The position numbers and the translations under genes are program-made. Source: a bacterium (lineage in GTDB: Bacteria > UBA8248). Taken from it: 64,000 bases of DNA. Each line of letters starts with the position of its first letter. Position 1 is the first letter of the stretch. The notes below the pieces were generated by a model, which did not search any database, had not been told where the DNA came from, and worked only from the letters and a program-made list of their open reading frames with translations. Shown here one piece after another: positions 1-64,000 of the stretch. The stretch covers positions 320,001 through 384,000 of the forward strand of contig CBDATS010000008.1 of the NCBI GenBank assembly GCA_965200245.1. Reading direction: 5' to 3'.

Positions 1-450
1 CGACGCTCTCGGGAAAGGAATGCCGTAGGCCTCGTACTCCTCCTGCATCCAGCCTGCGCCGAGGCCCAAATCCAGCCGCCCGCTACTGATGTGGTCCAGC
101 GTAGCACCCATCTTCGCGAGCACTGAGGGGATGCGGTAGGAATTGCTGAGAACGCTGGTCCCGATGCGAAGTTTCTTCGTGACTTGGGAGAGGGCACTGA
201 GCGCCGTCCAGGTTTCGAGCAGGGGAATGGAGCCGGAACCGACACCTCCCGACTCTCCCTCGGTGTCAAAGCCTGCGTCTTTCGCGTACGAACTCGGGTC
301 GAGCGTCAGGAAATGATCGCAAAGCCACACCGAATCGAAGTCCAGCTTCTCCGCCTCTTGGGCCACCAATTTCATGTCCTCGAAATTTCCGACAGCCAGC
401 CCCCGGATGGTCAGCGCCATGATCAAACCGAACTCGACACGGGAGTTCAT
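1..450 (-). CDS. LLM-class flavin/F420-dependent oxidoreductase, N-terminal part (runs off window)
   Basis: Not in the ORF track; manual translation from ATG 450 (GAGGAG RBS upstream) gives MNSRVEFGLI...AEKLDFDSVWLCDHF...LETWTALSALSQVTKKLRIGTSVLSNSYRIPSVLAKMGATLDHISSGRLDLGLGAGW, the classic luciferase-like monooxygenase motifs. Confidence 0.9.
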   Translation of the reverse strand, partial: MNSRVEFGLIMALTIRGLAVGNFEDMKLVAQEAEKLDFDSVWLCDHFLTLDPSSYAKDAGFDTEGESGGVGSGSIPLLETWTALSALSQVTKKLRIGTSVLSNSYRIPSVLAKMGATLDHISSGRLDLGLGAGWMQEEYEAYGIPFPRAS

Positions 451-487
451 CCCAAAATCCTCCTCGTTTTCATTCATGAATAGAAAG

Positions 488-1189
488 TCAAACGGCCAGA
501 TAGCGCGATTTCAATTCCTCATCTTCCTCTAGTCCAGCCACCGTACCGTCGAAACGAACCCTTCCATTATCGATGATGTAAACCCTGTCGGATAACCGGC
601 ATGCGAAGCGGGCGTTTTGTTCCACCAGCAGAACGGCGATTCCCTCATCCTGGAGAGTACCGATCATCTCACCCAGGTCCCTCACGATGGCGGGTGCGAG
701 GCCTTCGGAGGGTTCGTCGAGCAATACGAGTTTCGGCGCCCCCATCAAGGCGCGTCCGATGGCCAGCATCTGCTGCTCTCCACCGCTCAGTTGGTTTCCC
801 TTGTGTGTCCTCAATTGCCTGAGTTTCGGAAAAAGACCATATATGCGCTCCAAAGTCCAATCGCTCGCCCGCTCAAGCTTGAAAGCGCCGATTTCGAGAT
901 TCTCCTCCACGCTCAGGCGAGAGAAAATTCTCCTGTCTTCGGGAACGAAACCCACGCCCTTTCTGGCCATCTCATGGGGTATTGGGCGCTGCATCTCCTC
1001 GCCCAGCCAGCGCACGCTGCCCTCTCGCGGGGGCGTCAGCCCCATGATGGAGCGTAGCGTGGTTGTCTTTCCCGCGCCATTTCTGCCGAGCAGACTCACC
1101 ACCTCGCCTTCGGCGATGGCTAAATCCACGTCGAACAAGATGTGGCTGTCCCCGTAAAACGTATTGATTTTCTCAACGGAGAGAATCAA
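488..1189 (-). CDS. livF: Branched-chain amino acid-type ABC ATPase (LivF-like)
   Basis: Walker A GRNGAGKTT, signature LSGGEQQM, LLDEPSEGLAP. Confidence 0.92.
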   Translation of the reverse strand: MILSVEKINTFYGDSHILFDVDLAIAEGEVVSLLGRNGAGKTTTLRSIMGLTPPREGSVRWLGEEMQRPIPHEMARKGVGFVPEDRRIFSRLSVEENLEIGAFKLERASDWTLERIYGLFPKLRQLRTHKGNQLSGGEQQMLAIGRALMGAPKLVLLDEPSEGLAPAIVRDLGEMIGTLQDEGIAVLLVEQNARFACRLSDRVYIIDNGRVRFDGTVAGLEEDEELKSRYLAV

Positions 1190-1938
1190 AATTCTTCCCC
1201 CAGGTAGGCGAGGCGTACCAGGTCGTTCCTGCGAATTTCATCGGGCGTTCCCTCGGCGATAATGCTCCCCTGATGCAGAACGGATATGCGATCAGCGATC
1301 GAGAAAACCACGCTCATGTCGTGCTCGGTGAAGACGACCGTCTTGTCGTGGGATATCTTCTTGATGAGAGCGATCGTACTCGATGTCTCCTCGATCGACA
1401 TGCCGGCCGTCGGTTCATCGAGCAGGATCAGCCGTGGCTCAAGCGCGAGCGTAATCCCGAGTTCGAGGTTTCTCCGCTCCCCGTGGCCGAGTTCCGTGGT
1501 CGGGTGATGCGCCTTGTGTGCGAGTTCTACCTCGCCCAGTATCCCGAGCGCTTCATCTTGTTCCTGGATGTGTTTCCCGATGGGGGAGAACAGGTCCAGC
1601 GTCTTGCCCCGTCTCGCCAAAACAGCGATGCGGACATTGTCCAGAACCGAAAGTCTGGGAAATATGTTGGTTATCTGAAAGGAACGGCCCACGCCTTTCT
1701 TCACCACCGCGTGTGGAGGATAGCCGGTAATGTCTTCTCCCTCGAAGAAAACGCCGCCCGAAGTCGGTTCGAGTTTTCCCGAAATCAGGTTGAAAAAGGT
1801 GGTTTTGCCCGCACCGTTGGGTCCGATGACGGCGCACAACAATCCTTGCGGAACCTGAAAGTCCACCTCGTTAACCGCCAGAAGCGAACCGAACTGTTTG
1901 CTGAGACTTCGCGTCTCAAGAACGGGTGCTGTCGCCAT
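1186..1938 (-). CDS. livG: Branched-chain amino acid-type ABC ATPase (LivG-like)
   Basis: GPNGAGKTT, RSFQITNIF, LLDEPTAGM, EHDM; start moved to ATG 1938 (MATAPV). Confidence 0.92.
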   Translation of the reverse strand: MATAPVLETRSLSKQFGSLLAVNEVDFQVPQGLLCAVIGPNGAGKTTFFNLISGKLEPTSGGVFFEGEDITGYPPHAVVKKGVGRSFQITNIFPRLSVLDNVRIAVLARRGKTLDLFSPIGKHIQEQDEALGILGEVELAHKAHHPTTELGHGERRNLELGITLALEPRLILLDEPTAGMSIEETSSTIALIKKISHDKTVVFTEHDMSVVFSIADRISVLHQGSIIAEGTPDEIRRNDLVRLAYLGEEF

Positions 1939-2944
1939 GGTCTTCACCTGTCGATAATCTGGAGGTCCATCCCTCGAAGAACCCCAGGATACCACCGGGA
2001 AGGAACAGGACAAGGAGCACCAGAATGCTGCCGACGACGATTCGCCAGTACTCCATAAAATTCAAGACCGTGTCCCGGATGAAAAGGAGGAGTCCTGCAC
2101 CAAAGGCCGGCCCCAGAAAGGAATACATGCCGCCCAGGATCGTCATCAGAACGATCTCGCCCGACTGGGTCCAGTAGAGCAAATCGGGCGAAATATACCC
2201 CTGAAAAGTCGAGTAGAGGCCGCCCGCGAACCCGCCGAAGGTTCCTGCGATGATGAAGGCGTACAGCTTGTACCTGTGCACGGGCAGACCGATGAACTCC
2301 ACGCGTTCGGGATTTTCTCGAATGGCCTGCAACACCCTGCCGAAAGGGGAATTCACGAATTTCCACGCGAGGAAGATCAGAGTCAACACGATAATCAGCA
2401 CAAAGTAATAAAAATTCGTGAACGATTCCAGGGAGATGGTAAAGACGCCCGGAATCCCGATATCGGGTTTCGGGATGCCGAGCATCCCGTCGTCCCCGCC
2501 GGTGACGTCACGCCAGTAGTAGGCGACGGTGTAGATCACCTGTGAGAACGCGAGCGTCAACATGGCAAAATAAAGACCGGCCAAGCGCACACAGAATACG
2601 CCCATGAACCAGGCGAGAAGCGCGCACGATGCGCCCGCCACTATCAATCCGGCCCACATGGAGGGATAGACGTTCTTCGTCAGCAGGGCGAAGGCGTAGG
2701 CACCCACGCCCAAATACACTGCATGACCCAGGGAGACTAGGCCGGTGAAGCCGATCAGAAAATTCAGGCTGATGGCGAGCAGGCTCGCTATGAGGATTTC
2801 CGTGCAAAGCTGGATGTAATAATCACCCTGCGCCAGAAAAGGCACGAGTACAGCCAGGGCGAAAAGGGTCATGACGCCGGATCTCTTGGGAATGCGCCTG
2901 ATGAGGTGTCTTGAGAAAGAATTTCCGCTTGCTGAACTTCTCAT
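1916..2944 (-). CDS. livM: Branched-chain amino acid-type ABC permease (LivM-like)
   Basis: GLVSLGHA, GLYFAMLTLAF, TGGDDG, SPFGRVLQAIRENP; multi-TM. Confidence 0.9.
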   Translation of the reverse strand: MRSSASGNSFSRHLIRRIPKRSGVMTLFALAVLVPFLAQGDYYIQLCTEILIASLLAISLNFLIGFTGLVSLGHAVYLGVGAYAFALLTKNVYPSMWAGLIVAGASCALLAWFMGVFCVRLAGLYFAMLTLAFSQVIYTVAYYWRDVTGGDDGMLGIPKPDIGIPGVFTISLESFTNFYYFVLIIVLTLIFLAWKFVNSPFGRVLQAIRENPERVEFIGLPVHRYKLYAFIIAGTFGGFAGGLYSTFQGYISPDLLYWTQSGEIVLMTILGGMYSFLGPAFGAGLLLFIRDTVLNFMEYWRIVVGSILVLLVLFLPGGILGFFEGWTSRLSTGEDHGDSTRS

Positions 2945-2959
2945 GAATCTTCAACGTCC

Positions 2960-3841
2960 TTATATTGTTGTCTCGCCGAACAGGCCGCGTGGTCTCAGAA
3001 TCAAAATAGGCAGCACGAGGGCGTAGATGAAGATCATCGCAAAATTCTCAAGTATCTCGATACCGAACGCCTTGAGCATTCCGATGAGCACCGCGCCCAC
3101 GAACGCGCCCAGATAGCTCCCCATACCGCCCACGATTACGACGATGAACGACTCGATGATGATTTCCACCCCCATGCCGGGCTCCACGCTTCTCATGGGC
3201 GCGGCCAGAATGCCGCCGAGACTCGCGAGCCATGCCCCCAGGGCGAATACACCCGTGAACACCCGGTTCACGTTCACCCCCAAGGCATCGAGCATCTCGC
3301 TGTCCGTAGCGGCGGCGCGGACGAGTTTCCCAAAATTTGTCCGGTGGAGAACGAACCAAAGGAAAACGCCCAGCAAAGGCCCCACCGCGATGATAAAGAG
3401 AAAATATACGGGATAACTGAAATCCCCGATTGAGATTCGCCCCTCGAAAAGCGCGGGGATGGGAACGGACTTGTAATCCCGACCCCAAATCAGCAGAACC
3501 AGATCGTCGAGAATGAGCGTGAAACCATAGGTCAAGAGCAGGGTGTAGAGTCTTTCCCGGCCATAGAGAGGACGCAGGCAAAACGCTTCGATGATGGTCC
3601 CGAACCCCGCCACCACGAGAGGTGCCAGAAGCAGACCCACCCAGAACCAGCTTGGATTTTGGATGATGGAACTTGAGAAAATGAGAAAAGCGCCCAGCAT
3701 GTAGAACGAGCCATGGGCCAGGTTCAACACGCCCAACACGCCCAGGAGAATCGTCAGGCCCGATGCGATCAGGAAAAGAACCATCGCATTGGCCAACCCG
3801 TTCAGAAACTGGGTAAACCAAAAACTGATGTCCAATTCCAT
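2960..3841 (-). CDS. livH: Branched-chain amino acid-type ABC permease (LivH-like)
   Basis: GLTILLGVLGVLNLAHGSFYMLGA, VIVGGMGS, RPRGLFG. Confidence 0.9.
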   Translation of the reverse strand: MELDISFWFTQFLNGLANAMVLFLIASGLTILLGVLGVLNLAHGSFYMLGAFLIFSSSIIQNPSWFWVGLLLAPLVVAGFGTIIEAFCLRPLYGRERLYTLLLTYGFTLILDDLVLLIWGRDYKSVPIPALFEGRISIGDFSYPVYFLFIIAVGPLLGVFLWFVLHRTNFGKLVRAAATDSEMLDALGVNVNRVFTGVFALGAWLASLGGILAAPMRSVEPGMGVEIIIESFIVVIVGGMGSYLGAFVGAVLIGMLKAFGIEILENFAMIFIYALVLPILILRPRGLFGETTI

Positions 3842-3868
3842 GCGAGGGGGCCCCCTGAGAGGTGAAGC

Positions 3869-3894
3869 GACGCCCCGTGGTTTCTCGGGGCGTC
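3869..3894 (-). terminator. Stem-loop between binding-protein and permease genes (mRNA stabiliser or partial terminator)
   Basis: GACGCCCCG (3869-3877) pairs with CGGGGCGTC (3886-3894). Confidence 0.55.
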
Positions 3895-3914
3895 AACGGC
3901 TCCACGCTTGATGA

Positions 3915-5135
3915 CTATTTCCGGCAGCCTTGGCCCGTGTTCTCGTCGGGATGAGAACCCTCGACAGGAGATATTACCTGGATGTTCGAGAGAACCGGGA
4001 AAGGATATTCCTTGTTTTTCGAGATGACGCCCCAGAAGCTCGACTGCCAGCCCTGGTGGTCGGAGGGACGCATGATGATCCAACCCTCGGGAGCGTTGAA
4101 GGCGACACCGCCCATCGCGTCTATCGCCTTCTCCTTGTTCACGGTGCCCGCGCGGCGGATGGATTCCGCAATCACATGGACAGTCGAATATGCTTCACCG
4201 GCCGTCATGTCAGGATATACGTTGTACGCCTTGCGGAAGCTGTCCACGAAACGCTTGTTGTTCGCGGAAACCGGATAGTTGTGCAGATAGCGCGAACTTG
4301 CCCAGTGACCGTATGGTGCCTGATCGCCCAGCGCCTTGAGAACTACGTGGTTGCCGCCGAAATCGGTGAAAATCTTCACCTTCTCGTACATCCCGAATGA
4401 GCGGGCCTGCTTCATGAACTTGATGAGGTCCGCGCCGAACAGGCCTACGTAGATGGCGTCGGGCTCCGCTTTGAGCATCTTGTTAATGTAGGCGGAATAA
4501 TCATTCTCGCCCAGTTTTGGCCAGGCCGCGTAGGGGCGCTGCGCCTTGGGGTCGCGTTCTTTCAGATAGTTCCAGAACTGCCGGATGACGGAGCGGCCGT
4601 ATGAGAAATCAGACGAAATAGTCGCCCATTTCTTATAACCCAGACGATGGGCGATGACGGCACCCGCTCGCGAGGTCTGCTGCGCGCTGCTTCCTACGCG
4701 CCAGGTGTAACGGCTACAGAATTTCGTGTTGATCTCCTCGGTCGCCGCCCAGGGGAAATTCATTGTCTTGAGTTTCTTCGATTCCTGCAAGACGGCAATG
4801 GCCGCTCCCCCGTGCAAAGGCCCCAAGAGGGCGAAAACCTTGTCACGCAGAATCAGGCGCCGCGCCGTTCGCACCGAACTCGCTGGGTTGGTCTCCGAAT
4901 CCCGGATCAGTGCCTCGAACTTGTGGCCCAAAACACCGCCTGAGTCGTTGATTTCCTTGACGGCGAGGTTGATGCCCTGACTCGTTCTTTTCCCGACGAT
5001 GGAATACAGGCCCGTCAACGGAGAGAGAACGCCTATCTTGATCGTTTTCGCCGCAAACGAGGTGTTAGGACCCGATGCAGCAAGCGCCAGTGCCATCACT
5101 GTGGTGATGAGCGCCTTTTTCCGGAAACTGGACAT
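3915..5135 (-). CDS. ABC substrate-binding protein, LivK/type I PBP family
   Basis: Signal peptide MSSFRKKALITTVMALALAA, IKIGVLSPLTG, AVKEINDSGGVLG; start set at ATG 5135. Confidence 0.88.
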   Translation of the reverse strand: MSSFRKKALITTVMALALAASGPNTSFAAKTIKIGVLSPLTGLYSIVGKRTSQGINLAVKEINDSGGVLGHKFEALIRDSETNPASSVRTARRLILRDKVFALLGPLHGGAAIAVLQESKKLKTMNFPWAATEEINTKFCSRYTWRVGSSAQQTSRAGAVIAHRLGYKKWATISSDFSYGRSVIRQFWNYLKERDPKAQRPYAAWPKLGENDYSAYINKMLKAEPDAIYVGLFGADLIKFMKQARSFGMYEKVKIFTDFGGNHVVLKALGDQAPYGHWASSRYLHNYPVSANNKRFVDSFRKAYNVYPDMTAGEAYSTVHVIAESIRRAGTVNKEKAIDAMGGVAFNAPEGWIIMRPSDHQGWQSSFWGVISKNKEYPFPVLSNIQVISPVEGSHPDENTGQGCRK

Positions 5136-5394
5136 GAGAAATCCCCCTGGAAGATGGAAAGATGCAGATCCGCACTGCCGGAATCGAATCCATTGCGGAT
5201 CCGACACCTGGAGCAAGTGTATATTCGAGTTCAGCATAGGAAGCAGGTTAGATAAGCCTCGATTCGGAGTCAAGGCCGCCTTTTTCGCGCCAAAAGTCCG
5301 CATTGTACTCATGGCGGGGGAATCGGCACGGCTTGATTTTCCGTATCCCGTGAACAGGCGACAACGCTCGGTTCCTTCTGGAGGACGCTCCGGC

Positions 5395-6492
5395 TCAGGA
5401 ATATCCCGGCTCATCCTCAGAAGTCGCGTAGAAGCGGAAGTAGGCGAGGGCAGCATATGCTTTCGCCTCGATGTGGTCGTCTTGAATCGTCAGCTTGACG
5501 TGGTTGATTCCCTTGTAGAGGATGGACATGCCTTTTTCCTCGAAAATCCTCTCGACCGCCGGGAAGTCGCGCAGACCTTCGCCCTTCTCAGGCAAACACC
5601 ATCGCATCTGTTCTAGGTAGTCCAACACGGAACTCCAGGCGTTGCGCCCCGACGTCAACCAGTAATTGAGGTTCGAGGGTTGTCTCGGCCTGTACATATC
5701 GAGTCCCAGGCGCGGCCCTACGCCGTCTGCACCGACATCGGACGACAGGCGGAAGATCGGTGTCAGATGGTGCATCTCTTCTATGATGTCCATCACCTTC
5801 TGGGTGGGGCCGTCCCATTTCAGGCGCTTCAGGAAAGCGGGTACGTTGCGCTGCTTCAGGTCATCGATGACGAGTCGAATATAGCGCGGTTCGCGCTCGG
5901 CCACGGCACCTATCTGGTCCACCACGCCGCTACGGGGCAGGGCGGCGAAGACGCGCTCCACGGCGATTCGCTCCTTCTCGTTCTCGTTCCAGCCGACGGC
6001 GCTCGCGACGGCGGCGGCCAGATTGTCGGGGGTTCGCTCGCGTGCAGTTTGTTCGTCGAGTTCAGTTTGCGGCTTGAGTGCCAGAAACACACCAGGGGCC
6101 AGGTGCCGTCCCGGAGGGACTTTCACGATGTCATATCCGAGCATCGACGCACGAAACCAGCCTGCCAGAGAGGGTTCAGAAGGGGGTCCCATCCCTTTTA
6201 TTCGGGAATAGGCCCGGCTCAGGGCCACCTCGGAAGCGTTGGCTCCCGTTTCCTCGCCACGGCGGATGAAATACTCCATGGAGGAACGCCCTGGCTCAAG
6301 CGAGACGAAATAATCGGCCGCAGGTTCAGGTTCGTTCAGCCGGAACTCGAATGCCGCGTAGTTCAAAGTCAGCCAACTGGGCAGGTCGCCGACGCGCTCC
6401 AGCAGGCACCCCCACCACGGGTCGTCCAGCAAGGTGGGGGGAATGAAGCGACGCAGCCTTGGGAAAGCATCTCCGAAACTCTCAGACATCAT
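5395..6492 (-). CDS. Uncharacterised NHLP-associated enzyme, putative ABBA-like peptide/aromatic prenyltransferase
   Basis: About 365 aa, soluble, directly downstream of NHLP precursors; motifs FEFRL..PEPAADY, QIGAVAER..IRL, DVGADGVGPRLGL, WCLPEK, INHVKL...EAKAY recall bacterial prenyltransferase-like proteins; function inferred. Confidence 0.55.
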   Translation of the reverse strand: MMSESFGDAFPRLRRFIPPTLLDDPWWGCLLERVGDLPSWLTLNYAAFEFRLNEPEPAADYFVSLEPGRSSMEYFIRRGEETGANASEVALSRAYSRIKGMGPPSEPSLAGWFRASMLGYDIVKVPPGRHLAPGVFLALKPQTELDEQTARERTPDNLAAAVASAVGWNENEKERIAVERVFAALPRSGVVDQIGAVAEREPRYIRLVIDDLKQRNVPAFLKRLKWDGPTQKVMDIIEEMHHLTPIFRLSSDVGADGVGPRLGLDMYRPRQPSNLNYWLTSGRNAWSSVLDYLEQMRWCLPEKGEGLRDFPAVERIFEEKGMSILYKGINHVKLTIQDDHIEAKAYAALAYFRFYATSEDEPGYS

Positions 6493-6697
6493 CGAACCCT
6501 GTTTCTTTGTCGGTAGGATACACGGTATTCGAGGCGGTGATGAGCGAACATTGCTATCGGATCTCCCTTCCACGAAGGACCGAAAATACGCTCAAACCCG
6601 CATGCCAAGAGTCCGAACAAAGTCCCTTTCGTGGATTTTGGCAGACCGAACGGGCAGACAGTTAAACTGTTTTGTTTGATATAGCCTATCGAGAGTT

Positions 6698-6976
6698 TTA
6701 GCTCAAGCTGTTCCATGCGTTGATGAAATTCGCATATGCCTGTGTGCCAGCCGCGACGGCGCTCAACTCCGCCTCGCTCAACTCGGAAGGTGGCAAGACG
6801 AGGTTGAAACTCATGATGCCGTCTTGATGCACACTGATTTGGAACTCCTCGGGAATGGCAACTCCCAACTCCCGCTCCATAGCGGCCTTTGGGTCAGCTA
6901 TTAGCTCGGTGCGGAACGCTTCGTTCTCACTGGCTTTTTTTGCGATTATCTCGCGAACTTCGTCTCCGGTTTTCAT
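6698..6976 (-). CDS. NHLP (nitrile hydratase-like leader peptide) RiPP precursor
   Basis: 92 aa; leader KASENEAFRTELIADPKAAMERELG...LVLPPSELSEAELSAVAAG, then 15-aa core TQAYANFINAWNSLS; GGAGA RBS upstream. Confidence 0.9.
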   Translation of the reverse strand: MKTGDEVREIIAKKASENEAFRTELIADPKAAMERELGVAIPEEFQISVHQDGIMSFNLVLPPSELSEAELSAVAAGTQAYANFINAWNSLS

Positions 6977-7347
6977 TGTCTTGAAATCTCCAGATAGCAT
7001 TCGACCGGAAAGGATACTTGAGTCTTCCTTCCTGATTCAGGCAAAGTATAAAATATTGGCGGTTCGGGTTCAACCATATTCCATGCGTTAACGGAATTCG
7101 CAAATGCCTGCGTGCCAGCCAAGTTGGTCCTCAACTTCGCCTCGCTCAACTCGGCCCGCGTCAATACGAAATTGATGATCAAGGTACCGTCTTGATGCAC
7201 GCTGAACTGGAGCACCTCGGGAATGGCAATTCCCAACTCGCGCTGCATGGCGACCTTGGGGTACACCTGCAATGCGGCGCGGAACGTCTCATTTGAGACG
7301 ACCTTGCGAACGATTTCTTCCCACACTCCTTCCAAAGTTTTCACCAC
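6973..7347 (-). CDS. Second, diverged NHLP precursor (possibly decaying)
   Basis: Paralog of 6698-6976 (AMQRELGIAIPE, SVHQDG, ELSEA..AG|TQAFANSVNAWN) with substitutions at conserved leader positions and a long C-terminal tail. Confidence 0.7.
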   Translation of the reverse strand: MVKTLEGVWEEIVRKVVSNETFRAALQVYPKVAMQRELGIAIPEVLQFSVHQDGTLIINFVLTRAELSEAKLRTNLAGTQAFANSVNAWNMVEPEPPIFYTLPESGRKTQVSFPVECYLEISRQ

Positions 7348-7754
7348 CTCGGGTCCTCATCGTGTGAGCGCCCCAGGGCACCGCCGGGTACTTCGACCTG
7401 CTATGCCAGGTTCCCCTCGCGCGGAGACCTGTGACATAAAACCTTTTCTGCCCTGTACGAGCAAAAATAAGAACAACTCAGTAAAGTATATGCGTAGCGT
7501 TCGCTTCGTCAACAAAAATACGACATTCAGCGGTTACAAAATAAAACGAAATAGTAAAACACTTGTCCTGAAGCACCATGGGTTAGCTTGGAAAAACCGT
7601 GCAGGATACGTGATTTCGGCCCTGGGATGGCTGTCAAGGGCTTTTTTCTTGAGCAGGCCCGATAGCCTGTGAGAAACTTGCGCTCTGATTCAGGGTTATC
7701 AAACGTGAGTTCCACGCCAGCGAAGACCCGTTATCCGACAGGAAAGGAAGCGCG

Positions 7755-9479
7755 ATGAACAACGAGGACTCAGACCAGCACGTAAACACCGATGTGCGTT
7801 ACGAGGCTGATGAGAAGCCGCCGCCCCTGCTCGCGTTTGGCCTTGGGTTGCAACTCGCTGTACTCTGCGTGGGCGGCGTTGTGTTCACGCCCGCTATCGT
7901 GGTATAGGCAGCGGGCGGAACCGAGGACTATCTATCCTGGGCCGTCTTCGCCGCGGGTTACGTGCTCATCATGGGTACATCGGGCGCTTTCATCGCAGTC
8001 TGCATTGCAGCGCTCGCCCAAGGAGGGCCGGGGACGCTCGCCACGCTGGTCCTTGTTTCTTCATTGTTTCAGTTTTTGTTCTCGGAACGTCTCTCGCTGT
8101 TTCGTCGGGTGCTGACGCCCACGGTCGCGGGAACCGTCATCATGCTCATCGCCGTGACGGTGATGCCGATCGTCTTCGGCATGCTGGATGATGTGCAGAA
8201 GGACGCCTCGCCGCTCGCTGCTCCGCTGAGCGCCCTGACGAGTGTGGTTGTCATCGTCGGCATCGCACTCAAAGCAACGGGGACGCTGCGCCTCTGGGCG
8301 CCCGTCCTCGGCGTGATAGCGGGTTCGCTTGTAGGCCTCTATTTTGGCATTTATGATACGGTCCGCGTTGCAGAAGCCGCTTGGATCGGTCTTCCCAAGG
8401 GTGCCTGGCCGGGCTTGGATTTGAGTTTCGGGCCGGTTTTCTGGGCACTTCTTCCCGGGTTTGTGTTCGTCACCTTGATCGGCGCCATCGAGACCATAGG
8501 CGACGGTGCAGCCATCCAGCGTGTGTCCTGGCGGCATCCCCGGGCGGTGGATTTCCGGGCGGTGCAGGGCGCGGTGGCCGCCGACGGATTGGGCAACCTG
8601 CTCTCGGGCCTTATGGCGACGGTGCAGAACACGACTTATTCGACGAGCGTGTCCGTCACCGAACTCACTGGCGTCGGAGCGCGCAGTGTCGGTATCTTCG
8701 CAGGTTTCGTGTTCCTTGTCCTGGCGTTTTTGCCGAAGCTGGTTGCCGTGATCCTGGCGATACCCGCTCCCGTCGCCGCGGCCTACATCACCGTTTTGCT
8801 GGCGATGCTCTTTGTGGTCGGCATGCGCATGGTCATTCAGGACGGTATCGACTACCGCAAGGGCTTGGTGGCGGGCGTGGGCTTCTGGGCGGGCGTGGGT
8901 TTTCAGAATGGTGTCATATATCCCGAGTATTTCTCCACCTTCGCAGGCGGCCTGTTGAACAACGGAATGACCGCAGGCGGCCTCGTCGCCATAATACTGA
9001 CGCTGTTCGTTGAACTCACCCAACCTCGGCGCAGACGCCTGGAGGTAGAGTTCGAACTGTCGGCCTTGCCCAGGATCAGGGAATTTATCGGCGAGTTCGT
9101 CTCTTCAGGCAGCTGGGACGCCGCGATGGCACACCGCCTGGATGCAGCGGGTGAGGAGACGCTGCTGACGCTTCTACGCCAGAAGGAAGCCAGCGGAAGC
9201 AGTGAACGGCGGCGTCTGCTCCTGGTGGCGCACAAACAAGACAGCGGCGCGGTACTGGAGTTCGTCGCCGCAGGTGGGGAGGAGAATCTTCAGGACAAAA
9301 TCGCTCTGCTAAGTGAACAGACTGCTGGCGTGCCGCTAGAGCGGGAAGTCTCGCTCAGGCTGCTTCGCCATATCGCCTCCTCTATTCACCATAAGCAATA
9401 CCACGACACGGACATCGTGACCGTTCGCGTGGAACCCCAGGCGCGGGGTGCTTCAAGGGGAGTTGAGAAGCACGGTTGA
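7755..9479 (+). pseudogene. NCS2/NAT family (xanthine/uracil-type) permease fused to a C-terminal degenerate HATPase/RsbW-like domain; in-frame TAG at 7905-7907
   Basis: ATG 7755 (RBS GGAAAGGAAG) gives MNNEDSDQHVNTDVRYEADEKPPPLLAFGLGLQLA, in frame with ORF 7962-9479 (MGTSGAF, TPTVAGTVIMLI, ETIGD, ADGLGNLLSG); TAG at codon 51; soluble tail about 9027-9434. Confidence 0.8.
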
Positions 9480-9543
9480 GTGCACCCTCAAAGAACGGGA
9501 CATATAGCTTGCGAGAGTAGAACGCCCGTGGCTTCAGGAAGCC

Positions 9544-10023
9544 TCATCTCCTCCCTCTCGGGTGGTGGTCAATGCCGCGAAAGGCTTCGATGAAGGCTGT
9601 GATGCGCTCTTCGTCAAAAGCCTCCAGAATGTCTATCTTACCCTAGGCGGTGAGGGCAATCCTGTGCTTCATGGAGGGGCAGGGAGCGAGGACGACGAAC
9701 TTCGGGTATCGGCGCACGATGGTTCTGAGTTTTTCCACGAGATCCGGGCAATCGGAGCAACCGTATTGTACGAGCACGCCGCCGTCTTCGAGATTATGTA
9801 CCTGAAAGCCCTTGTCGATAGGCTGCCAGTGCACGCCCCAGGAGACGATGGTCGGATAGTGTGGCCCCGAAGTAGGGGGATCCGTGTTGTAAGCGACGGC
9901 GCCGCTCGTGCCCACGCGGATGTGGCGATTGCCGAGCGAGGGTATGTCGCGCGCCTTGTTCGCGGATGCGCCCGAATGATAATAGGCGCCGAGGATGATT
10001 GCGGCGATGACGGTCGCCCACAC
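9544..10023 (-). pseudogene. DUF3105-family protein with premature TAG
   Basis: YNTDPPTSGPHY and VHNLEDGGVLVQY motifs; TAG at 9643-9645 in IALTA*G, and the frame continues GKIDILEAFDEERITAFIEAFRGIDHH to TGA 9544. Confidence 0.8.
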
Positions 10024-10394
10024 GAGCAGGACGGTGTGGATTTTTCCGGATCCACTGGCCTTTGCAGTACGCGATTGATCACGATCGGCAGATCGGGAAT
10101 GTTTTACTCTTATTTGATTTTCGGGACAAAGCGGGACCTTTCTCTTTGAAGCGGCTGTCGGCGGCTTCTGCGCCCCCGAGGGGCCGACACGCCAAGGTAC
10201 GCAAAGGTTGATGCTTGAACAAGCAGTCGGCGGAAGAAAATCTGCGATTCTCTTTCATGCAACGGGGAACCGGCCATGCTCTCGGCTTGCGGAAAGGACG
10301 GAATAGAGTTGCACAAGAGGCAAGTCTTTTGTACTTTGTTCATTGAGAGGGATTGATAAGTTGCCTGAGCCGTTGATCAGGCACAGTACGGGAA

Positions 10395-10856
10395 ATGAGG
10401 AGATATTCACGTAATTTGGCTACTTACAAGATACTCATGGTGGACGACGAACCCGATCTCGAAGGTCTCGTGAGTCAGCGCATGCGGCGTGAGATACGAC
10501 GGGGCCTCTATTCGTTCGTATTCGCGCGCAACGGGGCCGAGGCACTCGAGCTGCTGAACGGGGACGATGAAATCGACATCGTCATCACCGACATCAACAT
10601 GCCGGAGATGGATGGCCTCACGCTGCTTGAGCAAATTCCCGCATACGACCCCAAGGTCCGCTGCGTAATCGTTTCCGCCTACGGGGACATGAAGAACATC
10701 CGCACGGCGATGAACCGGGGTGCGTTCGATTTTCTCAACAAACCGATTGATTTCGAGGACCTGCGTCAAACCATCGGCAAGACCGTCGAGCACATCATAA
10801 AAGTCCGGGAGATGTTTGAGGTACGTGGCAGGATGCTGACGGAGGGCGGATCATAG
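10395..10856 (+). CDS. Single-domain response regulator (REC)
   Basis: ILMVDDE, ITDINMPEMDG, VSAYG, FDFLNKP. Confidence 0.9.
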   Translation: MRRYSRNLATYKILMVDDEPDLEGLVSQRMRREIRRGLYSFVFARNGAEALELLNGDDEIDIVITDINMPEMDGLTLLEQIPAYDPKVRCVIVSAYGDMKNIRTAMNRGAFDFLNKPIDFEDLRQTIGKTVEHIIKVREMFEVRGRMLTEGGS

Positions 10857-12070
10857 TGGAAGAGTCGCACAAGATACTAGTTGTGGATGACGAACCCGAT
10901 CTCGAAGACCTCGTGAAACAGCGCATGCGACGCGAGATACGGCGGGGCCGCTATTCGTTCATATTCGCGCGCAACGGGGCCGAGGCACTTGAGTGCTTGA
11001 GCGATGACAAAGACGGCCATTCCATCGACATGGTGCTCACCGATATCAATATGCCGGTAATGGACGGTCTCACGCTGCTCAAGCAAATTCCATTGGTCGA
11101 CCCCAACATACGTTCGGTGGTCGTCTCCGCCTACGGAGATATGGAAAATATCCGCACAGCGATGAACCGGGGTGCGTTCGACTTCGTCACCAAGCCGATC
11201 GATTTCGAGGATTTGCGGATCACCATCGAGCGGACCCTAGAACATCTCGCCATGCTTCGCGAAGCCCTTGAGGCGCGCGACAAGCTGGTCGCGATCAAGA
11301 GTGACCTTGCTCTGGCCAACAAGATGCAGCAGTCGATTCTAACGACCAAATTTCCAGAGGACTCCAACTTCGAAATATTCGCAGGTATGGTGCCGGCCAG
11401 AGACGTGGGGGGCGATTTCTACGACATAATCGATCTTGGCGATGGCCGCATCAGCGTCACTGTCGCTGACGTTTCGGGCAAGGGAGTGCCCGCCGCGCTT
11501 TTCATGATGTCGAGCTACATGCTGCTCAACAGCGTCACCGTTACGCGCGTGGATTCGGGCAAGGAACTCGGCGAGGTGAATCGTTTTTTACAACCCGGCG
11601 ACGTGCTCCGTGAGGTGAACCGGCGGCTTGAGGAAAACAACGACGCCGGGATGTTTGTCACGGTTTTCCTCTTGTTTTTTGATTCCGCGACAGGAGAAAT
11701 AGTATATGCCAATGGTGGCCACAACCCCCCGGTCATTATTCACGCCGATGGTTCCTCAAGCCTTCTTGCCGAGCAGCCGGGAGTGGCCTTGGGGATTGTG
11801 GCCGAGTTCAACTACGACATGTACAACGCAACTCTCGCGCCCGGCGAGGCTCTCATTCTCTATACCGACGGAGTAACGGAGGCGGAGAACGAGAAGACCG
11901 AGCAGTTTGGCCTTGATCGCCTTCAAGGGATTCTCGGAGGCGCATCACCGATCTCCGCCAGAGAGATCAACACCAAGGTTTTCGAGGCGGTCAACGAATT
12001 TGCTGGCAGTGCGCCCCAATTCGATGATGTCACCTGTCTGACCATTTTCCGCCGTGGTGAGAGCGAATGA
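10856..12070 (+). CDS. REC-PP2C (SpoIIE/RsbU-like) phosphatase
   Basis: N-terminal REC; PARDVGGDFYD, ADVSGKGVPAALFM, YANGGHNPP, YTDGVTEA, QFDDVT. Confidence 0.93.
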   Translation: MEESHKILVVDDEPDLEDLVKQRMRREIRRGRYSFIFARNGAEALECLSDDKDGHSIDMVLTDINMPVMDGLTLLKQIPLVDPNIRSVVVSAYGDMENIRTAMNRGAFDFVTKPIDFEDLRITIERTLEHLAMLREALEARDKLVAIKSDLALANKMQQSILTTKFPEDSNFEIFAGMVPARDVGGDFYDIIDLGDGRISVTVADVSGKGVPAALFMMSSYMLLNSVTVTRVDSGKELGEVNRFLQPGDVLREVNRRLEENNDAGMFVTVFLLFFDSATGEIVYANGGHNPPVIIHADGSSSLLAEQPGVALGIVAEFNYDMYNATLAPGEALILYTDGVTEAENEKTEQFGLDRLQGILGGASPISAREINTKVFEAVNEFAGSAPQFDDVTCLTIFRRGESE

Positions 12071-12486
12071 GCGCGAAACTTTCATTGACCATGGGGTTCG
12101 AACCCTCGGAACTCCCACAAGTTCAGTCCGCCATCAGTGAGTTCAGCCGAGAGCAGGAGTGGACGTCCGACATCGAATTCCAGGTTGACCTCGTGATCGA
12201 AGAATTGCTCCTGAACGTCGTGAACCACGGCAGCGACGGGGGAGACAATGAGATCAGCCTCGAACTCATCTCGGATGACGATGTGGTGATCATAGAGATC
12301 ATCGACGACGGCAAACCCTTCAACCCACTGACCGACGCGCCCGAACCGGACACAGAATCGGACATCGAAGATCGCGCCGTGGGTGGGCTTGGCATCCATC
12401 TGGTGCTGACGATGATGGACGAGGTGACCTGTCGGCGGGAGAAGGACAGGAACCATATGCGCCTCGTCAAGTTGAGGAACAAATGA
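12067..12486 (+). CDS. Anti-sigma factor / Ser kinase (RsbW-like, HATPase_c_2)
   Basis: EELLLNVVNHG, DDGKPFNP, GGLGIHLV motifs. Confidence 0.9.
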   Translation: MSAKLSLTMGFEPSELPQVQSAISEFSREQEWTSDIEFQVDLVIEELLLNVVNHGSDGGDNEISLELISDDDVVIIEIIDDGKPFNPLTDAPEPDTESDIEDRAVGGLGIHLVLTMMDEVTCRREKDRNHMRLVKLRNK

Positions 12487-13661
12487 AGAAGCTGCTCCGC
12501 ACTCGCCGGGCAGTTTTCCTCCTCGCCGCGGCACTTATTTGCTCGGCGTCCGGGGCAGTGGCGGCAGTACCCGGCGTATCCCCCGAGAAAGTTCTGTTCG
12601 GCCAGTCAGCCGCCTTGTCCGGGCCTGCGAAGGCTCTGGGCGAGGACATGAGGCGCGGAATCGAAACCGCCTTCCGCGTTGCGAACTTGCGCGGCGGCGT
12701 TCACGGGCGCCGGCTCGAACTCATTTCCCTCGACGATGCGTATGAACCCGAAGCCGCCGTCCTGAACACCCGGCGACTGATTGAGCAGAGCAAGGTATTC
12801 GCCCTTATCGGGGCGGTCGGCACGCCCACCTCTCGCTCGGCCACCCCGGTCGCCGCAAAGGCGGGCGTTCCCTGCATCGCTCCCCTCACAGGCGCCGCTT
12901 TCCTGCGTGACCCGAAATGGAAGAACATCATCAACCTGCGTGCCTCCTACTTCCAGGAGACCGAGGAGATAGTGAGCCGGCTGATCGGGGATTTGGGCTT
13001 CAAGAAGGTCGCCGTGTTTTATCAGGACGACTCTTTCGGGCTGGCAGGCTACGAAGGCGTACGCTTGGCTCTTGAGCGGCGCAAACTGAAGCCTGTGGTC
13101 ACTGGCGTGTATCCAAGAAATACGACAGCGGTCAAAACGGCCTTGCTCGATATTCGGCGCGCGAACCCCGACGCAGTAATTCTTGTGGGAGCATACAAGC
13201 CGGTCGCTACTTTCATTGCCTGGGCGCGGCGTACAGGTTTCACCCCGATTTTCGCGACGATCTCTTTCGTGGGCGGCAACGCGCTCGTGCGTGAACTTGG
13301 TCCCGCCGGCGTCGGCATCTATGTCACCCAGGTGGTTCCGCCCCCTTCATCGAAAGATATCCAGATAGCGTCGAACTATCGGCGGGATCTGGAGGCCCAC
13401 TCACCCGGCGCTGTTCCGAGTTTCGTGTCCTTCGAGGGCTATATGGCCGGTAGACTCGCCATCCGCGCCCTGGAATTGTGCGGGCGCAACCCCGACCGCC
13501 CCTGCCTGCTCGATGGGTTGCGCCGCGCGGCCACCATCGATCTCGGCGGATTCAAGTTGCGTTACGGCAAGGACGACAACCAGGGTTCGGACGCCGTTTT
13601 CCTCACCATCGTAGGGGAGAGCGGCCGCTACGTTCCGACCGATAAAATGTGGCGGCCCTAA
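12483..13661 (+). CDS. Orphan periplasmic ligand-binding protein (LivK/type I PBP fold)
   Basis: Signal peptide, GQSAALSGP, LDDAYEP, VGTPTS, NLRASY; no adjacent permease or ATPase. Confidence 0.88.
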   Translation: MKKLLRTRRAVFLLAAALICSASGAVAAVPGVSPEKVLFGQSAALSGPAKALGEDMRRGIETAFRVANLRGGVHGRRLELISLDDAYEPEAAVLNTRRLIEQSKVFALIGAVGTPTSRSATPVAAKAGVPCIAPLTGAAFLRDPKWKNIINLRASYFQETEEIVSRLIGDLGFKKVAVFYQDDSFGLAGYEGVRLALERRKLKPVVTGVYPRNTTAVKTALLDIRRANPDAVILVGAYKPVATFIAWARRTGFTPIFATISFVGGNALVRELGPAGVGIYVTQVVPPPSSKDIQIASNYRRDLEAHSPGAVPSFVSFEGYMAGRLAIRALELCGRNPDRPCLLDGLRRAATIDLGGFKLRYGKDDNQGSDAVFLTIVGESGRYVPTDKMWRP

Positions 13662-13672
13662 AGATAAAGACA

Positions 13673-15862
13673 ATGAAGAGCGTACTCAGGAATATTCTGG
13701 ACAAGTGCTACAAGATATCGACGCAGCTCTACCTCAGCATCGGCATTGCTGCCTCCCTTACCGTCGTCGCGAGCGTGGTCGCGTGGATTTCGTTCGCTTA
13801 CGTGGGCAAGGTGCAAAATCGTGTGAATAAGGGCACCGTTCCTTTCCTGGCGAGCGCATTTGAAACGGCCCAGGCAAGCATCGCCCTGGTGGCCGCAGCT
13901 CCTCGTTTGGCCTCGGTCGTGAACCCGGATAATCTAGAGCAAGTCGCCACCGAGGTCGCCAAGGATCAGGAAGCCTTCGAGACGGTGCTGGTGTCACTCA
14001 TACGTCATGGAGATAACGAGGGTATCTCCATGGAAATCAAGAAACTGGGCGACACGCTGACCCAGAACCTCGGAGCTATCAAGCAATTGGTGCTGGAGCG
14101 CTTCAATTTGACCGACCTGCGCGATACGCTCCAACTCCAACTCGCATGGGTGCGCAAGGAACTGACCAATGTCCTCATTCCCGCTATCGACGATCAACTT
14201 TTCTACGTGATGTCGGGCTACCATACAATCAGTGAAGCACCAGACCCCCATGAAAAGCATTTCGCCGAAGAGGGAATCAACCTCTACCGCTACATCGCTG
14301 GTCTGCGCTCGGACGCCACCGTTGCAGCGCAGCTTCTCTCCACTGTTTTCAGCGTGTCGGACGTCGCCCTGATCGAACCGCTGAGCGAGCGCTTCGAAGC
14401 TACTGCGCGCAGCATCAGGCGGCAACTGGACGCTCTCGGGGCGATGCCGGTGCGTGCCACTCTCAAACCTCTTTTCGAGCAGATGATCGAGTTAAGCATC
14501 GGGGAGGAGGGGGGGATCAGCCTGCGCGCGCGCGAGTTGGCACTCGAGAGCAAACAAAAAGAGTTGCTTGCGTTCCACGAATCTTTGGAGTTACAAATCC
14601 TGGCCACCACGAAAAAGCTGGTGAACACGGCCCGCAATAGCGCGCGGCAAGTCACCCAAGATTCCGCTCAGGCGATCAGCATGGGCACCAATATCCTGTT
14701 CGCGCTGGGTGCCATCAGTTTTATCGGCGCCGTGCTGATAGGCTGGCTGTTCATCGGCCGTGTACTCTCGCGTCGGCTCGGGCAACTCTCGGACCGCATG
14801 CGTCGCATGGCCGACGGCGACCTGGAGGAGACGGTCGACATTGGCGGAAAGGACGAAGTGGCGGAGATGTCCGCGGCACTTGAGATCTTCCGTCGCCACG
14901 CCCTGGAGGTGCAGCGCCTGAACTTGGTGGAGAGACTTGCCGAGGAGATCAGGGCCAAGAACGAAGAACTCGAAGGCGCGCTCGGAGATCTGGAGAAAGC
15001 GCAGGATCAGATTGTCATGCGTGAGAAGCTTGCAGCGCTCGGTGAGTTGACGGCGGGCGTTGCCCACGAGATCAGGAATCCGCTGAACTTCATCAAGAAT
15101 TTTTCGGAAGTTTCCGAGGAACTGATGGAGGAATTGTTGGAAGAACTGGATAAGGTGGCACATCACGAGGGCAACGGGCAGGAGAACGGACAAAAAGCGG
15201 ACGAGGGGGAGAAAAAACAGGAGGAGGAAGACCCCTACGAGCTTATCACCGAAATCGGAGAGGACCTCACTGGCAACCTCAAGCGCATCCGCGAGCACGG
15301 AGAGCGGGCCAACAACATCGTGGAGAGCATGCTCCAGATGGGTAGGGGTTCGGGCGAAACGCAACCGGCCAACGTGAACAAACTGATCGACGAGCATACG
15401 CGTCTTGCCTATCACAGTGCCAAGGCGGCGGACCCGAATTTCAACCTCACGATCGACTGGGACCTCGACCCCGACATGGTGGAATTCGACGTTATTCCGC
15501 AGGATCTGGGCCGCGTCTTCCTCAATATGGTGAGCAATGCTTGCTATGCCACCGACGAGAAGCGTCGGGAGCTCGCCGCCTCGCCGGACGGGAACAAGCC
15601 TCCCTACGATCCTATTCTCATGATTGTCACCAAGTGCAGGCCGAACGACGTTGAGGTTCGCATTCGTGACAACGGAAGCGGAATGCCGCCCGAGGTCATC
15701 GAGAAGATTTTCACCCCCTTCTTCACGACCAAGCCGACGGACAAGGGCACCGGGCTCGGTCTATCGCTCTCCCACGACATCATTCGCCAGCACGGGGGTA
15801 GCGTACGGGTCGAAACCGAGCCCAACGAATTCACGGAGATGATAATCGAACTGCCCCGTTGA
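13673..15862 (+). CDS. Membrane sensor histidine kinase (long helical TorS-like periplasmic domain, HAMP, HisKA, HATPase)
   Basis: Two TM segments flanking a helical region of about 300 aa; HAMP (RMADGDL...DEVAEM), AHEIRNPLN, NMVSNA, DNGSG, FTTKP, GTGLGL. Confidence 0.9.
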   Translation: MKSVLRNILDKCYKISTQLYLSIGIAASLTVVASVVAWISFAYVGKVQNRVNKGTVPFLASAFETAQASIALVAAAPRLASVVNPDNLEQVATEVAKDQEAFETVLVSLIRHGDNEGISMEIKKLGDTLTQNLGAIKQLVLERFNLTDLRDTLQLQLAWVRKELTNVLIPAIDDQLFYVMSGYHTISEAPDPHEKHFAEEGINLYRYIAGLRSDATVAAQLLSTVFSVSDVALIEPLSERFEATARSIRRQLDALGAMPVRATLKPLFEQMIELSIGEEGGISLRARELALESKQKELLAFHESLELQILATTKKLVNTARNSARQVTQDSAQAISMGTNILFALGAISFIGAVLIGWLFIGRVLSRRLGQLSDRMRRMADGDLEETVDIGGKDEVAEMSAALEIFRRHALEVQRLNLVERLAEEIRAKNEELEGALGDLEKAQDQIVMREKLAALGELTAGVAHEIRNPLNFIKNFSEVSEELMEELLEELDKVAHHEGNGQENGQKADEGEKKQEEEDPYELITEIGEDLTGNLKRIREHGERANNIVESMLQMGRGSGETQPANVNKLIDEHTRLAYHSAKAADPNFNLTIDWDLDPDMVEFDVIPQDLGRVFLNMVSNACYATDEKRRELAASPDGNKPPYDPILMIVTKCRPNDVEVRIRDNGSGMPPEVIEKIFTPFFTTKPTDKGTGLGLSLSHDIIRQHGGSVRVETEPNEFTEMIIELPR

Positions 15863-15995
15863 TCCATTCGGGTTCACGAGTCAAAAAATATTCGAGAAGA
15901 CTCCAGAAAATAGAGAAGGCTGCGACGCGTCCATCATGCTGTTGCACTGGCTTGAAGGCAGGTAAGATGGTTTTCGATCCCTGTCCTTTGGGTCG

Positions 15996-16334
15996 TCAGG
16001 AAGCGGTAGCGGCCAGTGCCTCCTCTTTCGAGCCGTGGAGTTGAATGATGCGGTCGAAACCGGATATTTCGAAAACCTCGCGAGTCAAATCTCCGAGGGA
16101 GAACAAGGCGAACTTCGTGTTGTTTTGACTCAGTTGCTTCGCAACCAAGAGAACAGCGCGGAGGCCAGCACTGCTGATATACGAGACGCCCTCGAAATTG
16201 ACGATGACGGCACGATCCTCTTCAACGATGGCGTTTTTTACCGTGCTCTCGAATTCAGGAGCGGTCGCACCGTCAATGCGACCCTCGACTTGTACAACCA
16301 AGGTTCCGTTTTCCTGCTCAGTTTTGATTTCCAT
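15996..16334 (-). CDS. STAS-domain anti-sigma factor antagonist (RsbV/SpoIIAA-like)
   Basis: GRIDGATA, YISSAGLR phospho-Ser motif, FEISGF; start ATG 16334 with GGAGG RBS. Confidence 0.92.
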   Translation of the reverse strand: MEIKTEQENGTLVVQVEGRIDGATAPEFESTVKNAIVEEDRAVIVNFEGVSYISSAGLRAVLLVAKQLSQNNTKFALFSLGDLTREVFEISGFDRIIQLHGSKEEALAATAS

Positions 16335-16642
16335 ACTTGCCTTTGCCTCCCAGCAGCGTGAAATTTCCCAAGCCTTTACCCTATGCCCGGATGGCACAAT
16401 CAGTTAATGCCGAAAAATTGAGTATTGTCAACTATCAATTTCACATAAACACAAGGCTATTCTCTGTATGTTTCAAGAAAAGCTTCCAAAAGCATATAGA
16501 ATTTCTCATTGTTTGGCAACTCAAGATATCTTCGAAAATCAAATTTTCCGAGGGTGTATCCAGGGCAGGGGGGTGCGTCAGGGCAAGGCCATTACCGAAG
16601 GATCGCCCGCAGGAAACGCCGACACGATCGCTGATGGCCTCT

Positions 16643-17698
16643 TCACAAGAGCGTCTCTTGTTTCCTGGACATCACCAGGGCCGCACGGCCGGTGACGAGT
16701 CCCTCTCTCAGGCGTTCATGTGCGAGATTCGCTTCCTCGAGCGGGTATATCTCGCTGACAAGCGGCCAGACATCGCCACGCGCCACGAGTTCGAGCGAGT
16801 CGACGACCTCTTGCCTTGTAGCGTAGCGGCTGCCCATGATCTGCTGCTCCTCGCGGAGAAACTCGCGCGGGGAGAAGGGAAACCGCTCTATTTGGTTCGC
16901 TCCCATGGCGAGGAAACGTCCCCCCTTGCCGAGGCCGCGCAGGCCGCCCACGACCCCTTCTGCGGTGCAGACGAAATCAACGATTACGTCCACCCCCGCG
17001 CCCCCGGTCAAATCCCTGAGCGCCTCCTCGAGATTTTCTTTCGACGTGTCCACCGTGTCGTGCGCGCCCATGTCGCGGCATTTGCCCAGCTTCTCGCTCG
17101 CGATGTCCACGGCGATAACGCGGGCGCCCGCCCAGCGGACCATCATTACCATGTGGATTCCCACGCCGCCTCCCGCGCCCACTACGGCCACGTTCTCCAT
17201 CGGGCGCACGTCCGCATGACGGAGGACCTTGTAGGGTGTGGCCACGGCGTCGGAGATGACGCCTACCTCGGCGGGATGCGCCTGGTAGTCCAGCCCCTCG
17301 GGCAGGGGGATGAAGTTCCTGGCCGGCAGTTTGATATAATTGGCGTAGCCGCCGTCTATCTGGCGGCCAACTTGGCCGACGAGGTTCTCGCACAAGGTCT
17401 CGCGGTTCACGCGGCACCAGCGACAGCGCCCGCAAGTGAGGTAATAATACGCCGTCACGGCGTCACCTTCCCCGAGCTCTTTTACTCCTGTACCCACTTG
17501 GGTGATTTCTGCGGTGATCTCATGACCGATCACGAGCGGGAAATTCCCGCCCATATTCCCTGCCCGCGTGTGCTCGATCGTAAGCCCCGCGCCGCAGGCC
17601 AGCACCCGGGCCACGGCTTCGCCCGGCCCCGCCTCAGGGATGGGCCGTTCCTCCGGAACGAAGGATGCGCCCGGTTCCGTCAATACCATCGCCTTCAT
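16643..17698 (-). CDS. Zinc-dependent alcohol dehydrogenase (MDR family)
   Basis: GHE motif, CGRCRWC..C zinc cluster, GAGGGVG. Confidence 0.88.
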   Translation of the reverse strand: MKAMVLTEPGASFVPEERPIPEAGPGEAVARVLACGAGLTIEHTRAGNMGGNFPLVIGHEITAEITQVGTGVKELGEGDAVTAYYYLTCGRCRWCRVNRETLCENLVGQVGRQIDGGYANYIKLPARNFIPLPEGLDYQAHPAEVGVISDAVATPYKVLRHADVRPMENVAVVGAGGGVGIHMVMMVRWAGARVIAVDIASEKLGKCRDMGAHDTVDTSKENLEEALRDLTGGAGVDVIVDFVCTAEGVVGGLRGLGKGGRFLAMGANQIERFPFSPREFLREEQQIMGSRYATRQEVVDSLELVARGDVWPLVSEIYPLEEANLAHERLREGLVTGRAALVMSRKQETLL

Positions 17699-17796
17699 GT
17701 CGTCTCCTGCTATGGGACCAAGTTATCTGCAGTATAAGACCTCGTACCCCTGCGAGATAACGCGCGGGGGAAAATTCGCCGGATTCTCGGATTTCG

Positions 17797-18786
17797 TTAG
17801 TCGATTCGTATCTCTTCCGCCCATTCGTGGTTGGCCACGTACCATTCCACCAGATGCGCGAGCCCCTCTGCAAGACTCACCCGGGGTCGCCAGCCCAGAA
17901 GTCTCTCCGCCTTCTCGATGTTCGCCCACGTGGTCTTGACGTCGGCGGGGTTCGTCTCTTCATGGTGGATGCAGGCTTTTTTCCCGACAAGGGTTTCGAT
18001 ACGGACGATAGCGTCGTTCAGGGCGACGGGCCCGTCCGACCCCAGATTGATGATCTCGTAAGAGAGCGGTTTGATGGCCGCTATCGTGCCCCTTGCGATG
18101 TCGTCCACGTAGGTAAAATCGCGTGATTGCGTTCCGTCTCCATAGACGAGCGCGGGTTTCCCCTCGGCTATCCACTGCGTGAAGCGGAAGAGACTCATGT
18201 CGGGTCGTCCTGCCGGGCCGTAGACGGTGAAATAGCGAAGCACCGTCACGTCGATATCGAACAGATGGTGATAGGTGTGGCAAAGTGTCTCGGCCGCTTT
18301 CTTGGAAGCTGCGTAGGGCGATAGCGGCCTGTCGCTCGGGGCGTCTTCACGAAAAGGCGCGGGTGTGTCTGCCCCGTAAGCGCTCGAGGTGGAAGCAAGC
18401 ACGAACTTGGTGATGCCGGAATCCCTGCACAACTCAAGCAGGTTCAGTGTGCCGGTTACGTTCGTTTCGAAATACGCCCGGGGATCCTCGATGGATTGGC
18501 GTACCCCCGCTCGAGCGGCCAGGTTCAGGACAGCGTCAAAAGGCGGCGCGGCGCCCTTGATTTCCGCAAACAAGGCGCGCAGGGGTTCGATGCGGCTCAC
18601 GTCCAGATGGTGGAACAAGAAGCACGGGCGTTCTTCCAGACGCTTGAGACGGTAGTGTTTGAAGCGAACGTCGTAGGCGTCGTTCATGTTGTCGATCCCC
18701 ACAACGGTGTGGCCTTTATCCAGCAGGAACTCGCACACCTTCGAGGCGATGAAGCCTGCGGCACCTGTGACGAGGTATCTGGCCAA
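17797..18786 (-). CDS. NAD-dependent epimerase (UDP-glucuronate 4-epimerase-like)
   Basis: TGAAGFI, NLAARAGVRQS, YAASK, RYFTVYGPAGRPDM. Confidence 0.88.
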   Translation of the reverse strand: MARYLVTGAAGFIASKVCEFLLDKGHTVVGIDNMNDAYDVRFKHYRLKRLEERPCFLFHHLDVSRIEPLRALFAEIKGAAPPFDAVLNLAARAGVRQSIEDPRAYFETNVTGTLNLLELCRDSGITKFVLASTSSAYGADTPAPFREDAPSDRPLSPYAASKKAAETLCHTYHHLFDIDVTVLRYFTVYGPAGRPDMSLFRFTQWIAEGKPALVYGDGTQSRDFTYVDDIARGTIAAIKPLSYEIINLGSDGPVALNDAIVRIETLVGKKACIHHEETNPADVKTTWANIEKAERLLGWRPRVSLAEGLAHLVEWYVANHEWAEEIRID

Positions 18787-19004
18787 AATGGGTTTCTCCT
18801 CACAACTGACTCGTTGGTGGTAGAGTAAGGCTATCAGGGGTCGGCGGTTGTGGCAAAACGGGCGAGGGGACTGCGCGGCATATCGGTACCGTCGTTTTTT
18901 ATTTCAGCATAACTCGGCCCGTGGTTGAAATCCGCGCTACGATCCGTGATGGTTGGCTTTCCGCGGGAGCGGTGCATTTTAGGTTTTGGGGATTGGGGTT
19001 TTAG

Positions 19005-19934
19005 ATGGCGAACGTGGTGGTAACCGGAGGTGCAGGTTTCATCGGCTCACATGTAGCGGAAGCCTGCCTGGAAGCGGGCGATTCCGTCTGGGTGGCGGAT
19101 AATCTGACCTCGGGTCTGGTGGAGGATGTTGCACCGGGCGCGGTTTTTTGCGAGGGCGATGTGGCCGATGTTTCGTTCATGCGCCGCGTGGTGGAAGAGG
19201 CGCAACCAGGTGTCATCCACCACCTGGCGGCCCAGTCGAGCGTGACGAACAGCCTGGCCGATCCGTTGTGCGACGCGCGTGCGAATATCCTGGGCACATT
19301 GAGCATTCACGAAGCGGCCAGGAACATGGATGTGGTGCCCCGGGTCGTCTACGCCGCCACGGGTGGGGCGTGTTACGGGGATCCCGAAGAGGAGATTGTG
19401 GATGAGAGCCACCCCCTCGCCCCCGTATCCCACTACGGGATGAGCAAGGTGGCTGGCGAGCGGTATCTCGCATTTTACGGGGAGCATTTCGGGCTTCCTG
19501 TCGTCTCGCTGCGCCTCGCCAACGTCTATGGTCCAAGGCAGCGCCCAACGCTTGATGCGGGTGTGGTATCGATTTTCGCAGAAAAACTGGATAAAGGTGA
19601 ACCCCTCACCCTCTATGGACACGGACGTGCAGGACGGGACTACGTCTACGTGGAGGACGTGGCGGCAGCGTTCTTGAGGGCGGCGCAGGGTGGCGTGGAC
19701 GGCGGGGCCTACAACATCGGTACGGGCGTTGTCACCGATGTGGAGGCGCTGCTCGACATCCTCTGCCGCCTCATGGGGAAAACGCCCGTGAGTGTGAAGC
19801 GTGCGCCCCTGCGTCCGAGTGAGGTGTTCAGAATAGGCCTCGACGCGAGTGCGTTCGAACGAGGGACTGGCTGGCGGCCCCGCTGCACGCTCGAGGAGGG
19901 GGTTGGCGCTTTCCTGGAATCGCTGGAGGCTTAA
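19005..19934 (+). CDS. NAD-dependent epimerase/dehydratase (UDP-glucose 4-epimerase-like)
   Basis: TGGAGFIGSH, HLAAQ, YGMSK, NVYGPRQ, RDYVYV. Confidence 0.88.
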   Translation: MANVVVTGGAGFIGSHVAEACLEAGDSVWVADNLTSGLVEDVAPGAVFCEGDVADVSFMRRVVEEAQPGVIHHLAAQSSVTNSLADPLCDARANILGTLSIHEAARNMDVVPRVVYAATGGACYGDPEEEIVDESHPLAPVSHYGMSKVAGERYLAFYGEHFGLPVVSLRLANVYGPRQRPTLDAGVVSIFAEKLDKGEPLTLYGHGRAGRDYVYVEDVAAAFLRAAQGGVDGGAYNIGTGVVTDVEALLDILCRLMGKTPVSVKRAPLRPSEVFRIGLDASAFERGTGWRPRCTLEEGVGAFLESLEA

Positions 19935-20356
19935 GACGGCAGGCGGCCGTATACGCGTTCGGGCGTCACCAGCACGGCGACCGCACCTTGGTCCATCATC
20001 GCTTGATCGTATTCGTCCCAGTCGGGGTGGTCCGAATCCCCGCAGGCGCGGTATACCTCGCGGAACATCACGCGCATCTCCCCTTTTTCGGTGTTCCCGT
20101 AGTCGAAAAGTCTGGCTTTTCCTTCCACGCTCACCCAGGTGCGCCAGTCGGGGGTGACGTAGACCACCGTACACTGGGGATTCGCGCGCAGGTTCTTGAG
20201 CTTCACTGACCAGCCGCGAACGATGACGAATGCGGCGCAATTCTCATATGCCCCGCACACGATGATGCTCGATTGTGCCGTGCCGTCCGGCCTTAAGCTC
20301 GTAACCATGCCCTTGTGGTTTTTTTCCATAAACAGCCTTGCATCTTCGAAGTTCAT
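19931..20356 (-). CDS. PPOX-class (pyridoxamine 5'-phosphate oxidase-like) putative F420-dependent oxidoreductase
   Basis: TSLRPDG, KLKNLRANP, WVSVEG, HPDWDEY; start at ATG 20356. Confidence 0.8.
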   Translation of the reverse strand: MNFEDARLFMEKNHKGMVTSLRPDGTAQSSIIVCGAYENCAAFVIVRGWSVKLKNLRANPQCTVVYVTPDWRTWVSVEGKARLFDYGNTEKGEMRVMFREVYRACGDSDHPDWDEYDQAMMDQGAVAVLVTPERVYGRLPS

Positions 20357-20443
20357 GAGATACCTCGCTTGGAATGTGAGAGAAACGAATTTTCGCCATT
20401 GTAGCAAAACTCGACCGGAAACGACTTCATAAGGAGAGCCCCT

Positions 20444-20971
20444 GTGAACCGACTCGCGTCGCTTGAACCCGAGAACATGCCATCCAGACAACGTGATGCC
20501 TATGAGGAACTTATTGCCAACCAGCGCGGCGGCGTGCGTGGACCTTTTGGGGTATGGGTGAGAAGCCCCGGCCTCGTCATCGCCCTTCGCGGGCTGATGA
20601 AGTTTTATTACGAAGAAAGCGTCATCACGGAAGACATACGCGAGCTCGCCATCATTATCACCACGCGTCATTTTGGGGCGACCTACGCCTTCTCCGCTCA
20701 CGAGGCACAGGCATTGGACAGCGGACTGACGCCCGCTCTCGTGGCAGCCGTGATGGCGCAGGAAACACCCACGGAGGGCACGTTACTTGAGCTTTGCGTG
20801 TACCGGTATTGCAAGGAATTACTCGATACGAAGAAGGCATCCGACGATGTCTACCGGGAGGCGTTTGCCCTTCTCGGGGAAAAGGGCGTTGTCGAACTCA
20901 CCGCTCTCGTGGGCTTTTATTCGGCCATCTCCCTGACTTTGAACGCTTTTGAAATTCCGCCGGTGACGTGA
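20444..20971 (+). CDS. Carboxymuconolactone decarboxylase/AhpD-like family protein
   Basis: RGPFGVWVRSP, RELAII, AHEAQA, VELTALVGFY. Confidence 0.8.
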   Translation: MNRLASLEPENMPSRQRDAYEELIANQRGGVRGPFGVWVRSPGLVIALRGLMKFYYEESVITEDIRELAIIITTRHFGATYAFSAHEAQALDSGLTPALVAAVMAQETPTEGTLLELCVYRYCKELLDTKKASDDVYREAFALLGEKGVVELTALVGFYSAISLTLNAFEIPPVT

Positions 20972-21014
20972 GTGGGGAGATTCGCTACGCCAGCGTTTGT
21001 TCTCCTGGTCTCCC

Positions 21015-22538
21015 TTACTCAGGCACCCGGCCACTGCGCTGGGTCATGCCCAGTAGTCTCTCCTGGATTTTCTCGTTCCATGCGCCAGCCCGCATGCGCC
21101 AGATCCAGTTGCCTCGCGGGACGCCGGGGCGATTCATACGCCCCTCGTTGCCGAGCCCCAATACGTCCTGGCCGGGGATAATGGCGAGAGCGGCTTGTGA
21201 TTTCATCGCCGCGCGGATCATCGACCAGTGGATGTCCTCGGGTTCACCGCCGAAGGTCCTGAGTGCCGTGGCACGCGAGATGGCGAAGCCAGCAGGAGTT
21301 TCGTTGTGTAGAATCGGATCCGCGCCGTGAAACCAGCCTTGGGCGGTGTCGTTGTCGTGTGTGCCGGTGTAGACCACCGCGTTCTCGGGGATGTTGTGGG
21401 GCAGGTGGGGGTTATCCGGGCTGCCGTCAAAAGCGAACTGCAGAACGTGCATGCTGGGCAGACCAAATCGATCTCTGAGGTCGTGAACGTCGTCTCCCAC
21501 CGAACCCAGGTCTTCTGCGATGAGCGGCAGATAGCCCAATTCCTCTTCCAGGGCGCTGAAAAAGGCCTCCCCCGGTCCCTCGCGCCAAGTCCCGTCTTTG
21601 GGTGATTCCGCATCGGCCGGAATTGTCCAGAATCGCGCGAAGCCGATGAAGTGATCGAGACGCAAAACGTCGAAACGGGCGATGTTCACGGCGAGGCGCA
21701 TCTTCCACCAGGCGAAATTCTCCTCGCGGTGCGCGGCCCAGTCGTAGAGGGGATTCCCCCAGTGCTGGCCCTCCTCGTTGAAGTAATCGGGCGGCGCGCC
21801 CGCATAGGCGGTCGGCCAGCGTGATTCGTCAAGTTCGAACAGGTGTGTCTGCGCCCATACATCCGCCGAATCATGGGCGACGTAGATGGGGATGTCGCCG
21901 ATGAAACCGACCCCTTTGTTTGCGGCATGTTCCTTGAGGTCACGCCACTGACGGTCGAAAAGAAACTGCTCGAAATGTGTGTAGCGGATGTTTTTTTCGA
22001 ACCCGGAGGTATCGGGACAGCGTTCCCTGGCGTCCCTGGGCCAATCCCACCAAGGGGAACCGCCGAAAGCGCGTTTGAGTGCCTGGAACCTTGCGTAATC
22101 GGTCAGCCAGCCGCCCTGGACTTCGCAAAATCCGGAATACGCCGCGTCATTCGTTCCGCCGCCGTTCGAGAATGCCTCGAAAGCCTGGGACAGTAGAGAT
22201 TCATGTGTTTCGAGTGCCTGGGCCAGTCCTGTTTCCCCTTCGGCGGGGCGGTGGGTTTTCAGGGCTTTCGCGGAGAGAAGGCCATCTACCACGAGTCTTT
22301 CGAGAGATATCAGCAGCGGGTTTCCCGCAAAAGTGGATGAGGAAACGTAGGGAGAACCCATCTCGTCGGTGGGGCATACAGGCAGCATCTGCCACCAACT
22401 CTGGCCGGAGGATGCGAGCAGATCGACGAATTCGAAAGCTGTGGGTCCCAAGTCGCCGAAACCCGCTCCGTTTGGCAGCGAGGTGGGGTGGAGCAAGATA
22501 CCGCTCCTTCTGGCGTGAAGCGGATTCTCAAGGCTCAT
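21015..22538 (-). CDS. malQ: 4-alpha-glucanotransferase (amylomaltase, GH77)
   Basis: GILLHPTSLP, WQMLP, GDIPIYV, GQHWGNPLY, RLDHF, IAEDLG, YTGTHDNDT. Confidence 0.95.
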   Translation of the reverse strand: MSLENPLHARRSGILLHPTSLPNGAGFGDLGPTAFEFVDLLASSGQSWWQMLPVCPTDEMGSPYVSSSTFAGNPLLISLERLVVDGLLSAKALKTHRPAEGETGLAQALETHESLLSQAFEAFSNGGGTNDAAYSGFCEVQGGWLTDYARFQALKRAFGGSPWWDWPRDARERCPDTSGFEKNIRYTHFEQFLFDRQWRDLKEHAANKGVGFIGDIPIYVAHDSADVWAQTHLFELDESRWPTAYAGAPPDYFNEEGQHWGNPLYDWAAHREENFAWWKMRLAVNIARFDVLRLDHFIGFARFWTIPADAESPKDGTWREGPGEAFFSALEEELGYLPLIAEDLGSVGDDVHDLRDRFGLPSMHVLQFAFDGSPDNPHLPHNIPENAVVYTGTHDNDTAQGWFHGADPILHNETPAGFAISRATALRTFGGEPEDIHWSMIRAAMKSQAALAIIPGQDVLGLGNEGRMNRPGVPRGNWIWRMRAGAWNEKIQERLLGMTQRSGRVPE

Positions 22539-22659
22539 TTTCTGCCCGTTCACATGAAAAGGTTTGGTTGCGCTTTCGATACCTCCCGTGACGGCTTCGC
22601 CGCCTGCATGATCATATCGCATGGACGCGACGCTTGTTCAAGCCCCGGAAGGTTTTGGC

Positions 22660-23760
22660 CTAGTGCCCCTCTCCCAGGGGGAGCTTCACGGTCTCGCCGG
22701 TGCGGGCCGATTCCTCCATGGCGATGGTCACTTCCAGAGTCTGGCGCGCGTCCTCCGCCGTGGCGAGGTGGCAGGGTCGCCCCGTTGCGAGGTGATCCAG
22801 CCAATTCCTGGTCTCGTCGCCTATGGGGCCGTACATGGTGTCGAGCGCCCAGTCGCCAGACGACGTGCTGCCAAGAAAGACCATTGGCAGGTGGTGGTCA
22901 GGCACATATGCGTGAGGATAGCCCTTTTCGGTGTAGAGGATGTTCTCCTTGTGGTCTTCGTCGAAGAGCATCACACCTTCGGTGCCGATGACTTCCAGGC
23001 GAATGCTCTGCCCCGCCGTGGGGTATTTTGCGGGAAGGGCGTAGCAGATGCCGAGGTTCACACTCGCACCGTCGGCGAAGGTGATGATCGACCAACTCAC
23101 GTCGTCCACCTTGGGATAGCCCGCCTCTCTGAAGACGAAGCCACCGCCCCGGCACACGACCTCGACAGGCGGGTTTCCCTCCATGAACCAGCACATCATG
23201 TCGACCCAATAGGTGAGCACGTCGAGGACGGGAGTGGCGTCGGCGGAGCGCTTGAGTATCTCGAAAGCCTGTGCCCTGGTGTTGAACACGCGGCCCGTAG
23301 CGCCGATGATTTTTCCCAGGCGGTCTTCCCTGATTTGTTCTTTCCCCAGAAAATAGCGCCGCTTGTAGCGCATGATGTAGCCCACGCGGAGATCCGTCTT
23401 GTATTTCTCTGCTACGCTCAAGAGCCTGTCGGCATCCTCCAATGTCATGGCGATGGGTTTTTCCACGGGCACGGACTTTCCGAGTTCCAGCGCCTGAATC
23501 ACCGGCTCCACGTGCGCGTATTCCGAAGTCGAGACGATGACGGCACTCACATCGGGATGGGAAATAATCTCCTCATTGTTACCCGAAGTCACCTGCGCGC
23601 CGACACGGGTACCCAGGGCTTTCGCCAGTTCAGGCTCGGCGTCAGAAATCGCCAGAAAGCGAACGGCGGGGTGCTGCGCGGCGAGACGCGAGCGGTGCGT
23701 TCCAATGCGTCCGGCACCCACGACGGCGACGCCGAGTTCCTTCCTCTCGAAAAGCGCCAA
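22660..23760 (-). CDS. Gfo/Idh/MocA family oxidoreductase
   Basis: VVGAGRIG, EKP motif. Confidence 0.85.
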   Translation of the reverse strand: MALFERKELGVAVVGAGRIGTHRSRLAAQHPAVRFLAISDAEPELAKALGTRVGAQVTSGNNEEIISHPDVSAVIVSTSEYAHVEPVIQALELGKSVPVEKPIAMTLEDADRLLSVAEKYKTDLRVGYIMRYKRRYFLGKEQIREDRLGKIIGATGRVFNTRAQAFEILKRSADATPVLDVLTYWVDMMCWFMEGNPPVEVVCRGGGFVFREAGYPKVDDVSWSIITFADGASVNLGICYALPAKYPTAGQSIRLEVIGTEGVMLFDEDHKENILYTEKGYPHAYVPDHHLPMVFLGSTSSGDWALDTMYGPIGDETRNWLDHLATGRPCHLATAEDARQTLEVTIAMEESARTGETVKLPLGEGH

Positions 23761-23907
23761 GACGATCCTCCGGAGTGAAGTGCAATGGAAAAGACGTGGA
23801 CATTCTACGTCGCGCGTCTCTCGCCTTCAATCAGAAAGCAGGAGACGCGGTCTCGACCCCAGATTGCTGGTGGTTACTGCGTGCTGCCGGAATCGGGAGC
23901 GCGCATC

Positions 23908-25137
23908 TCAAAGCAGCAGGCGTTCGTCCATGCGCGAGCGCGTCAGTACCTCATGCCCGTCCTCTGTGATGAGCACTGTCTCCTCGATGCGCACACCGCC
24001 TCCTCCAGGCACGTCGGGTACCCAGATTAGCGGCTCGATGGCGAATACCATGCCCGGTTCCAGGTCCACCTCTTCGGAATCGGGGTCGGGTTCTCCGATG
24101 TAGGGAGGCTCATTGGGCGAGGTTCCCACCGCGTGGCCGATGCTGAGCGAGAACCAGTTCTTTCGCAAACCATACTTCTCGCCCGTCTCCCAGATTCGCT
24201 CGGCCACCTGTTTGTTCGAAAACCCGGGGCGGGTGCGCTCAAGACCCAGCTGAAGGGATTCATGCACGGCGGTGTATATCTCCTTTTGCCGTTTCGAGGG
24301 TTTGCCGCAGATCATCGTCCGGGCCACATCGCCGAAATATCCGTTCCACTGCGCGCCGATGTCGATGAACACCAAATCGCCGTTACGGATAATCTTGTCG
24401 CTAGCGAAGCGGCAGGGCGGCGACATGTGCTCGCCCGAGGCGACAAAGGGGGAAACCAGGTGCGCCATTTCGCCCCCATAGTGGTGGAGCACTTTCATAG
24501 CGTCTGCGGCCACGTCGCACTCGCGTTTTCCGGTACGCACGCTGTCCATGGCCTCTTCGTTCACGGCGTCGGCAATCGCGCAAGCCTCGCGGATCATGTA
24601 GACCTCCTCGGGCACCTTGTGTCTGCGCACCTTGTGCATGAACGAATCGCCGTTCACGAACTCCACGTCGTCCAGATATTTCCGGTAAGCGCTGAACTGG
24701 ATGAACGTCATGAGGTCAAGGCCCACCCGTTTACCGATCAGGCCGAGTTCCTCAAAGAGGGGACGCAGGCTCTCGCGGACCATCTTGTCCACGAGGGGTT
24801 GTTCCTCCATCTTCGCGAGGTGATGGAACTTCTCTATCCAGGGCATGTCGCGCGAAACGCGGGGTATCTCGCCCCCGTTGGTCATGATGTGCGCCTTGCC
24901 CTCTCGCGGGAGGATGACGGCGTTTCTCGTTCCTTCGCGGTGTGCCAGAAAAGAAGATCGCATGCTCGTAAGGTAACGTACGTTCTCGACCTTCCAGAGG
25001 AAGAGGGCGTCGATGTCCTGCTCGGCCATTGCCTTTTGCGCCCTGTCCACGCGCTTTTGGCGAAGCGCGCCCACATCGACACGCTCCTCGTAGTCGACGA
25101 TGAATTGGCCTCGCGCGAATCCCGGCATGAGTTTCAT
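23908..25137 (-). CDS. M24 family (Xaa-Pro) peptidase
   Basis: Metal ligands present: FIDIG, GDVART, GHAVG, AIEP, RIEET. Confidence 0.88.
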   Translation of the reverse strand: MKLMPGFARGQFIVDYEERVDVGALRQKRVDRAQKAMAEQDIDALFLWKVENVRYLTSMRSSFLAHREGTRNAVILPREGKAHIMTNGGEIPRVSRDMPWIEKFHHLAKMEEQPLVDKMVRESLRPLFEELGLIGKRVGLDLMTFIQFSAYRKYLDDVEFVNGDSFMHKVRRHKVPEEVYMIREACAIADAVNEEAMDSVRTGKRECDVAADAMKVLHHYGGEMAHLVSPFVASGEHMSPPCRFASDKIIRNGDLVFIDIGAQWNGYFGDVARTMICGKPSKRQKEIYTAVHESLQLGLERTRPGFSNKQVAERIWETGEKYGLRKNWFSLSIGHAVGTSPNEPPYIGEPDPDSEEVDLEPGMVFAIEPLIWVPDVPGGGGVRIEETVLITEDGHEVLTRSRMDERLLL

Positions 25138-25218
25138 CTCCCGTAGTGGGGACGTCTGCGCGGCGGGTATGGAAACCTGCGATTGACGCCCCGTATGTAT
25201 TGCATGAAAAATGAACCG

Positions 25219-25602
25219 TTATTCAGGTTCTTCCACCAGTTCGATCACGACGTTGTCGGGCGCGATGATGAAAGCTGTCCGTGAACCCAGAACACCATCG
25301 CCCGGTTTTTTCGTGAAGACAACGCCCGCCTTCTCGAGGCGTTCGGCAACCTCGTCAAGGCCCGCCACCTGGATTCCGAAGTGGTGGAGACCGCGTCCCA
25401 CCTTCGCCATCGAATCGTCCTCATCGGCTCTCAAGCCGCGAATGCGGATTTCCACCTCGCCCAACATGACGCTGATGTAGGGGGATCCACGGTATTCGAT
25501 CTCGGGCGTGAACAACTCGCCGTCGAAGTGGTTGATATAGAAATCCGCCGCCGCCTGCGGGTCCTTGGCGACGTGGTGCACGTGATGAGTTCGTGACGCC
25601 AC
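25219..25602 (-). CDS. VOC/glyoxalase family protein
   Basis: HHVHH, GLHHFGI, APDNVVIELVE; GTG start 25602 with GGAGG RBS. Confidence 0.85.
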   Translation of the reverse strand: MASRTHHVHHVAKDPQAAADFYINHFDGELFTPEIEYRGSPYISVMLGEVEIRIRGLRADEDDSMAKVGRGLHHFGIQVAGLDEVAERLEKAGVVFTKKPGDGVLGSRTAFIIAPDNVVIELVEEPE

Positions 25603-25630
25603 CCTGTTTCCTCCCTTGTTCTCGGTGGGC

Positions 25631-26908
25631 CTATAGGCCGTCGCCAACGGAGACATATGCGCCGCCGGGCACGGGGTTTTCATCGCCGCTTCGTGCGCCC
25701 CACTCGCCGGTGATGGCGTACATCGCGCGTACCTTCTTCATGTTGTTGCCGCCGTCGCTCGAAAATAGCATGTTGTGCGTGTCACGGAACCATTTTTCCA
25801 GGAAATTCTCGCGTTGCACGCCCACGCCCGCGTGAATCTCCATCGCCATCTTTGTAACGTCACACGAGATTTCATGCGCGAAGGCGCTGGCGGTGAGCGT
25901 CATGGGCGGGTCGATGGGAATCTCGTGTCGCATGTCCTGGCGCCACGCCGCATAGTGTACGTAGGCCCGCGCTGCCTGGATTTTCGTGTACATGTCGACG
26001 AGTTTGATGCCGACCGACTGGTGATGTGCGATGGGGCGTCCACTCTGGATGCGACCTTTCGCGAATTCGAGCGATTTCTCATACGCCGCGCGCGCCACGC
26101 CAATCTGGCCCGCCGCGTTGATGAGGGCGTCGCCGCGCAGGTGACGCCTGATGTAGGAGACGCCACAGTTCTCGGGGCCCAGTCGGTACTTGGCGGGGAT
26201 TATCGCGTTATCGAAAATGATCTCCGCATTCTGGTTCAGACGGTAGCCCATCTTGTTGTGCACCTTGCCCATCTTCACGCCGGGTGCGTCCATGGGCACC
26301 ATGAGGAGCGAAGCGCCCTGCTCGACGCCTACGTCGGGATTCGTGCGCACGAACGTGAACATGAGCCGCGCCCAGCCCACGTTGGAGATAAAGTGTTTTT
26401 TCCCATTCACAATGTAGTTGTCCCCGTCGAGCACGGCGGTGGTCTGGTATCCGCCGTCTGCTCCGTTGTAGGGGATCTGGTTCTCGGACCCCGAAACAGG
26501 CTCGGTAGTCGCCGTGCCGATCAAGAACGTGGGGTCGTTCACGTACTCGCGCATCCAGTAGTCCGCCAGTTCCGGGTCTCCCAAAAGCTCGCTTGAGAGG
26601 ATGTGGGAGATCTTTGTGGAAGAGAGCATGAATCCCGTGGCACCCCTGTCGCCCCAGGATATCTCCTCGCCCACAATGCAGTGGGTGAGCAGGTCGTCCA
26701 CGCCGCCGCCGCCGTATTCCTTGGGGATACTCATCGTTCTGAGACCCGTCTTGTCGAGTTTTTCGAGAAGATGGGGCATGTAGGCGCATTCCAGCGGGTC
26801 TTCCTTGTGGTCCAGTTCCAGGCTGATGGGCCGGATTTCGTCCCGCGCGAATTCATGCGCGACTCTTTGGTACTCTTTTTGCTCATCCGTCATTCGGTAG
26901 TCGTACAT
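25631..26908 (-). CDS. Acyl-CoA dehydrogenase family protein
   Basis: IPKEYGGGG, TEP..GS, NGKKHFISN, KMGYR, RIQSGRPI, EIHAGVG. Confidence 0.9.
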   Translation of the reverse strand: MYDYRMTDEQKEYQRVAHEFARDEIRPISLELDHKEDPLECAYMPHLLEKLDKTGLRTMSIPKEYGGGGVDDLLTHCIVGEEISWGDRGATGFMLSSTKISHILSSELLGDPELADYWMREYVNDPTFLIGTATTEPVSGSENQIPYNGADGGYQTTAVLDGDNYIVNGKKHFISNVGWARLMFTFVRTNPDVGVEQGASLLMVPMDAPGVKMGKVHNKMGYRLNQNAEIIFDNAIIPAKYRLGPENCGVSYIRRHLRGDALINAAGQIGVARAAYEKSLEFAKGRIQSGRPIAHHQSVGIKLVDMYTKIQAARAYVHYAAWRQDMRHEIPIDPPMTLTASAFAHEISCDVTKMAMEIHAGVGVQRENFLEKWFRDTHNMLFSSDGGNNMKKVRAMYAITGEWGARSGDENPVPGGAYVSVGDGL

Positions 26909-26953
26909 CGGTCTCCTTCCTTCCCAGGTGAAGGCGGGTTTGTCCCGCCGTGT

Positions 26954-27985
26954 CTAATTGCCTTCTTCGAGCACCTCGGCTACTTCCACGGGCTCACCGC
27001 GCTCCCATGAGCGCATCGCCGCCCACACCGCGCCGAGAACGTGGAGTCCCTCGGCTCCGCCCACTTCGGGCAGGCGGCCTTCGCGGACGGCGCCTTCGAA
27101 ATCCCTGAATTCTTCGATCAAATAATCCTGTCTGGGGTATTCCTCGTAGGGAATCTCTTCACGCTTCTCCCCGTCTTTGCGAAGGATTTTGATGCCCTCC
27201 CACCTGTCGTGGTAGAGGTTCGCCTCATCCCCGTAGGCGTTCATGAAGTAGGTGTAGCGTCCGTTTGGCGTGCGAGGGCTGATGAAACTCGTCCCAAGCG
27301 TGCCGAGCAGGCCGGATTCGAATTCGAACCACACGACGCTCACATCGGGGATTTCCGATTTCGTCTTCACCTTGCTGAACGCCGCCGACGCTCGCTTTAT
27401 CGGCCCGTAGAGATAGAGGAGGTTGTCCACCTGGTGGATGGCCACCTGAAGCAGCGGGCCGCCGGGAGAGCCTTCCCTGTACCATTGCCAGTTGTCCGGC
27501 GTGTAGTGAAGCCCCCGGTCGTTCGAATAGTTGGTCTCGGCCATCGCGAGGGTGCCGATGGTTCCCTCATCGAGTAGTTGCTTGAACAGGCGATGGCCCC
27601 GGAGCCACCTCGAACTTGCGCCCACCGCCAAGGTGACGCCTGCGTCCTCGCAGGTGCGGATCATCTTCCTGGCGTCCGGCAGGGTGGCGGCTATCGGCTT
27701 GTCCACGAACACGTGTTTCCCTTGCTCGGCCGCCGCCATGGCGAGCTCGGCATGCTTGTTGTTGGGTGCTGCGATGACTACGGCATCTACCTCGGGGTGT
27801 CGCACCACCGCCTCGTAGCTCTCCTCCTCGCCGCAAGAAAATTTTTCGCGGAACGCCTTTCTTTTTTCGGGCGTTCTGGTGAAGCAGGTGGTGATTTTCA
27901 TCCCGGGCGTTCTTTCGATGTAGGACGCCAGGGTGTTGCCCCAGCGGCCTAGCCCGACAACGGCTACCCTCAACGGATCGCTCAT
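26954..27985 (-). CDS. Gfo/Idh/MocA family oxidoreductase
   Basis: VVGLGRWG, HVFVDKP, GGPLLQVAIHQVD; start ATG 27985. Confidence 0.87.
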   Translation of the reverse strand: MSDPLRVAVVGLGRWGNTLASYIERTPGMKITTCFTRTPEKRKAFREKFSCGEEESYEAVVRHPEVDAVVIAAPNNKHAELAMAAAEQGKHVFVDKPIAATLPDARKMIRTCEDAGVTLAVGASSRWLRGHRLFKQLLDEGTIGTLAMAETNYSNDRGLHYTPDNWQWYREGSPGGPLLQVAIHQVDNLLYLYGPIKRASAAFSKVKTKSEIPDVSVVWFEFESGLLGTLGTSFISPRTPNGRYTYFMNAYGDEANLYHDRWEGIKILRKDGEKREEIPYEEYPRQDYLIEEFRDFEGAVREGRLPEVGGAEGLHVLGAVWAAMRSWERGEPVEVAEVLEEGN

Positions 27986-28014
27986 CTTGTTTCTCTCCTC
28001 ATCACGCAACGAAC

Positions 28015-28920
28015 TCACAACGATTTCAAACGCGGATCCAGCACGTTTCTCAGCCAGTCGCCCACCAGGTTTGCTCCCAGAACCGTTACTGTAATCGCCA
28101 AACCGGGCAGGGTGACGACCCACCAGGAGGTGTAAAGGTGCACCTTGCCGTCACTGAGCAGACCGCCCCATGTGGGCGTGGGCGGCGGCACGCCCAGTCC
28201 CAGGAAGCTCAGGCCCGCCTCGATGATTATCATCCGTCCCAGATAGAGGGAGGCGATGATGATGACGGGTGCCAGGACGTTCGGAAGAATGTGGCGGACG
28301 ATGATGCGGAAATGACTTCCGCCGATGCTCCGCGCTGCCTGGACGAACTCCTGCTCGCGCAACGTGAGCACTTCGCCGCGTACGACACGGGCGTAGATGA
28401 CCCAGATGCGCATTGACATCACGAATATGAGTACGACGAGGCTCGGCCCCACGATGGCGATGGTCGCCAGTGCCAGCAGGATGAACGGAAACGAGAGTAC
28501 CAGATCAACGAGCCGCATGAGCAGGAAATCCACTTTTCCGCCGAAATAGCCCGCCACCAGTCCCACGCAAAGCCCGAAGCATCCGGTGAGCAAGACGGCG
28601 AAAAAGCCCACCAGCAGCGATATGCGCGCGCCGTAGATGAGTCTACTCAGGAAATCCCGTCCCAGGTGGTCCGTGCCGAGCAGGTAAATTTGCTGACCGT
28701 CCGACCACATGGGCGGTTTCAGGTTTCTGTCCAGCATTTGTGCCTGGGGGTCCATGGGCGCGAGCAGCGGCGCGAAGACGGCCATGATCACCACCGACAG
28801 GAGGATCACGAAGCCCAGGAGCGCTGATTTATCTTTCCACAGAGATGTCCATACTTTCGGGCGCTTGGGGAGCGTTTCGAGCTCCATGGATTCCTGAATG
28901 GCGAGTGTTTGTTCTCTCAT
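28015..28920 (-). CDS. dppC: Dpp/Opp-type ABC permease (DppC-like)
   Basis: LGTDHLGRD, RHILPN, EAGLSFLGLG. Confidence 0.9.
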   Translation of the reverse strand: MREQTLAIQESMELETLPKRPKVWTSLWKDKSALLGFVILLSVVIMAVFAPLLAPMDPQAQMLDRNLKPPMWSDGQQIYLLGTDHLGRDFLSRLIYGARISLLVGFFAVLLTGCFGLCVGLVAGYFGGKVDFLLMRLVDLVLSFPFILLALATIAIVGPSLVVLIFVMSMRIWVIYARVVRGEVLTLREQEFVQAARSIGGSHFRIIVRHILPNVLAPVIIIASLYLGRMIIIEAGLSFLGLGVPPPTPTWGGLLSDGKVHLYTSWWVVTLPGLAITVTVLGANLVGDWLRNVLDPRLKSL

Positions 28921-29834
28921 TCGTAGGTAATCCTCGGGTCGAGATAGGCGTAGACCAGATCCACGGTCAGATTGATCAGCACGAACCCTGACGCCAGAAG
29001 AAAGACAGCGGCCTGGACGATCGGGAAATCACGGTTCGCGATTGAATCGACCACCAGCCGTCCGACCCCCGGCCACGCGAAAACCACCTCGATGATCACC
29101 GTGCCGCCAAGGAGAATACCCAGATCCAGCCCCATGACGGTCACGATCGGAATCGAGGAATTTTTCAGGGTATGCACCATGAGCACGATTTTTTCGCTCA
29201 TCCCCTTCGCCCGCGCCGTCATGATGTAGTCCTGGCGCAATACCTCCAGCATCTGGGAGCGCATGAGCCTTGCGAGCCGGGCGAGGTGATACGTGGAGGC
29301 GGCGAAAGCCGGCATGATGAAATGCTCCCACCCCCCGCGACCGAAAGACGGCAGAAGCCCCAGTGTCACCGAGAAGAACATGATGAACATGATCGCCAGC
29401 CAGAAATCGGGGACCGCCTGCATCAGCACGGTGATACCCACGCAGCCTTTGTCGTAGGATGAGCCTTCCTTGAATGCCGCCAGACACCCGAAGGGAATAC
29501 CGATGAGCACGGCAAAGACGAAGGCCCCCACTGCCATCTCTATCGTCGCCGGGAAGTGTTCCAGGACAAGTCCCATGGCTGATTCACCGTGTTCGGTGGA
29601 TTCGCCGAAATTCCCCTGCAGGGCGTTTTGGAAAAAACGCCCGTACTGCACGTAGAGCGGCTGGTCGAACCCCATGAGTTTTCGCAGGTGCTCGATGTCT
29701 TCCTGGGTCGCATCGGTATCGAGCATCACGAGAACAGGGTCGCCCGTCATGTGGAGCAGGAGAAACACGATAATCATGACGCACTTGAGGAGGACTATTG
29801 CCTGGAGCAAGCGCTTTACAACGTATCCGGCCAT
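28917..29834 (-). CDS. dppB: Dpp/Opp-type ABC permease (DppB-like)
   Basis: GDP, RSQMLEVLRQDYIMTARAKG, LDPRI. Confidence 0.9.
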   Translation of the reverse strand: MAGYVVKRLLQAIVLLKCVMIIVFLLLHMTGDPVLVMLDTDATQEDIEHLRKLMGFDQPLYVQYGRFFQNALQGNFGESTEHGESAMGLVLEHFPATIEMAVGAFVFAVLIGIPFGCLAAFKEGSSYDKGCVGITVLMQAVPDFWLAIMFIMFFSVTLGLLPSFGRGGWEHFIMPAFAASTYHLARLARLMRSQMLEVLRQDYIMTARAKGMSEKIVLMVHTLKNSSIPIVTVMGLDLGILLGGTVIIEVVFAWPGVGRLVVDSIANRDFPIVQAAVFLLASGFVLINLTVDLVYAYLDPRITYE

Positions 29835-29950
29835 AAGAACCACCCTGCGGCAAGGAAATCCGGTTTTTGAATTTCGAGGACGATGTCTGCCTCTCCGCCA
29901 CTGGGCTGCGTCAGATGCGAATCACCCGACTGTGGGCGTTTCGCGCACTT

Positions 29951-29989
29951 CTCCGGCCAGGGCGGGTTTGCGCCTGCGCCTGGCCGGAG
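29951..29989 (-). terminator. Stem-loop after binding-protein gene
   Basis: CTCCGGCCAGG (29951-29961) pairs with CCTGGCCGGAG (29979-29989). Confidence 0.55.
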
Positions 29990-30015
29990 CTTCGCCTCGA
30001 ACCAGGGAAATGGAT

Positions 30016-31530
30016 CTACTTCAAGCCGACCTCGGCGGCTATCAGCTTCCCGTCGGCGCGCGGTTTCCAGTTTATCTTCTTGTTCGCGCCGAAGATACGG
30101 AAGGTCTGATACAGCGGAATGATCGGCACCTTCTTGTGTCGCAGCACGCTTGCGATGTTCTGGTATTTCTTCTCCCGTGCCTTGTCGTCCAGTGTTGAGC
30201 GCGCATCATTGATCATCGCGTCAACGGCCTTGTCGCGGAACCCGCCGTAGGCCGAGCGGCTGCTGATGGCGCCTGCGAACATGTGCTCGGCGCTGAAGGC
30301 CGTGTTCATGCGCGCAAGATAGTAGAGGAACGGTTTCACGTTCTTCTTATACTTGCTGAAGATCACCTTCTTCATCGCGCCCCATTCCATCACGCGGACG
30401 TTCGCCTTGAGGCCGACCTTTGCCCACTGGCCCGCGATGCCCTCGAGTGCCTCCTTGCCCATCATGAAACGTCCGCGGGGGATGTACACGTCGAAGGAGA
30501 ATCCTTTCGGGAATCCGGCCTCGGCGAGCAACTTCTTCGCCTTTGCGGGATCGTAGGGATAGGGCTTGAGTTCGGGGTTGTAGCCGAAACTCGCGGGACC
30601 CTGGATGATCGCCACCGACTTGGCGAAGCCCATCATCACGTTTTTGGTGATGGCCTCGCGGTTGATGGCGAGGTTCATGGCCCGGCGCACCCGCACATCC
30701 ATCCAGGGTGCCCCCTCCTTGATGACCATCAGGATGTAGTTGGTGCGTGGCGACTGCTTGGCGATGACGTCCGTCTTGCCACTCGCGCGGACGCGTTCGC
30801 TCAGGGCCGGAGGCAGATTGTCGATCACGTCCACATCGCCCGAGATAAGCGCGGAGACGCGCGTGGTGGACTCGGGAATGAATTTCACCACCGCCGTCTT
30901 CACCCTGGGCTTTCTCCAGGCGTTGGGGTTCGCCTCGTAGACGACCTCTTGGCCCTTGCGCCATCTCTTCATCACGAAGGGCCCGCTTCCCACCGGGTTG
31001 CGGGAGAGGTGTTTCTTGTCGTGTTTCTTGTAGTAGTTGGGTGGCACGATGAAGCCGTAGATTGCCAGAAACGGCGGGAGCATGGGGTCGGGTTTTTTCG
31101 TGTGAATCCGGACCGTGTGTTCATCGACCACTTCCAGCTTCGCCATGCTCTTGAAGTAGCGGTATTGTCTCGATTTCATCTTGGGGTCGAGAATCCGCTC
31201 GAAACTGAATTTCACGGCCTCTGCGTTCACAGGGTCTCCGTTGCTGAACTTCACGCCCTTCCTGATCTTGAACTCCCACACCTTGGGGCTCACCATCTTG
31301 TAGCTTTCGGCGAGCTGGTTCGTCATGGAGCCGTCGGGAGCGCGCGCGAGCAGCGTCTCGAAGACGTTGGGATGGTGCATCGAAATCGGCAGGGAAGAGA
31401 AGGTGTGCGGATCGAACGTCGTCAGCGCACCGGCCATCCCCAGCACCACCTTCCCCTTAGGCGCCGCCTTTACTCCCGCGGAGAGCAGCAACAGCGATAG
31501 TACGACCATCCAGAGCCAAAGCCTCTTCAT
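30016..31530 (-). CDS. Family 5 (Dpp/Opp/Nik) ABC substrate-binding protein
   Basis: Signal peptide, TFDPH, GVKFSNG, PVGSGPF, RVRRAMNLAINR. Confidence 0.9.
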   Translation of the reverse strand: MKRLWLWMVVLSLLLLSAGVKAAPKGKVVLGMAGALTTFDPHTFSSLPISMHHPNVFETLLARAPDGSMTNQLAESYKMVSPKVWEFKIRKGVKFSNGDPVNAEAVKFSFERILDPKMKSRQYRYFKSMAKLEVVDEHTVRIHTKKPDPMLPPFLAIYGFIVPPNYYKKHDKKHLSRNPVGSGPFVMKRWRKGQEVVYEANPNAWRKPRVKTAVVKFIPESTTRVSALISGDVDVIDNLPPALSERVRASGKTDVIAKQSPRTNYILMVIKEGAPWMDVRVRRAMNLAINREAITKNVMMGFAKSVAIIQGPASFGYNPELKPYPYDPAKAKKLLAEAGFPKGFSFDVYIPRGRFMMGKEALEGIAGQWAKVGLKANVRVMEWGAMKKVIFSKYKKNVKPFLYYLARMNTAFSAEHMFAGAISSRSAYGGFRDKAVDAMINDARSTLDDKAREKKYQNIASVLRHKKVPIIPLYQTFRIFGANKKINWKPRADGKLIAAEVGLK

Positions 31531-31566
31531 CTCGTGTCCTCCTTTAGATAAGAATCAAACAAGCCG

Positions 31567-32709
31567 TCAGAGACAAACCAGTTCATCCGTACTCGTGTTC
31601 AGTGGTTCATGGCCATCTTCGGTGACCAGATAGGTTTCGCCCCAGAAAATCTGGCGATTGGATCCCAGGTTGAACATGGGGTGTGTCGTCACCACCATGC
31701 CGGGCTGCAACTCTCCCTCGGAGATCGGTGTGATCATGTAATCGGTAAGATCCAGGCCCGTAAGATGCACGAGGCCATAGGGCCACACCTCGTAGCCATG
31801 CTTTTCGAATACGTCGTTCATCGCCGTGACCATGCCGACCATCGGCTCTCCCGGCTTCATGTGCTCCAAGGAAGCGTCACGCGCCTCGCGCACCACCTGA
31901 TGGGAATCGACCAGCCATTTTTCCGCATCGCCCAGCGCCAGAACCCGCACGATCTGGTTCCAGTAACCTCGAACGCGCGGGGAGATTTCCAGCAGCACAG
32001 CGTCGCCTTGCCTGATGGGCCTATTCGTCTGGGGGATGACGTAGCCCCACGGTGCTTCGCCGCCGTTGGCCATGCTGGCGAGGCCCATCATGTTGAAGTT
32101 TTCGGTTCCCCCCTCGGGGATGATCACCCTGTCCATCTCGGCGCGCATGTCGAGTTCCGTCACCCCTTCGTGGATGAATTCGCACAGATGATTCCACACC
32201 TTGTCGCCGAGCCGGGCCGCGTGGCGCGACATTTCGACTTCCTCTTCGCTTTGCACGAGACGCAACTTCCAGATCAACTCTCCCGCCTCCACCCATTCGG
32301 CGGCGCTCACCTGATCCAGAAGCTGCTGATGCCAGGCCACGGGAATGAGGGCGAGCGAGGAGATACCGATTCTCGAGCTTGAGGAGGTGATTTCGTTCAG
32401 GTAGTTGCACACCTGTTTCGGGACGGGCATCAGCGCCTCACAGCGCGTGTCGGTGATCCAGCCGTTCCGCAAGGATTCGATTCTCTGGTTCTCCACCCCC
32501 ACGAACAGGACGGGTTCTCCCTCGCGCGGGAAAACCAGCATCTGCTGACCGGAGAACGAGATGAAATTGCTGACGTAGGCCAGGTTACCCGTACGCGGTC
32601 CCTGGCGGCCGCTGTTACCGTAGACGACGAGAATATCCAGGTTCTCGCGCTCCATTTCTGCCCTGAGATTCGCGTGACGGCGGTCACGCTCTTTGGTCGA
32701 TAATCCCAA
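31567..32709 (-). CDS. M24/creatinase-like hydrolase with non-canonical metal site
   Basis: Creatinase-type N-domain; C-domain LLEIS..GYWNQ, VHLTG, TTHP, GETYLVT. Confidence 0.75.
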   Translation of the reverse strand: MGLSTKERDRRHANLRAEMERENLDILVVYGNSGRQGPRTGNLAYVSNFISFSGQQMLVFPREGEPVLFVGVENQRIESLRNGWITDTRCEALMPVPKQVCNYLNEITSSSSRIGISSLALIPVAWHQQLLDQVSAAEWVEAGELIWKLRLVQSEEEVEMSRHAARLGDKVWNHLCEFIHEGVTELDMRAEMDRVIIPEGGTENFNMMGLASMANGGEAPWGYVIPQTNRPIRQGDAVLLEISPRVRGYWNQIVRVLALGDAEKWLVDSHQVVREARDASLEHMKPGEPMVGMVTAMNDVFEKHGYEVWPYGLVHLTGLDLTDYMITPISEGELQPGMVVTTHPMFNLGSNRQIFWGETYLVTEDGHEPLNTSTDELVCL

Positions 32710-32736
32710 CTTTCCTCTCCTTCGCGTTGCGCATTG

Positions 32737-33489
32737 TTAGAAGATCACCTTCCCGCCCGAGACAGCCATGTTCACGCCGGTCACGTAGGCGGCCTCATCA
32801 CTGCAGAAAAATACCACGGCGCCACCGACATCCTCGAAGCGTCCGAGACGCTTCATGGGGATGGCGTCGATGTATTCTCGTTGGTAATCGTCAGAATGGA
32901 GTATCGGCCGCTCCGTTTCGGTGAGGCCCGGCGAGACCATGTTCACTGTCACGCCGTAGGGGCCCGTTTCCACAGCCAGGTTTTGCGAGAAATACAGGAG
33001 CGCGGATTTTACAGTCCCGTAGGAGTTCGTGCGCGCGCGTTTCTCGCCCAGCACAGTAGACAAGATGTTGACGATACGGCCCCAGCCCCTCTTCTGCATG
33101 CCCGGCAGTGCCGCTCGGCAGCAATGGAAAGCGCCCTTCAGCATCACCTGTATCTGGGGCTCATAGTCCTCCTCCCAGGTCATCTCCATGAAGGCCCTGC
33201 CCTTCACCAGTTGCCGCGCGTTGTTCACGAGGATATCTATGCCGCCCATGTGATTCTCGCATTCTTCGAACATGCGCGCCACATCGTCATATCGACTCAC
33301 GTCGGCCTGCACGCTGAACGCCTTGCCGCCTTCGTCCCGAATCGTTTTTGCGGTCTCCTGCGCTGCCGCCTCGCCGGCGTGGTAGTGCACGGCGACCGCG
33401 GCACCCTCTCGCGCCAAAGCGTGGGCGATAGCTTTGCCGATGCCCCGCGTAGCGCCTGTGACGAGCGCGGTGCGTCCTTCGAGTTTCAT
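32737..33489 (-). CDS. Short-chain dehydrogenase/reductase
   Basis: TGATRGIG, NNA, YGTVK; start ATG 33489. Confidence 0.88.
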   Translation of the reverse strand: MKLEGRTALVTGATRGIGKAIAHALAREGAAVAVHYHAGEAAAQETAKTIRDEGGKAFSVQADVSRYDDVARMFEECENHMGGIDILVNNARQLVKGRAFMEMTWEEDYEPQIQVMLKGAFHCCRAALPGMQKRGWGRIVNILSTVLGEKRARTNSYGTVKSALLYFSQNLAVETGPYGVTVNMVSPGLTETERPILHSDDYQREYIDAIPMKRLGRFEDVGGAVVFFCSDEAAYVTGVNMAVSGGKVIF

Positions 33490-33590
33490 GCGGAACTCAC
33501 TCAAAGCGTGAACGAAAAATATATCCCAGCGAAGAACGAAAACGATTCTCGCATCCAGTGCCATAAAGAAAATGACAATCAAACCTTGAA

Positions 33591-33616
33591 TAATGGTATT
33601 ATATTCAATACCATTA
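33591..33616. promoter_or_regulatory. Perfect 10-bp inverted repeat, candidate operator in a divergent promoter region
   Basis: TAATGGTATT-atattc-AATACCATTA in the AT-rich intergenic region between the SDR and GntR genes. Confidence 0.65.
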
Positions 33617-33738
33617 AAGACCGCAAGTATTATCTTCATGAAGAAACTATTTTATAACGAAGTTGCAATATGTAAAAATTGCGCTTGATCTGAGACTTGA
33701 AGCCCGTCGATTTATGGGGCATGGAAAGCGAGGAGAAA

Positions 33739-34482
33739 ATGCGGGAACTGATTGCGGAAAAACCGTTTTCGAACGAGTTCGTTCCCTACTATTACCAGAT
33801 TGCGAATCTCTTGCGTGCCAAGATCGAAAGCGGGGAACTCTTCGCGGGCATGAAACTCCCGAAGGAACTGGACCTTTCCAAACATTTCGGTGTCAGTCGG
33901 GTCACCCTGCGACAGGCCCTCGCCATATTGCAGAAAGAAGGGCTTCTGACGCGCGAGCGGCGAAAGGGCACGTTCGTGAACCACGGGGGCGTGAAATCGA
34001 AGATGATTCAACTCACCGGCGTTGTCTGGGAAGAGGATGTCGGAGGGGCGGATATGCAGGTCATTTTGACGGAAGAAGTGGACGCTTCGGCAAGGCTTCA
34101 GGAATTCTTTCGTCTGGGCAACGGGGAGAAGTTGACCATGTTCGAGCGACTCAGGATGGCGGAGAAAGCACCCCTTTGCTACGTGATGAATTACCTGCCC
34201 CGAAAACTCGCGAATGACGTTCTGCCGGAAGATATCCGCAAACGCAGTATGCTCCACATCCTGAAGAGTCGGTTGAAAATCCCGCTGGGCAAGATTCAGC
34301 AGACGTTCGAGGCACGCACCGCGGATAGTGACGTCGCGGACCATCTTTCCATCGGCGTCCTGGCGCCGGTCTTGTATGTGGAAACTTTTGTGTACAGCAA
34401 AGGCGGGGAGCCTGTTGAATTCTCCCAGATATATTACCGGGGAGATCAGCACAGGTACAGAGTGGAGCTCGTGAGCGAGTAG
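33739..34482 (+). CDS. GntR/HutC family transcriptional regulator (HTH plus UTRA)
   Basis: YYQIA, LPKELDL..FGVSRVTLRQAL, RKGTFV; UTRA-like C-terminus; GAGGAG RBS before ATG 33739. Confidence 0.92.
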   Translation: MRELIAEKPFSNEFVPYYYQIANLLRAKIESGELFAGMKLPKELDLSKHFGVSRVTLRQALAILQKEGLLTRERRKGTFVNHGGVKSKMIQLTGVVWEEDVGGADMQVILTEEVDASARLQEFFRLGNGEKLTMFERLRMAEKAPLCYVMNYLPRKLANDVLPEDIRKRSMLHILKSRLKIPLGKIQQTFEARTADSDVADHLSIGVLAPVLYVETFVYSKGGEPVEFSQIYYRGDQHRYRVELVSE

Positions 34483-34539
34483 TCCCTCGCATCTCCGGCT
34501 TCGCGCTTTTCCAAGCTATCACTGGATAGGAGGAACAAG

Positions 34540-35451
34540 ATGTCCCCAAAAAAGGACGAGAAAAAAACGATCGGTTTCATCGGTCTGGGCCTCATGGGAC
34601 AGGCCTTTTCCAAAAATCTCATTGAAGACGGCCATCGTCTTGTGGGAACCGACGTGCTGGCGGGGGCGATGCGAAAATTCAGGCGCTTGGGAGGAGAGAC
34701 TCTCGAATCGCCCCGCGACGTGGCCGAAGCCGCCGATGTCGTATTCATCTCCGTTCCCAATTCGAAGATATCTCTCCAGACCGCGCGGGGGAGAGAGGGT
34801 TATCTGGCCTGTTCCCCTGATTCGGCGCCAGATGTTGTACTCGACACGACAACGTCGGATCCGGAGGATTCGAAAAAACACGCGAAACTGTGCAGGGAAA
34901 AGGGGATTCCATATCTTGAAGCGAGTGTAAGCGGCAACAGTGGTTTCGTGGCGAGACGGGAGGGTCTGTTTCTCATCGGCGGGAACAAAAAGGCCTACGA
35001 GAGTGTGGCGCCGCTTTTGGAGACGATGCTGTCTGATCAGGTTTACTGCGGGCCGTCGGGCTCGGGGGCCGCGATGAAAGTAGTTGTGAACTACATGACT
35101 GCCATGGGGCGTTGCGTCATCGCCGAAGGCTTGCGCTTGGGGATACGAAGCGGATTCGGGAAAGATTTTTTGTTCGACACGCTCAAGAGAAGCCGTGCGG
35201 GCGACTCGAGAATGTTTCATTCCCACGGTGGCAACATGGTGCGGGGCCGGTTTGACCATCCCCTGAGTACCCTGGACGTCATCCGGAAGGACATTGGGCT
35301 GGGTCTCAGACTGGCCAGGAGAAACAGCGCCGTGACGCCTTTGGGCAACGCATGCGCGCCGTTGTACAGGGAAGGCGCGCGTGCAGGCAATGGAGAACTG
35401 GACAGTTCGGCGGTCTATTTGTCCTACCTGGATCGAGAAAACAGGAAATAG
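34540..35451 (+). CDS. 3-hydroxyisobutyrate/6-phosphogluconate dehydrogenase family NAD(P)-dependent oxidoreductase
   Basis: GFIGLGLMG, DTTT, ASVSG, GAAMKVVVN. Confidence 0.85.
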   Translation: MSPKKDEKKTIGFIGLGLMGQAFSKNLIEDGHRLVGTDVLAGAMRKFRRLGGETLESPRDVAEAADVVFISVPNSKISLQTARGREGYLACSPDSAPDVVLDTTTSDPEDSKKHAKLCREKGIPYLEASVSGNSGFVARREGLFLIGGNKKAYESVAPLLETMLSDQVYCGPSGSGAAMKVVVNYMTAMGRCVIAEGLRLGIRSGFGKDFLFDTLKRSRAGDSRMFHSHGGNMVRGRFDHPLSTLDVIRKDIGLGLRLARRNSAVTPLGNACAPLYREGARAGNGELDSSAVYLSYLDRENRK

Positions 35452-35520
35452 GGAACCTCCTGCTTCTTTTGGGATGGAAGGGGCCAGGGATGTCTAGCAT
35501 TTCAAAAATGGGGGTGGCTG

Positions 35521-36531
35521 TTGTCCAAGGAAGCATACGATTTGGCGGATAAGAAATCCACGCTCATCGTTGTGGGCGACATGGAGATTGATCGCCCCGA
35601 ACCACGGAACACATTTTCGAAGGTCGCCACTTATCTGAAAGCGGCCGATCTGCGTTTCGGTGGACTGGAAGCTTCGCTCTCCCGGCTGGGAGAGCCTGCG
35701 AGCGGGAAGATCGTGATGCGTCACGACCCGGAAATGATTCAGGGGTATCTCGAAGGCGGCTTCGAGGTCCTGGCATTTGCCAGCAACCATTCCATGGACT
35801 ACGGGGTCGAACCGTTCGTCGATACGTTGGAGTTGCTGGAGCGAAACGGAATCGCATATTCGGGCGCGGGCCGGAACATTCAGGAAGCGCGAACTCCCGT
35901 TGTTATCGAGCGAGGCGGCGTGCGGTACGGGTTCCTGTCTTACGTGCTGGAACTCCCCCTGGGCTGGGGGGCAGGCCCTGCGAAGCCTGGTGTCGCACCC
36001 ATCCGGCAGGATGCGCTCTATGGTCCTCCCTACGTCAACGAGGAAGATTTGGAGGCGATGGTCGTCGACGTTGAACGCGCGCGGCCGAGGGTTGATTCCC
36101 TTCTGGCCTCGTTCCACTGGGGTGCGAGCCAGAGCCGCACCCTCACGCTTTCCCAGCAGGCGGTAGCGCACGCGGCTATCGAGGCGGGGGTGGACATCGT
36201 CATCGGCCATCACCCTCACATCGTGCAGGGGATCGAAGTGTATCGCGGCAAACCTGCTTTCTACGCACTCGGAAACTTCGTTCTGGATCACGACCACCCG
36301 ATGTTCCTGCCCTCCGCGCGTGAATCGATTTGCCTGAAGGTGACCTTGAGAGACGGGGTGCCAGACCAAGCGGTGATATCGCCGGTATTGATCGAAACGG
36401 ATGGCAGCCCCCGGATCCCGGGACCTGAGGATCCGAAATCGGCGGAAATTCTGGGTATTCTCAAAATCCTTTCGGACAGGCTGGGAACGCGATTTGAGAT
36501 ATCCGGGGGAGAAGGGACAGTGGCACTATGA
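35521..36531 (+). CDS. CapA family (metallophosphoesterase-like) protein
   Basis: VGDM, ASNHSMDYG, FHWG, GHHPHIVQG, YALGNF. Confidence 0.88.
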   Translation: MSKEAYDLADKKSTLIVVGDMEIDRPEPRNTFSKVATYLKAADLRFGGLEASLSRLGEPASGKIVMRHDPEMIQGYLEGGFEVLAFASNHSMDYGVEPFVDTLELLERNGIAYSGAGRNIQEARTPVVIERGGVRYGFLSYVLELPLGWGAGPAKPGVAPIRQDALYGPPYVNEEDLEAMVVDVERARPRVDSLLASFHWGASQSRTLTLSQQAVAHAAIEAGVDIVIGHHPHIVQGIEVYRGKPAFYALGNFVLDHDHPMFLPSARESICLKVTLRDGVPDQAVISPVLIETDGSPRIPGPEDPKSAEILGILKILSDRLGTRFEISGGEGTVAL

Positions 36532-36579
36532 ATCGCTTTTTTGCGTCCATTTCAAGTGGCGAGGCGCGGGGAATCCATC

Positions 36580-37323
36580 ATGGAGCTAAAGGGTAAGGTT
36601 TTCGTCATCACGGGTGCGGCCCGGGGAATCGGCGCGGAAGCCGCAAGACGGTTCTCGGGAATGGGTGCTGACGTTGTGGCCCTGGACGTGAACGAAAAGG
36701 GCCTGCGAAGCCTGGAAGCGGAATCGGGGGGCGTCATCCTCGGCGTGCGTGCGGACATCTCGAACCCGAAGGACGTCGAGGGTGCTTTTGACGCGGCGGT
36801 GACGAGATTCGGTGGCGTGGACATCTTGATCAACTGCGCCGTCATCCGGGGAAACGGCCCCCTGGCGAAGGTCGAGGAAGCCACGGTCGACCTTGCGCTC
36901 GGCGTTGGTCTCAAGGGCAGCATCCTGTGCGTGAAGCGCGCGGCGGAAGAGATGAAAAAACGAGGCGGCGGTGCCATCGTCAACATGTCGAGTTTCTACG
37001 CGCGCACGCCTGCGAAAGAACGCGTGGTCTATGTCGCCGTAAAGGGAGGTGTCGAGGGTCTCACTCGCTCGCTGGCCGTTGAACTGGCCGATTGGAACAT
37101 CCGCGTGAACGCTATTGCGGCGGGTCCGGTGCTGACGAGGCTCAGGGAGTCGCAGGGAGAGGGCGACCCCGATAACCTGGCGGAGCGCTATCGCAAATCC
37201 CCCATGGGCAGATTCGGCCGGGTCGATGAGGTGCTCGACGCGATGGAATTCCTGATGACGCCACGTTCTTCCTATATGACAGGCCAGATTCTGGTACTGG
37301 ATGGTGGTTTGACCATCGTGTGA
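36580..37323 (+). CDS. Short-chain dehydrogenase/reductase
   Basis: TGAARGIG, YVAVK, IRVNAIAAG, DGG. Confidence 0.88.
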   Translation: MELKGKVFVITGAARGIGAEAARRFSGMGADVVALDVNEKGLRSLEAESGGVILGVRADISNPKDVEGAFDAAVTRFGGVDILINCAVIRGNGPLAKVEEATVDLALGVGLKGSILCVKRAAEEMKKRGGGAIVNMSSFYARTPAKERVVYVAVKGGVEGLTRSLAVELADWNIRVNAIAAGPVLTRLRESQGEGDPDNLAERYRKSPMGRFGRVDEVLDAMEFLMTPRSSYMTGQILVLDGGLTIV

Positions 37324-37339
37324 TGTTTTTGGATGAAAG

Positions 37340-37436
37340 TGGCGGGAACGCGTGGGAGTCGAACCCACCGACGAAGTGATTAGCCCCGTCCACTGGATTT
37401 GAAGTCCAGGCGGCACACCAGCACCGATGCGCTCCC
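37340..37436 (-). tRNA. selC: tRNA-Sec (anticodon UCA)
   Basis: Reverse complement GGGAGCGC...CTGGA-CTTCAAA-TCCAG...GTGGGTTCGACTCCCAC-GCGTTCCC-GCCA; 8-bp acceptor stem, long variable arm, encoded CCA, 97 nt. Confidence 0.95.
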
Positions 37437-37589
37437 ATTGAGAGAATACAATGCCTGGGGATGGTTCCGAAAGCGCCGTCCGGGTATTGGTACGTCTCGA
37501 AGTGCGAGAATGGGGGTGGGGCGCTTGTTCTCTGAACAGGAAAGCCCTAAAAGGGATCAAAAATCATCTTCGACAAGGGAGATACGAAA

Positions 37590-38486
37590 ATGTCGCAACG
37601 TGTGGGTATCGTAGGCATGGGACTGATGGGCCAGGCCTTCATCAAGAACATGCGCGAGACGGGCTATGAGGTGCAGGGTTTCGACGTGGACCCTGCTCGT
37701 ATGGACGATTTGCGCGAAAAGGGAGGTGAACCCGTCGAGACGCCCGCAGCAGCGGCCAGGGACGTGAACTTCCTGATTACTTCCCTGCCCACAAGCGATG
37801 TCGCGCGCGAGGCGACTCTGGGCGAGGGCGGCATCGCCGAGGGAGCGAAAGAGGGTCTTTACCTTCTCGATACGACGACCTCGCGACCCGAGGATTCCGT
37901 TCGACTGGCCAGTGATTTGGCAGAACGAGGAATCCGCTTTCTCGATTCTGCCGTGAGCGGGACGAGCACAATGGCGATATTGAAGGATCTGGTGGTCATC
38001 GCCGGGGGAGAGGCGGAGGATTTTGATGCCTGCCGCGCCGTTTTCGCGGGTTTCAGCCGGGCGGCCTACTACATGGGGCCGGTGGGTTCGGGCGCGCGGA
38101 CAAAGCTCGTCATCAATATGATCCTGGCGGGCAACCGCCTTGCCTTGGCCGAGGGGCTCATGCTCGGAACGAAGGTAGGTCTCGAGATGGATACCCTTTT
38201 GGAAGTGCTGAAAGACGGGGCGTGTTTCTCCAAGACGATGATCGACAAGGGCCCCAAGATGATTCACGCGGAATACTCGAAACAGGGTCAGGTGAAGACT
38301 TCCCTCAAGGATTCGCGCCTCATGCTGGAACAGGGCCGCCTTCACGGATCACCCATGTTGCTCACGAACCTGTGGTCCCAGGTGGTTCAGATGGCCTATG
38401 AGCGGGGCTACGGCGAGGAGGACACCGTGGCTTTCTTCGAGGTGCTGCGTGAGATGGGGGGCCTGCCTTCCAGGGTTGCTGACTGA
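37590..38486 (+). CDS. 3-hydroxyisobutyrate dehydrogenase family NAD(P)-dependent oxidoreductase
   Basis: GIVGMGLMG, DTTTS, DSAVSG, GARTKLVIN, KD. Confidence 0.87.
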   Translation: MSQRVGIVGMGLMGQAFIKNMRETGYEVQGFDVDPARMDDLREKGGEPVETPAAAARDVNFLITSLPTSDVAREATLGEGGIAEGAKEGLYLLDTTTSRPEDSVRLASDLAERGIRFLDSAVSGTSTMAILKDLVVIAGGEAEDFDACRAVFAGFSRAAYYMGPVGSGARTKLVINMILAGNRLALAEGLMLGTKVGLEMDTLLEVLKDGACFSKTMIDKGPKMIHAEYSKQGQVKTSLKDSRLMLEQGRLHGSPMLLTNLWSQVVQMAYERGYGEEDTVAFFEVLREMGGLPSRVAD

Positions 38487-38605
38487 GGCATTGCGGTGCT
38501 CCGTCCGTTTTTCGGGATATCGATATTTTCTTGCCTCAAGAGCGCACATCGTTCTGCGCGCACATTTTTTCGCCCGCACGTCCCCTCCCGCAAGAGAGCG
38601 GGGCA

Positions 38606-39574
38606 CTACTTGCGGATGGTGCCGAAGCTGAAGCCCGTGATGAGGTGCTTCTGGATCAGGATGCCCAGGATGACCACGGGAACGGTGATGACGGTGCCAA
38701 TCGCCGCCTGTGGCCCGTAGAGCCTGCCCTCCACTGCGCTCTGGAACTTGTTGAGCAGTATGGGCAGCGTGATGACGTTCGGCTGGGTGAGTGTCAGCGC
38801 GAGCAGGAACTCGCTCCAGTTCAGGATAAAGATGAACAGGAAGGTCACTACCATGCCCGGAGCGACCAGGGGCAAGACCACGCGGCGCAGGGTATAGATG
38901 CGGCCGGCGCCCATGATTCGCGCGGCATGCTCGATGGTCGTGGGCACCTCTTCGATGAAGTTCAGCATCATCCAGATGACGAAGGGCAGTGTAGTCGCAG
39001 TATAGAGGAGACCGAGGCCGATGTAGGTGTCGATCAGGCTGATCCGGTATCCGAGCAGCGCGGTGGTCGCGAACGGTATCAGGATGGCGTAGTACATCAC
39101 GACGGGAATCGCGATGATGATGGGCGGCACCATACGAATGGTCAGAATCATGTAGCGGAAATACTTTCCGCCCACGTTGAAGCGCGATATCGAATAGGCT
39201 AGGAACGTGCCCAGCAGAAGGGCGACCAATGCACTGACGGAGGAGATGAGCATCGAGTCTCGTACCGCTCCCCAGATCGTGAAGGCCTGTTCGGTGTATT
39301 CCCGGCTGAGTCCTTCACCGTGCCCGACCACACTGAAAATCTGCATGTAGTTGTGCAGGGTGGGTTTGTATCCCCCGCCGAGGAAGGTCGGGAACCAGTT
39401 CGGCGGCCAGGCTACCCAGTCGCCCGTATCCTTGAAGGAAGTCGAAACCATCCAGAAAATGGGAAACATGATCATGAGCGCCCAGCCCAGCAACGCGGCA
39501 TGGCGGAACCAGAAGAAGAGTTTGTAACGCTTGGCGAAGGACATCTCCGCGCGCTTGCCTGCGTCGTTCGTCAT
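38606..39574 (-). CDS. Carbohydrate ABC permease (MalG-like)
   Basis: STSFK, EHAARIMGA (EAA loop), WSEFL. Confidence 0.88.
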   Translation of the reverse strand: MTNDAGKRAEMSFAKRYKLFFWFRHAALLGWALMIMFPIFWMVSTSFKDTGDWVAWPPNWFPTFLGGGYKPTLHNYMQIFSVVGHGEGLSREYTEQAFTIWGAVRDSMLISSVSALVALLLGTFLAYSISRFNVGGKYFRYMILTIRMVPPIIIAIPVVMYYAILIPFATTALLGYRISLIDTYIGLGLLYTATTLPFVIWMMLNFIEEVPTTIEHAARIMGAGRIYTLRRVVLPLVAPGMVVTFLFIFILNWSEFLLALTLTQPNVITLPILLNKFQSAVEGRLYGPQAAIGTVITVPVVILGILIQKHLITGFSFGTIRK

Positions 39575-40524
39575 CTCATTCGCTCCTCTTCAGCGATGGA
39601 CCGCTCCCGCACGAGCAGATAGATGCCATAGAAGATGAGTGCCCCGAAAATGAAGAGCAGGATGATGGAAGCGGCCGCTCCGAAACTGTACTTGTTGAAC
39701 TGCCACACCTGCCGCCACAGGAAGAAAGCGATGGTCTCGGTCGATGTGCCAGGCCCGCCGAAGGTGAGCAGCACAGACAGATCGAACAGCTTTAGTGCCT
39801 CCATCGATCGAATGATGACGGCGATCATGATCGCGGGCTTGAGCAGGGGTAGATGCACCTTCCAGAATATCTGCCACCTGCTCGCTCCCAGAACGCGGGC
39901 CGCGTTGGTGAGTTGCTGTGGTAGCGCGGTGAAGCCCGAGAGGAAAATCAGAAAGGTAAGCGACGTCCACTGCCATACGTCGGCGAGGATGATCGCCCAC
40001 TGTGCGGCGATGGGGTGTGAGAGCCAGCGGATACGGGGGTCCATCCCCAAGGCTTCCGTGAGGGGAGCGAGAATCTGGTTGAGAGGGCCCGAGTCGATGT
40101 AGATCATCGAGAAGTTGTAGCCCCCCACCACGGGCACCACCATCATGGGAATCAGGAAAATCGTGATGTATATCCGCCTGCCCCTGAACTGTTTATAGGC
40201 CAGCATGGCGAGAAGAAAACCAAAGATCAGTTCGAGTATGACCGCTGTTCCCGCGAAGTAGAATGTCCTTCCGAGCGCCCACCAGAAGTCTTCAGTGGTG
40301 AGGACGCGGACGTAGTTCGAAAAGCCGTGAAAATAGGCTTGCTCGAAGGGCCGGTTGGCACGCCATTTGAGGAAGCTGATATAGATGGTGAGAATGAAGG
40401 GAATGGCGAGAAGCAGGAGGAAGGTCGCCTCCACCAGAATGAACGGAATCAGGCGGAATACCTTCTCCTGCGACAGCCAGGCAGAAAAGCTCTTGCGTTC
40501 TCTTATCGTCGATGCTTGAGCCAT
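39571..40524 (-). CDS. Carbohydrate ABC permease (MalF-like)
   Basis: NY, DVWQWT, AARVLGAS, GGPG. Confidence 0.88.
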   Translation of the reverse strand: MAQASTIRERKSFSAWLSQEKVFRLIPFILVEATFLLLLAIPFILTIYISFLKWRANRPFEQAYFHGFSNYVRVLTTEDFWWALGRTFYFAGTAVILELIFGFLLAMLAYKQFRGRRIYITIFLIPMMVVPVVGGYNFSMIYIDSGPLNQILAPLTEALGMDPRIRWLSHPIAAQWAIILADVWQWTSLTFLIFLSGFTALPQQLTNAARVLGASRWQIFWKVHLPLLKPAIMIAVIIRSMEALKLFDLSVLLTFGGPGTSTETIAFFLWRQVWQFNKYSFGAAASIILLFIFGALIFYGIYLLVRERSIAEEERMR

Positions 40525-40567
40525 CGTATCTTCGTATCAATCTCTTATGAAAACGTATCGCGCGATA

Positions 40568-40599
40568 CGCCCGCCCCGACGTCGAAACCGGGGCGGGCG
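40568..40599 (-). terminator. Stem-loop after binding-protein gene
   Basis: CGCCCGCCCCG (40568-40578) pairs with CGGGGCGGGCG (40589-40599). Confidence 0.55.
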
Positions 40600-40617
40600 C
40601 TCCCAATGACGCGGTAT

Positions 40618-42093
40618 CTAGTTGGTCGGCGCGAACTTGTCGATGTAAGCGCCGCTGGCGACGCTCTCTCTCCAGGCCTTGATCTGTTCTTTCCGGCCGA
40701 TGTCGTCTGTGATTCGGTTCCAGCCTTTTTCGACGTTCTTCGCCGCCTGCCCGGCGGAGATGTTGCCCTGCATGACCTGCGCCATATTCTTGTCGAGCAC
40801 ATTGAAGTACTCATAGTTCCCTTCGATCATGAGCAGGGAGATGGCGTTTTTCGCGTTCTTCATGGTCATCTTGACGAAGGGCTCGGTGTGCTTGGCGAGC
40901 ACGGCCTTGTTCGTCAGGTTCGAAGTGCGCATCGGGTCCCAGAAGCCCGCCGGGTCGGCGATGGCCTCATCACCCTTGGTCGGGCCCGTGAACCACTGGA
41001 TGAAGTAGTAGGCGAGTTCGGGGTGTTTGCTGTGCGCGTTCACCATGTAGCCGGTGCCGGCCGCCTGCGGAGCACGTCGGACCATCTTGCCGCTCGCGCC
41101 TTTCACTGCGGGAACCGGGCAGGCTAACTGATGGCCGCTGATCTTGCTCTTCGGGTTGCGGTTGGCGTAGCCCATCGCCGAGGGGAAGGACATGAACGAG
41201 AAGGCCTGTCCGCTCGCCCAGTGGGGATAGAGTTGCGGTGTTCCCCAACCCTGTACGTCAGGCGGCATGTACTTGACGATCGAGGTGAACTCCTTGATCG
41301 CCCGGATGCCGTTCGGCGTGTTGATGGTGGGTTTCATGTTCTTGTCGAAGAGCAGTCCGCCCATATAGGCCGGGAAGTGCCTGTAGGAGAAGTTGATGCT
41401 TCGGTAGGCCTGTGCACCGTAGAGCGGCTGGTCGAACTTCTTGCCCCAGCGGGTCTGGCCCTTTTTCGTGTGGAAGAACTTGGCCATCTGTTCCCACTCT
41501 GCCATGGTGTCGGGACAACCGGGCTCCTTGCCGAACTTGGTCTTGTACTCTTTGGCAGCGAGCTTCATGATGTCCGAACGCAGGAAAAGCGCGATGTGGT
41601 CGCCGTCGAGGATAAACCAGTAGGTTTTCCCCTTGTACGACTGCTGCGCCAGAAGGCCCGAGTCGATGCCCGTGAAGTCGGGTTTCCCCTTGGCCATATA
41701 CGCATCGAGCGGCTGGAGAGTACCCGCGCCGACAGCGTCGGGAATGACGTAGGGGAAGTGGTTGATGACGTCGTACTGCCCCGTTTTCGCCACGGCTTCG
41801 GCCATGATTTTGGCGGGGATGTCGGTGTAGCCGTACTGGATGGTCTTGATTTTGACGCCGGTGAGTTTCTCCCACTCCCTCAGGTACTTCGGCTGGGAGT
41901 TCTTGAAGAGCGAAATCAGAAGCATCGTCTGGGTCGGATTCTTCAGATTGTGCTTCTTGATGTACGCTTTCGCTCCGTTGATAGCGCGTTCCTCAACCGT
42001 CTTGCCGGGATGGACCATTGCGGCGATGGCCGTTGAGGTAACGAAAACCGTACAGCCCATCAGAATCAGTGTTGCGAGAATGATTCTCTTCAT
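40618..42093 (-). CDS. Carbohydrate-type (family 1) ABC substrate-binding protein
   Basis: Signal peptide, WEKLTGVKI, YDV, LAYYFIQW; operon context. Confidence 0.85.
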   Translation of the reverse strand: MKRIILATLILMGCTVFVTSTAIAAMVHPGKTVEERAINGAKAYIKKHNLKNPTQTMLLISLFKNSQPKYLREWEKLTGVKIKTIQYGYTDIPAKIMAEAVAKTGQYDVINHFPYVIPDAVGAGTLQPLDAYMAKGKPDFTGIDSGLLAQQSYKGKTYWFILDGDHIALFLRSDIMKLAAKEYKTKFGKEPGCPDTMAEWEQMAKFFHTKKGQTRWGKKFDQPLYGAQAYRSINFSYRHFPAYMGGLLFDKNMKPTINTPNGIRAIKEFTSIVKYMPPDVQGWGTPQLYPHWASGQAFSFMSFPSAMGYANRNPKSKISGHQLACPVPAVKGASGKMVRRAPQAAGTGYMVNAHSKHPELAYYFIQWFTGPTKGDEAIADPAGFWDPMRTSNLTNKAVLAKHTEPFVKMTMKNAKNAISLLMIEGNYEYFNVLDKNMAQVMQGNISAGQAAKNVEKGWNRITDDIGRKEQIKAWRESVASGAYIDKFAPTN

Positions 42094-42246
42094 CTCGATT
42101 CTTCCTCCCTCCGTTTTAGAATAAGGTAACGACTTGCTTGTGAATCGCCGAGATCAAACACAAAATCCCTGATACCAAGTTGTGCCTGTTTCCTTTTACG
42201 TTGCAACTGTCTTGCGATACGGCCTTACAGACGTTTTGCCCTATTT

Positions 42247-43320
42247 CTATTCCAGCCTCACGCCGCTTTCGGCATCGAAAAAGTGCATGCCGCCCGGTCG
42301 AAAGCTGAAGTGGATATTATCGCCGGTGCTGAACTCGCGATCAGCGTCCACTTTCGCCACGAGGTATTCCTCATCGCCGCAGGAGAAAAAGATAAGGGTT
42401 TCGTCTCCCATCGGCTCGATGAGTTTGACTTCACCCGCCGCGCCTTCATCCCCGATGCTCACGTTCTCGGAGCGCACCCCGAGGTTGATCTCTTTCCCAA
42501 GGGAGGTGCTAGGTACGGCATCCTGCGGGAAGTTCATCTCGAAATATTCGCAGACAAACCTTGCAGAGTCTCCGTTCTCGACACGACCGGGAATGACGTT
42601 CATCGTCGGTTGGCCGAAGAACGTACCCACGAACTGGTTATTCGGTTTTCTGTATATGCCGAGGGGGGTATCGATTTGCTGCACGTATCCGCTTTCCATG
42701 ACCATGATGCGATCCGCCATCGTCATGGCCTCTGCCTGATCGTGGGTGACGTAGACGAAGGTGGATTTGAGCTCCTCGTGCAGGCGCTTGAGTTCGGTGC
42801 GCATCTCGATGCGCAGCTTGGCGTCCAGACTGGAGAGCGGTTCGTCCATGAGCAGGACCTGAGGTGCGGTGATGATCGTTCGCGCGAGAGCCACCCGCTG
42901 CGCCTCCCCGCCTGAGCACTGGGCGGGTTTCTTGGCGAGCAAGTGGGATATCTTCATCGTCTGGGCGACTCTCGATACCCGTTCTTTGACTTCCGCATCC
43001 GCAACCTTGTCCACACGCAGGCCGAAAGCGATGTTCTCGAAGACGGTCATGTGGGGGAACAGCGCGAGATCCTGGAACACCATGCCCAGGCCGCGATCAC
43101 CCGGTTCGAGATGGTTCACGACGCGATCGCCGATCATCATCGTGCCGCTCGTGGGTTCCTCGAAACCGGAAATCATGTTGAGTGTGGTGGTTTTTCCACA
43201 GCCCGAGGGCCCCACAACCACCATGAATTCGCCGTCGCTCACTTCAAGGTTGACGCCCGCAACAGCGGTTACGGTTTCACCGAATTTTTTCACCAGGTTC
43301 TGGAGCGTAATGGAGGCCAC
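42247..43320 (-). CDS. Sugar ABC ATPase (MalK/UgpC-like)
   Basis: GPSGCGKTT, VFQ..ALFPHM, SGGEAQR, DEPLSSLD, YVTHDQAEA, TOBE-like tail. Confidence 0.92.
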   Translation of the reverse strand: MASITLQNLVKKFGETVTAVAGVNLEVSDGEFMVVVGPSGCGKTTTLNMISGFEEPTSGTMMIGDRVVNHLEPGDRGLGMVFQDLALFPHMTVFENIAFGLRVDKVADAEVKERVSRVAQTMKISHLLAKKPAQCSGGEAQRVALARTIITAPQVLLMDEPLSSLDAKLRIEMRTELKRLHEELKSTFVYVTHDQAEAMTMADRIMVMESGYVQQIDTPLGIYRKPNNQFVGTFFGQPTMNVIPGRVENGDSARFVCEYFEMNFPQDAVPSTSLGKEINLGVRSENVSIGDEGAAGEVKLIEPMGDETLIFFSCGDEEYLVAKVDADREFSTGDNIHFSFRPGGMHFFDAESGVRLE

Positions 43321-43576
43321 TACAATTAACCCCTTCCAATCGAATGGACAACCAGCATCGTCCCTGACGCAATGGACTCATACGGCACAAGTTTTACTCT
43401 ATACTCAATGATTATGCGCGGATGATATTTTTTTTTCAACCCTCGCGTTCTGGACCCCGGTGTCGGGGGGGCGATGATTCCTGTTTTTTCGTATGCTACG
43501 TTTTATGGAAGGATTGATTCCTGACGAAGGCGTGGTTCAGGCGGAACGGATGCCTGGAATGACGGTGGAGGCGGCA

Positions 43577-44269
43577 TTGGCGGAAAATATTCTCATCATC
43601 GAAGACGAGACCGACATTCGAGAACTCCTCACCTACAATCTCGAACTTGAGGGGTTCGAGGTTTTGGGCGCGGCCAATGGAGAGGAGGCCATTCAGGCGC
43701 TCAAGGGCGAGCTGATCCGACTGGTTGTTCTCGATCTGATGCTTCCCGATGTGAACGGCCTCGAGATTTGCCGCTACATTCGGCGCGATTCCGCTCTGAA
43801 CCGTTTGCCCATCATCATGCTGACCGCCAGAGGCGAAGAAGTGGATCGTATCGTCGGCTTCGAACTGGGCGCGGACGATTACGTGACGAAACCCTTTAAC
43901 ATCCGGGAAATGATCCTGCGTGTGAAGGCGGTGCTTGCGCGGTCGAACATATCGCCGATTACGGGCAGAGTGCTCAAGCGCGGGCCGCTTGCCATCAACC
44001 CCGAACAATACGAAGCAACGGTGGATGGACGCCCACTCTCCTTGACGGCGACGGAATTCCGCCTTCTGCACCATCTGGCGGCTCACCCAGGACACGCCCG
44101 GAATCGCGATGAGTTGCTCGATATTATCTGGGGGGAAGATAAGTTCGTCACCCCGCGCACCGTGGACACGTATATTCGCCGTCTTCGGGAAAAACTCGGC
44201 AATGTAGGGGACATGATCCAGACGCTTCGGGGCGTGGGGTATCGTTTCAAGAAGATGCCTGAAGAATAG
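43577..44269 (+). CDS. phoB: Phosphate regulon response regulator (OmpR/PhoB family)
   Basis: LDLMLP, IIMLTARGEEVDR, GADDYVTKPF, RTVDTYIRRLR; adjacent to phoR/pst; TTG start after GGAGG. Confidence 0.88.
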   Translation: MAENILIIEDETDIRELLTYNLELEGFEVLGAANGEEAIQALKGELIRLVVLDLMLPDVNGLEICRYIRRDSALNRLPIIMLTARGEEVDRIVGFELGADDYVTKPFNIREMILRVKAVLARSNISPITGRVLKRGPLAINPEQYEATVDGRPLSLTATEFRLLHHLAAHPGHARNRDELLDIIWGEDKFVTPRTVDTYIRRLREKLGNVGDMIQTLRGVGYRFKKMPEE

Positions 44270-44299
44270 CTGTTCCCGCTACCCGAAGGAGACCCGCTT

Positions 44300-46075
44300 A
44301 TGCGCAGGTCCTTCTGTAAAAAGCTGACGGCAAGTTATCTGGTGGTAATCACCGTGGTGTTCACGGCGGGGATGATATACTTCCATTTTGGTCTTTCCGC
44401 TCAGTTGATGGAGCAGGCGGAGGAGAATCTTGCCCGAAACGCGCGCCTGGCGCGCCGCCAACTGATTTCTTCGTCTTCGGAAAAACCGCCAATTCATCGA
44501 ATGGATGAACTCGCCGATGAGATTGGTCGCGCGCTCGGTGTACGGGTGACAATAATATCCGCTTCTGGTCGACTGCTTGCGGACTCAACCATCGCTCACG
44601 ACGCATCTGAGGATGCAGGGAGCCGGGCGGGTCAGCCCGAAGTCATCCTGGCGAGAGAAAAGGGAATTGGATCGAGCGTTCGGCAGAGCCCGAGAGGTGA
44701 TGGCGATTGGCTGTATCTGGCCCTGCCTATAGGCGCCGGCCCGATTTCCGGCGGCGTGATTCGACTGGCCATGAGCTTGAGGGAAATCGAGCAGACGATC
44801 GCCAGGATGCGAGGGCTTCTCCTTGTGACCTGCGCCTTGTCGTTTCTGCTCGCTATCGCGGTCAGCTTCGGAGTAGGTGTGATAGTACGCCGGGGTTTCG
44901 AAGAGATATACGACGCCGTGGAGAAGGTTTCCCGAGGGGATTTCAGTCACCGTATTTCATCCAGGCGCCAGGACGAGTTGGGCGAACTTGCCCGGACAAT
45001 GGATCGACTCGCCTCGGAAGTGGAGGCCCATCTCGATGAGTTGCGCAATGAACGCGACAGGCTCGAGGCGATTCTCGAGGGAATGACCGAGGGCGTCATG
45101 GTCACGAATGCCAAGGGGGATATTCTTCTCGTGAATTCCGCGTTCCGGGAGTTTTTTCCCTCGCTTCCTGATTTCGAGGATAACGCGCCGATTCCGTTGG
45201 AAGCCGTGCGCTCCACCGAGGTGCAAGATGCGGTGCGGGACATCCTGTCGAGCCCCGCTGTACGGTTGGAGCGCGAGGTGGAAGTCCTCCCCGCACGCAC
45301 GCTGACCCTGCAAGCCAGGCGCGCGAGGGGAGAGGGGGAATCGAACCTTGTTGTGGTGTTTCACGATGTCTCCGAGGTCAAGCGCCTCGCGAATATACGT
45401 CGGGAGTTCACCGCGAACGTTTCCCATGAGTTGCGCACGCCCTTGACGGCCATCCAGGGGGCTTCCCAGACGCTTGAGGTGACCGCGGACTCCGACCCCG
45501 AGGCGACACGCCGGTTCGCTTCGACCATCCACCGGCACGCGCAGCGCCTGTCGGCTCTGGTCGAGGACCTGCTTGAACTCGGGAGGATAGAGTCCAAGAA
45601 AGAACACGTCCGCTCCAGGGCGATATCCATACGGAACGCGATGGACTCGGTCGCGCACACACTTGCCCCCGTCGTCGAGAAAAGAGGCGTTCGCCTGGAC
45701 ATGCGGGTTCCCGAAGAGGCCGACCACGTCTGGGCGGATCCGACGGCCCTGGAGAGAGTTCTCATCAATCTGGCCGAAAACGGGGTGAACTACAGTTCCG
45801 AGGGAAACGAGATCACCGTTTCGGGACTTTTGCGCGAAGACGGTTTCGTCGAGGTTTCCGTGGCCGACCGGGGGGAAGGAATACCCCCCGAGCATCATTC
45901 CAGGATATTCGAGCGTTTCTACCGGGTGGATTCAGCCCGTTCCCGGGAGAACGGAGGTACGGGTTTGGGCCTTTCCATCGTAAAACACCTCGTACAGGAA
46001 ATGGGCGGAGACGTCTGGGTCGAGAGCGCGCCCGGGCAGGGTTCCACCTTCCGTTTTACCGTTCCCACGCCCTGA
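44300..46075 (+). CDS. phoR: Phosphate regulon sensor kinase (HAMP, PAS, HisKA, HATPase)
   Basis: RREFTANVSHELRTPLT, RIFERFYRVD..RSR..GGTGLGL. Confidence 0.9.
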   Translation: MRRSFCKKLTASYLVVITVVFTAGMIYFHFGLSAQLMEQAEENLARNARLARRQLISSSSEKPPIHRMDELADEIGRALGVRVTIISASGRLLADSTIAHDASEDAGSRAGQPEVILAREKGIGSSVRQSPRGDGDWLYLALPIGAGPISGGVIRLAMSLREIEQTIARMRGLLLVTCALSFLLAIAVSFGVGVIVRRGFEEIYDAVEKVSRGDFSHRISSRRQDELGELARTMDRLASEVEAHLDELRNERDRLEAILEGMTEGVMVTNAKGDILLVNSAFREFFPSLPDFEDNAPIPLEAVRSTEVQDAVRDILSSPAVRLEREVEVLPARTLTLQARRARGEGESNLVVVFHDVSEVKRLANIRREFTANVSHELRTPLTAIQGASQTLEVTADSDPEATRRFASTIHRHAQRLSALVEDLLELGRIESKKEHVRSRAISIRNAMDSVAHTLAPVVEKRGVRLDMRVPEEADHVWADPTALERVLINLAENGVNYSSEGNEITVSGLLREDGFVEVSVADRGEGIPPEHHSRIFERFYRVDSARSRENGGTGLGLSIVKHLVQEMGGDVWVESAPGQGSTFRFTVPTP

Positions 46076-46393
46076 TCGGGGCGGCATCCCCCGTTTTTGC
46101 TTTCTCGGTCCAAATCCGCTGCATCAGAAGCCATTCACAACTTGAGCTTTTTCAACAGGTTATGGAAAGACGAAATTTTGACGCCGTTCTTTTTCAGCTT
46201 TGACGCGTCGTAAAGCTTCTTTCGTTCGCATCTCCTCTTCTCTTCTTCGGGAAGAGGATTCAACACCTCGTGTGTTCCTGTGGGGTCGGGGTGGCATCAT
46301 GAGTGATGTCCTGCTTTCTCGGCAGAATAATCATCAATTCTGTTTTTGGGTTTGTCCAGCGAACAATCACCTTGACACCTGGAATTGTCCGAA

Positions 46394-46422
46394 AAGTCAT
46401 GTGATTTTCATCCTTTCGTAAC
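46394..46422 (+). promoter_or_regulatory. Pho box array 1 (three half-sites at 11-bp period)
   Basis: GTCAT 46396, TTCAT 46407, GTAAC 46418, followed by a TATATT -10-like hexamer at about 46444. Confidence 0.7.
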
Positions 46423-46624
46423 ATTCCTGACTCCTTTTTTCTCTATATTCCACCTCGTTCGGGGATCGGTCGTGGGACGAAGGCTTGCACTCACGGTTGC
46501 CGATGCACAGTTTCCTGAAAAGGCGACGGGATGCTCCGGGCGCGGATGTATCTAGCCCACAGGGAACGCGGAGAAGGAAGGTAAAGACTCCCCTTCCTGC
46601 AGGTGGAGAGAACGTGACGCGGTA

Positions 46625-46653
46625 TGTTCACTGTTCTTTCATCAGAATGTAAC
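46625..46653 (+). promoter_or_regulatory. Pho box array 2 upstream of pstS
   Basis: TTCAC 46627, TTCAT 46638, GTAAC 46649 (11-bp period). Confidence 0.7.
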
Positions 46654-46705
46654 AAGGTTTTTTGTTTTCTCCTGTAGTTTCAATCCCAACAAGGAGGGAG
46701 TCAGA

Positions 46706-47707
46706 ATGAACAGGTTCTCCAGAATTGGCGGTTTTGCCATTGTGGCTGCGTTTTGTCTCGCGCTCGTAGCGCAGCCTGCCGGCGCGGCCCTGATGGTGGA
46801 CAGGAAATTGCCCTCCTACGAGGCCACCAGCGGTGTTTCGGGCAACGTGAAGTCCGTCGGTTCGGACACGCTGAACAACCTCATGACGCTCTGGGCCGAA
46901 GGCTTCAGGCGTTCCTACCCGGACGTGAAAATCGAGATCGAGGGCAAAGGCTCCTCCACGGCTCCTCCGGCACTCATCGCTGGCACTTCGAACTTCGGCC
47001 CGATGTCGCGCGCCATGAAGTCGAAGGAAATGGATGCCTTCGAAAAGAAGTTCGGCTACAAGCCTGGCCGTATCCGCATCGCCGTTGACGCCTTGGCCGT
47101 CTTCACGAACAAGGACAACCCCCTCAAGTGCCTGAGCCTCCCGCAGGTCGACGCCATCTTCTCGAAAACCCGCAAGGGCGGCATGAGGTCCAACATCTCG
47201 ACGTGGGGCCAGGTCGGCCTCAAGGGCGCGTGGGCGAGCAAGCCGATTTCGGTCTATGGGCGTAATTCCGCTTCGGGCACCTACGGCTACTTCAAGAAGG
47301 TGGCTCTTTACAAGGGCGACTTCAAGGACTCAGTGAAAGAGCAGCCAGGTTCCTCGGCGGTTGTGCAGGGCGCAGCTTCCGACAGGTTTGCCATCGGCTA
47401 CTCGGGTATCGGCTACAGGACCGCCGATGTCATCGCACTTGCTGTTTCCAGGAAGACAGGCGCCAAGTGCTACGGCCCCGAGGCGCAGAACGCCTACTCG
47501 GGCAACTACCCGCTCGCACGTTTCCTCTACATCTATGTCAACAAGAACCCGAACCAGGCGCTCGATCCCCTGAGAGCCCAGTTTGTCAAGTACATATTCA
47601 CGAAGGAAGGCCAGAAAGCCGTCATCAAGGCCGGTTTCTTCCCCGTGAACTCGGTCATCGCCAAGCATGACCTCAGCGCACTCGGGCTCGTGTTGGGCAG
47701 CAACTAG
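46706..47707 (+). CDS. pstS: Phosphate ABC substrate-binding protein
   Basis: GSDTL, GKGSSTAPPAL, MSR, GRNSASGTYGYF, YPLARFLYIY. Confidence 0.95.
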   Translation: MNRFSRIGGFAIVAAFCLALVAQPAGAALMVDRKLPSYEATSGVSGNVKSVGSDTLNNLMTLWAEGFRRSYPDVKIEIEGKGSSTAPPALIAGTSNFGPMSRAMKSKEMDAFEKKFGYKPGRIRIAVDALAVFTNKDNPLKCLSLPQVDAIFSKTRKGGMRSNISTWGQVGLKGAWASKPISVYGRNSASGTYGYFKKVALYKGDFKDSVKEQPGSSAVVQGAASDRFAIGYSGIGYRTADVIALAVSRKTGAKCYGPEAQNAYSGNYPLARFLYIYVNKNPNQALDPLRAQFVKYIFTKEGQKAVIKAGFFPVNSVIAKHDLSALGLVLGSN

Positions 47708-47728
47708 TTTTCCGGTACAGCGTAGCGG

Positions 47729-47759
47729 CGGGGACGGCGAAACGGATTCGCCGTCCCCG
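47729..47759 (+). terminator. Stem-loop between pstS and pstC
   Basis: CGGGGACGGCGAA (47729-47741) pairs with TTCGCCGTCCCCG (47747-47759). Confidence 0.65.
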
Positions 47760-47789
47760 TGCTTTCCTTCTTGCTTGAAGACGAGAGAT

Positions 47790-50423
47790 ATGAGCGAAAG
47801 CCGGGTTTCGGATGAAGGGAATGAACAGGACAGGCGGCCGGGGCGGATACGCGATCTGAGTGCCAGGCGGTCCGTCCGCATCATCGACAAGATCGCCACC
47901 AACGTGATCACCGTCGGCGGGCTTTTCGTGATCCTCGCAGTTCTCGGAATCATGGCGTTCCTCGTCGCGGTGGCCTTGCCGCTGTTCGCCGGAGAAACGA
48001 TTACCGACTCGGGTGTTTTTCGGGTCACCGCGCCCAGGAACTCTCTCTTCAGCGTCGAGGTCGATGATTACAACACCATCGCCGTTCTGGTTTCGAAAGA
48101 CGGCGTGTTGACACCCGTCCATGCTTCGACAGGAAAACCGCTCACGGTTTTGAAGCTCGACTTCGCGGGCGCGAAGGCGAGTGTTTTCGGACGGACGCTC
48201 AGGGGCGGAAACATCGCCTTCGGTTTTCCCGATGGAACGGTGCGGTTCGGCAAGGTTGTTTTTCGAACGCAGGTGTTACCCGCCGAAAGAGCACCCGAGG
48301 GACTCACGAAGATTGACGAGCGCGACTTGACAGACGGGAAGGTCGTTTTCTCGAAAATTCCAGGTGACCAGGTGCGCAAGATATGGGTGGAGGCCGAACT
48401 CAGGGAGCCGCAGAGAATAGCGCCCGAGGGAACACCCATCGTAAGGCTCGACTACAAAGTGGGCGGGACTCCCGAGCGGCCGAGTATCTCCTTCGCAACT
48501 GTGGACGCCAGGGGCGTGGCGCGGCTGAGCCTCACGCAGACCAGGGTCAATCTCCTGACGGGTCAAACCACATCGTCTGTGGAGAGCGTGGTTCTCCCCG
48601 ACTTGCCACCTGGAACACGCATCGTCGACATCCTCCTCACTGAAAAGGCCGACAAGGTATACATCGGTGTCGAGAAAGGTTTCCTGCTTCGCTACGACAC
48701 GAGGAATTTCGAGGCCATTTCTCTGGTGGAGAAGCGCGACCTGCTCCCCATGGATGAAAAACTGACGGTGTTCAAGGCTCTCATCGGCGAGGAATCCATC
48801 GTCGTGGGAGGCTCCAAGGGCTCTTTGAGCATCTTCTTCCAGGCACGCAGGCCGGGTGCCGTCACCAAAGACGGGCTGGTGATGGTACGCGGGCACGATC
48901 TGGAGAAACACGCCAACGCCGTTTCGGGCTTTTCCGCTTCACAGCGCAGCCGGATGTTCGCCACGATGGATGCGGGGGGAGACATCTGGCTTCGTCATGC
49001 AACAAGCGAGTCGACACTTTTACGCTTCAACATGAAGGGAATGAAGGATTCTGCACGCTTCATTCGTCTTTCTCCGCGCGATGACGCCATCGTCACCGCT
49101 GACGAGGAGGGCGTGTTGAATTTCTGGAAATTCTCGGCGGAACATCCCGAGACGACATTCCAGACGCTGTTCGGCAAGGTCTGGTACGAAGGCTATCCCA
49201 AACCCGAGTATACTTGGCAATCCTCCTCTGGAGACGATGCGTTCGAGGAGAAGATTTCCCTCATGCCCCTGATATTCGGGACCATCAAGGGAACGGTCTA
49301 TTCCCTGATTTTCGCAATACCCATCGCTGTGCTTGGCGCCATTTTCACATCCGAGTTCGTAGGGCCGGAGGTGCGCTCCGTCGTGAAGCCCTCGATGGAG
49401 ATGATGGCCTCGCTCCCCTCGGTGGTGCTCGGCTTTGTGGCCGCCCTGATTCTGGCGCCCATTGTAGAGACGTGGATAGCCGCGGTTTTGCTCTCGTTCA
49501 TGCTGATCCCGCTTCTCTTGCTTCTGGGGGCCTATTTATGGCAGGTCATGCCGCCGCAGATATCCCTCCCCCTGTCAGGATTTCCCAAACTCGGCATGGT
49601 TTTCCTCGTTATCATCCTGGGTTCGTTTCTCGGCTATCTGATCGGGCCGTCGTTCGAAAGGCTCTTGTTCGGTGGCGACTTCAAGGCCTGGGCGAACGGA
49701 AACATCGGGATAGCGACGCCGATGCTGTTCATCCTTTTTTATCCCGTGTCATTTATCATCATTGCTTTTGCTACAGATCGGTTTTTCGGATATTCATGGA
49801 GACTGGCTCTCAGGCGAATGCCCCATTCGCAGGGTGCGCTCTTGGAACTTCTTCGCTGGGTCGGGATGCTGGTCACCGCCGGGCTGTTTAGCTGGGTGAC
49901 GGCTTTGGTGCTCAACGCACTCGGCCTGGACGCGCGCGGCGGAGTCATCGACACCTATGTCCAGCGCAACTCCCTCGTCGTGGGCTTCGCGATGGGCTTC
50001 GCCGTCATCCCGCTCATCTACACAATCGCCGAAGACGCGCTCAACTCCGTGCCGAGCCATTTGAGGGCGGCGAGTCTCGCCTGCGGTGCGACTCCCTGGC
50101 AAACGGCCCTTTGGGTCATCATGCCCACTGCCGCCAGCGGAATATTCGCCGCCGTGATGATCGGTATGGGACGCGCAGTGGGCGAAACCATGATCGTCGT
50201 TATGGCGGCGGGCAACACTCCTGTTCTGGACTGGAACATTTTCTCGGGTCTCCGGGCGCTTTCGGCGAACATCGCTGTAGAGCTTCCGGAAGCAGTCAAG
50301 GACGGGACGCTCTACCGGGTGCTCTTCCTGGCGGCGCTAGTTCTGTTCGCGATGACGTTCATCGTCAATACGGTCGCCGAACTGGTCCGCCTGCGCTTCC
50401 GGAAGCGCGCCGCCCAGTTGTGA
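47790..50423 (+). CDS. pstC: Phosphate ABC permease PstC with large N-terminal soluble beta-rich domain
   Basis: WYEGYPKPEYTWQS, PLIFGT, MASLPSVVLG, RAVGETMIV. Confidence 0.9.
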   Translation: MSESRVSDEGNEQDRRPGRIRDLSARRSVRIIDKIATNVITVGGLFVILAVLGIMAFLVAVALPLFAGETITDSGVFRVTAPRNSLFSVEVDDYNTIAVLVSKDGVLTPVHASTGKPLTVLKLDFAGAKASVFGRTLRGGNIAFGFPDGTVRFGKVVFRTQVLPAERAPEGLTKIDERDLTDGKVVFSKIPGDQVRKIWVEAELREPQRIAPEGTPIVRLDYKVGGTPERPSISFATVDARGVARLSLTQTRVNLLTGQTTSSVESVVLPDLPPGTRIVDILLTEKADKVYIGVEKGFLLRYDTRNFEAISLVEKRDLLPMDEKLTVFKALIGEESIVVGGSKGSLSIFFQARRPGAVTKDGLVMVRGHDLEKHANAVSGFSASQRSRMFATMDAGGDIWLRHATSESTLLRFNMKGMKDSARFIRLSPRDDAIVTADEEGVLNFWKFSAEHPETTFQTLFGKVWYEGYPKPEYTWQSSSGDDAFEEKISLMPLIFGTIKGTVYSLIFAIPIAVLGAIFTSEFVGPEVRSVVKPSMEMMASLPSVVLGFVAALILAPIVETWIAAVLLSFMLIPLLLLLGAYLWQVMPPQISLPLSGFPKLGMVFLVIILGSFLGYLIGPSFERLLFGGDFKAWANGNIGIATPMLFILFYPVSFIIIAFATDRFFGYSWRLALRRMPHSQGALLELLRWVGMLVTAGLFSWVTALVLNALGLDARGGVIDTYVQRNSLVVGFAMGFAVIPLIYTIAEDALNSVPSHLRAASLACGATPWQTALWVIMPTAASGIFAAVMIGMGRAVGETMIVVMAAGNTPVLDWNIFSGLRALSANIAVELPEAVKDGTLYRVLFLAALVLFAMTFIVNTVAELVRLRFRKRAAQL

Positions 50424-50430
50424 GGACACG

Positions 50431-52257
50431 ATGAAGGCGAAGGATCCGAAACAGCAAAAACAGAAGAAACAAACGGAAATAACGCTTTCGGATGGCGACT
50501 CCGGCAACTACAGGGAAACCGCGTCCGAAGTGGCGCAAACCACCGATGCGGGGATGAACCCGCCCGGCAGGACGGGTCTTCGCGCATCGATTGATTTCAA
50601 GGCCAGGGGTGAGCCCTTCGTATGGGTCATGGGCGGTGCGCTCGCTCTGGGCGTATTCATGATCATCGGTTTCCTCGCGCTCGTTCTTTGGAACGGCATT
50701 GTGATTTTCTATCCTGGTCCGGTGGAAGTGGTGACGCTCAAAAACGGCCAGCGCATCGCTGGCGAGCCGTTCCGCTCCGAGAACTTCCGGCCCTCCCCCG
50801 AGCAGTTGAAGGAAATCGACGCGGAATCCCGGCGCGCCGTCAAGGAAGCGGGCGGTTTTGCGCATCGCACGCTCTACCGAACCGGGAATTTCGACGTCTA
50901 TAACGAGGATTTCAAATGGGCGGTGGGACATCAGGTCACCAAGGTTGAGACACCGCCTGCCATATTCTTCGTCGAGCGAAAGGAGTGGGGGCCATTTATC
51001 GGTTTCATCAAAACCCTGACGCTTGATGGCCGACACATACCGGGTGACAAGGTATCCTTGGACGAGTTGTACGCGGCTCATGACAAGGCGATCGACCGGA
51101 GGGAAGCGATTCGTGAAATCGAGGTCGACGAGATTAGCGCCATCAACTACTACATCGAGAAAGATCGGCTCGCCTTGCGGCGAACCGAACTGGACTACGG
51201 GAAGAGGAACGCCGAGTATCGCGCCGAAAAAGAGCAGTTCGAGCGCCGCACGAAGGAGAAACGAGTCGGATTCGCTGTCCTCAAGAAAAGAATCTCCGAT
51301 ATTAACAAGGAGGATGAGAAGTTCCAGATCATCCTCCGTGAAATCGGCGGACGCGAGAAAAACCTGAGGCTTTCGGAAATCGTCCGCATCTATCCGGCGA
51401 ACAACCTTACGTTCTTCGGGAAGGTTGGCGTCTACTTTTCACGTTGGGGCGAGTTCCTGACCGACGACCCGCGCGAGGCGAATACGGAAGGCGGCGTCTT
51501 GCCCGCGATATTCGGCACCGTCATGATGACGCTGCTCATGGTCGTCTTCGTCGCCCCGTTCGGCGTGATCACGGCGCTCTATCTGCGTGAATATGCAAAA
51601 CAGGGAACCCTGGTCTCCATCGTGCGCATCTGCGTGAACAACCTTGCGGGTGTGCCTTCTATCGTCTACGGCGTGTTCGGACTGGGTTTTTTTGCCTATA
51701 CCATCGGCGTGGGCATCGACCAGTTGTTCTACCCTGAAAGGCTGCCCAACCCCACGTTCGGAACGGGCGGCCTTCTCTGGGCATCCCTGACGCTTGCGCT
51801 CCTCACCGTTCCGGTGGTTATCGTGGCAACGGAGGAGGCGCTCTCCGCCGTTCCCCGCTCGATGCGGGAGGGCTCTCTGGCTTGCGGCGCCTCGAGATGG
51901 CAGACTATCCAGAACATCGTCCTGCCCCAGGCCATGCCGGGCATCATGACGGGCCTCATCCTGGCGATGGCGCGTGGTGCCGGCGAAGTGGCGCCACTCA
52001 TGCTCGTGGGTGTGGTGAAGCTCGCGCCCGAGCTTCCCTTCGACACCTTCTTCCCGTTCCTGCACCCGGAGAGGAGCTTCATGCATCTGGGCTTCCATAT
52101 CTACGACGTGGGATTTCAGTCGAGAAACTCGGAAGCCGGAAAACCGATGGTTTTCGTCACGACACTTCTTTTGATAACGATCATTGCCTTTATGAACGCT
52201 TTCGCCATCATGGTTCGAAACCGTCTTCGCCGAAAGTTCGTGGAAGGCCAATTCTAG
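50431..52257 (+). CDS. pstA: Phosphate ABC permease PstA with large extramembrane insertion
   Basis: PREANTEGGVLPAIFGT, NLAGVPSIVYG, RGAGEVAP. Confidence 0.92.
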   Translation: MKAKDPKQQKQKKQTEITLSDGDSGNYRETASEVAQTTDAGMNPPGRTGLRASIDFKARGEPFVWVMGGALALGVFMIIGFLALVLWNGIVIFYPGPVEVVTLKNGQRIAGEPFRSENFRPSPEQLKEIDAESRRAVKEAGGFAHRTLYRTGNFDVYNEDFKWAVGHQVTKVETPPAIFFVERKEWGPFIGFIKTLTLDGRHIPGDKVSLDELYAAHDKAIDRREAIREIEVDEISAINYYIEKDRLALRRTELDYGKRNAEYRAEKEQFERRTKEKRVGFAVLKKRISDINKEDEKFQIILREIGGREKNLRLSEIVRIYPANNLTFFGKVGVYFSRWGEFLTDDPREANTEGGVLPAIFGTVMMTLLMVVFVAPFGVITALYLREYAKQGTLVSIVRICVNNLAGVPSIVYGVFGLGFFAYTIGVGIDQLFYPERLPNPTFGTGGLLWASLTLALLTVPVVIVATEEALSAVPRSMREGSLACGASRWQTIQNIVLPQAMPGIMTGLILAMARGAGEVAPLMLVGVVKLAPELPFDTFFPFLHPERSFMHLGFHIYDVGFQSRNSEAGKPMVFVTTLLLITIIAFMNAFAIMVRNRLRRKFVEGQF

Positions 52258-52272
52258 TGGAGACGCATTGAA

Positions 52273-53103
52273 ATGGCGGCCAACGCGGTAACCACCGACT
52301 TGCAGGACGAGTTCGAGGCGACAGCGTACCATCCCGTCGAGAGCGAACTCGGAACAGTAATCGATATCGAAAACTTCAACCTGTGGTACGGGCAGAAACA
52401 GGCGCTGTTCAATAACACCCTGAAGATACAAAAAGAACTCGTCACCGCCTTGATCGGCCCTTCAGGCTGCGGAAAATCGACGCTCCTGCGTTCGTTCAAC
52501 CGCATGAACGACCTGATAGACGGTATCCACCGGGACGGGATCATCACCATCGACGGAACCGACATTCACGGTCCGCGCGTGGAGGTCATCGAGCTTCGAA
52601 AGCGTCTCGGCATGGTATTCCAGAAGCCCAACCCCTTCCCGATGTCGATATTCGAGAACGTGGTCTATCCCCTGCGGGTGGACGGCATACGCGACAGGCG
52701 CGTGCTGGAGGAAACGTGTGAGCGCTCTTTGCGGGGGGCCGCGCTCTGGGACGAGGTGTCCGGACGTCTCCAGGACAACGCACTTGGCCTCTCCGGCGGA
52801 CAGCAGCAGCGTCTGTGCATTGCCCGCGCCATTTCGTCCGAGCCGGAGATCATTCTGATGGACGAGCCTTGTTCCGCACTCGACCCGATCGCCACCGCCC
52901 GCATCGAGGATCTGATCGCGCAACTCAAGGAGCATTTCTCCATTGTAATCGTGACACACAACATGCAGCAGGCCGCCCGCGTCTCGGACAACACAGCTTT
53001 CATGTTCCTGGGACGATTGATCGAATACGGGGAGACGAAGAGAATTTTCATGAATCCCATGCACGTTCGTACATCCGATTACATCACAGGCCGGTTCGGC
53101 TAG
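52273..53103 (+). CDS. pstB: Phosphate ABC ATPase
   Basis: [46 protein letters not shown]. Confidence 0.96.
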
Positions 53104-53123
53104 GCTGCCGTAGGAGATTCGGC

Positions 53124-53807
53124 ATGACACTGACGAGCGGAAGAGCACACACGAGTTCGGAATACGAAAACGAACTCCAGGAGTTGCGCCGCCTTCTCCT
53201 GGAGTTGGGCGCCAAGGTGGAGGCGATGATGGCGAAGAGCATCGAAAGCCTTACCCGGCGTGATTCCGGCATCGCCCAGAGCGTTATCGAGGAGGACTCG
53301 AACGTCAACCAGATCGAAATCGACGTGAACGAGCTTTGCCTGCAGATAGTGGCGCTCCGGCAGCCGACTTCGGTGGATCTGCGCTTCATCACCACGGGCC
53401 TGAAAATCGCCTCCGACCTTGAGCGGGTGGGAGACCTGGCCGTCAACGTATGCGAGCGGGCCCTGGAATTGAACGAGGAACCTCCGCTCAAGCCCTATAT
53501 CGAGCTTCCGCGCATGGCCAGCGCTTCGAGCCAGATGCTGCGCGAGAGCCTCGACAGCTTCATCAAGGAAGATGTCGTGCTGGCGCGCAAGGTCATGGCC
53601 AGCGACGACGAGGTGGACGACATGAACGAGGAATTGTTCCGCGAACTGCTGACCTACATGCTGGACAACCCGCGCAACATCAGCCGGGCGACCCGCCTGA
53701 CGTTCATCTCGAAATATTTCGAGAGAATCGCCGATCACGCGACAAACATCGCAGAAGCCGTCGTTTTCATGGTCGAGGGCAGAAACCCCAGACGCGAATT
53801 GCTGTAG
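53124..53807 (+). CDS. phoU: Phosphate signalling protein PhoU
   Basis: QPTSVDLR, DLERVGD, ERIADHATNIAE; AGGAG RBS before ATG 53124. Confidence 0.95.
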   Translation: MTLTSGRAHTSSEYENELQELRRLLLELGAKVEAMMAKSIESLTRRDSGIAQSVIEEDSNVNQIEIDVNELCLQIVALRQPTSVDLRFITTGLKIASDLERVGDLAVNVCERALELNEEPPLKPYIELPRMASASSQMLRESLDSFIKEDVVLARKVMASDDEVDDMNEELFRELLTYMLDNPRNISRATRLTFISKYFERIADHATNIAEAVVFMVEGRNPRRELL

Positions 53808-53916
53808 TCCCTGCCATCGCCGCGCAACCGCTCCAAAGGCTCCGTGCGCTTCGGGTCGGCTTTCCTGAATGTCTTTTCGTGATTACTGAAAGGGAGGCCG
53901 GAACAACTTTGTCAAT

Positions 53917-54954
53917 TCAATCCGCGATACCCAGCTTCGATTTCAGGAGTTCGTAGTTCGAGATATCCATTTTCAGTTCCTTGCGGTTGATGGCGCGGGC
54001 GAGTTCGCTCACTGCATCGTTGCAGGGAGTGGGAATCCCGAGTTCCTTGCCTTTTCGCGATACGAGACCGTTGATGAATTCGATTTCGTTCTTGCGACCC
54101 TTGATGTGATCGTGAATGGGCGCCGTACGGGCGCGCGGCCCGGTGTGGCCCGTCATGGTCGTCAGGGCGTTCAGCAGTACCTTATCCTCATTACCCGAGA
54201 AATCATCCGCGCTCAGTCCAAAAACAGGCTCGATATTGATTCCCATCGCCGTACCTACCGCCACGGTCTCCTTGCCGAGCCTTACCGCGATGTCGAAGAT
54301 TCCGGGAAGTTTGGCGACTTCTCTGTTGTGCAGGCCAATGAGTCCCCAGGGTCCCATGCTCATCGAGTTGACGACGAGCTTCGTCCATTTCGTGCCCCGG
54401 ATGTTGGTGGAGATGTCCACCTTTGCGACGTGGTTCAGGATATTTTGGATTTCCTCCAGACGCGGGGTAACAGAGCCATCTAGTTCGCCCACGGCAAACT
54501 AGGTGCCTGTACGTGGCGTGTTGCGCTGGACGAAACCCGGATTGAATATCTCTCCCGAAAGCTCGATGCAACACCCCACCACGCGCTCTGTGCCGAGAAT
54601 GGAAGTCGTTATCTCCTCTTCGTTCATGCTGTTTTGGAGCCCCACCAGCACGCCGTTGGGTTTTAGGTGCGGTGCCATGAGTTCGGCCATCCAGCGCGTA
54701 TCGAAAGATTTGACCGCCAGGAGGATTAGGTCGAATTCGGGTCGCTCCGAAGCCAGCTCGCAAACGTGAAGCGCCTTGACGCAAACCTTGAGGTCGAGAT
54801 CCGGCATCTGGACGTGAAGTCCGTCTTTTTTCATAGTCTCCACGTGCGCCGGCCACTGATCGACAATGGTGACGTCATAGCCTGCGTCTGTGAGGTCTGC
54901 GGCGACGCTGCTTCCGATGGCTCCGGTTCCGAACACGGCGATCCTGTCGAACAT
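53917..54954 (-). pseudogene. Ketopantoate reductase (PanE/ApbA) family gene split by in-frame TAG
   Basis: ORFs 54499-54954 (GTGAIG, AVKS, LQN) and 53917-54492 (KWTKLVVN, NEIEFING, IPTPCN) are in the same frame, joined as RTGT*FAVGELDG with TAG at 54499-54501. Confidence 0.85.
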
Positions 54955-55445
54955 CTCTCATCCTCCACGGGTAATTATCCGCCAATGATTTCTGAATGCA
55001 ATACATATGTAGTACGCCACGCGCCGGTTTCACGAATTCATTGAGGATACGTTTCATCTGGCGCAGGTAGCGTGGAGGCGTTAGGGCGGGTTCAGAATAT
55101 TGGTTGATACGAAAGCGGCAATCACCAATCATAAGAGAAATCTTGAAATGAGAATAAATGCGCGCGGCATTTATTTCGCCGCTGTGAATACAGACGATTT
55201 CCGGATTCTGCAGAGGATGCAAGAGCCTCGCAATCTCGAGGCTGAAGTCGGCAAGGCGTCTTTATATTTGCAGGTTTGCGAGCTTCCGTCATAAAGCCGG
55301 AACTTTCCCATCCTCTCGTTGAACCGTATTTGCCCGTTCGTGACTCACATACCGTCACGTCGTGTGAAGCACATACAGGAGCAACGCAATGTAAAATTCC
55401 GAGCAATCAATCGTCGACCGGACACCTCACAGAGGAGGAAGACAA

Positions 55446-56975
55446 ATGAATGGAAGGTTCGTGATTTTTGGAATGGCCGTTTTCATGTCGCTCACGCTGA
55501 TGTCTGGAGGCGCGTATTCGGCGAAGAAAGACCAAATCGTCATCGGAATGCCCGGAGACCCGACGACGTTCGACCCCCACATCCGGCTCGGGCTCCCCAT
55601 GCTTCAATCCTGGCCCCTCGTGTTCGACAACCTTTTGGCGCGCGACATCAAGGGGAAAATCATCCCCGCTCTCGCCACGTCATGGAGCTACGTTTCTCCC
55701 ACGGTGTTGGAACTCAAGCTCCGCAAGGGCGTCAAGTTCCATAACGGCGAGCCCGTCGACGCGAACGCCGTAAAGTACAGTCTCAACAGGCTGTTCGACA
55801 AGAAGATCAAAAGCCGCATACGCAATTTCTACCGGAGCCTCAAGAAAGTCGAGATGGTGGATTCACACACCGTGCGCATCCACACCAAATATCCCGACCG
55901 CTATCTCCTCTCACCACTTGCGGATTTCAGCGCGATGGTCCCGCCGAAGCATTACGCGAACAAAACACTCAAACATCTGGCGCGCAATCCGGTCGGTAGC
56001 GGCCCCTACCGTCTCACGAAATGGCGCAAGGGCTCCGAGATGGTGTTCGAAGCCGTCCAGGGCTATTGGGACAAATCACACCAGCGCGTGAAGAGGGTGG
56101 TCGTCAAGGTCATTCCTGAGCCGACTACGCGCGTTTCCGCGCTCGTCTCGGGCGCGGTTGACATGATTAAGGATATTCCGCCCCAGACGGTTCCGATGGC
56201 GAAATCAAACCCCAATGTCGATGTGGTCGCAGGCCCCGGCCCCAAGGCTTGCTCGATCATTATGGTTCTCAAGGACGGGGTGCCATGGTCCGACGTGCGC
56301 GTGCGCCAGGCAGTGAACTATGCCATCGACAAGGAAAGCATCATCAAAAATGTTTTGCAGGGACACGCCACCGCATCGCTAGGCACCATCGTGGGCCCGA
56401 ACAGTTTCGGTCACAATCCGGACCTTAAGCCCTATCCCTACGACGTAGCCAAGGCGAAGAGTCTCTTGAAACAGGCCGGTTACGAGAAAGGCTTCAACGT
56501 TCCGCTCGTGGTTCCCCTCGGGCGTTATCTCAAAGGTGTGCAGGGAGCGGAGGCCATCGCAGGACAACTCAAGAAGATCAACATCAACGTCATGGTGAAA
56601 TCGCTCGAATACGGCGCCTGGCGCAGGAACAGCCGCTCGAAATGGAAAAAGGACTACAAGCCCTACTGGAACTACGCCTGCCGCAACGATCTCGCGCTTC
56701 ACGCGGCCTGGATGTACTCGGGCCTTCTCTACAGCAAATCGACGCACGGGGGCGTGCGGAGCGAGAAGCTCGACAAGATGATCGTGGGCGCCCGCTCCGA
56801 GCCGGATGAAGCCAGGCAGGCCGCGAAATACCGGAAACTCGCCGCATACGTGAGGGAGCAGGCATTCCTGGGCTTTTTGTATCATCTCGACGAAATTTCC
56901 GGGAAGAAGAAAGCCGTCGACTGGAAGATGCGTTCCACGGGCCTTGTGATCGCAACCGACGCGGGGTGGAAGTAA
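55446..56975 (+). CDS. Family 5 (Dpp/Opp/Nik) ABC substrate-binding protein
   Basis: Signal peptide, TFDPH, GVKFHNG, PVGSGPY, RVRQAVNYAID. Confidence 0.9.
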   Translation: MNGRFVIFGMAVFMSLTLMSGGAYSAKKDQIVIGMPGDPTTFDPHIRLGLPMLQSWPLVFDNLLARDIKGKIIPALATSWSYVSPTVLELKLRKGVKFHNGEPVDANAVKYSLNRLFDKKIKSRIRNFYRSLKKVEMVDSHTVRIHTKYPDRYLLSPLADFSAMVPPKHYANKTLKHLARNPVGSGPYRLTKWRKGSEMVFEAVQGYWDKSHQRVKRVVVKVIPEPTTRVSALVSGAVDMIKDIPPQTVPMAKSNPNVDVVAGPGPKACSIIMVLKDGVPWSDVRVRQAVNYAIDKESIIKNVLQGHATASLGTIVGPNSFGHNPDLKPYPYDVAKAKSLLKQAGYEKGFNVPLVVPLGRYLKGVQGAEAIAGQLKKININVMVKSLEYGAWRRNSRSKWKKDYKPYWNYACRNDLALHAAWMYSGLLYSKSTHGGVRSEKLDKMIVGARSEPDEARQAAKYRKLAAYVREQAFLGFLYHLDEISGKKKAVDWKMRSTGLVIATDAGWK

Positions 56976-56989
56976 AAGGGATTCCTTGC

Positions 56990-57026
56990 CTCTCTCCGGA
57001 CTCCTTTCGGTCAATCCGGGAGAGAG
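56990..57026 (+). terminator. Stem-loop after binding-protein gene
   Basis: CTCTCTCCGGA ... TCCGGGAGAGAG imperfect inverted repeat. Confidence 0.5.
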
Positions 57027-57106
57027 CGGCGCCTGATACCCGAATCCGTGACCTCGGGTGGGCGTAGGGAACAGGGTTCGGATTTCGCCTTGCAACGGGG
57101 GGCGCA

Positions 57107-58024
57107 ATGACGGGGTTTATCGTTCGGCGGATGTTTCAGGCCATCGTGCTCATGAAGTTCGTTCTGATATTCGTGTTCCTGCTGTTGCATCTCTCAGGCG
57201 ATCCGGCCCGGATCATGCTTCCCGACGACGCCACCGAAGAAGATATCGCAGAGCTCAGAAACGAAATGGGTCTCGACAAGCCGTTGTTGACACAGTATTT
57301 CATTTTCTTCCGCAACGTCTTGCACGGGAACTTCGGCGAATCCTTCGAGCATGGCGAATCCGCGCTCAAGGTCGTGCTCGAACACCTGCCGGCCACGATT
57401 GAACTCGCCTCGGCTGCGTTCATCATGTCTGTCATCATCGGCCTTCCGTTCGGGTGCATCGCCGCACTCAAGGAAAACACTGTCTACGACAAGGGCCTGA
57501 TGTTCGGAGCCGTACTCGGCCAGGCGGTTCCCGATTTCTGGCTCGGGCTGATGATGATCCTGTTTTTCTCCGTGAAGCTGGGGTGGCTTCCTCCGTTCGG
57601 GTACGGAGAGACAGTTCACTTCATCATGTCTACCATTGCCGCCGGCGTATTTCACACGGCCCGTCTCGCGCGGTTGATGCGCTCCGAGATGCTCGAAGTG
57701 CTGCGCCAAGATTACATTCTCACGGCGTACTCGAAGGGATTGGCAGAGAAGGTCGTGCTGTTCAAGCACGCGCTCAAGAACTCGGCTATCCCTATCGTCA
57801 CCATACTGGGCCTTGACCTCGCCCTCACGCTGGGGGGAACGGTGATCACCGAAACCGTGTTTGCCTGGCCTGGCGTAGGGCGACTCACGGTCGCCGCCAT
57901 TCACCACCGCGACTACCCGATCGTACAGGCGGCGGTTTTTCTTCTCGCACTGGGGTTTGTCGTCATCAATCTGCTGGTGGACATCATCTACACATACCTC
58001 GACCCCAGGATACAGTACCGATGA
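57107..58024 (+). CDS. dppB: Dpp/Opp-type ABC permease (DppB-like)
   Basis: GDPA, RSEMLEVLRQDYI, LDPRI. Confidence 0.9.
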   Translation: MTGFIVRRMFQAIVLMKFVLIFVFLLLHLSGDPARIMLPDDATEEDIAELRNEMGLDKPLLTQYFIFFRNVLHGNFGESFEHGESALKVVLEHLPATIELASAAFIMSVIIGLPFGCIAALKENTVYDKGLMFGAVLGQAVPDFWLGLMMILFFSVKLGWLPPFGYGETVHFIMSTIAAGVFHTARLARLMRSEMLEVLRQDYILTAYSKGLAEKVVLFKHALKNSAIPIVTILGLDLALTLGGTVITETVFAWPGVGRLTVAAIHHRDYPIVQAAVFLLALGFVVINLLVDIIYTYLDPRIQYR

Positions 58025-58935
58025 AACATGAAAGCGATGAAGTCATCATGATGGTCGAGGAGTTCCAGCACTTCGACGAATTCCCTTGGTGGCGGCGTCT
58101 CGCGCGCTCGCTCGTCGCCACGAAATCGGCGATGGCGGGAGCCGTGATATTGCTCATCGTGCTGTTTGCAGCACTTCTGGCCCCCGCGCTGGCACCGATG
58201 GACCCTACGGCGCAATCCCTCACCCGGGTCATGAAGCCGCCCATGTGGGAAGGGGAGGGGTATATCTTTTTCTTGGGCACCGACCATCTCGGCCGCGATC
58301 TCCTGAGCAGGTTGATATACGGTGCGCGCGTGCCCCTTATCGTCGGAATCTCTGCGACGGCGTTGGCAGGGAGCATTGGCCTGATCCTCGGTATGCTGGC
58401 GGGCTACTTCGGCGGGCGGGTGGACTATCTGCTCATGCGGCTAGTGGATTTTGTTCTCTCGTTTCCGTTCATTCTGCTGGCCCTGGCCACCATCGCCATT
58501 CTGGGGCCGAGCCTTTGGCTGATTGTCTCGTTGATCTCGTTTCGCCAGTGGACGGTGTATGCGCGCGTGGTGCGTGGTAACGTGCTCTCGATTCGTGAAC
58601 AGGAGTTCGTCATTGCCTCGCGCGCCGTCGGGGGCAGCGATTTACGCCTCATCTTCCGCCATGTTCTGCCCAATGTTCTGGCGCCCGTCATCATCGGCTC
58701 GCTTTACCTGGGGCGACTGATTGTCATCGAGGCGGGCCTGAGTTTTCTGGGGCTGGGTGTTCCGCCACCCACGCCCACCTGGGGCGGGCTCTTGGCGGAA
58801 GGCCGATCCTATCTGTATGTCTCGTGGTGGATCGTTACGTTCCCGGGGCTCGCCATCACACTCACCGTGCTGGGCGCCAACCTCGTGGGCGATTGGCTGA
58901 GAGACGTCTTGGACCCGCGCCTAAGGATGCGCTAG
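58021..58935 (+). CDS. dppC: Dpp/Opp-type ABC permease (DppC-like)
   Basis: LGTDHLGRD, RHVLPN, EAGLSFLGLG. Confidence 0.9.
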   Translation: MKHESDEVIMMVEEFQHFDEFPWWRRLARSLVATKSAMAGAVILLIVLFAALLAPALAPMDPTAQSLTRVMKPPMWEGEGYIFFLGTDHLGRDLLSRLIYGARVPLIVGISATALAGSIGLILGMLAGYFGGRVDYLLMRLVDFVLSFPFILLALATIAILGPSLWLIVSLISFRQWTVYARVVRGNVLSIREQEFVIASRAVGGSDLRLIFRHVLPNVLAPVIIGSLYLGRLIVIEAGLSFLGLGVPPPTPTWGGLLAEGRSYLYVSWWIVTFPGLAITLTVLGANLVGDWLRDVLDPRLRMR

Positions 58936-58965
58936 CGAATACCCGTTCTAATTCAGGAGAGAGAA

Positions 58966-59409
58966 ATGAGCGAAGACATCATGGAAAATTACGTCGACAA
59001 AAACCCCGACGTTCAGGAGCGATTCAGAAAAGCGGGCGAAATCCGCCGCGCGATGGGCATCTACGGAGAAGGCGGGCAGACCACGAGTGATTTTCTGGGA
59101 ATATCTCCTGTCCACACGCAGACAATCATGGAGTATTGTTTCGGTATGGTCTGGGCGCAGTCGAAGCTCGACCTCAGGACCCGCGAAATTATCGTGCTTG
59201 CCACCATGGTGGCGCAGGATCTGCCTGGAGAGCTAGAGTGGCACGTGCGCTCTGCTCTCAATCTGGGTCTCACGCAGGAAGAAATTATCGAGGCGATCGT
59301 GCAGTGCTCCCCCTATGTCGGGTTGCCTAAAACGAACCACGCGCTCAGGGCGGCGAAGCGGGCGTTCGATGAGGTCGAGGGAAAAGAACCGAGCGATCTG
59401 GGGCACTAG
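58966..59409 (+). CDS. Carboxymuconolactone decarboxylase (PcaC-like) family protein
   Basis: FGMVW, LDLRTRE, HVRSALNLG, YVGLP. Confidence 0.85.
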   Translation: MSEDIMENYVDKNPDVQERFRKAGEIRRAMGIYGEGGQTTSDFLGISPVHTQTIMEYCFGMVWAQSKLDLRTREIIVLATMVAQDLPGELEWHVRSALNLGLTQEEIIEAIVQCSPYVGLPKTNHALRAAKRAFDEVEGKEPSDLGH

Positions 59410-59410
59410 A

Positions 59411-59573
59411 GATCCGCCGCCTGTTCGGGGTAAGGCATCTTCGCAGGTGGACAACCCGCCGTAGTGAGGCTTGCAGATATTCCCGCGCCTGGCGCGGGGG
59501 CTATTTCCCTTGGAGGAGCCCGGGTTAATTCTTGTCTGCCGATGTGATGTGCCGGGGATGTCCTGCTCCCAGG
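59411..59573. repeat. Direct repeat copy 1: decayed 3' end of the YHS gene plus downstream region
   Basis: Matches 60413-60576 with about 19 differences (hand count) including a 1-nt deletion; encodes WEQDIPG then frameshifts. Confidence 0.9.
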
Positions 59574-59739
59574 TCTGCTGTCCGCTTCGCTTTCCGTTCG
59601 GCTTGCCGCTACCGTCAGCACCGGTTCGGGTACCGGTGCCCTTGGTGTATTGGGTACGCGTTGCCGACTGGCAAACGCCTTGTTGCTTGCCTATAATAGC
59701 CCCTGTTATCGGAAGTTGAGCCAGGAAGGGAGACACACC

Positions 59740-59989
59740 ATGACAGCGGTCGAAATAGCCACCGTCGCCTCGCCGATAGTCGCAGCCGTGGTCGGGCTCT
59801 TGCAGGCCGGGGTTATCGCTTGGGGCATCCGGGCGATGGTCCGGGCCAATGACGGCCGCACGAAAGCGGACGCGCGCCGAAGCCGAAGTCGCCCGCCACA
59901 CCGAAGCCATGACGGCGCTCCGGGCCCTGGTACAGGGTCTCGAACGTCAGGGAGCCGCTCTCGAAGCAGCCTTGAAGAACCGGGCATAG
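59740..59989 (+). pseudogene. Small single-TM/coiled-coil protein, apparently frameshifted
   Basis: RBS GGAAGGGAG then ATG 59740: MTAVEIATVASPIVAAVVGLLQAGVIAWGIRAMVRANDGRTKADARR; a plausible continuation AEVARHTEAMTALRALVQGLERQGAALEAALKNRA* lies in the +1 frame from 59882; TATAAT at 59692. Confidence 0.5.
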
Positions 59990-60412
59990 CTCCCGATTCC
60001 GGGAAACGGACACTCCGTGACTACCGCACCGCCTTGATGCTGTCCACCGAAGCCGGGGTCGTCCAGGTTCAGGAAAGTGCCCGGAAGTTCGTCAACGTCT
60101 CTTCCAGCGCCAACACGCGCACCGCCTGCGCCGGGGTCAAGGGCCGAATCTTCGACCACTCCCTCCGGATCTGTGCCACCCAATCCCTCACCGATGCCAG
60201 CGTCTCATCAAAGCGAACGCGCAAAGGAAGCCAAGGCTCCCCTTCCCTGGCGAGCCCAGTGAAGGGGGACAAGACAATGCGCGTGTCACTGGTCATGTTG
60301 CTTATGGGCGTTGCGTCGCAGGTTCCGTCCAAAGTGTTGGCTGCACTTCAGGTAGCGGCTGTTCACCTCGCCATTGCTATTGTAGCAGTTTCGACAATGC
60401 CGGTAGCCGCCG

Positions 60413-60576
60413 GATCCGCCGCCTGTTCGGGGCAAGGCATCTTCCTGGGTGGACAACCCACCGCAATGAGGCTTGCGAATATTCCCGCACCAGGCGCGGG
60501 GACTATTTCCCTTGGAGGAGCTTGGGCCAATTCTTGTCTGCCGATGCGATGTGGCCGGGGATATCCTGCTCCCAGG
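60413..60576. repeat. Direct repeat copy 2 (intact 3' end of the YHS gene plus downstream region)
   Basis: GATCCGCCGCCTGTTCGGGG...TCCTGCTCCCAGG shared with 59411-59573. Confidence 0.9.
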
Positions 60577-60991
60577 CCCGTTGAACACCCTTGCTGTAGT
60601 TGAGGTAGAGCTTGCCGTCCACGATCTTCCAGGCTTCAGGGACGATGCCCGCGGTGTAGCCTTGGCTCACGGCGTATGCGCAGTAGCCGCCGTATTGGGG
60701 AGCGTATTTTTCAGGGTCCATACGAAACAGGTCGCGGTTTTTCTCGCTCTTGAAATACCACGTCGCGCCCTTCCACTTGTGGGAGAAAGTCTTTTTCCCC
60801 TCTACGGGTTTTTTCTCCGTGAAATAGGCCACCGGGTCGTATCCCCGGATGGCACCGCCCAGCAAAGTGGAATAAACGGGCGACAGGGCTGCTGCCGAGA
60901 CGGGAAGAACGAGCAAGAAGGCGATGAACGAAAATGCGGCGCAAACCCGACGTTTGGATAAGACCTTGGGCGTATGATTTTGATTTCGCAT
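60503..60991 (-). CDS. Secreted YHS-domain (seleno)protein family member, Cys form
   Basis: Signal peptide, AIRGYDPVAYF, PEKYAPQYGGYCAYAV (TGC = Cys), IVDGKLYLNY. Confidence 0.9.
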   Translation of the reverse strand: MRNQNHTPKVLSKRRVCAAFSFIAFLLVLPVSAAALSPVYSTLLGGAIRGYDPVAYFTEKKPVEGKKTFSHKWKGATWYFKSEKNRDLFRMDPEKYAPQYGGYCAYAVSQGYTAGIVPEAWKIVDGKLYLNYSKGVQRAWEQDIPGHIASADKNWPKLLQGK

Positions 60992-61579
60992 CTATTGAGC
61001 ATCCTCTGAAAAACGGCGGCGAAATTACAGGGCGGCATGACTCCCTGAATACACAGTATACTCCAAAGTCCTGGAGATGCGTGCCAAGTTGCGGTGAAAA
61101 GCCCATCAGGCGTCGTAAAACCCGGGTAATTTGTGATAACCCTCGCGAGGCGGTTCGCTTTGAGCGAAAGGCTCATCCTTGTTTCCGCCTCCGGACGGTT
61201 GGAGGTCTCTCCACAACTGAAGCACGGTTTTCACCTGTTCTTCTTTCTGGAGGCTCCCCGCCCGTGGTGCGAACGGTGTGCTCTATTTCTACGAGTGGGA
61301 AGCGGGAGATCAACATTTCCGTAAAGGGGTAAAGGGATGGTACGAGTGTACTGCGTCAACCGGTATCGAACTTCTGTGCGAGCCCGTCATGCCGATGTTC
61401 CGGGCAGGGCGTCGTTTCAAAGGAAAAATACAGGAGAACCTGCCGGCTCGTGCCCGAGACTCGGGATGTGGTCTGGCGACATCTCCATTATGCGGTGGGC
61501 GCACCGTCAAGACGGGTGAACAAACGTGCCTGTTCGGGCTAAGATGGGGCATCGTCCATATCTTTTGAACGGGAAATCC

Positions 61580-63601
61580 ATGACTCGGGAACCCAGCGTA
61601 GATATCGACCCCATAACACTTGAAGTCATCAACGAGTCCTTCGTCTCCGTCGTTCGCGAGATGCGCGCGAACATGGTGCGCACGGCATATTCTTCCATAA
61701 TCTACGAGGGACACGATTTCTCCTGCGTGCTTGTGGACGCTGCGGGTCAACTCGTCGCGATGGCGGAGGACAACCCCGTCCACATTTTCCCGGTGCCGAT
61801 GGAAGTCGGTCAGATGCTCGATCGGTTCAGAGGTGATATTCACCCGGGTGACGTCTTTATCCACAACGACCCCTATACGGGCGGAACGCACCTGAACGAT
61901 GTGGCGATTATCTCGCCCCTGTTTCACGGCGGGGATATGATGGTCTACCCTGTCGTCCGCGCCCACTGGGGGGACGTAGGCGGTACGACGCCCGGAAGCA
62001 TATCCGGCAAGAACACGGAGATTCTCCACGATGGGGTGCGCATCCCGATCTTGAGAATCATTGAGCGGGGAGAACTCAACCAGGGGCTTCTTGATCTTCT
62101 GCTCCACAATATGCGGGTTCCCGAGGAGCGGCGCGGGGATTTCTTCGCCATGCTCGCCACCTGTCACACCGCCCACAGGCGCCTGGAGGAGTTGGCCGAA
62201 AAATACGGGTGGAGACTCATCCTCGCTGTGAAGGATCGTCTGCTCGATCGCGCCGAGGCCTCCATGCGGCGCAGAATCGCCGCCCTGCCCGATGGAGAAT
62301 CCACCTACGAACATTTCATGGATCACGACGGGCATTCGCTCACGCCGATACGCATCCGTGCGAGAGTCGAGAAAAAAGGCGATGAACTGATCATCGATTT
62401 TCACGGAACCGACCCCCAGACAAGGGGTGCCTACAACGTCGGCCCCGCCATGGCGCCCTCGGCTGCCTTCAGCGTTATCAAGGCGTTCCTGCACCCCAAA
62501 GGCGCCATCAACCACGGGGCTTTCCGCCCGCTCGCCATCAAGGTCGAGCCGGGCTCCCTGCTTTCTGCGCGATACCCCGCGAGTTGCGCAGGATCGATGG
62601 AGGTGAGCCACGCCGTGGTCTCGGCACTCATCGGCGCGACGGCGCGCTTCGCGCCCGACGCGGTGACGGGCGACCTGAAGGGCACTTCGAACCATGTCTA
62701 CATCGGCGGACGGGATGCGCAAAGCGGGGAGCCGTTTCTTTTCTACGAGTTTCCGGCGGGCGGCACGGGAGGCTTCGCCGAGAGCGACGGCAACAACGCG
62801 ACACGGAATTTCACCGAGGGGGATTTTGCGTCTATCCAGCCGGTCGAGGTCATCGAGCAGAACCAGCCGCTCAAGATCAGGGAACTCATCCTTCGCGCGG
62901 ATTCGGGTGGAGCCGGCGCCCGTAGAGGCGGACTCGGCTTGCGCCGCGAAGTGGAAGTACTGGCGGAAAGCGCGCTACTCTCGATCTCATCGGACAAGAA
63001 TCTGATTCCGCCCTTCGGCGTTCTCGACGGCGGGCCGGGCAGGCCCAACCGCTTCCGTGTTGAAAGGGGCGAGGAAACGCTCGCACCCTCTGAGACACCG
63101 GGCAAGGCAGCGGGCTTTCCCCTTGCACGGGGCGACGTGTTCGTCATGGAGACGTCGGGCGGGGGCGGATTCGGGGATCCTTTTCAGCGGGAAGCCGAGT
63201 CGGTTCTCGCCGACGTGCGTGCGGGCTACGTGACCGAAGATGGAGCGATGCGCGATTACGCCGTCATAGTATCTGATGGTGTTCTGGATGAGGAAGCCAC
63301 GCGTGTGCGCAGGCAGGCCGCCCGGGCTGCGAGGCGTGCGCATATGCTCGTTCTCGTCGATGAGAATATCCGGGAGGATTCGCGCCGCAGGTGCTATATG
63401 AACTCGGCGACGCTTAGAATGCGGGGTCTTCAGGAGGGGGATCTGGTCGAATTGCGCGGAAAGTGGGGAGTTCCGCTTCGCGCCTGGATGAAGAGTGACG
63501 ATGCGCTGCCCGAGAACGCGGCCGGTCTGGCCGCGGACGGCGTCACCATACTCGACGCGGAGGACGGCGACGCCGTGTTCCTGTCTTCCATCATGTTATG
63601 A
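61580..63601 (+). CDS. Hydantoinase B/5-oxoprolinase family protein with C-terminal extension
   Basis: DPITLEVI, RTAYSSII..HDFS, NDPYTGGTHLND, HWGDVGG, DSGGAGARRGG, GGGGFGDP. Confidence 0.92.
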   Translation: MTREPSVDIDPITLEVINESFVSVVREMRANMVRTAYSSIIYEGHDFSCVLVDAAGQLVAMAEDNPVHIFPVPMEVGQMLDRFRGDIHPGDVFIHNDPYTGGTHLNDVAIISPLFHGGDMMVYPVVRAHWGDVGGTTPGSISGKNTEILHDGVRIPILRIIERGELNQGLLDLLLHNMRVPEERRGDFFAMLATCHTAHRRLEELAEKYGWRLILAVKDRLLDRAEASMRRRIAALPDGESTYEHFMDHDGHSLTPIRIRARVEKKGDELIIDFHGTDPQTRGAYNVGPAMAPSAAFSVIKAFLHPKGAINHGAFRPLAIKVEPGSLLSARYPASCAGSMEVSHAVVSALIGATARFAPDAVTGDLKGTSNHVYIGGRDAQSGEPFLFYEFPAGGTGGFAESDGNNATRNFTEGDFASIQPVEVIEQNQPLKIRELILRADSGGAGARRGGLGLRREVEVLAESALLSISSDKNLIPPFGVLDGGPGRPNRFRVERGEETLAPSETPGKAAGFPLARGDVFVMETSGGGGFGDPFQREAESVLADVRAGYVTEDGAMRDYAVIVSDGVLDEEATRVRRQAARAARRAHMLVLVDENIREDSRRRCYMNSATLRMRGLQEGDLVELRGKWGVPLRAWMKSDDALPENAAGLAADGVTILDAEDGDAVFLSSIML

Positions 63602-63767
63602 ATGATTCGATATCGCCATCTTTTGAGGCATCGTCCTGAAGTTCCATAACAATGTTCTCAGTTTGGTTTTCATTAAGTAGGCTGTATTCATCGTTTGGGA
63701 TTTCCTCCGCTACTAAAATGAAAAATCACGATTTCAATAGCTACCAGCCACCGCAGGCCATATGGAG

Positions 63768-64000
63768 TCAGTTGCGCGTCGCGCCGAACGCGCCGGGCAC
63801 CGTGTCTGCGGCCCACGTTTGCAGTTCGGTAAAGTCCGCACGTCCGTTCATTGTCAGGAGGTTGACACTGATCGAGGCATTGCCTCCTGCCACCCGCAGG
63901 TCGGGCGTGAAGCCAAGCAGGCCACCGTTCCATGTCACGGTCCCCGAAAGACTGCCGTTGTCCTGGAGCGCACCCTGAGGCTCGTCGCCCGATGTCCAGG
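63768..64000 (-). CDS. C-terminal fragment of a beta-strand-rich hypothetical (possibly surface) protein; starts beyond window
   Basis: Manual translation WTSGDEPQGALQDNGSLSGTVTWNGGLLGFTPDLRVAGGNASISVNLLTMNGRADFTELQTWAADTVPGAFGATRN* ending at TGA 63768. Confidence 0.6.
   Translation of the reverse strand, partial: WTSGDEPQGALQDNGSLSGTVTWNGGLLGFTPDLRVAGGNASISVNLLTMNGRADFTELQTWAADTVPGAFGATRN

Follow-up and report, generated by a model that had tools for sequence, protein, structure and literature searches.

Known prenylating maturases and the locus described here

Prenylation of peptides alters their membrane affinity and bioactivity. Few leader-guided prenyltransferases have been characterised, and those named in PMC12715784, PMC10853753 and PMC13290415 are MppC, NctPC, ChrPC and PalQ. 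MppC, from Moorena producens, is a soluble prenyltransferase of the ABBA type that needs a long structured leader and geranylates the Trp indole (PMC12715784). The MppE leader is Nif11-like, and MppC prefers a core that has been cyclised with lanthionine by a LanM (PMC12715784). The review PMC13290415 describes NctPC (Hubrich et al., 2024) as a bifunctional maturase of RiPPs. The PalQ/PalX system of Paenibacillus alvei is a minimal cluster, made up of an NHLP-type precursor and one prenyltransferase; its target is a Trp, the leader enhances the reaction, and PalQ itself has the all-helical fold of the isoprene-synthase superfamily (PMC10853753). Cyanobactin enzymes of the F-family (PagF, PatF, DciF) are leader-independent and act on macrocyclised cores (PMC12715784). 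Finally, the srp proteusins have NHLP precursors across phyla in sponge microbiomes; their LCCCW cores are modified at Trp, by bromination, and undergo azoline formation by a YcaO enzyme (10.1101/2023.06.09.544420).

The locus considered here lies in a stretch of DNA of 64,000 nucleotides from a bacterium that occurs in sponge metagenomes; the whole stretch is referred to as the window. Its enzyme is a predicted stand-alone variant of the known leader-dependent RiPP prenyltransferases (NctPC, MppC). The large family of this enzyme almost always adjoins genes for short precursor peptides, so the enzyme and its precursor probably yield a lipidated peptide of a type that has received little study. 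The pair resembles MppC/MppE in its predicted ABBA type, but has an NHLP leader, a Cys-free core and no LanM. The combination of prenyltransferase and cyclase described for NctPC recurs in relatives of the window enzyme, either fused (P0182 and others among 82 proteins) or in adjoining MstE-like cyclases, whereas the window enzyme is a stand-alone protein of 365 aa with no cyclase in the window, and is likened to NctPC by description rather than by sequence. PalX ends in Trp, as do many of the cores paired with relatives of the window enzyme, whereas the conserved Trp of the window core is internal (NAWNSLS). Compared with the srp system, the window family has Cys-poor cores and an ABBA-type partner enzyme.

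Organisation of the locus and its precursors

The features of the locus and its flanks, by position in the window, are as follows.

488-5456, flank: Liv-type ABC importer
5395..6492, minus strand: enzyme gene (from the ORF list), encoding a prenyltransferase-like maturase (365 aa, predicted ABBA fold) from a family that has no name
6493..6697, minus strand: spacer of 205 nt from precursor A to the enzyme gene
6698..6976, minus strand: precursor A, a 92-aa RiPP precursor with an NHLP leader (residues 1-77, ending VAAG) and a core (residues 78-92)
6701..6745, minus strand: core of precursor A, TQAYANFINAWNSLS, with the Trp88 codon at 6715..6713
6973..7347, minus strand: precursor B, a 124-aa frame that arose by tandem duplication of the precursor gene and has decayed
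7485..7512, minus strand: promoter-like site TTGACG-16-TATACT upstream of precursor B, inferred from a consensus scan (10/12 match)
7962-9479, flank: xanthine/uracil permease

The three reading frames, of which the two precursors were described as co-oriented in the original prediction, do all lie on the minus strand at these positions, and precursor A and the enzyme gene form a two-gene pair of about 1.4 kb. Further flanking genes encode a DUF3105 protein, response regulators and a histidine kinase; the claim that no radical SAM, YcaO, LanM, peptidase or RiPP exporter gene is adjacent holds. No second maturase is present within about 9 kb of the locus, and the locus itself contains no protease or exporter gene.

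With 62.4 bits in the TIGR03793 (leader_NHLP) comparison, precursor A clears the cut-off of 50.9 and is therefore a member of that family. Its leader has an end of the double-glycine type (VAAG), and its core contains a single Trp and no Cys. The free core has a calculated monoisotopic mass of 1698.80 Da; prenylation would raise this to 1766.86 (C5), 1834.93 (C10), 1902.99 (C15) or 1971.05 Da (C20). It is 63-74% identical to the single precursor found at each of ten orthologous loci, and the GGAGA ribosome-binding context upstream of it is conserved. Its core is 3 aa shorter than those of the orthologues (...NSLNQNS), so some local decay is possible.

Precursor B, at 31.1 bits, lies under the same cut-off of 50.9 and is a non-member by score. 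Its leader ends in TNLAG instead of the VAG(G) first quoted, the ancestral stop has been lost, and the frame runs 34 aa beyond NAWN, through an extension with one Cys, to a stop that overlaps the ATG of precursor A. Of 45 columns at which precursor A and the ten orthologues all agree, it also breaks 15. The low score, the altered leader end, the run-on frame and the broken columns together indicate a decayed duplicate, and the confinement of HQDG and TQA[YF]AN..NAWN to precursors A and B places the duplication within this lineage. The earlier picture of two Cys-free, Trp-containing precursors with NHLP leaders is therefore borne out for precursor A and has to be given up for precursor B, which does not qualify as a second working precursor.

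The enzyme family and its predicted fold

The 365-aa enzyme starts with MMSESFG; an upstream GTG start would yield 392 aa, and the protein-collection entry, of 364 aa, begins at the second Met. The motifs quoted when the locus was first noticed (FEFRL..AD, QIG..R..IRL, DV..GPRLGL, CLPEK and NHVKL..AKAY) are all found, on conserved columns of the family alignment (A1), and the enzyme retains all 25 of its 25 invariant columns. Residues E49, R51, Y120, R200, R206, R261, Y326, K327, K333, K344 and Y346 are invariant or nearly so throughout the family, and the predicted model places R51, R200, R206, R261, K327, K333, K344, Y120, Y326 and Y346 on or next to strands, as candidates for the ring of basic and Tyr residues with which ABBA barrels bind the diphosphate. 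Orthologues of the enzyme were found in 15 of 22 congeneric genomes (E about 1e-175), with upstream synteny conserved in 10-11 of 13 loci, and the enzyme sits on an end branch of 0.35 within a 14-row clade (SH-aLRT 99).

The family comprises at least 821 clusters at 50% identity and, judged by sequence comparison, is without a name and without a Pfam or NCBIfam model. Scans of the enzyme and 10 distant relatives against Pfam and NCBIfam, including PF11468 (PTase_Orf2), PF11991 (Trp_DMAT) and PF19156, gave zero matches at E<=0.1 and sub-threshold noise alone (DUF3088, wcaI, CMD, AAA_lid), and a search of PDB chain sequences with the family profile gave 0 matches at E<=10. Language-model features did match the enzyme to PF19156, PF11991 and PF11468, with scores of 0.88-0.89 that serve as leads only.

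The modelled fold of the enzyme is that of the ABBA prenyltransferase barrel, an antiparallel beta-barrel of repeated alpha-beta-beta-alpha units. The AlphaFold2 model (pLDDT 89.0, pTM 0.88) shows alternating helix pairs and strand pairs. An exhaustive comparison with 48,161 PDB chains by VIA-align returned 19 chains with Z>=8, all of them ABBA prenyltransferases (Z 16.0-11.3), the next chain scoring 5.6. The top match was MpnD (Z 16.0, rmsd 4.6, 298 residues aligned), and the others included DMATS1, CymD, FgaPT2, NphB, PatF (12.2), PagF (11.5) and DciF (11.3). The best 50 Foldseek matches were solely aromatic prenyltransferases, with a concordant second look by VIA, so that the original suggestion of an ABBA barrel agrees with the model and with both structural searches. 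DMATS-type indole prenyltransferases, whose substrates are free Trp or small indoles, are the nearest structures (MpnD, CymD, FgaPT2, DMATS1; Z 15.1-16.0 over about 300 residues), although identity is 6-10% and the enzyme has no PF11991 match. The cyanobactin F-family, which shares with the window enzyme an ABBA barrel and a role on ribosomal peptides (predicted for the latter), scores lower (Z 11.3-12.2, against 15-16 for the indole prenyltransferases); the window differs from it in having no adjacent PatA/PatG-type proteases and no common Pfam/NCBIfam sequence family. Isoprenoid-synthase chains are absent among the fold matches listed, the model being a beta-barrel with flanking helices and not all-helical. 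It thereby differs from the ComQ/PalQ class, which is trans-IDS-like, with an all-helical fold and Asp-rich motifs.

Association with precursor, isoprenoid and export genes

Homologous loci were fetched by similarity to the enzyme alone and come from about nine phyla; among the 75 obtained, 72 have an NHLP ORF within 6 kb, in arrays of up to 12. Independence cannot be assumed for these 75 loci, several of which share a record or belong to genomes that are nearly identical. The genome that contains the window has 10 copies or pieces of the enzyme family, and each of the 10 lies 25-2431 bp from an NHLP ORF, against a background of 10.4% of this genome lying within 6 kb of one. The genome also has 28 orphan cores that come with complete leaders. 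Both counts agree with the expected linkage of homologues to precursor genes. The tie to cyanobacterial leader-peptide genes that had been suggested for this family was not recovered (0/75 loci with a cyanobacterial title). Four neighbour clusters without a Pfam family (4, 8, 13 and 17) are unrelated to the enzyme family, and some of them may be antisense artefacts; Ldh_2 genes close to three NHLP genes of the window's own genome look like ordinary metabolism.

Relatives of the enzyme are fused to, or adjoin, class II terpene cyclases, which ties the family to isoprenoid chemistry. In P0182 (730 aa), residues 20-374 align to the enzyme family (hhalign 98.8%, E 1.2e-16) and residues 569-681 match SQHop_cyclase_C (30.2 bits, cut-off 26.1). 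When the cyclase domain of P0182 was used as a query, 82 proteins were found; most are about 700 aa long, and many bear PF13243 or a cyclase name. A neighbour family of 318 aa, present in 17 of the 75 loci, has a model similar to drimenol synthase (TM 0.77-0.79) and to the type II cyclase MstE (TM 0.70). The window has no cyclase gene and the 365-aa enzyme has no extra domain; the prenyl group is therefore expected to be linear and not cyclised. The only cyclase-like ORFs of the genome (C8:217754-218710 and C15:98634-99047) lie outside the window, and the genome encodes two polyprenyl synthases, a possible donor supply.

Genes for C39-ABC proteins occur in 31 of the 75 related loci. In the genome studied, the sole NHLP-type C39-peptidase ABC exporter (729 aa) is encoded outside the window but on its contig, at a distance of about 100 kb (C8:219599-225625), beside a broken paralogue and together with a second ABC protein (980 aa) and HlyD.

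Proposed pathway and competing explanations

The reading preferred here, with a probability of roughly 0.6, is that the locus is a two-component RiPP module in which prenylation of Trp88 would be guided by the leader and followed by cleavage and export through the distant C39-ABC system. Catalysis itself, the role of Trp88 as acceptor, the need for the leader, the length of the donor and the in-trans processing are inferred; the scheme would have three steps. The enzyme would bind the folded NHLP leader of precursor A. With a prenyl diphosphate as donor, it would then attach an isoprenyl group to the core, which is linear and lacks Cys; the acceptor would be the indole of Trp88, the invariant residue within NAWN. 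Since relatives come paired with cyclases, a chain length of C15-C20 is plausible. The leader would finally be removed after VAAG and the lipidated 15-mer exported, both cutting and export being performed by the C39-peptidase ABC exporter with its HlyD partner.

Structure prediction of precursor A bound to the enzyme reached a median score of 0.52, against 0.02 for the best of 3 controls, and was graded as weak support; 58 of 80 solved complexes pass the mark, as do 2 of 110 mismatched pairs, and the band of passing scores at <=0.60 holds 7 of the 80 solved complexes plus both passing mismatches. The runs were concordant in at least 75% of contacts, with a partner pLDDT of at least 76. Points counted against the reading as a two-component module are that a shared fold shows no function, that no sequence link to any prenyltransferase family was found, that the complex score falls in the weak band, that precursor B has decayed, that the other family copies of this genome have long branches or in-frame stops, that 17 of the 209 cores surveyed below lack Trp, and that the locus has no protease or export genes, the exporter in trans adjoining a broken paralogue.

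The identity of the acceptor was considered in a survey of 209 distinct cores of <=45 aa from the homologous loci. Trp occurs in 192 of them, at the C-terminus in 91, and makes up 9.1% of core residues, versus 0.29% of the residues upstream, in the leader portion of those ORFs; Cys occurs in 14. It is unlikely, though compatible with the same module, that the prenyl group is placed elsewhere, on Tyr81 (O- or C-prenylation, as by PagF) or another core nucleophile. The core of precursor A has Tyr and Phe in addition to Trp, 16 of the 17 Trp-less cores contain Tyr, Phe or His (with ends such as ..YPV or ..GGYY), and among the structural matches are PagF, which O-prenylates Tyr, and a DMATS1 complex that accepts Tyr. 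However, position 4 of the core varies among the orthologues (Y, W, M, P), whereas A87-W88-N89 is the same in all 12 precursors of the alignment (A, B and the ten orthologues), so that the NAWN shared by both cores, singled out in the original prediction, is the proper segment to consider. The prevalence of Trp among the cores and the indole prenyltransferases at the top of the fold matches likewise argue for Trp88.

The promoter-like stretch is also conserved ahead of the orthologous precursors L021, L026 and L031. A terminator or attenuator was sought on the minus strand of the spacer and none was found; the fold of the spacer is ordinary (z -0.98). Contigs from RNA libraries of two runs span 6095-7455, and one of them (X7, 6322-7455, 1134 nt) extends from the 5' end of the enzyme gene across the spacer and both precursors; both runs come from one study, which also covers the possible source sample, DNA carry-over is possible, and the depths of the contigs cannot rank the genes. 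RNA-library contigs are absent over 7475-7688, upstream of the promoter-like site, where the DNA runs continue, and since both RNA runs come from one study this gap is no evidence of a transcript start. These observations bear on the idea that the locus is a decaying remnant with no mature product in this strain, for which the degenerate precursor B, the core of precursor A (3 aa short of its orthologues), in-frame stops in three other family copies of the genome and the branches of 0.8-2.5 changes per column of other copies could be invoked. This is improbable given an intact enzyme ORF with 25/25 invariant columns and a short, well-supported end branch (0.35; SH-aLRT 99), a precursor A above the NHLP cut-off, a conserved promoter-like site and ribosome-binding context, and RNA-library contigs that span the precursor-enzyme junction.

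The ABBA-fold protein might, in this clade, be no prenyltransferase at all but a leader-binding scaffold or chaperone, or a catalyst of different core chemistry. The zero sequence similarity to characterised prenyltransferases, the lack of a cyclase or other isoprenoid gene in the window locus and the fact that function is not shown by fold alone all speak for this view, which is nevertheless quite improbable: the solved chains with Z>=8 are all prenyltransferases, terpene cyclase domains are fused to or adjoin relatives, and E49, R51, Y120, R200, R206, R261, K327, K333, K344 and Y346, (near-)invariant, lie on barrel strands of the model. An enzyme acting on a small molecule beside a precursor by chance was rejected, because 72 of the 75 loci and 10 of the 10 own-genome copies are NHLP-linked.

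Significance

Leader-guided prenyltransferases are sought as tools for peptide lipidation. The rule of this family is simple (an NHLP leader and a short Trp core), its natural arrays, with up to 12 different cores per enzyme, are a ready-made test of substrate tolerance, and it offers both cyclase-free and cyclase-bearing versions. The window pair could be expressed directly to find the prenyl donor and the indole position. In genomes from sponge metagenomes, the family is a second widespread NHLP system besides srp.

A more tentative proposal, held at well below even odds, is that the family constitutes a distinct RiPP class of short, linear, Cys-free, Trp-lipidated peptides, in which a single ABBA prenyltransferase would serve hypervariable NHLP precursors (in arrays or as scattered orphans) and which gene transfer would have carried into about nine bacterial phyla. 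Such an arrangement would recall the prochlorosins, in which one lanthionine synthetase serves many precursors, but with lipidation as the modification. If this is true, the window would represent the simplest form of the class, with one precursor, one enzyme and no cyclase, and the peptides of the class might serve sponge microbiomes as prenyl-Trp signals of the ComX type or act on membranes.

Organization of the locus

The locus comprises two genes for NHLP-leader peptides (precursors A and B) and one for a prenyltransferase-like protein (the enzyme), all three ORFs having the same orientation. These genes, the promoter-like site and the downstream importer are as follows:

7512–7485, minus strand: promoter-like site, TTGACG-16-TATACT (10 of 12), conserved in orthologues
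7347–6973, minus strand: precursor B, 124-aa frame with a GTG start
6976–6698, minus strand: precursor A, 92 aa, its ATG overlapping the TGA of precursor B
6492–5395, minus strand: enzyme gene, 365 aa, separated from precursor A by a 205-nt spacer
488–5456, downstream of the enzyme: Liv-type ABC importer (Peripla_BP_6 binding protein, two BPD_transp_2 permeases, two ATPases)

The genes on both flanks are unrelated to the peptide locus. Upstream, on the opposite strand, lie genes for a xanthine/uracil permease and a DUF3105 protein, as well as signalling genes, and this synteny (permease, DUF3105, response regulator) is maintained in 10–11 of 13 orthologous loci. The signalling genes form a plus-strand set at 10395–15862 (response regulator, response regulator–SpoIIE phosphatase fusion, a second binding protein and HAMP histidine kinase), upstream of the precursor genes; the response-regulator genes are positionally kept in 10 of 13 orthologous loci, and any link between this set and the peptide is speculation. 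No radical SAM, YcaO, LanM, protease or RiPP exporter gene was found within about 9 kb of the locus.

The locus stretch is present in sponge-metagenome-labelled runs, two of which are possible sources of it, and in two metatranscriptomic runs from that same study. Contigs from the RNA libraries span 6095–7455, and one of them (1134 nt) reaches from precursor B across precursor A into the 5' end of the enzyme gene, which is compatible with a single transcript but is not proof of transcription.

Family and fold of the enzyme

Neither the enzyme nor ten distant relatives matched any Pfam or NCBIfam family, and a profile of 27 family members retrieved no PDB sequence at E ≤ 10. A word-indexed search yielded 33 relatives, named only "hypothetical protein". 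The family is not small: when 1.84 billion representatives were searched in full with HMMER, 821 matched at E ≤ 1e-3, of which 262 reached E ≤ 1e-10 and 82 reached E ≤ 1e-30.

The AlphaFold2 model (27-row alignment; pLDDT 89.0, pTM 0.88) consists of repeated helix-helix-strand-strand units. The best 50 Foldseek matches listed from the PDB are all aromatic prenyltransferases (query-normalised TM 0.41–0.50), including IptA (E 3e-6), PriB, AmbP1, NphB/Orf2, TleC, CymD, CloQ and EpzP. A second look with VIA-align placed MpnD at Z 15.7 (rmsd 4.8 over 300 residues), Z ≥ 8 being reached by 132 of the 999 chains. In a search independent of Foldseek, in which all 48,161 representative PDB chains were aligned to the model, the 19 chains at Z ≥ 8 were all ABBA prenyltransferases, the next chain scoring 5.6. 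Indole and DMATS types ranked highest (16.0–13.6), followed by NphB, AmbP1, EpzP and CloQ (13.1–12.2) and by the cyanobactin enzymes PatF, PagF and DciF (12.2–11.3). The modelled fold is therefore that of an ABBA barrel, with indole prenyltransferases as its nearest neighbours, in line with the fold named in the original prediction.

Residues that are invariant or nearly so in the family include E49, R51, D60, Y120, D121, R200, R206, D252, R261, K327, N330, H331, K333, K344 and Y346, and the majority of them fall on predicted strands. ABBA enzymes bind diphosphate through sets of basic residues and Tyr, and the conserved residues here are of that kind and may form a diphosphate site. The predicted complex of the enzyme with precursor A had a median score of 0.52 (best control, 0.02), with at least 75% of contacts agreeing between runs and a partner pLDDT of at least 76. 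Of 80 solved complexes, 58 passed the mark used, as did 2 of 110 mismatches; at scores ≤ 0.60 it was passed by just seven of the 80, together with both of these mismatches. The model lends weak support to binding of precursor A.

Precursors and their cores

Precursor A scores 62.4 bits against the NHLP leader model TIGR03793 (cut-off 50.9) and is a true NHLP precursor, with a leader terminating in VAAG and the core TQAYANFINAWNSLS. Precursor B reaches only 31.1 bits, under the same cut-off. It breaks 15 of the 45 alignment columns that are invariant among precursor A and ten orthologous precursors, and it has lost the ancestral stop position, so that its frame extends 34 residues further. Orthologous loci carry a single precursor each. 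HQDG and TQA[YF]AN are common to precursors A and B and missing from the orthologous precursors, while the conserved promoter-like upstream DNA has been retained by B and the conserved GGAGA context by A. We take these features to mean that the gene was duplicated in tandem within this lineage and that the upstream copy, precursor B, then decayed. The core triplet A-W-N is invariant in all 12 aligned precursors (A, B and ten orthologues), the other aromatic position being variable (Y, F, W, M or P).

Core composition was assessed in 211 distinct complete-leader precursors from 75 loci carrying the enzyme family elsewhere, 209 of which have a tail of at most 45 aa (median 14). Trp is found in 192 of these 209 tails, at the terminus in 91 and among the last three residues in 112; it makes up 9.1% of tail residues versus 0.29% of the leader part. 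Cys occurs in 14 tails (0.7% of tail residues), and 16 of the 17 Trp-less tails contain Tyr, Phe or His. In the genome containing the window, 20 of 28 tails have Trp. What the tails have in common is thus an aromatic residue, in most cases Trp; for the window's clade, this residue is the Trp of NAWN. In loci L076 (7112–7846, 244 aa) and L082 (7181–7948, 255 aa), one NHLP precursor ORF each extends past the Trp-bearing core by about 150 aa, and the extra tail begins with Cys and has a sub-threshold Hint_2 match (E 0.006–0.009); these tails may be self-cleaving C-terminal domains on a RiPP precursor.

Linkage of the enzyme family to NHLP genes

The window's own genome (3.68 Mb, 15 contigs) matches TIGR03793 in 39 places, 34 of them above cut-off, and a custom NHLP HMM found 38 ORFs (32 distinct). 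The enzyme profile matched in ten places, three with in-frame stops and two as short fragments; one pair is the duplicated end common to contigs C2 and C15. Positions 1–5838 of these two contigs are reverse-complement copies (x pairs with 5839−x) in which two NHLP genes and a portion of an enzyme copy lie; as an assembly repeat, they make copy counts too high. An NHLP ORF lies 25–2431 bp from the enzyme match in all ten cases, against a background of only 10.4% of the genome at 6 kb or less from such an ORF. Conversely, of the 28 distinct complete-leader precursors, just 8 have an enzyme copy within 6 kb and the remaining 20 are scattered orphans, in what looks like a one-enzyme, many-precursors arrangement. 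Such orphans (e.g. C4:84702–85298, C5:32492–32761 and C15:340974–341537, all outside the window) are far from any maturase gene, and their cores, of 3–16 aa, have a high content of Trp, Tyr, Asp and Gly.

The 75 loci elsewhere were collected by scanning a single genome for each species and were selected by enzyme similarity alone. Their titles name Nitrospinota, Gamma- and Alphaproteobacteria, Binatia, Dehalococcoidia/SAR202, Spirochaetia, Vicinamibacterales and other Acidobacteria, Gemmatimonadota and Acidimicrobiia. An NHLP ORF lies within 6 kb of the enzyme in 72 of the 75, which are not independent, several being from one record or near-identical genomes; arrays are frequent (up to 12 ORFs), and L068, L091 and L095 lack such an ORF.

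Distribution and phylogeny

Within the window's phylum, the family occurs in 16 of 51 genomes, all of one genus (15 of 22 congeners and the window's genome), and in none of 28 genomes from 14 other genera. Congeners have 1–4 matches per genome and the window's genome eight at the same threshold. A quick tree was built from 92 rows (87 locus ORFs of 300–470 aa and five intact own copies, with broken copies and duplicates excluded). The window enzyme falls in a 14-row clade (SH-aLRT 99) with the five Nitrospinota-labelled rows, the other own-genome copies have long branches, and phylum labels require 18 changes versus a minimum of 7. This patchy, cross-phylum spread suggests gene transfer, although the tree alone is no proof.

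Export, possible tailoring and isoprenoid chemistry

An export set adjoining a broken enzyme copy is encoded elsewhere in the genome:

Contig C8, 219599–225625, about 100 kb from the window: NHLP-type export set (980-aa ABC, 729-aa C39-peptidase ABC, HlyD)

In this second cluster (L096, C8:212000–226000), the enzyme copy is interrupted by an in-frame TAG, and the opposite strand encodes a class II terpene cyclase of 318 aa that resembles MstE and drimenol synthase; the cluster also contains a decayed NHLP ORF, the exporter trio and an AcrB-type pump. Among the 75 related loci, C39-ABC genes are found in 31, HlyD in 10, JmjC-like (JmjC_2/cupin) proteins in 10, a SAM methyltransferase in 7 and a FAD_binding_4/cytokinin-dehydrogenase-like protein beside the enzyme in 5. 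The last of these families is known to act on an isoprenyl side chain. The JmjC-like, methyltransferase and FAD_binding_4 neighbours are possible tailoring enzymes; examples of recurrent extra neighbours are L073:3764–5317, L086:7046–7765 and L084:7081–8550. Two polyprenyl synthases, candidates for donor supply, are encoded in the window's genome.

A search for longer relatives recovered P0182 (730 aa), residues 20–374 of which align to the enzyme family (hhalign 98.8%, E 1.2e-16) and residues 569–681 of which match SQHop_cyclase_C (30.2 bits, cut-off 26.1). Its N-terminal domain retrieved 82 proteins, mostly of about 700–750 aa, many with PF13243 or named terpene cyclase or prenyltransferase/squalene oxidase repeat protein. 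The set P0182–P0263, in which the ABBA domain is fused to a C-terminal squalene-hopene-cyclase-like domain, comes from Actinomycetota and Gemmatimonadota MAGs, with source names of terpene cyclase/mutase or prenyltransferase/squalene oxidase repeat proteins. The 318-aa ORF (C8:217754–218710) adjoins the broken enzyme copy, and 17 of the 75 loci contain relatives of it; all eight relatives tested gave sub-threshold SQHop_cyclase_C matches. Its model (pLDDT 89.0) resembles drimenol synthase (E 2e-11, TM 0.77–0.79), small squalene-hopene-type cyclases and the type II cyclase MstE (TM 0.70). The fused proteins and the 318-aa family provide an independent tie between the enzyme family and isoprenoid chemistry.

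Comparison with known systems

Leader-dependent ABBA prenylation of a RiPP Trp has been described for MppC, acting on a lanthipeptide with a Nif11 leader (PMC12715784), and, as reported in a review (PMC13290415), for NctPC, which geranylgeranylates Trp and then cyclises the chain. Its logic of a prenyltransferase with an MstE-like cyclase is matched by relatives of the window enzyme, whereas the window locus itself has no MstE-like cyclase. PalQ/PalX combines an NHLP precursor with a single Trp prenyltransferase, but the fold of PalQ differs from the ABBA fold of the window enzyme (PMC10853753). We found no published description of a stand-alone ABBA/NHLP variant in the literature searched, and an earlier one may exist; a 2025 review of sponge peptides contains no word beginning "prenylat". 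What sets the window locus apart as a variant is that its ABBA enzyme stands alone, that an NHLP leader precedes a linear core devoid of Cys, that the locus has no other maturase, and that the enzyme belongs to a large unnamed family whose variable Trp cores come in arrays.
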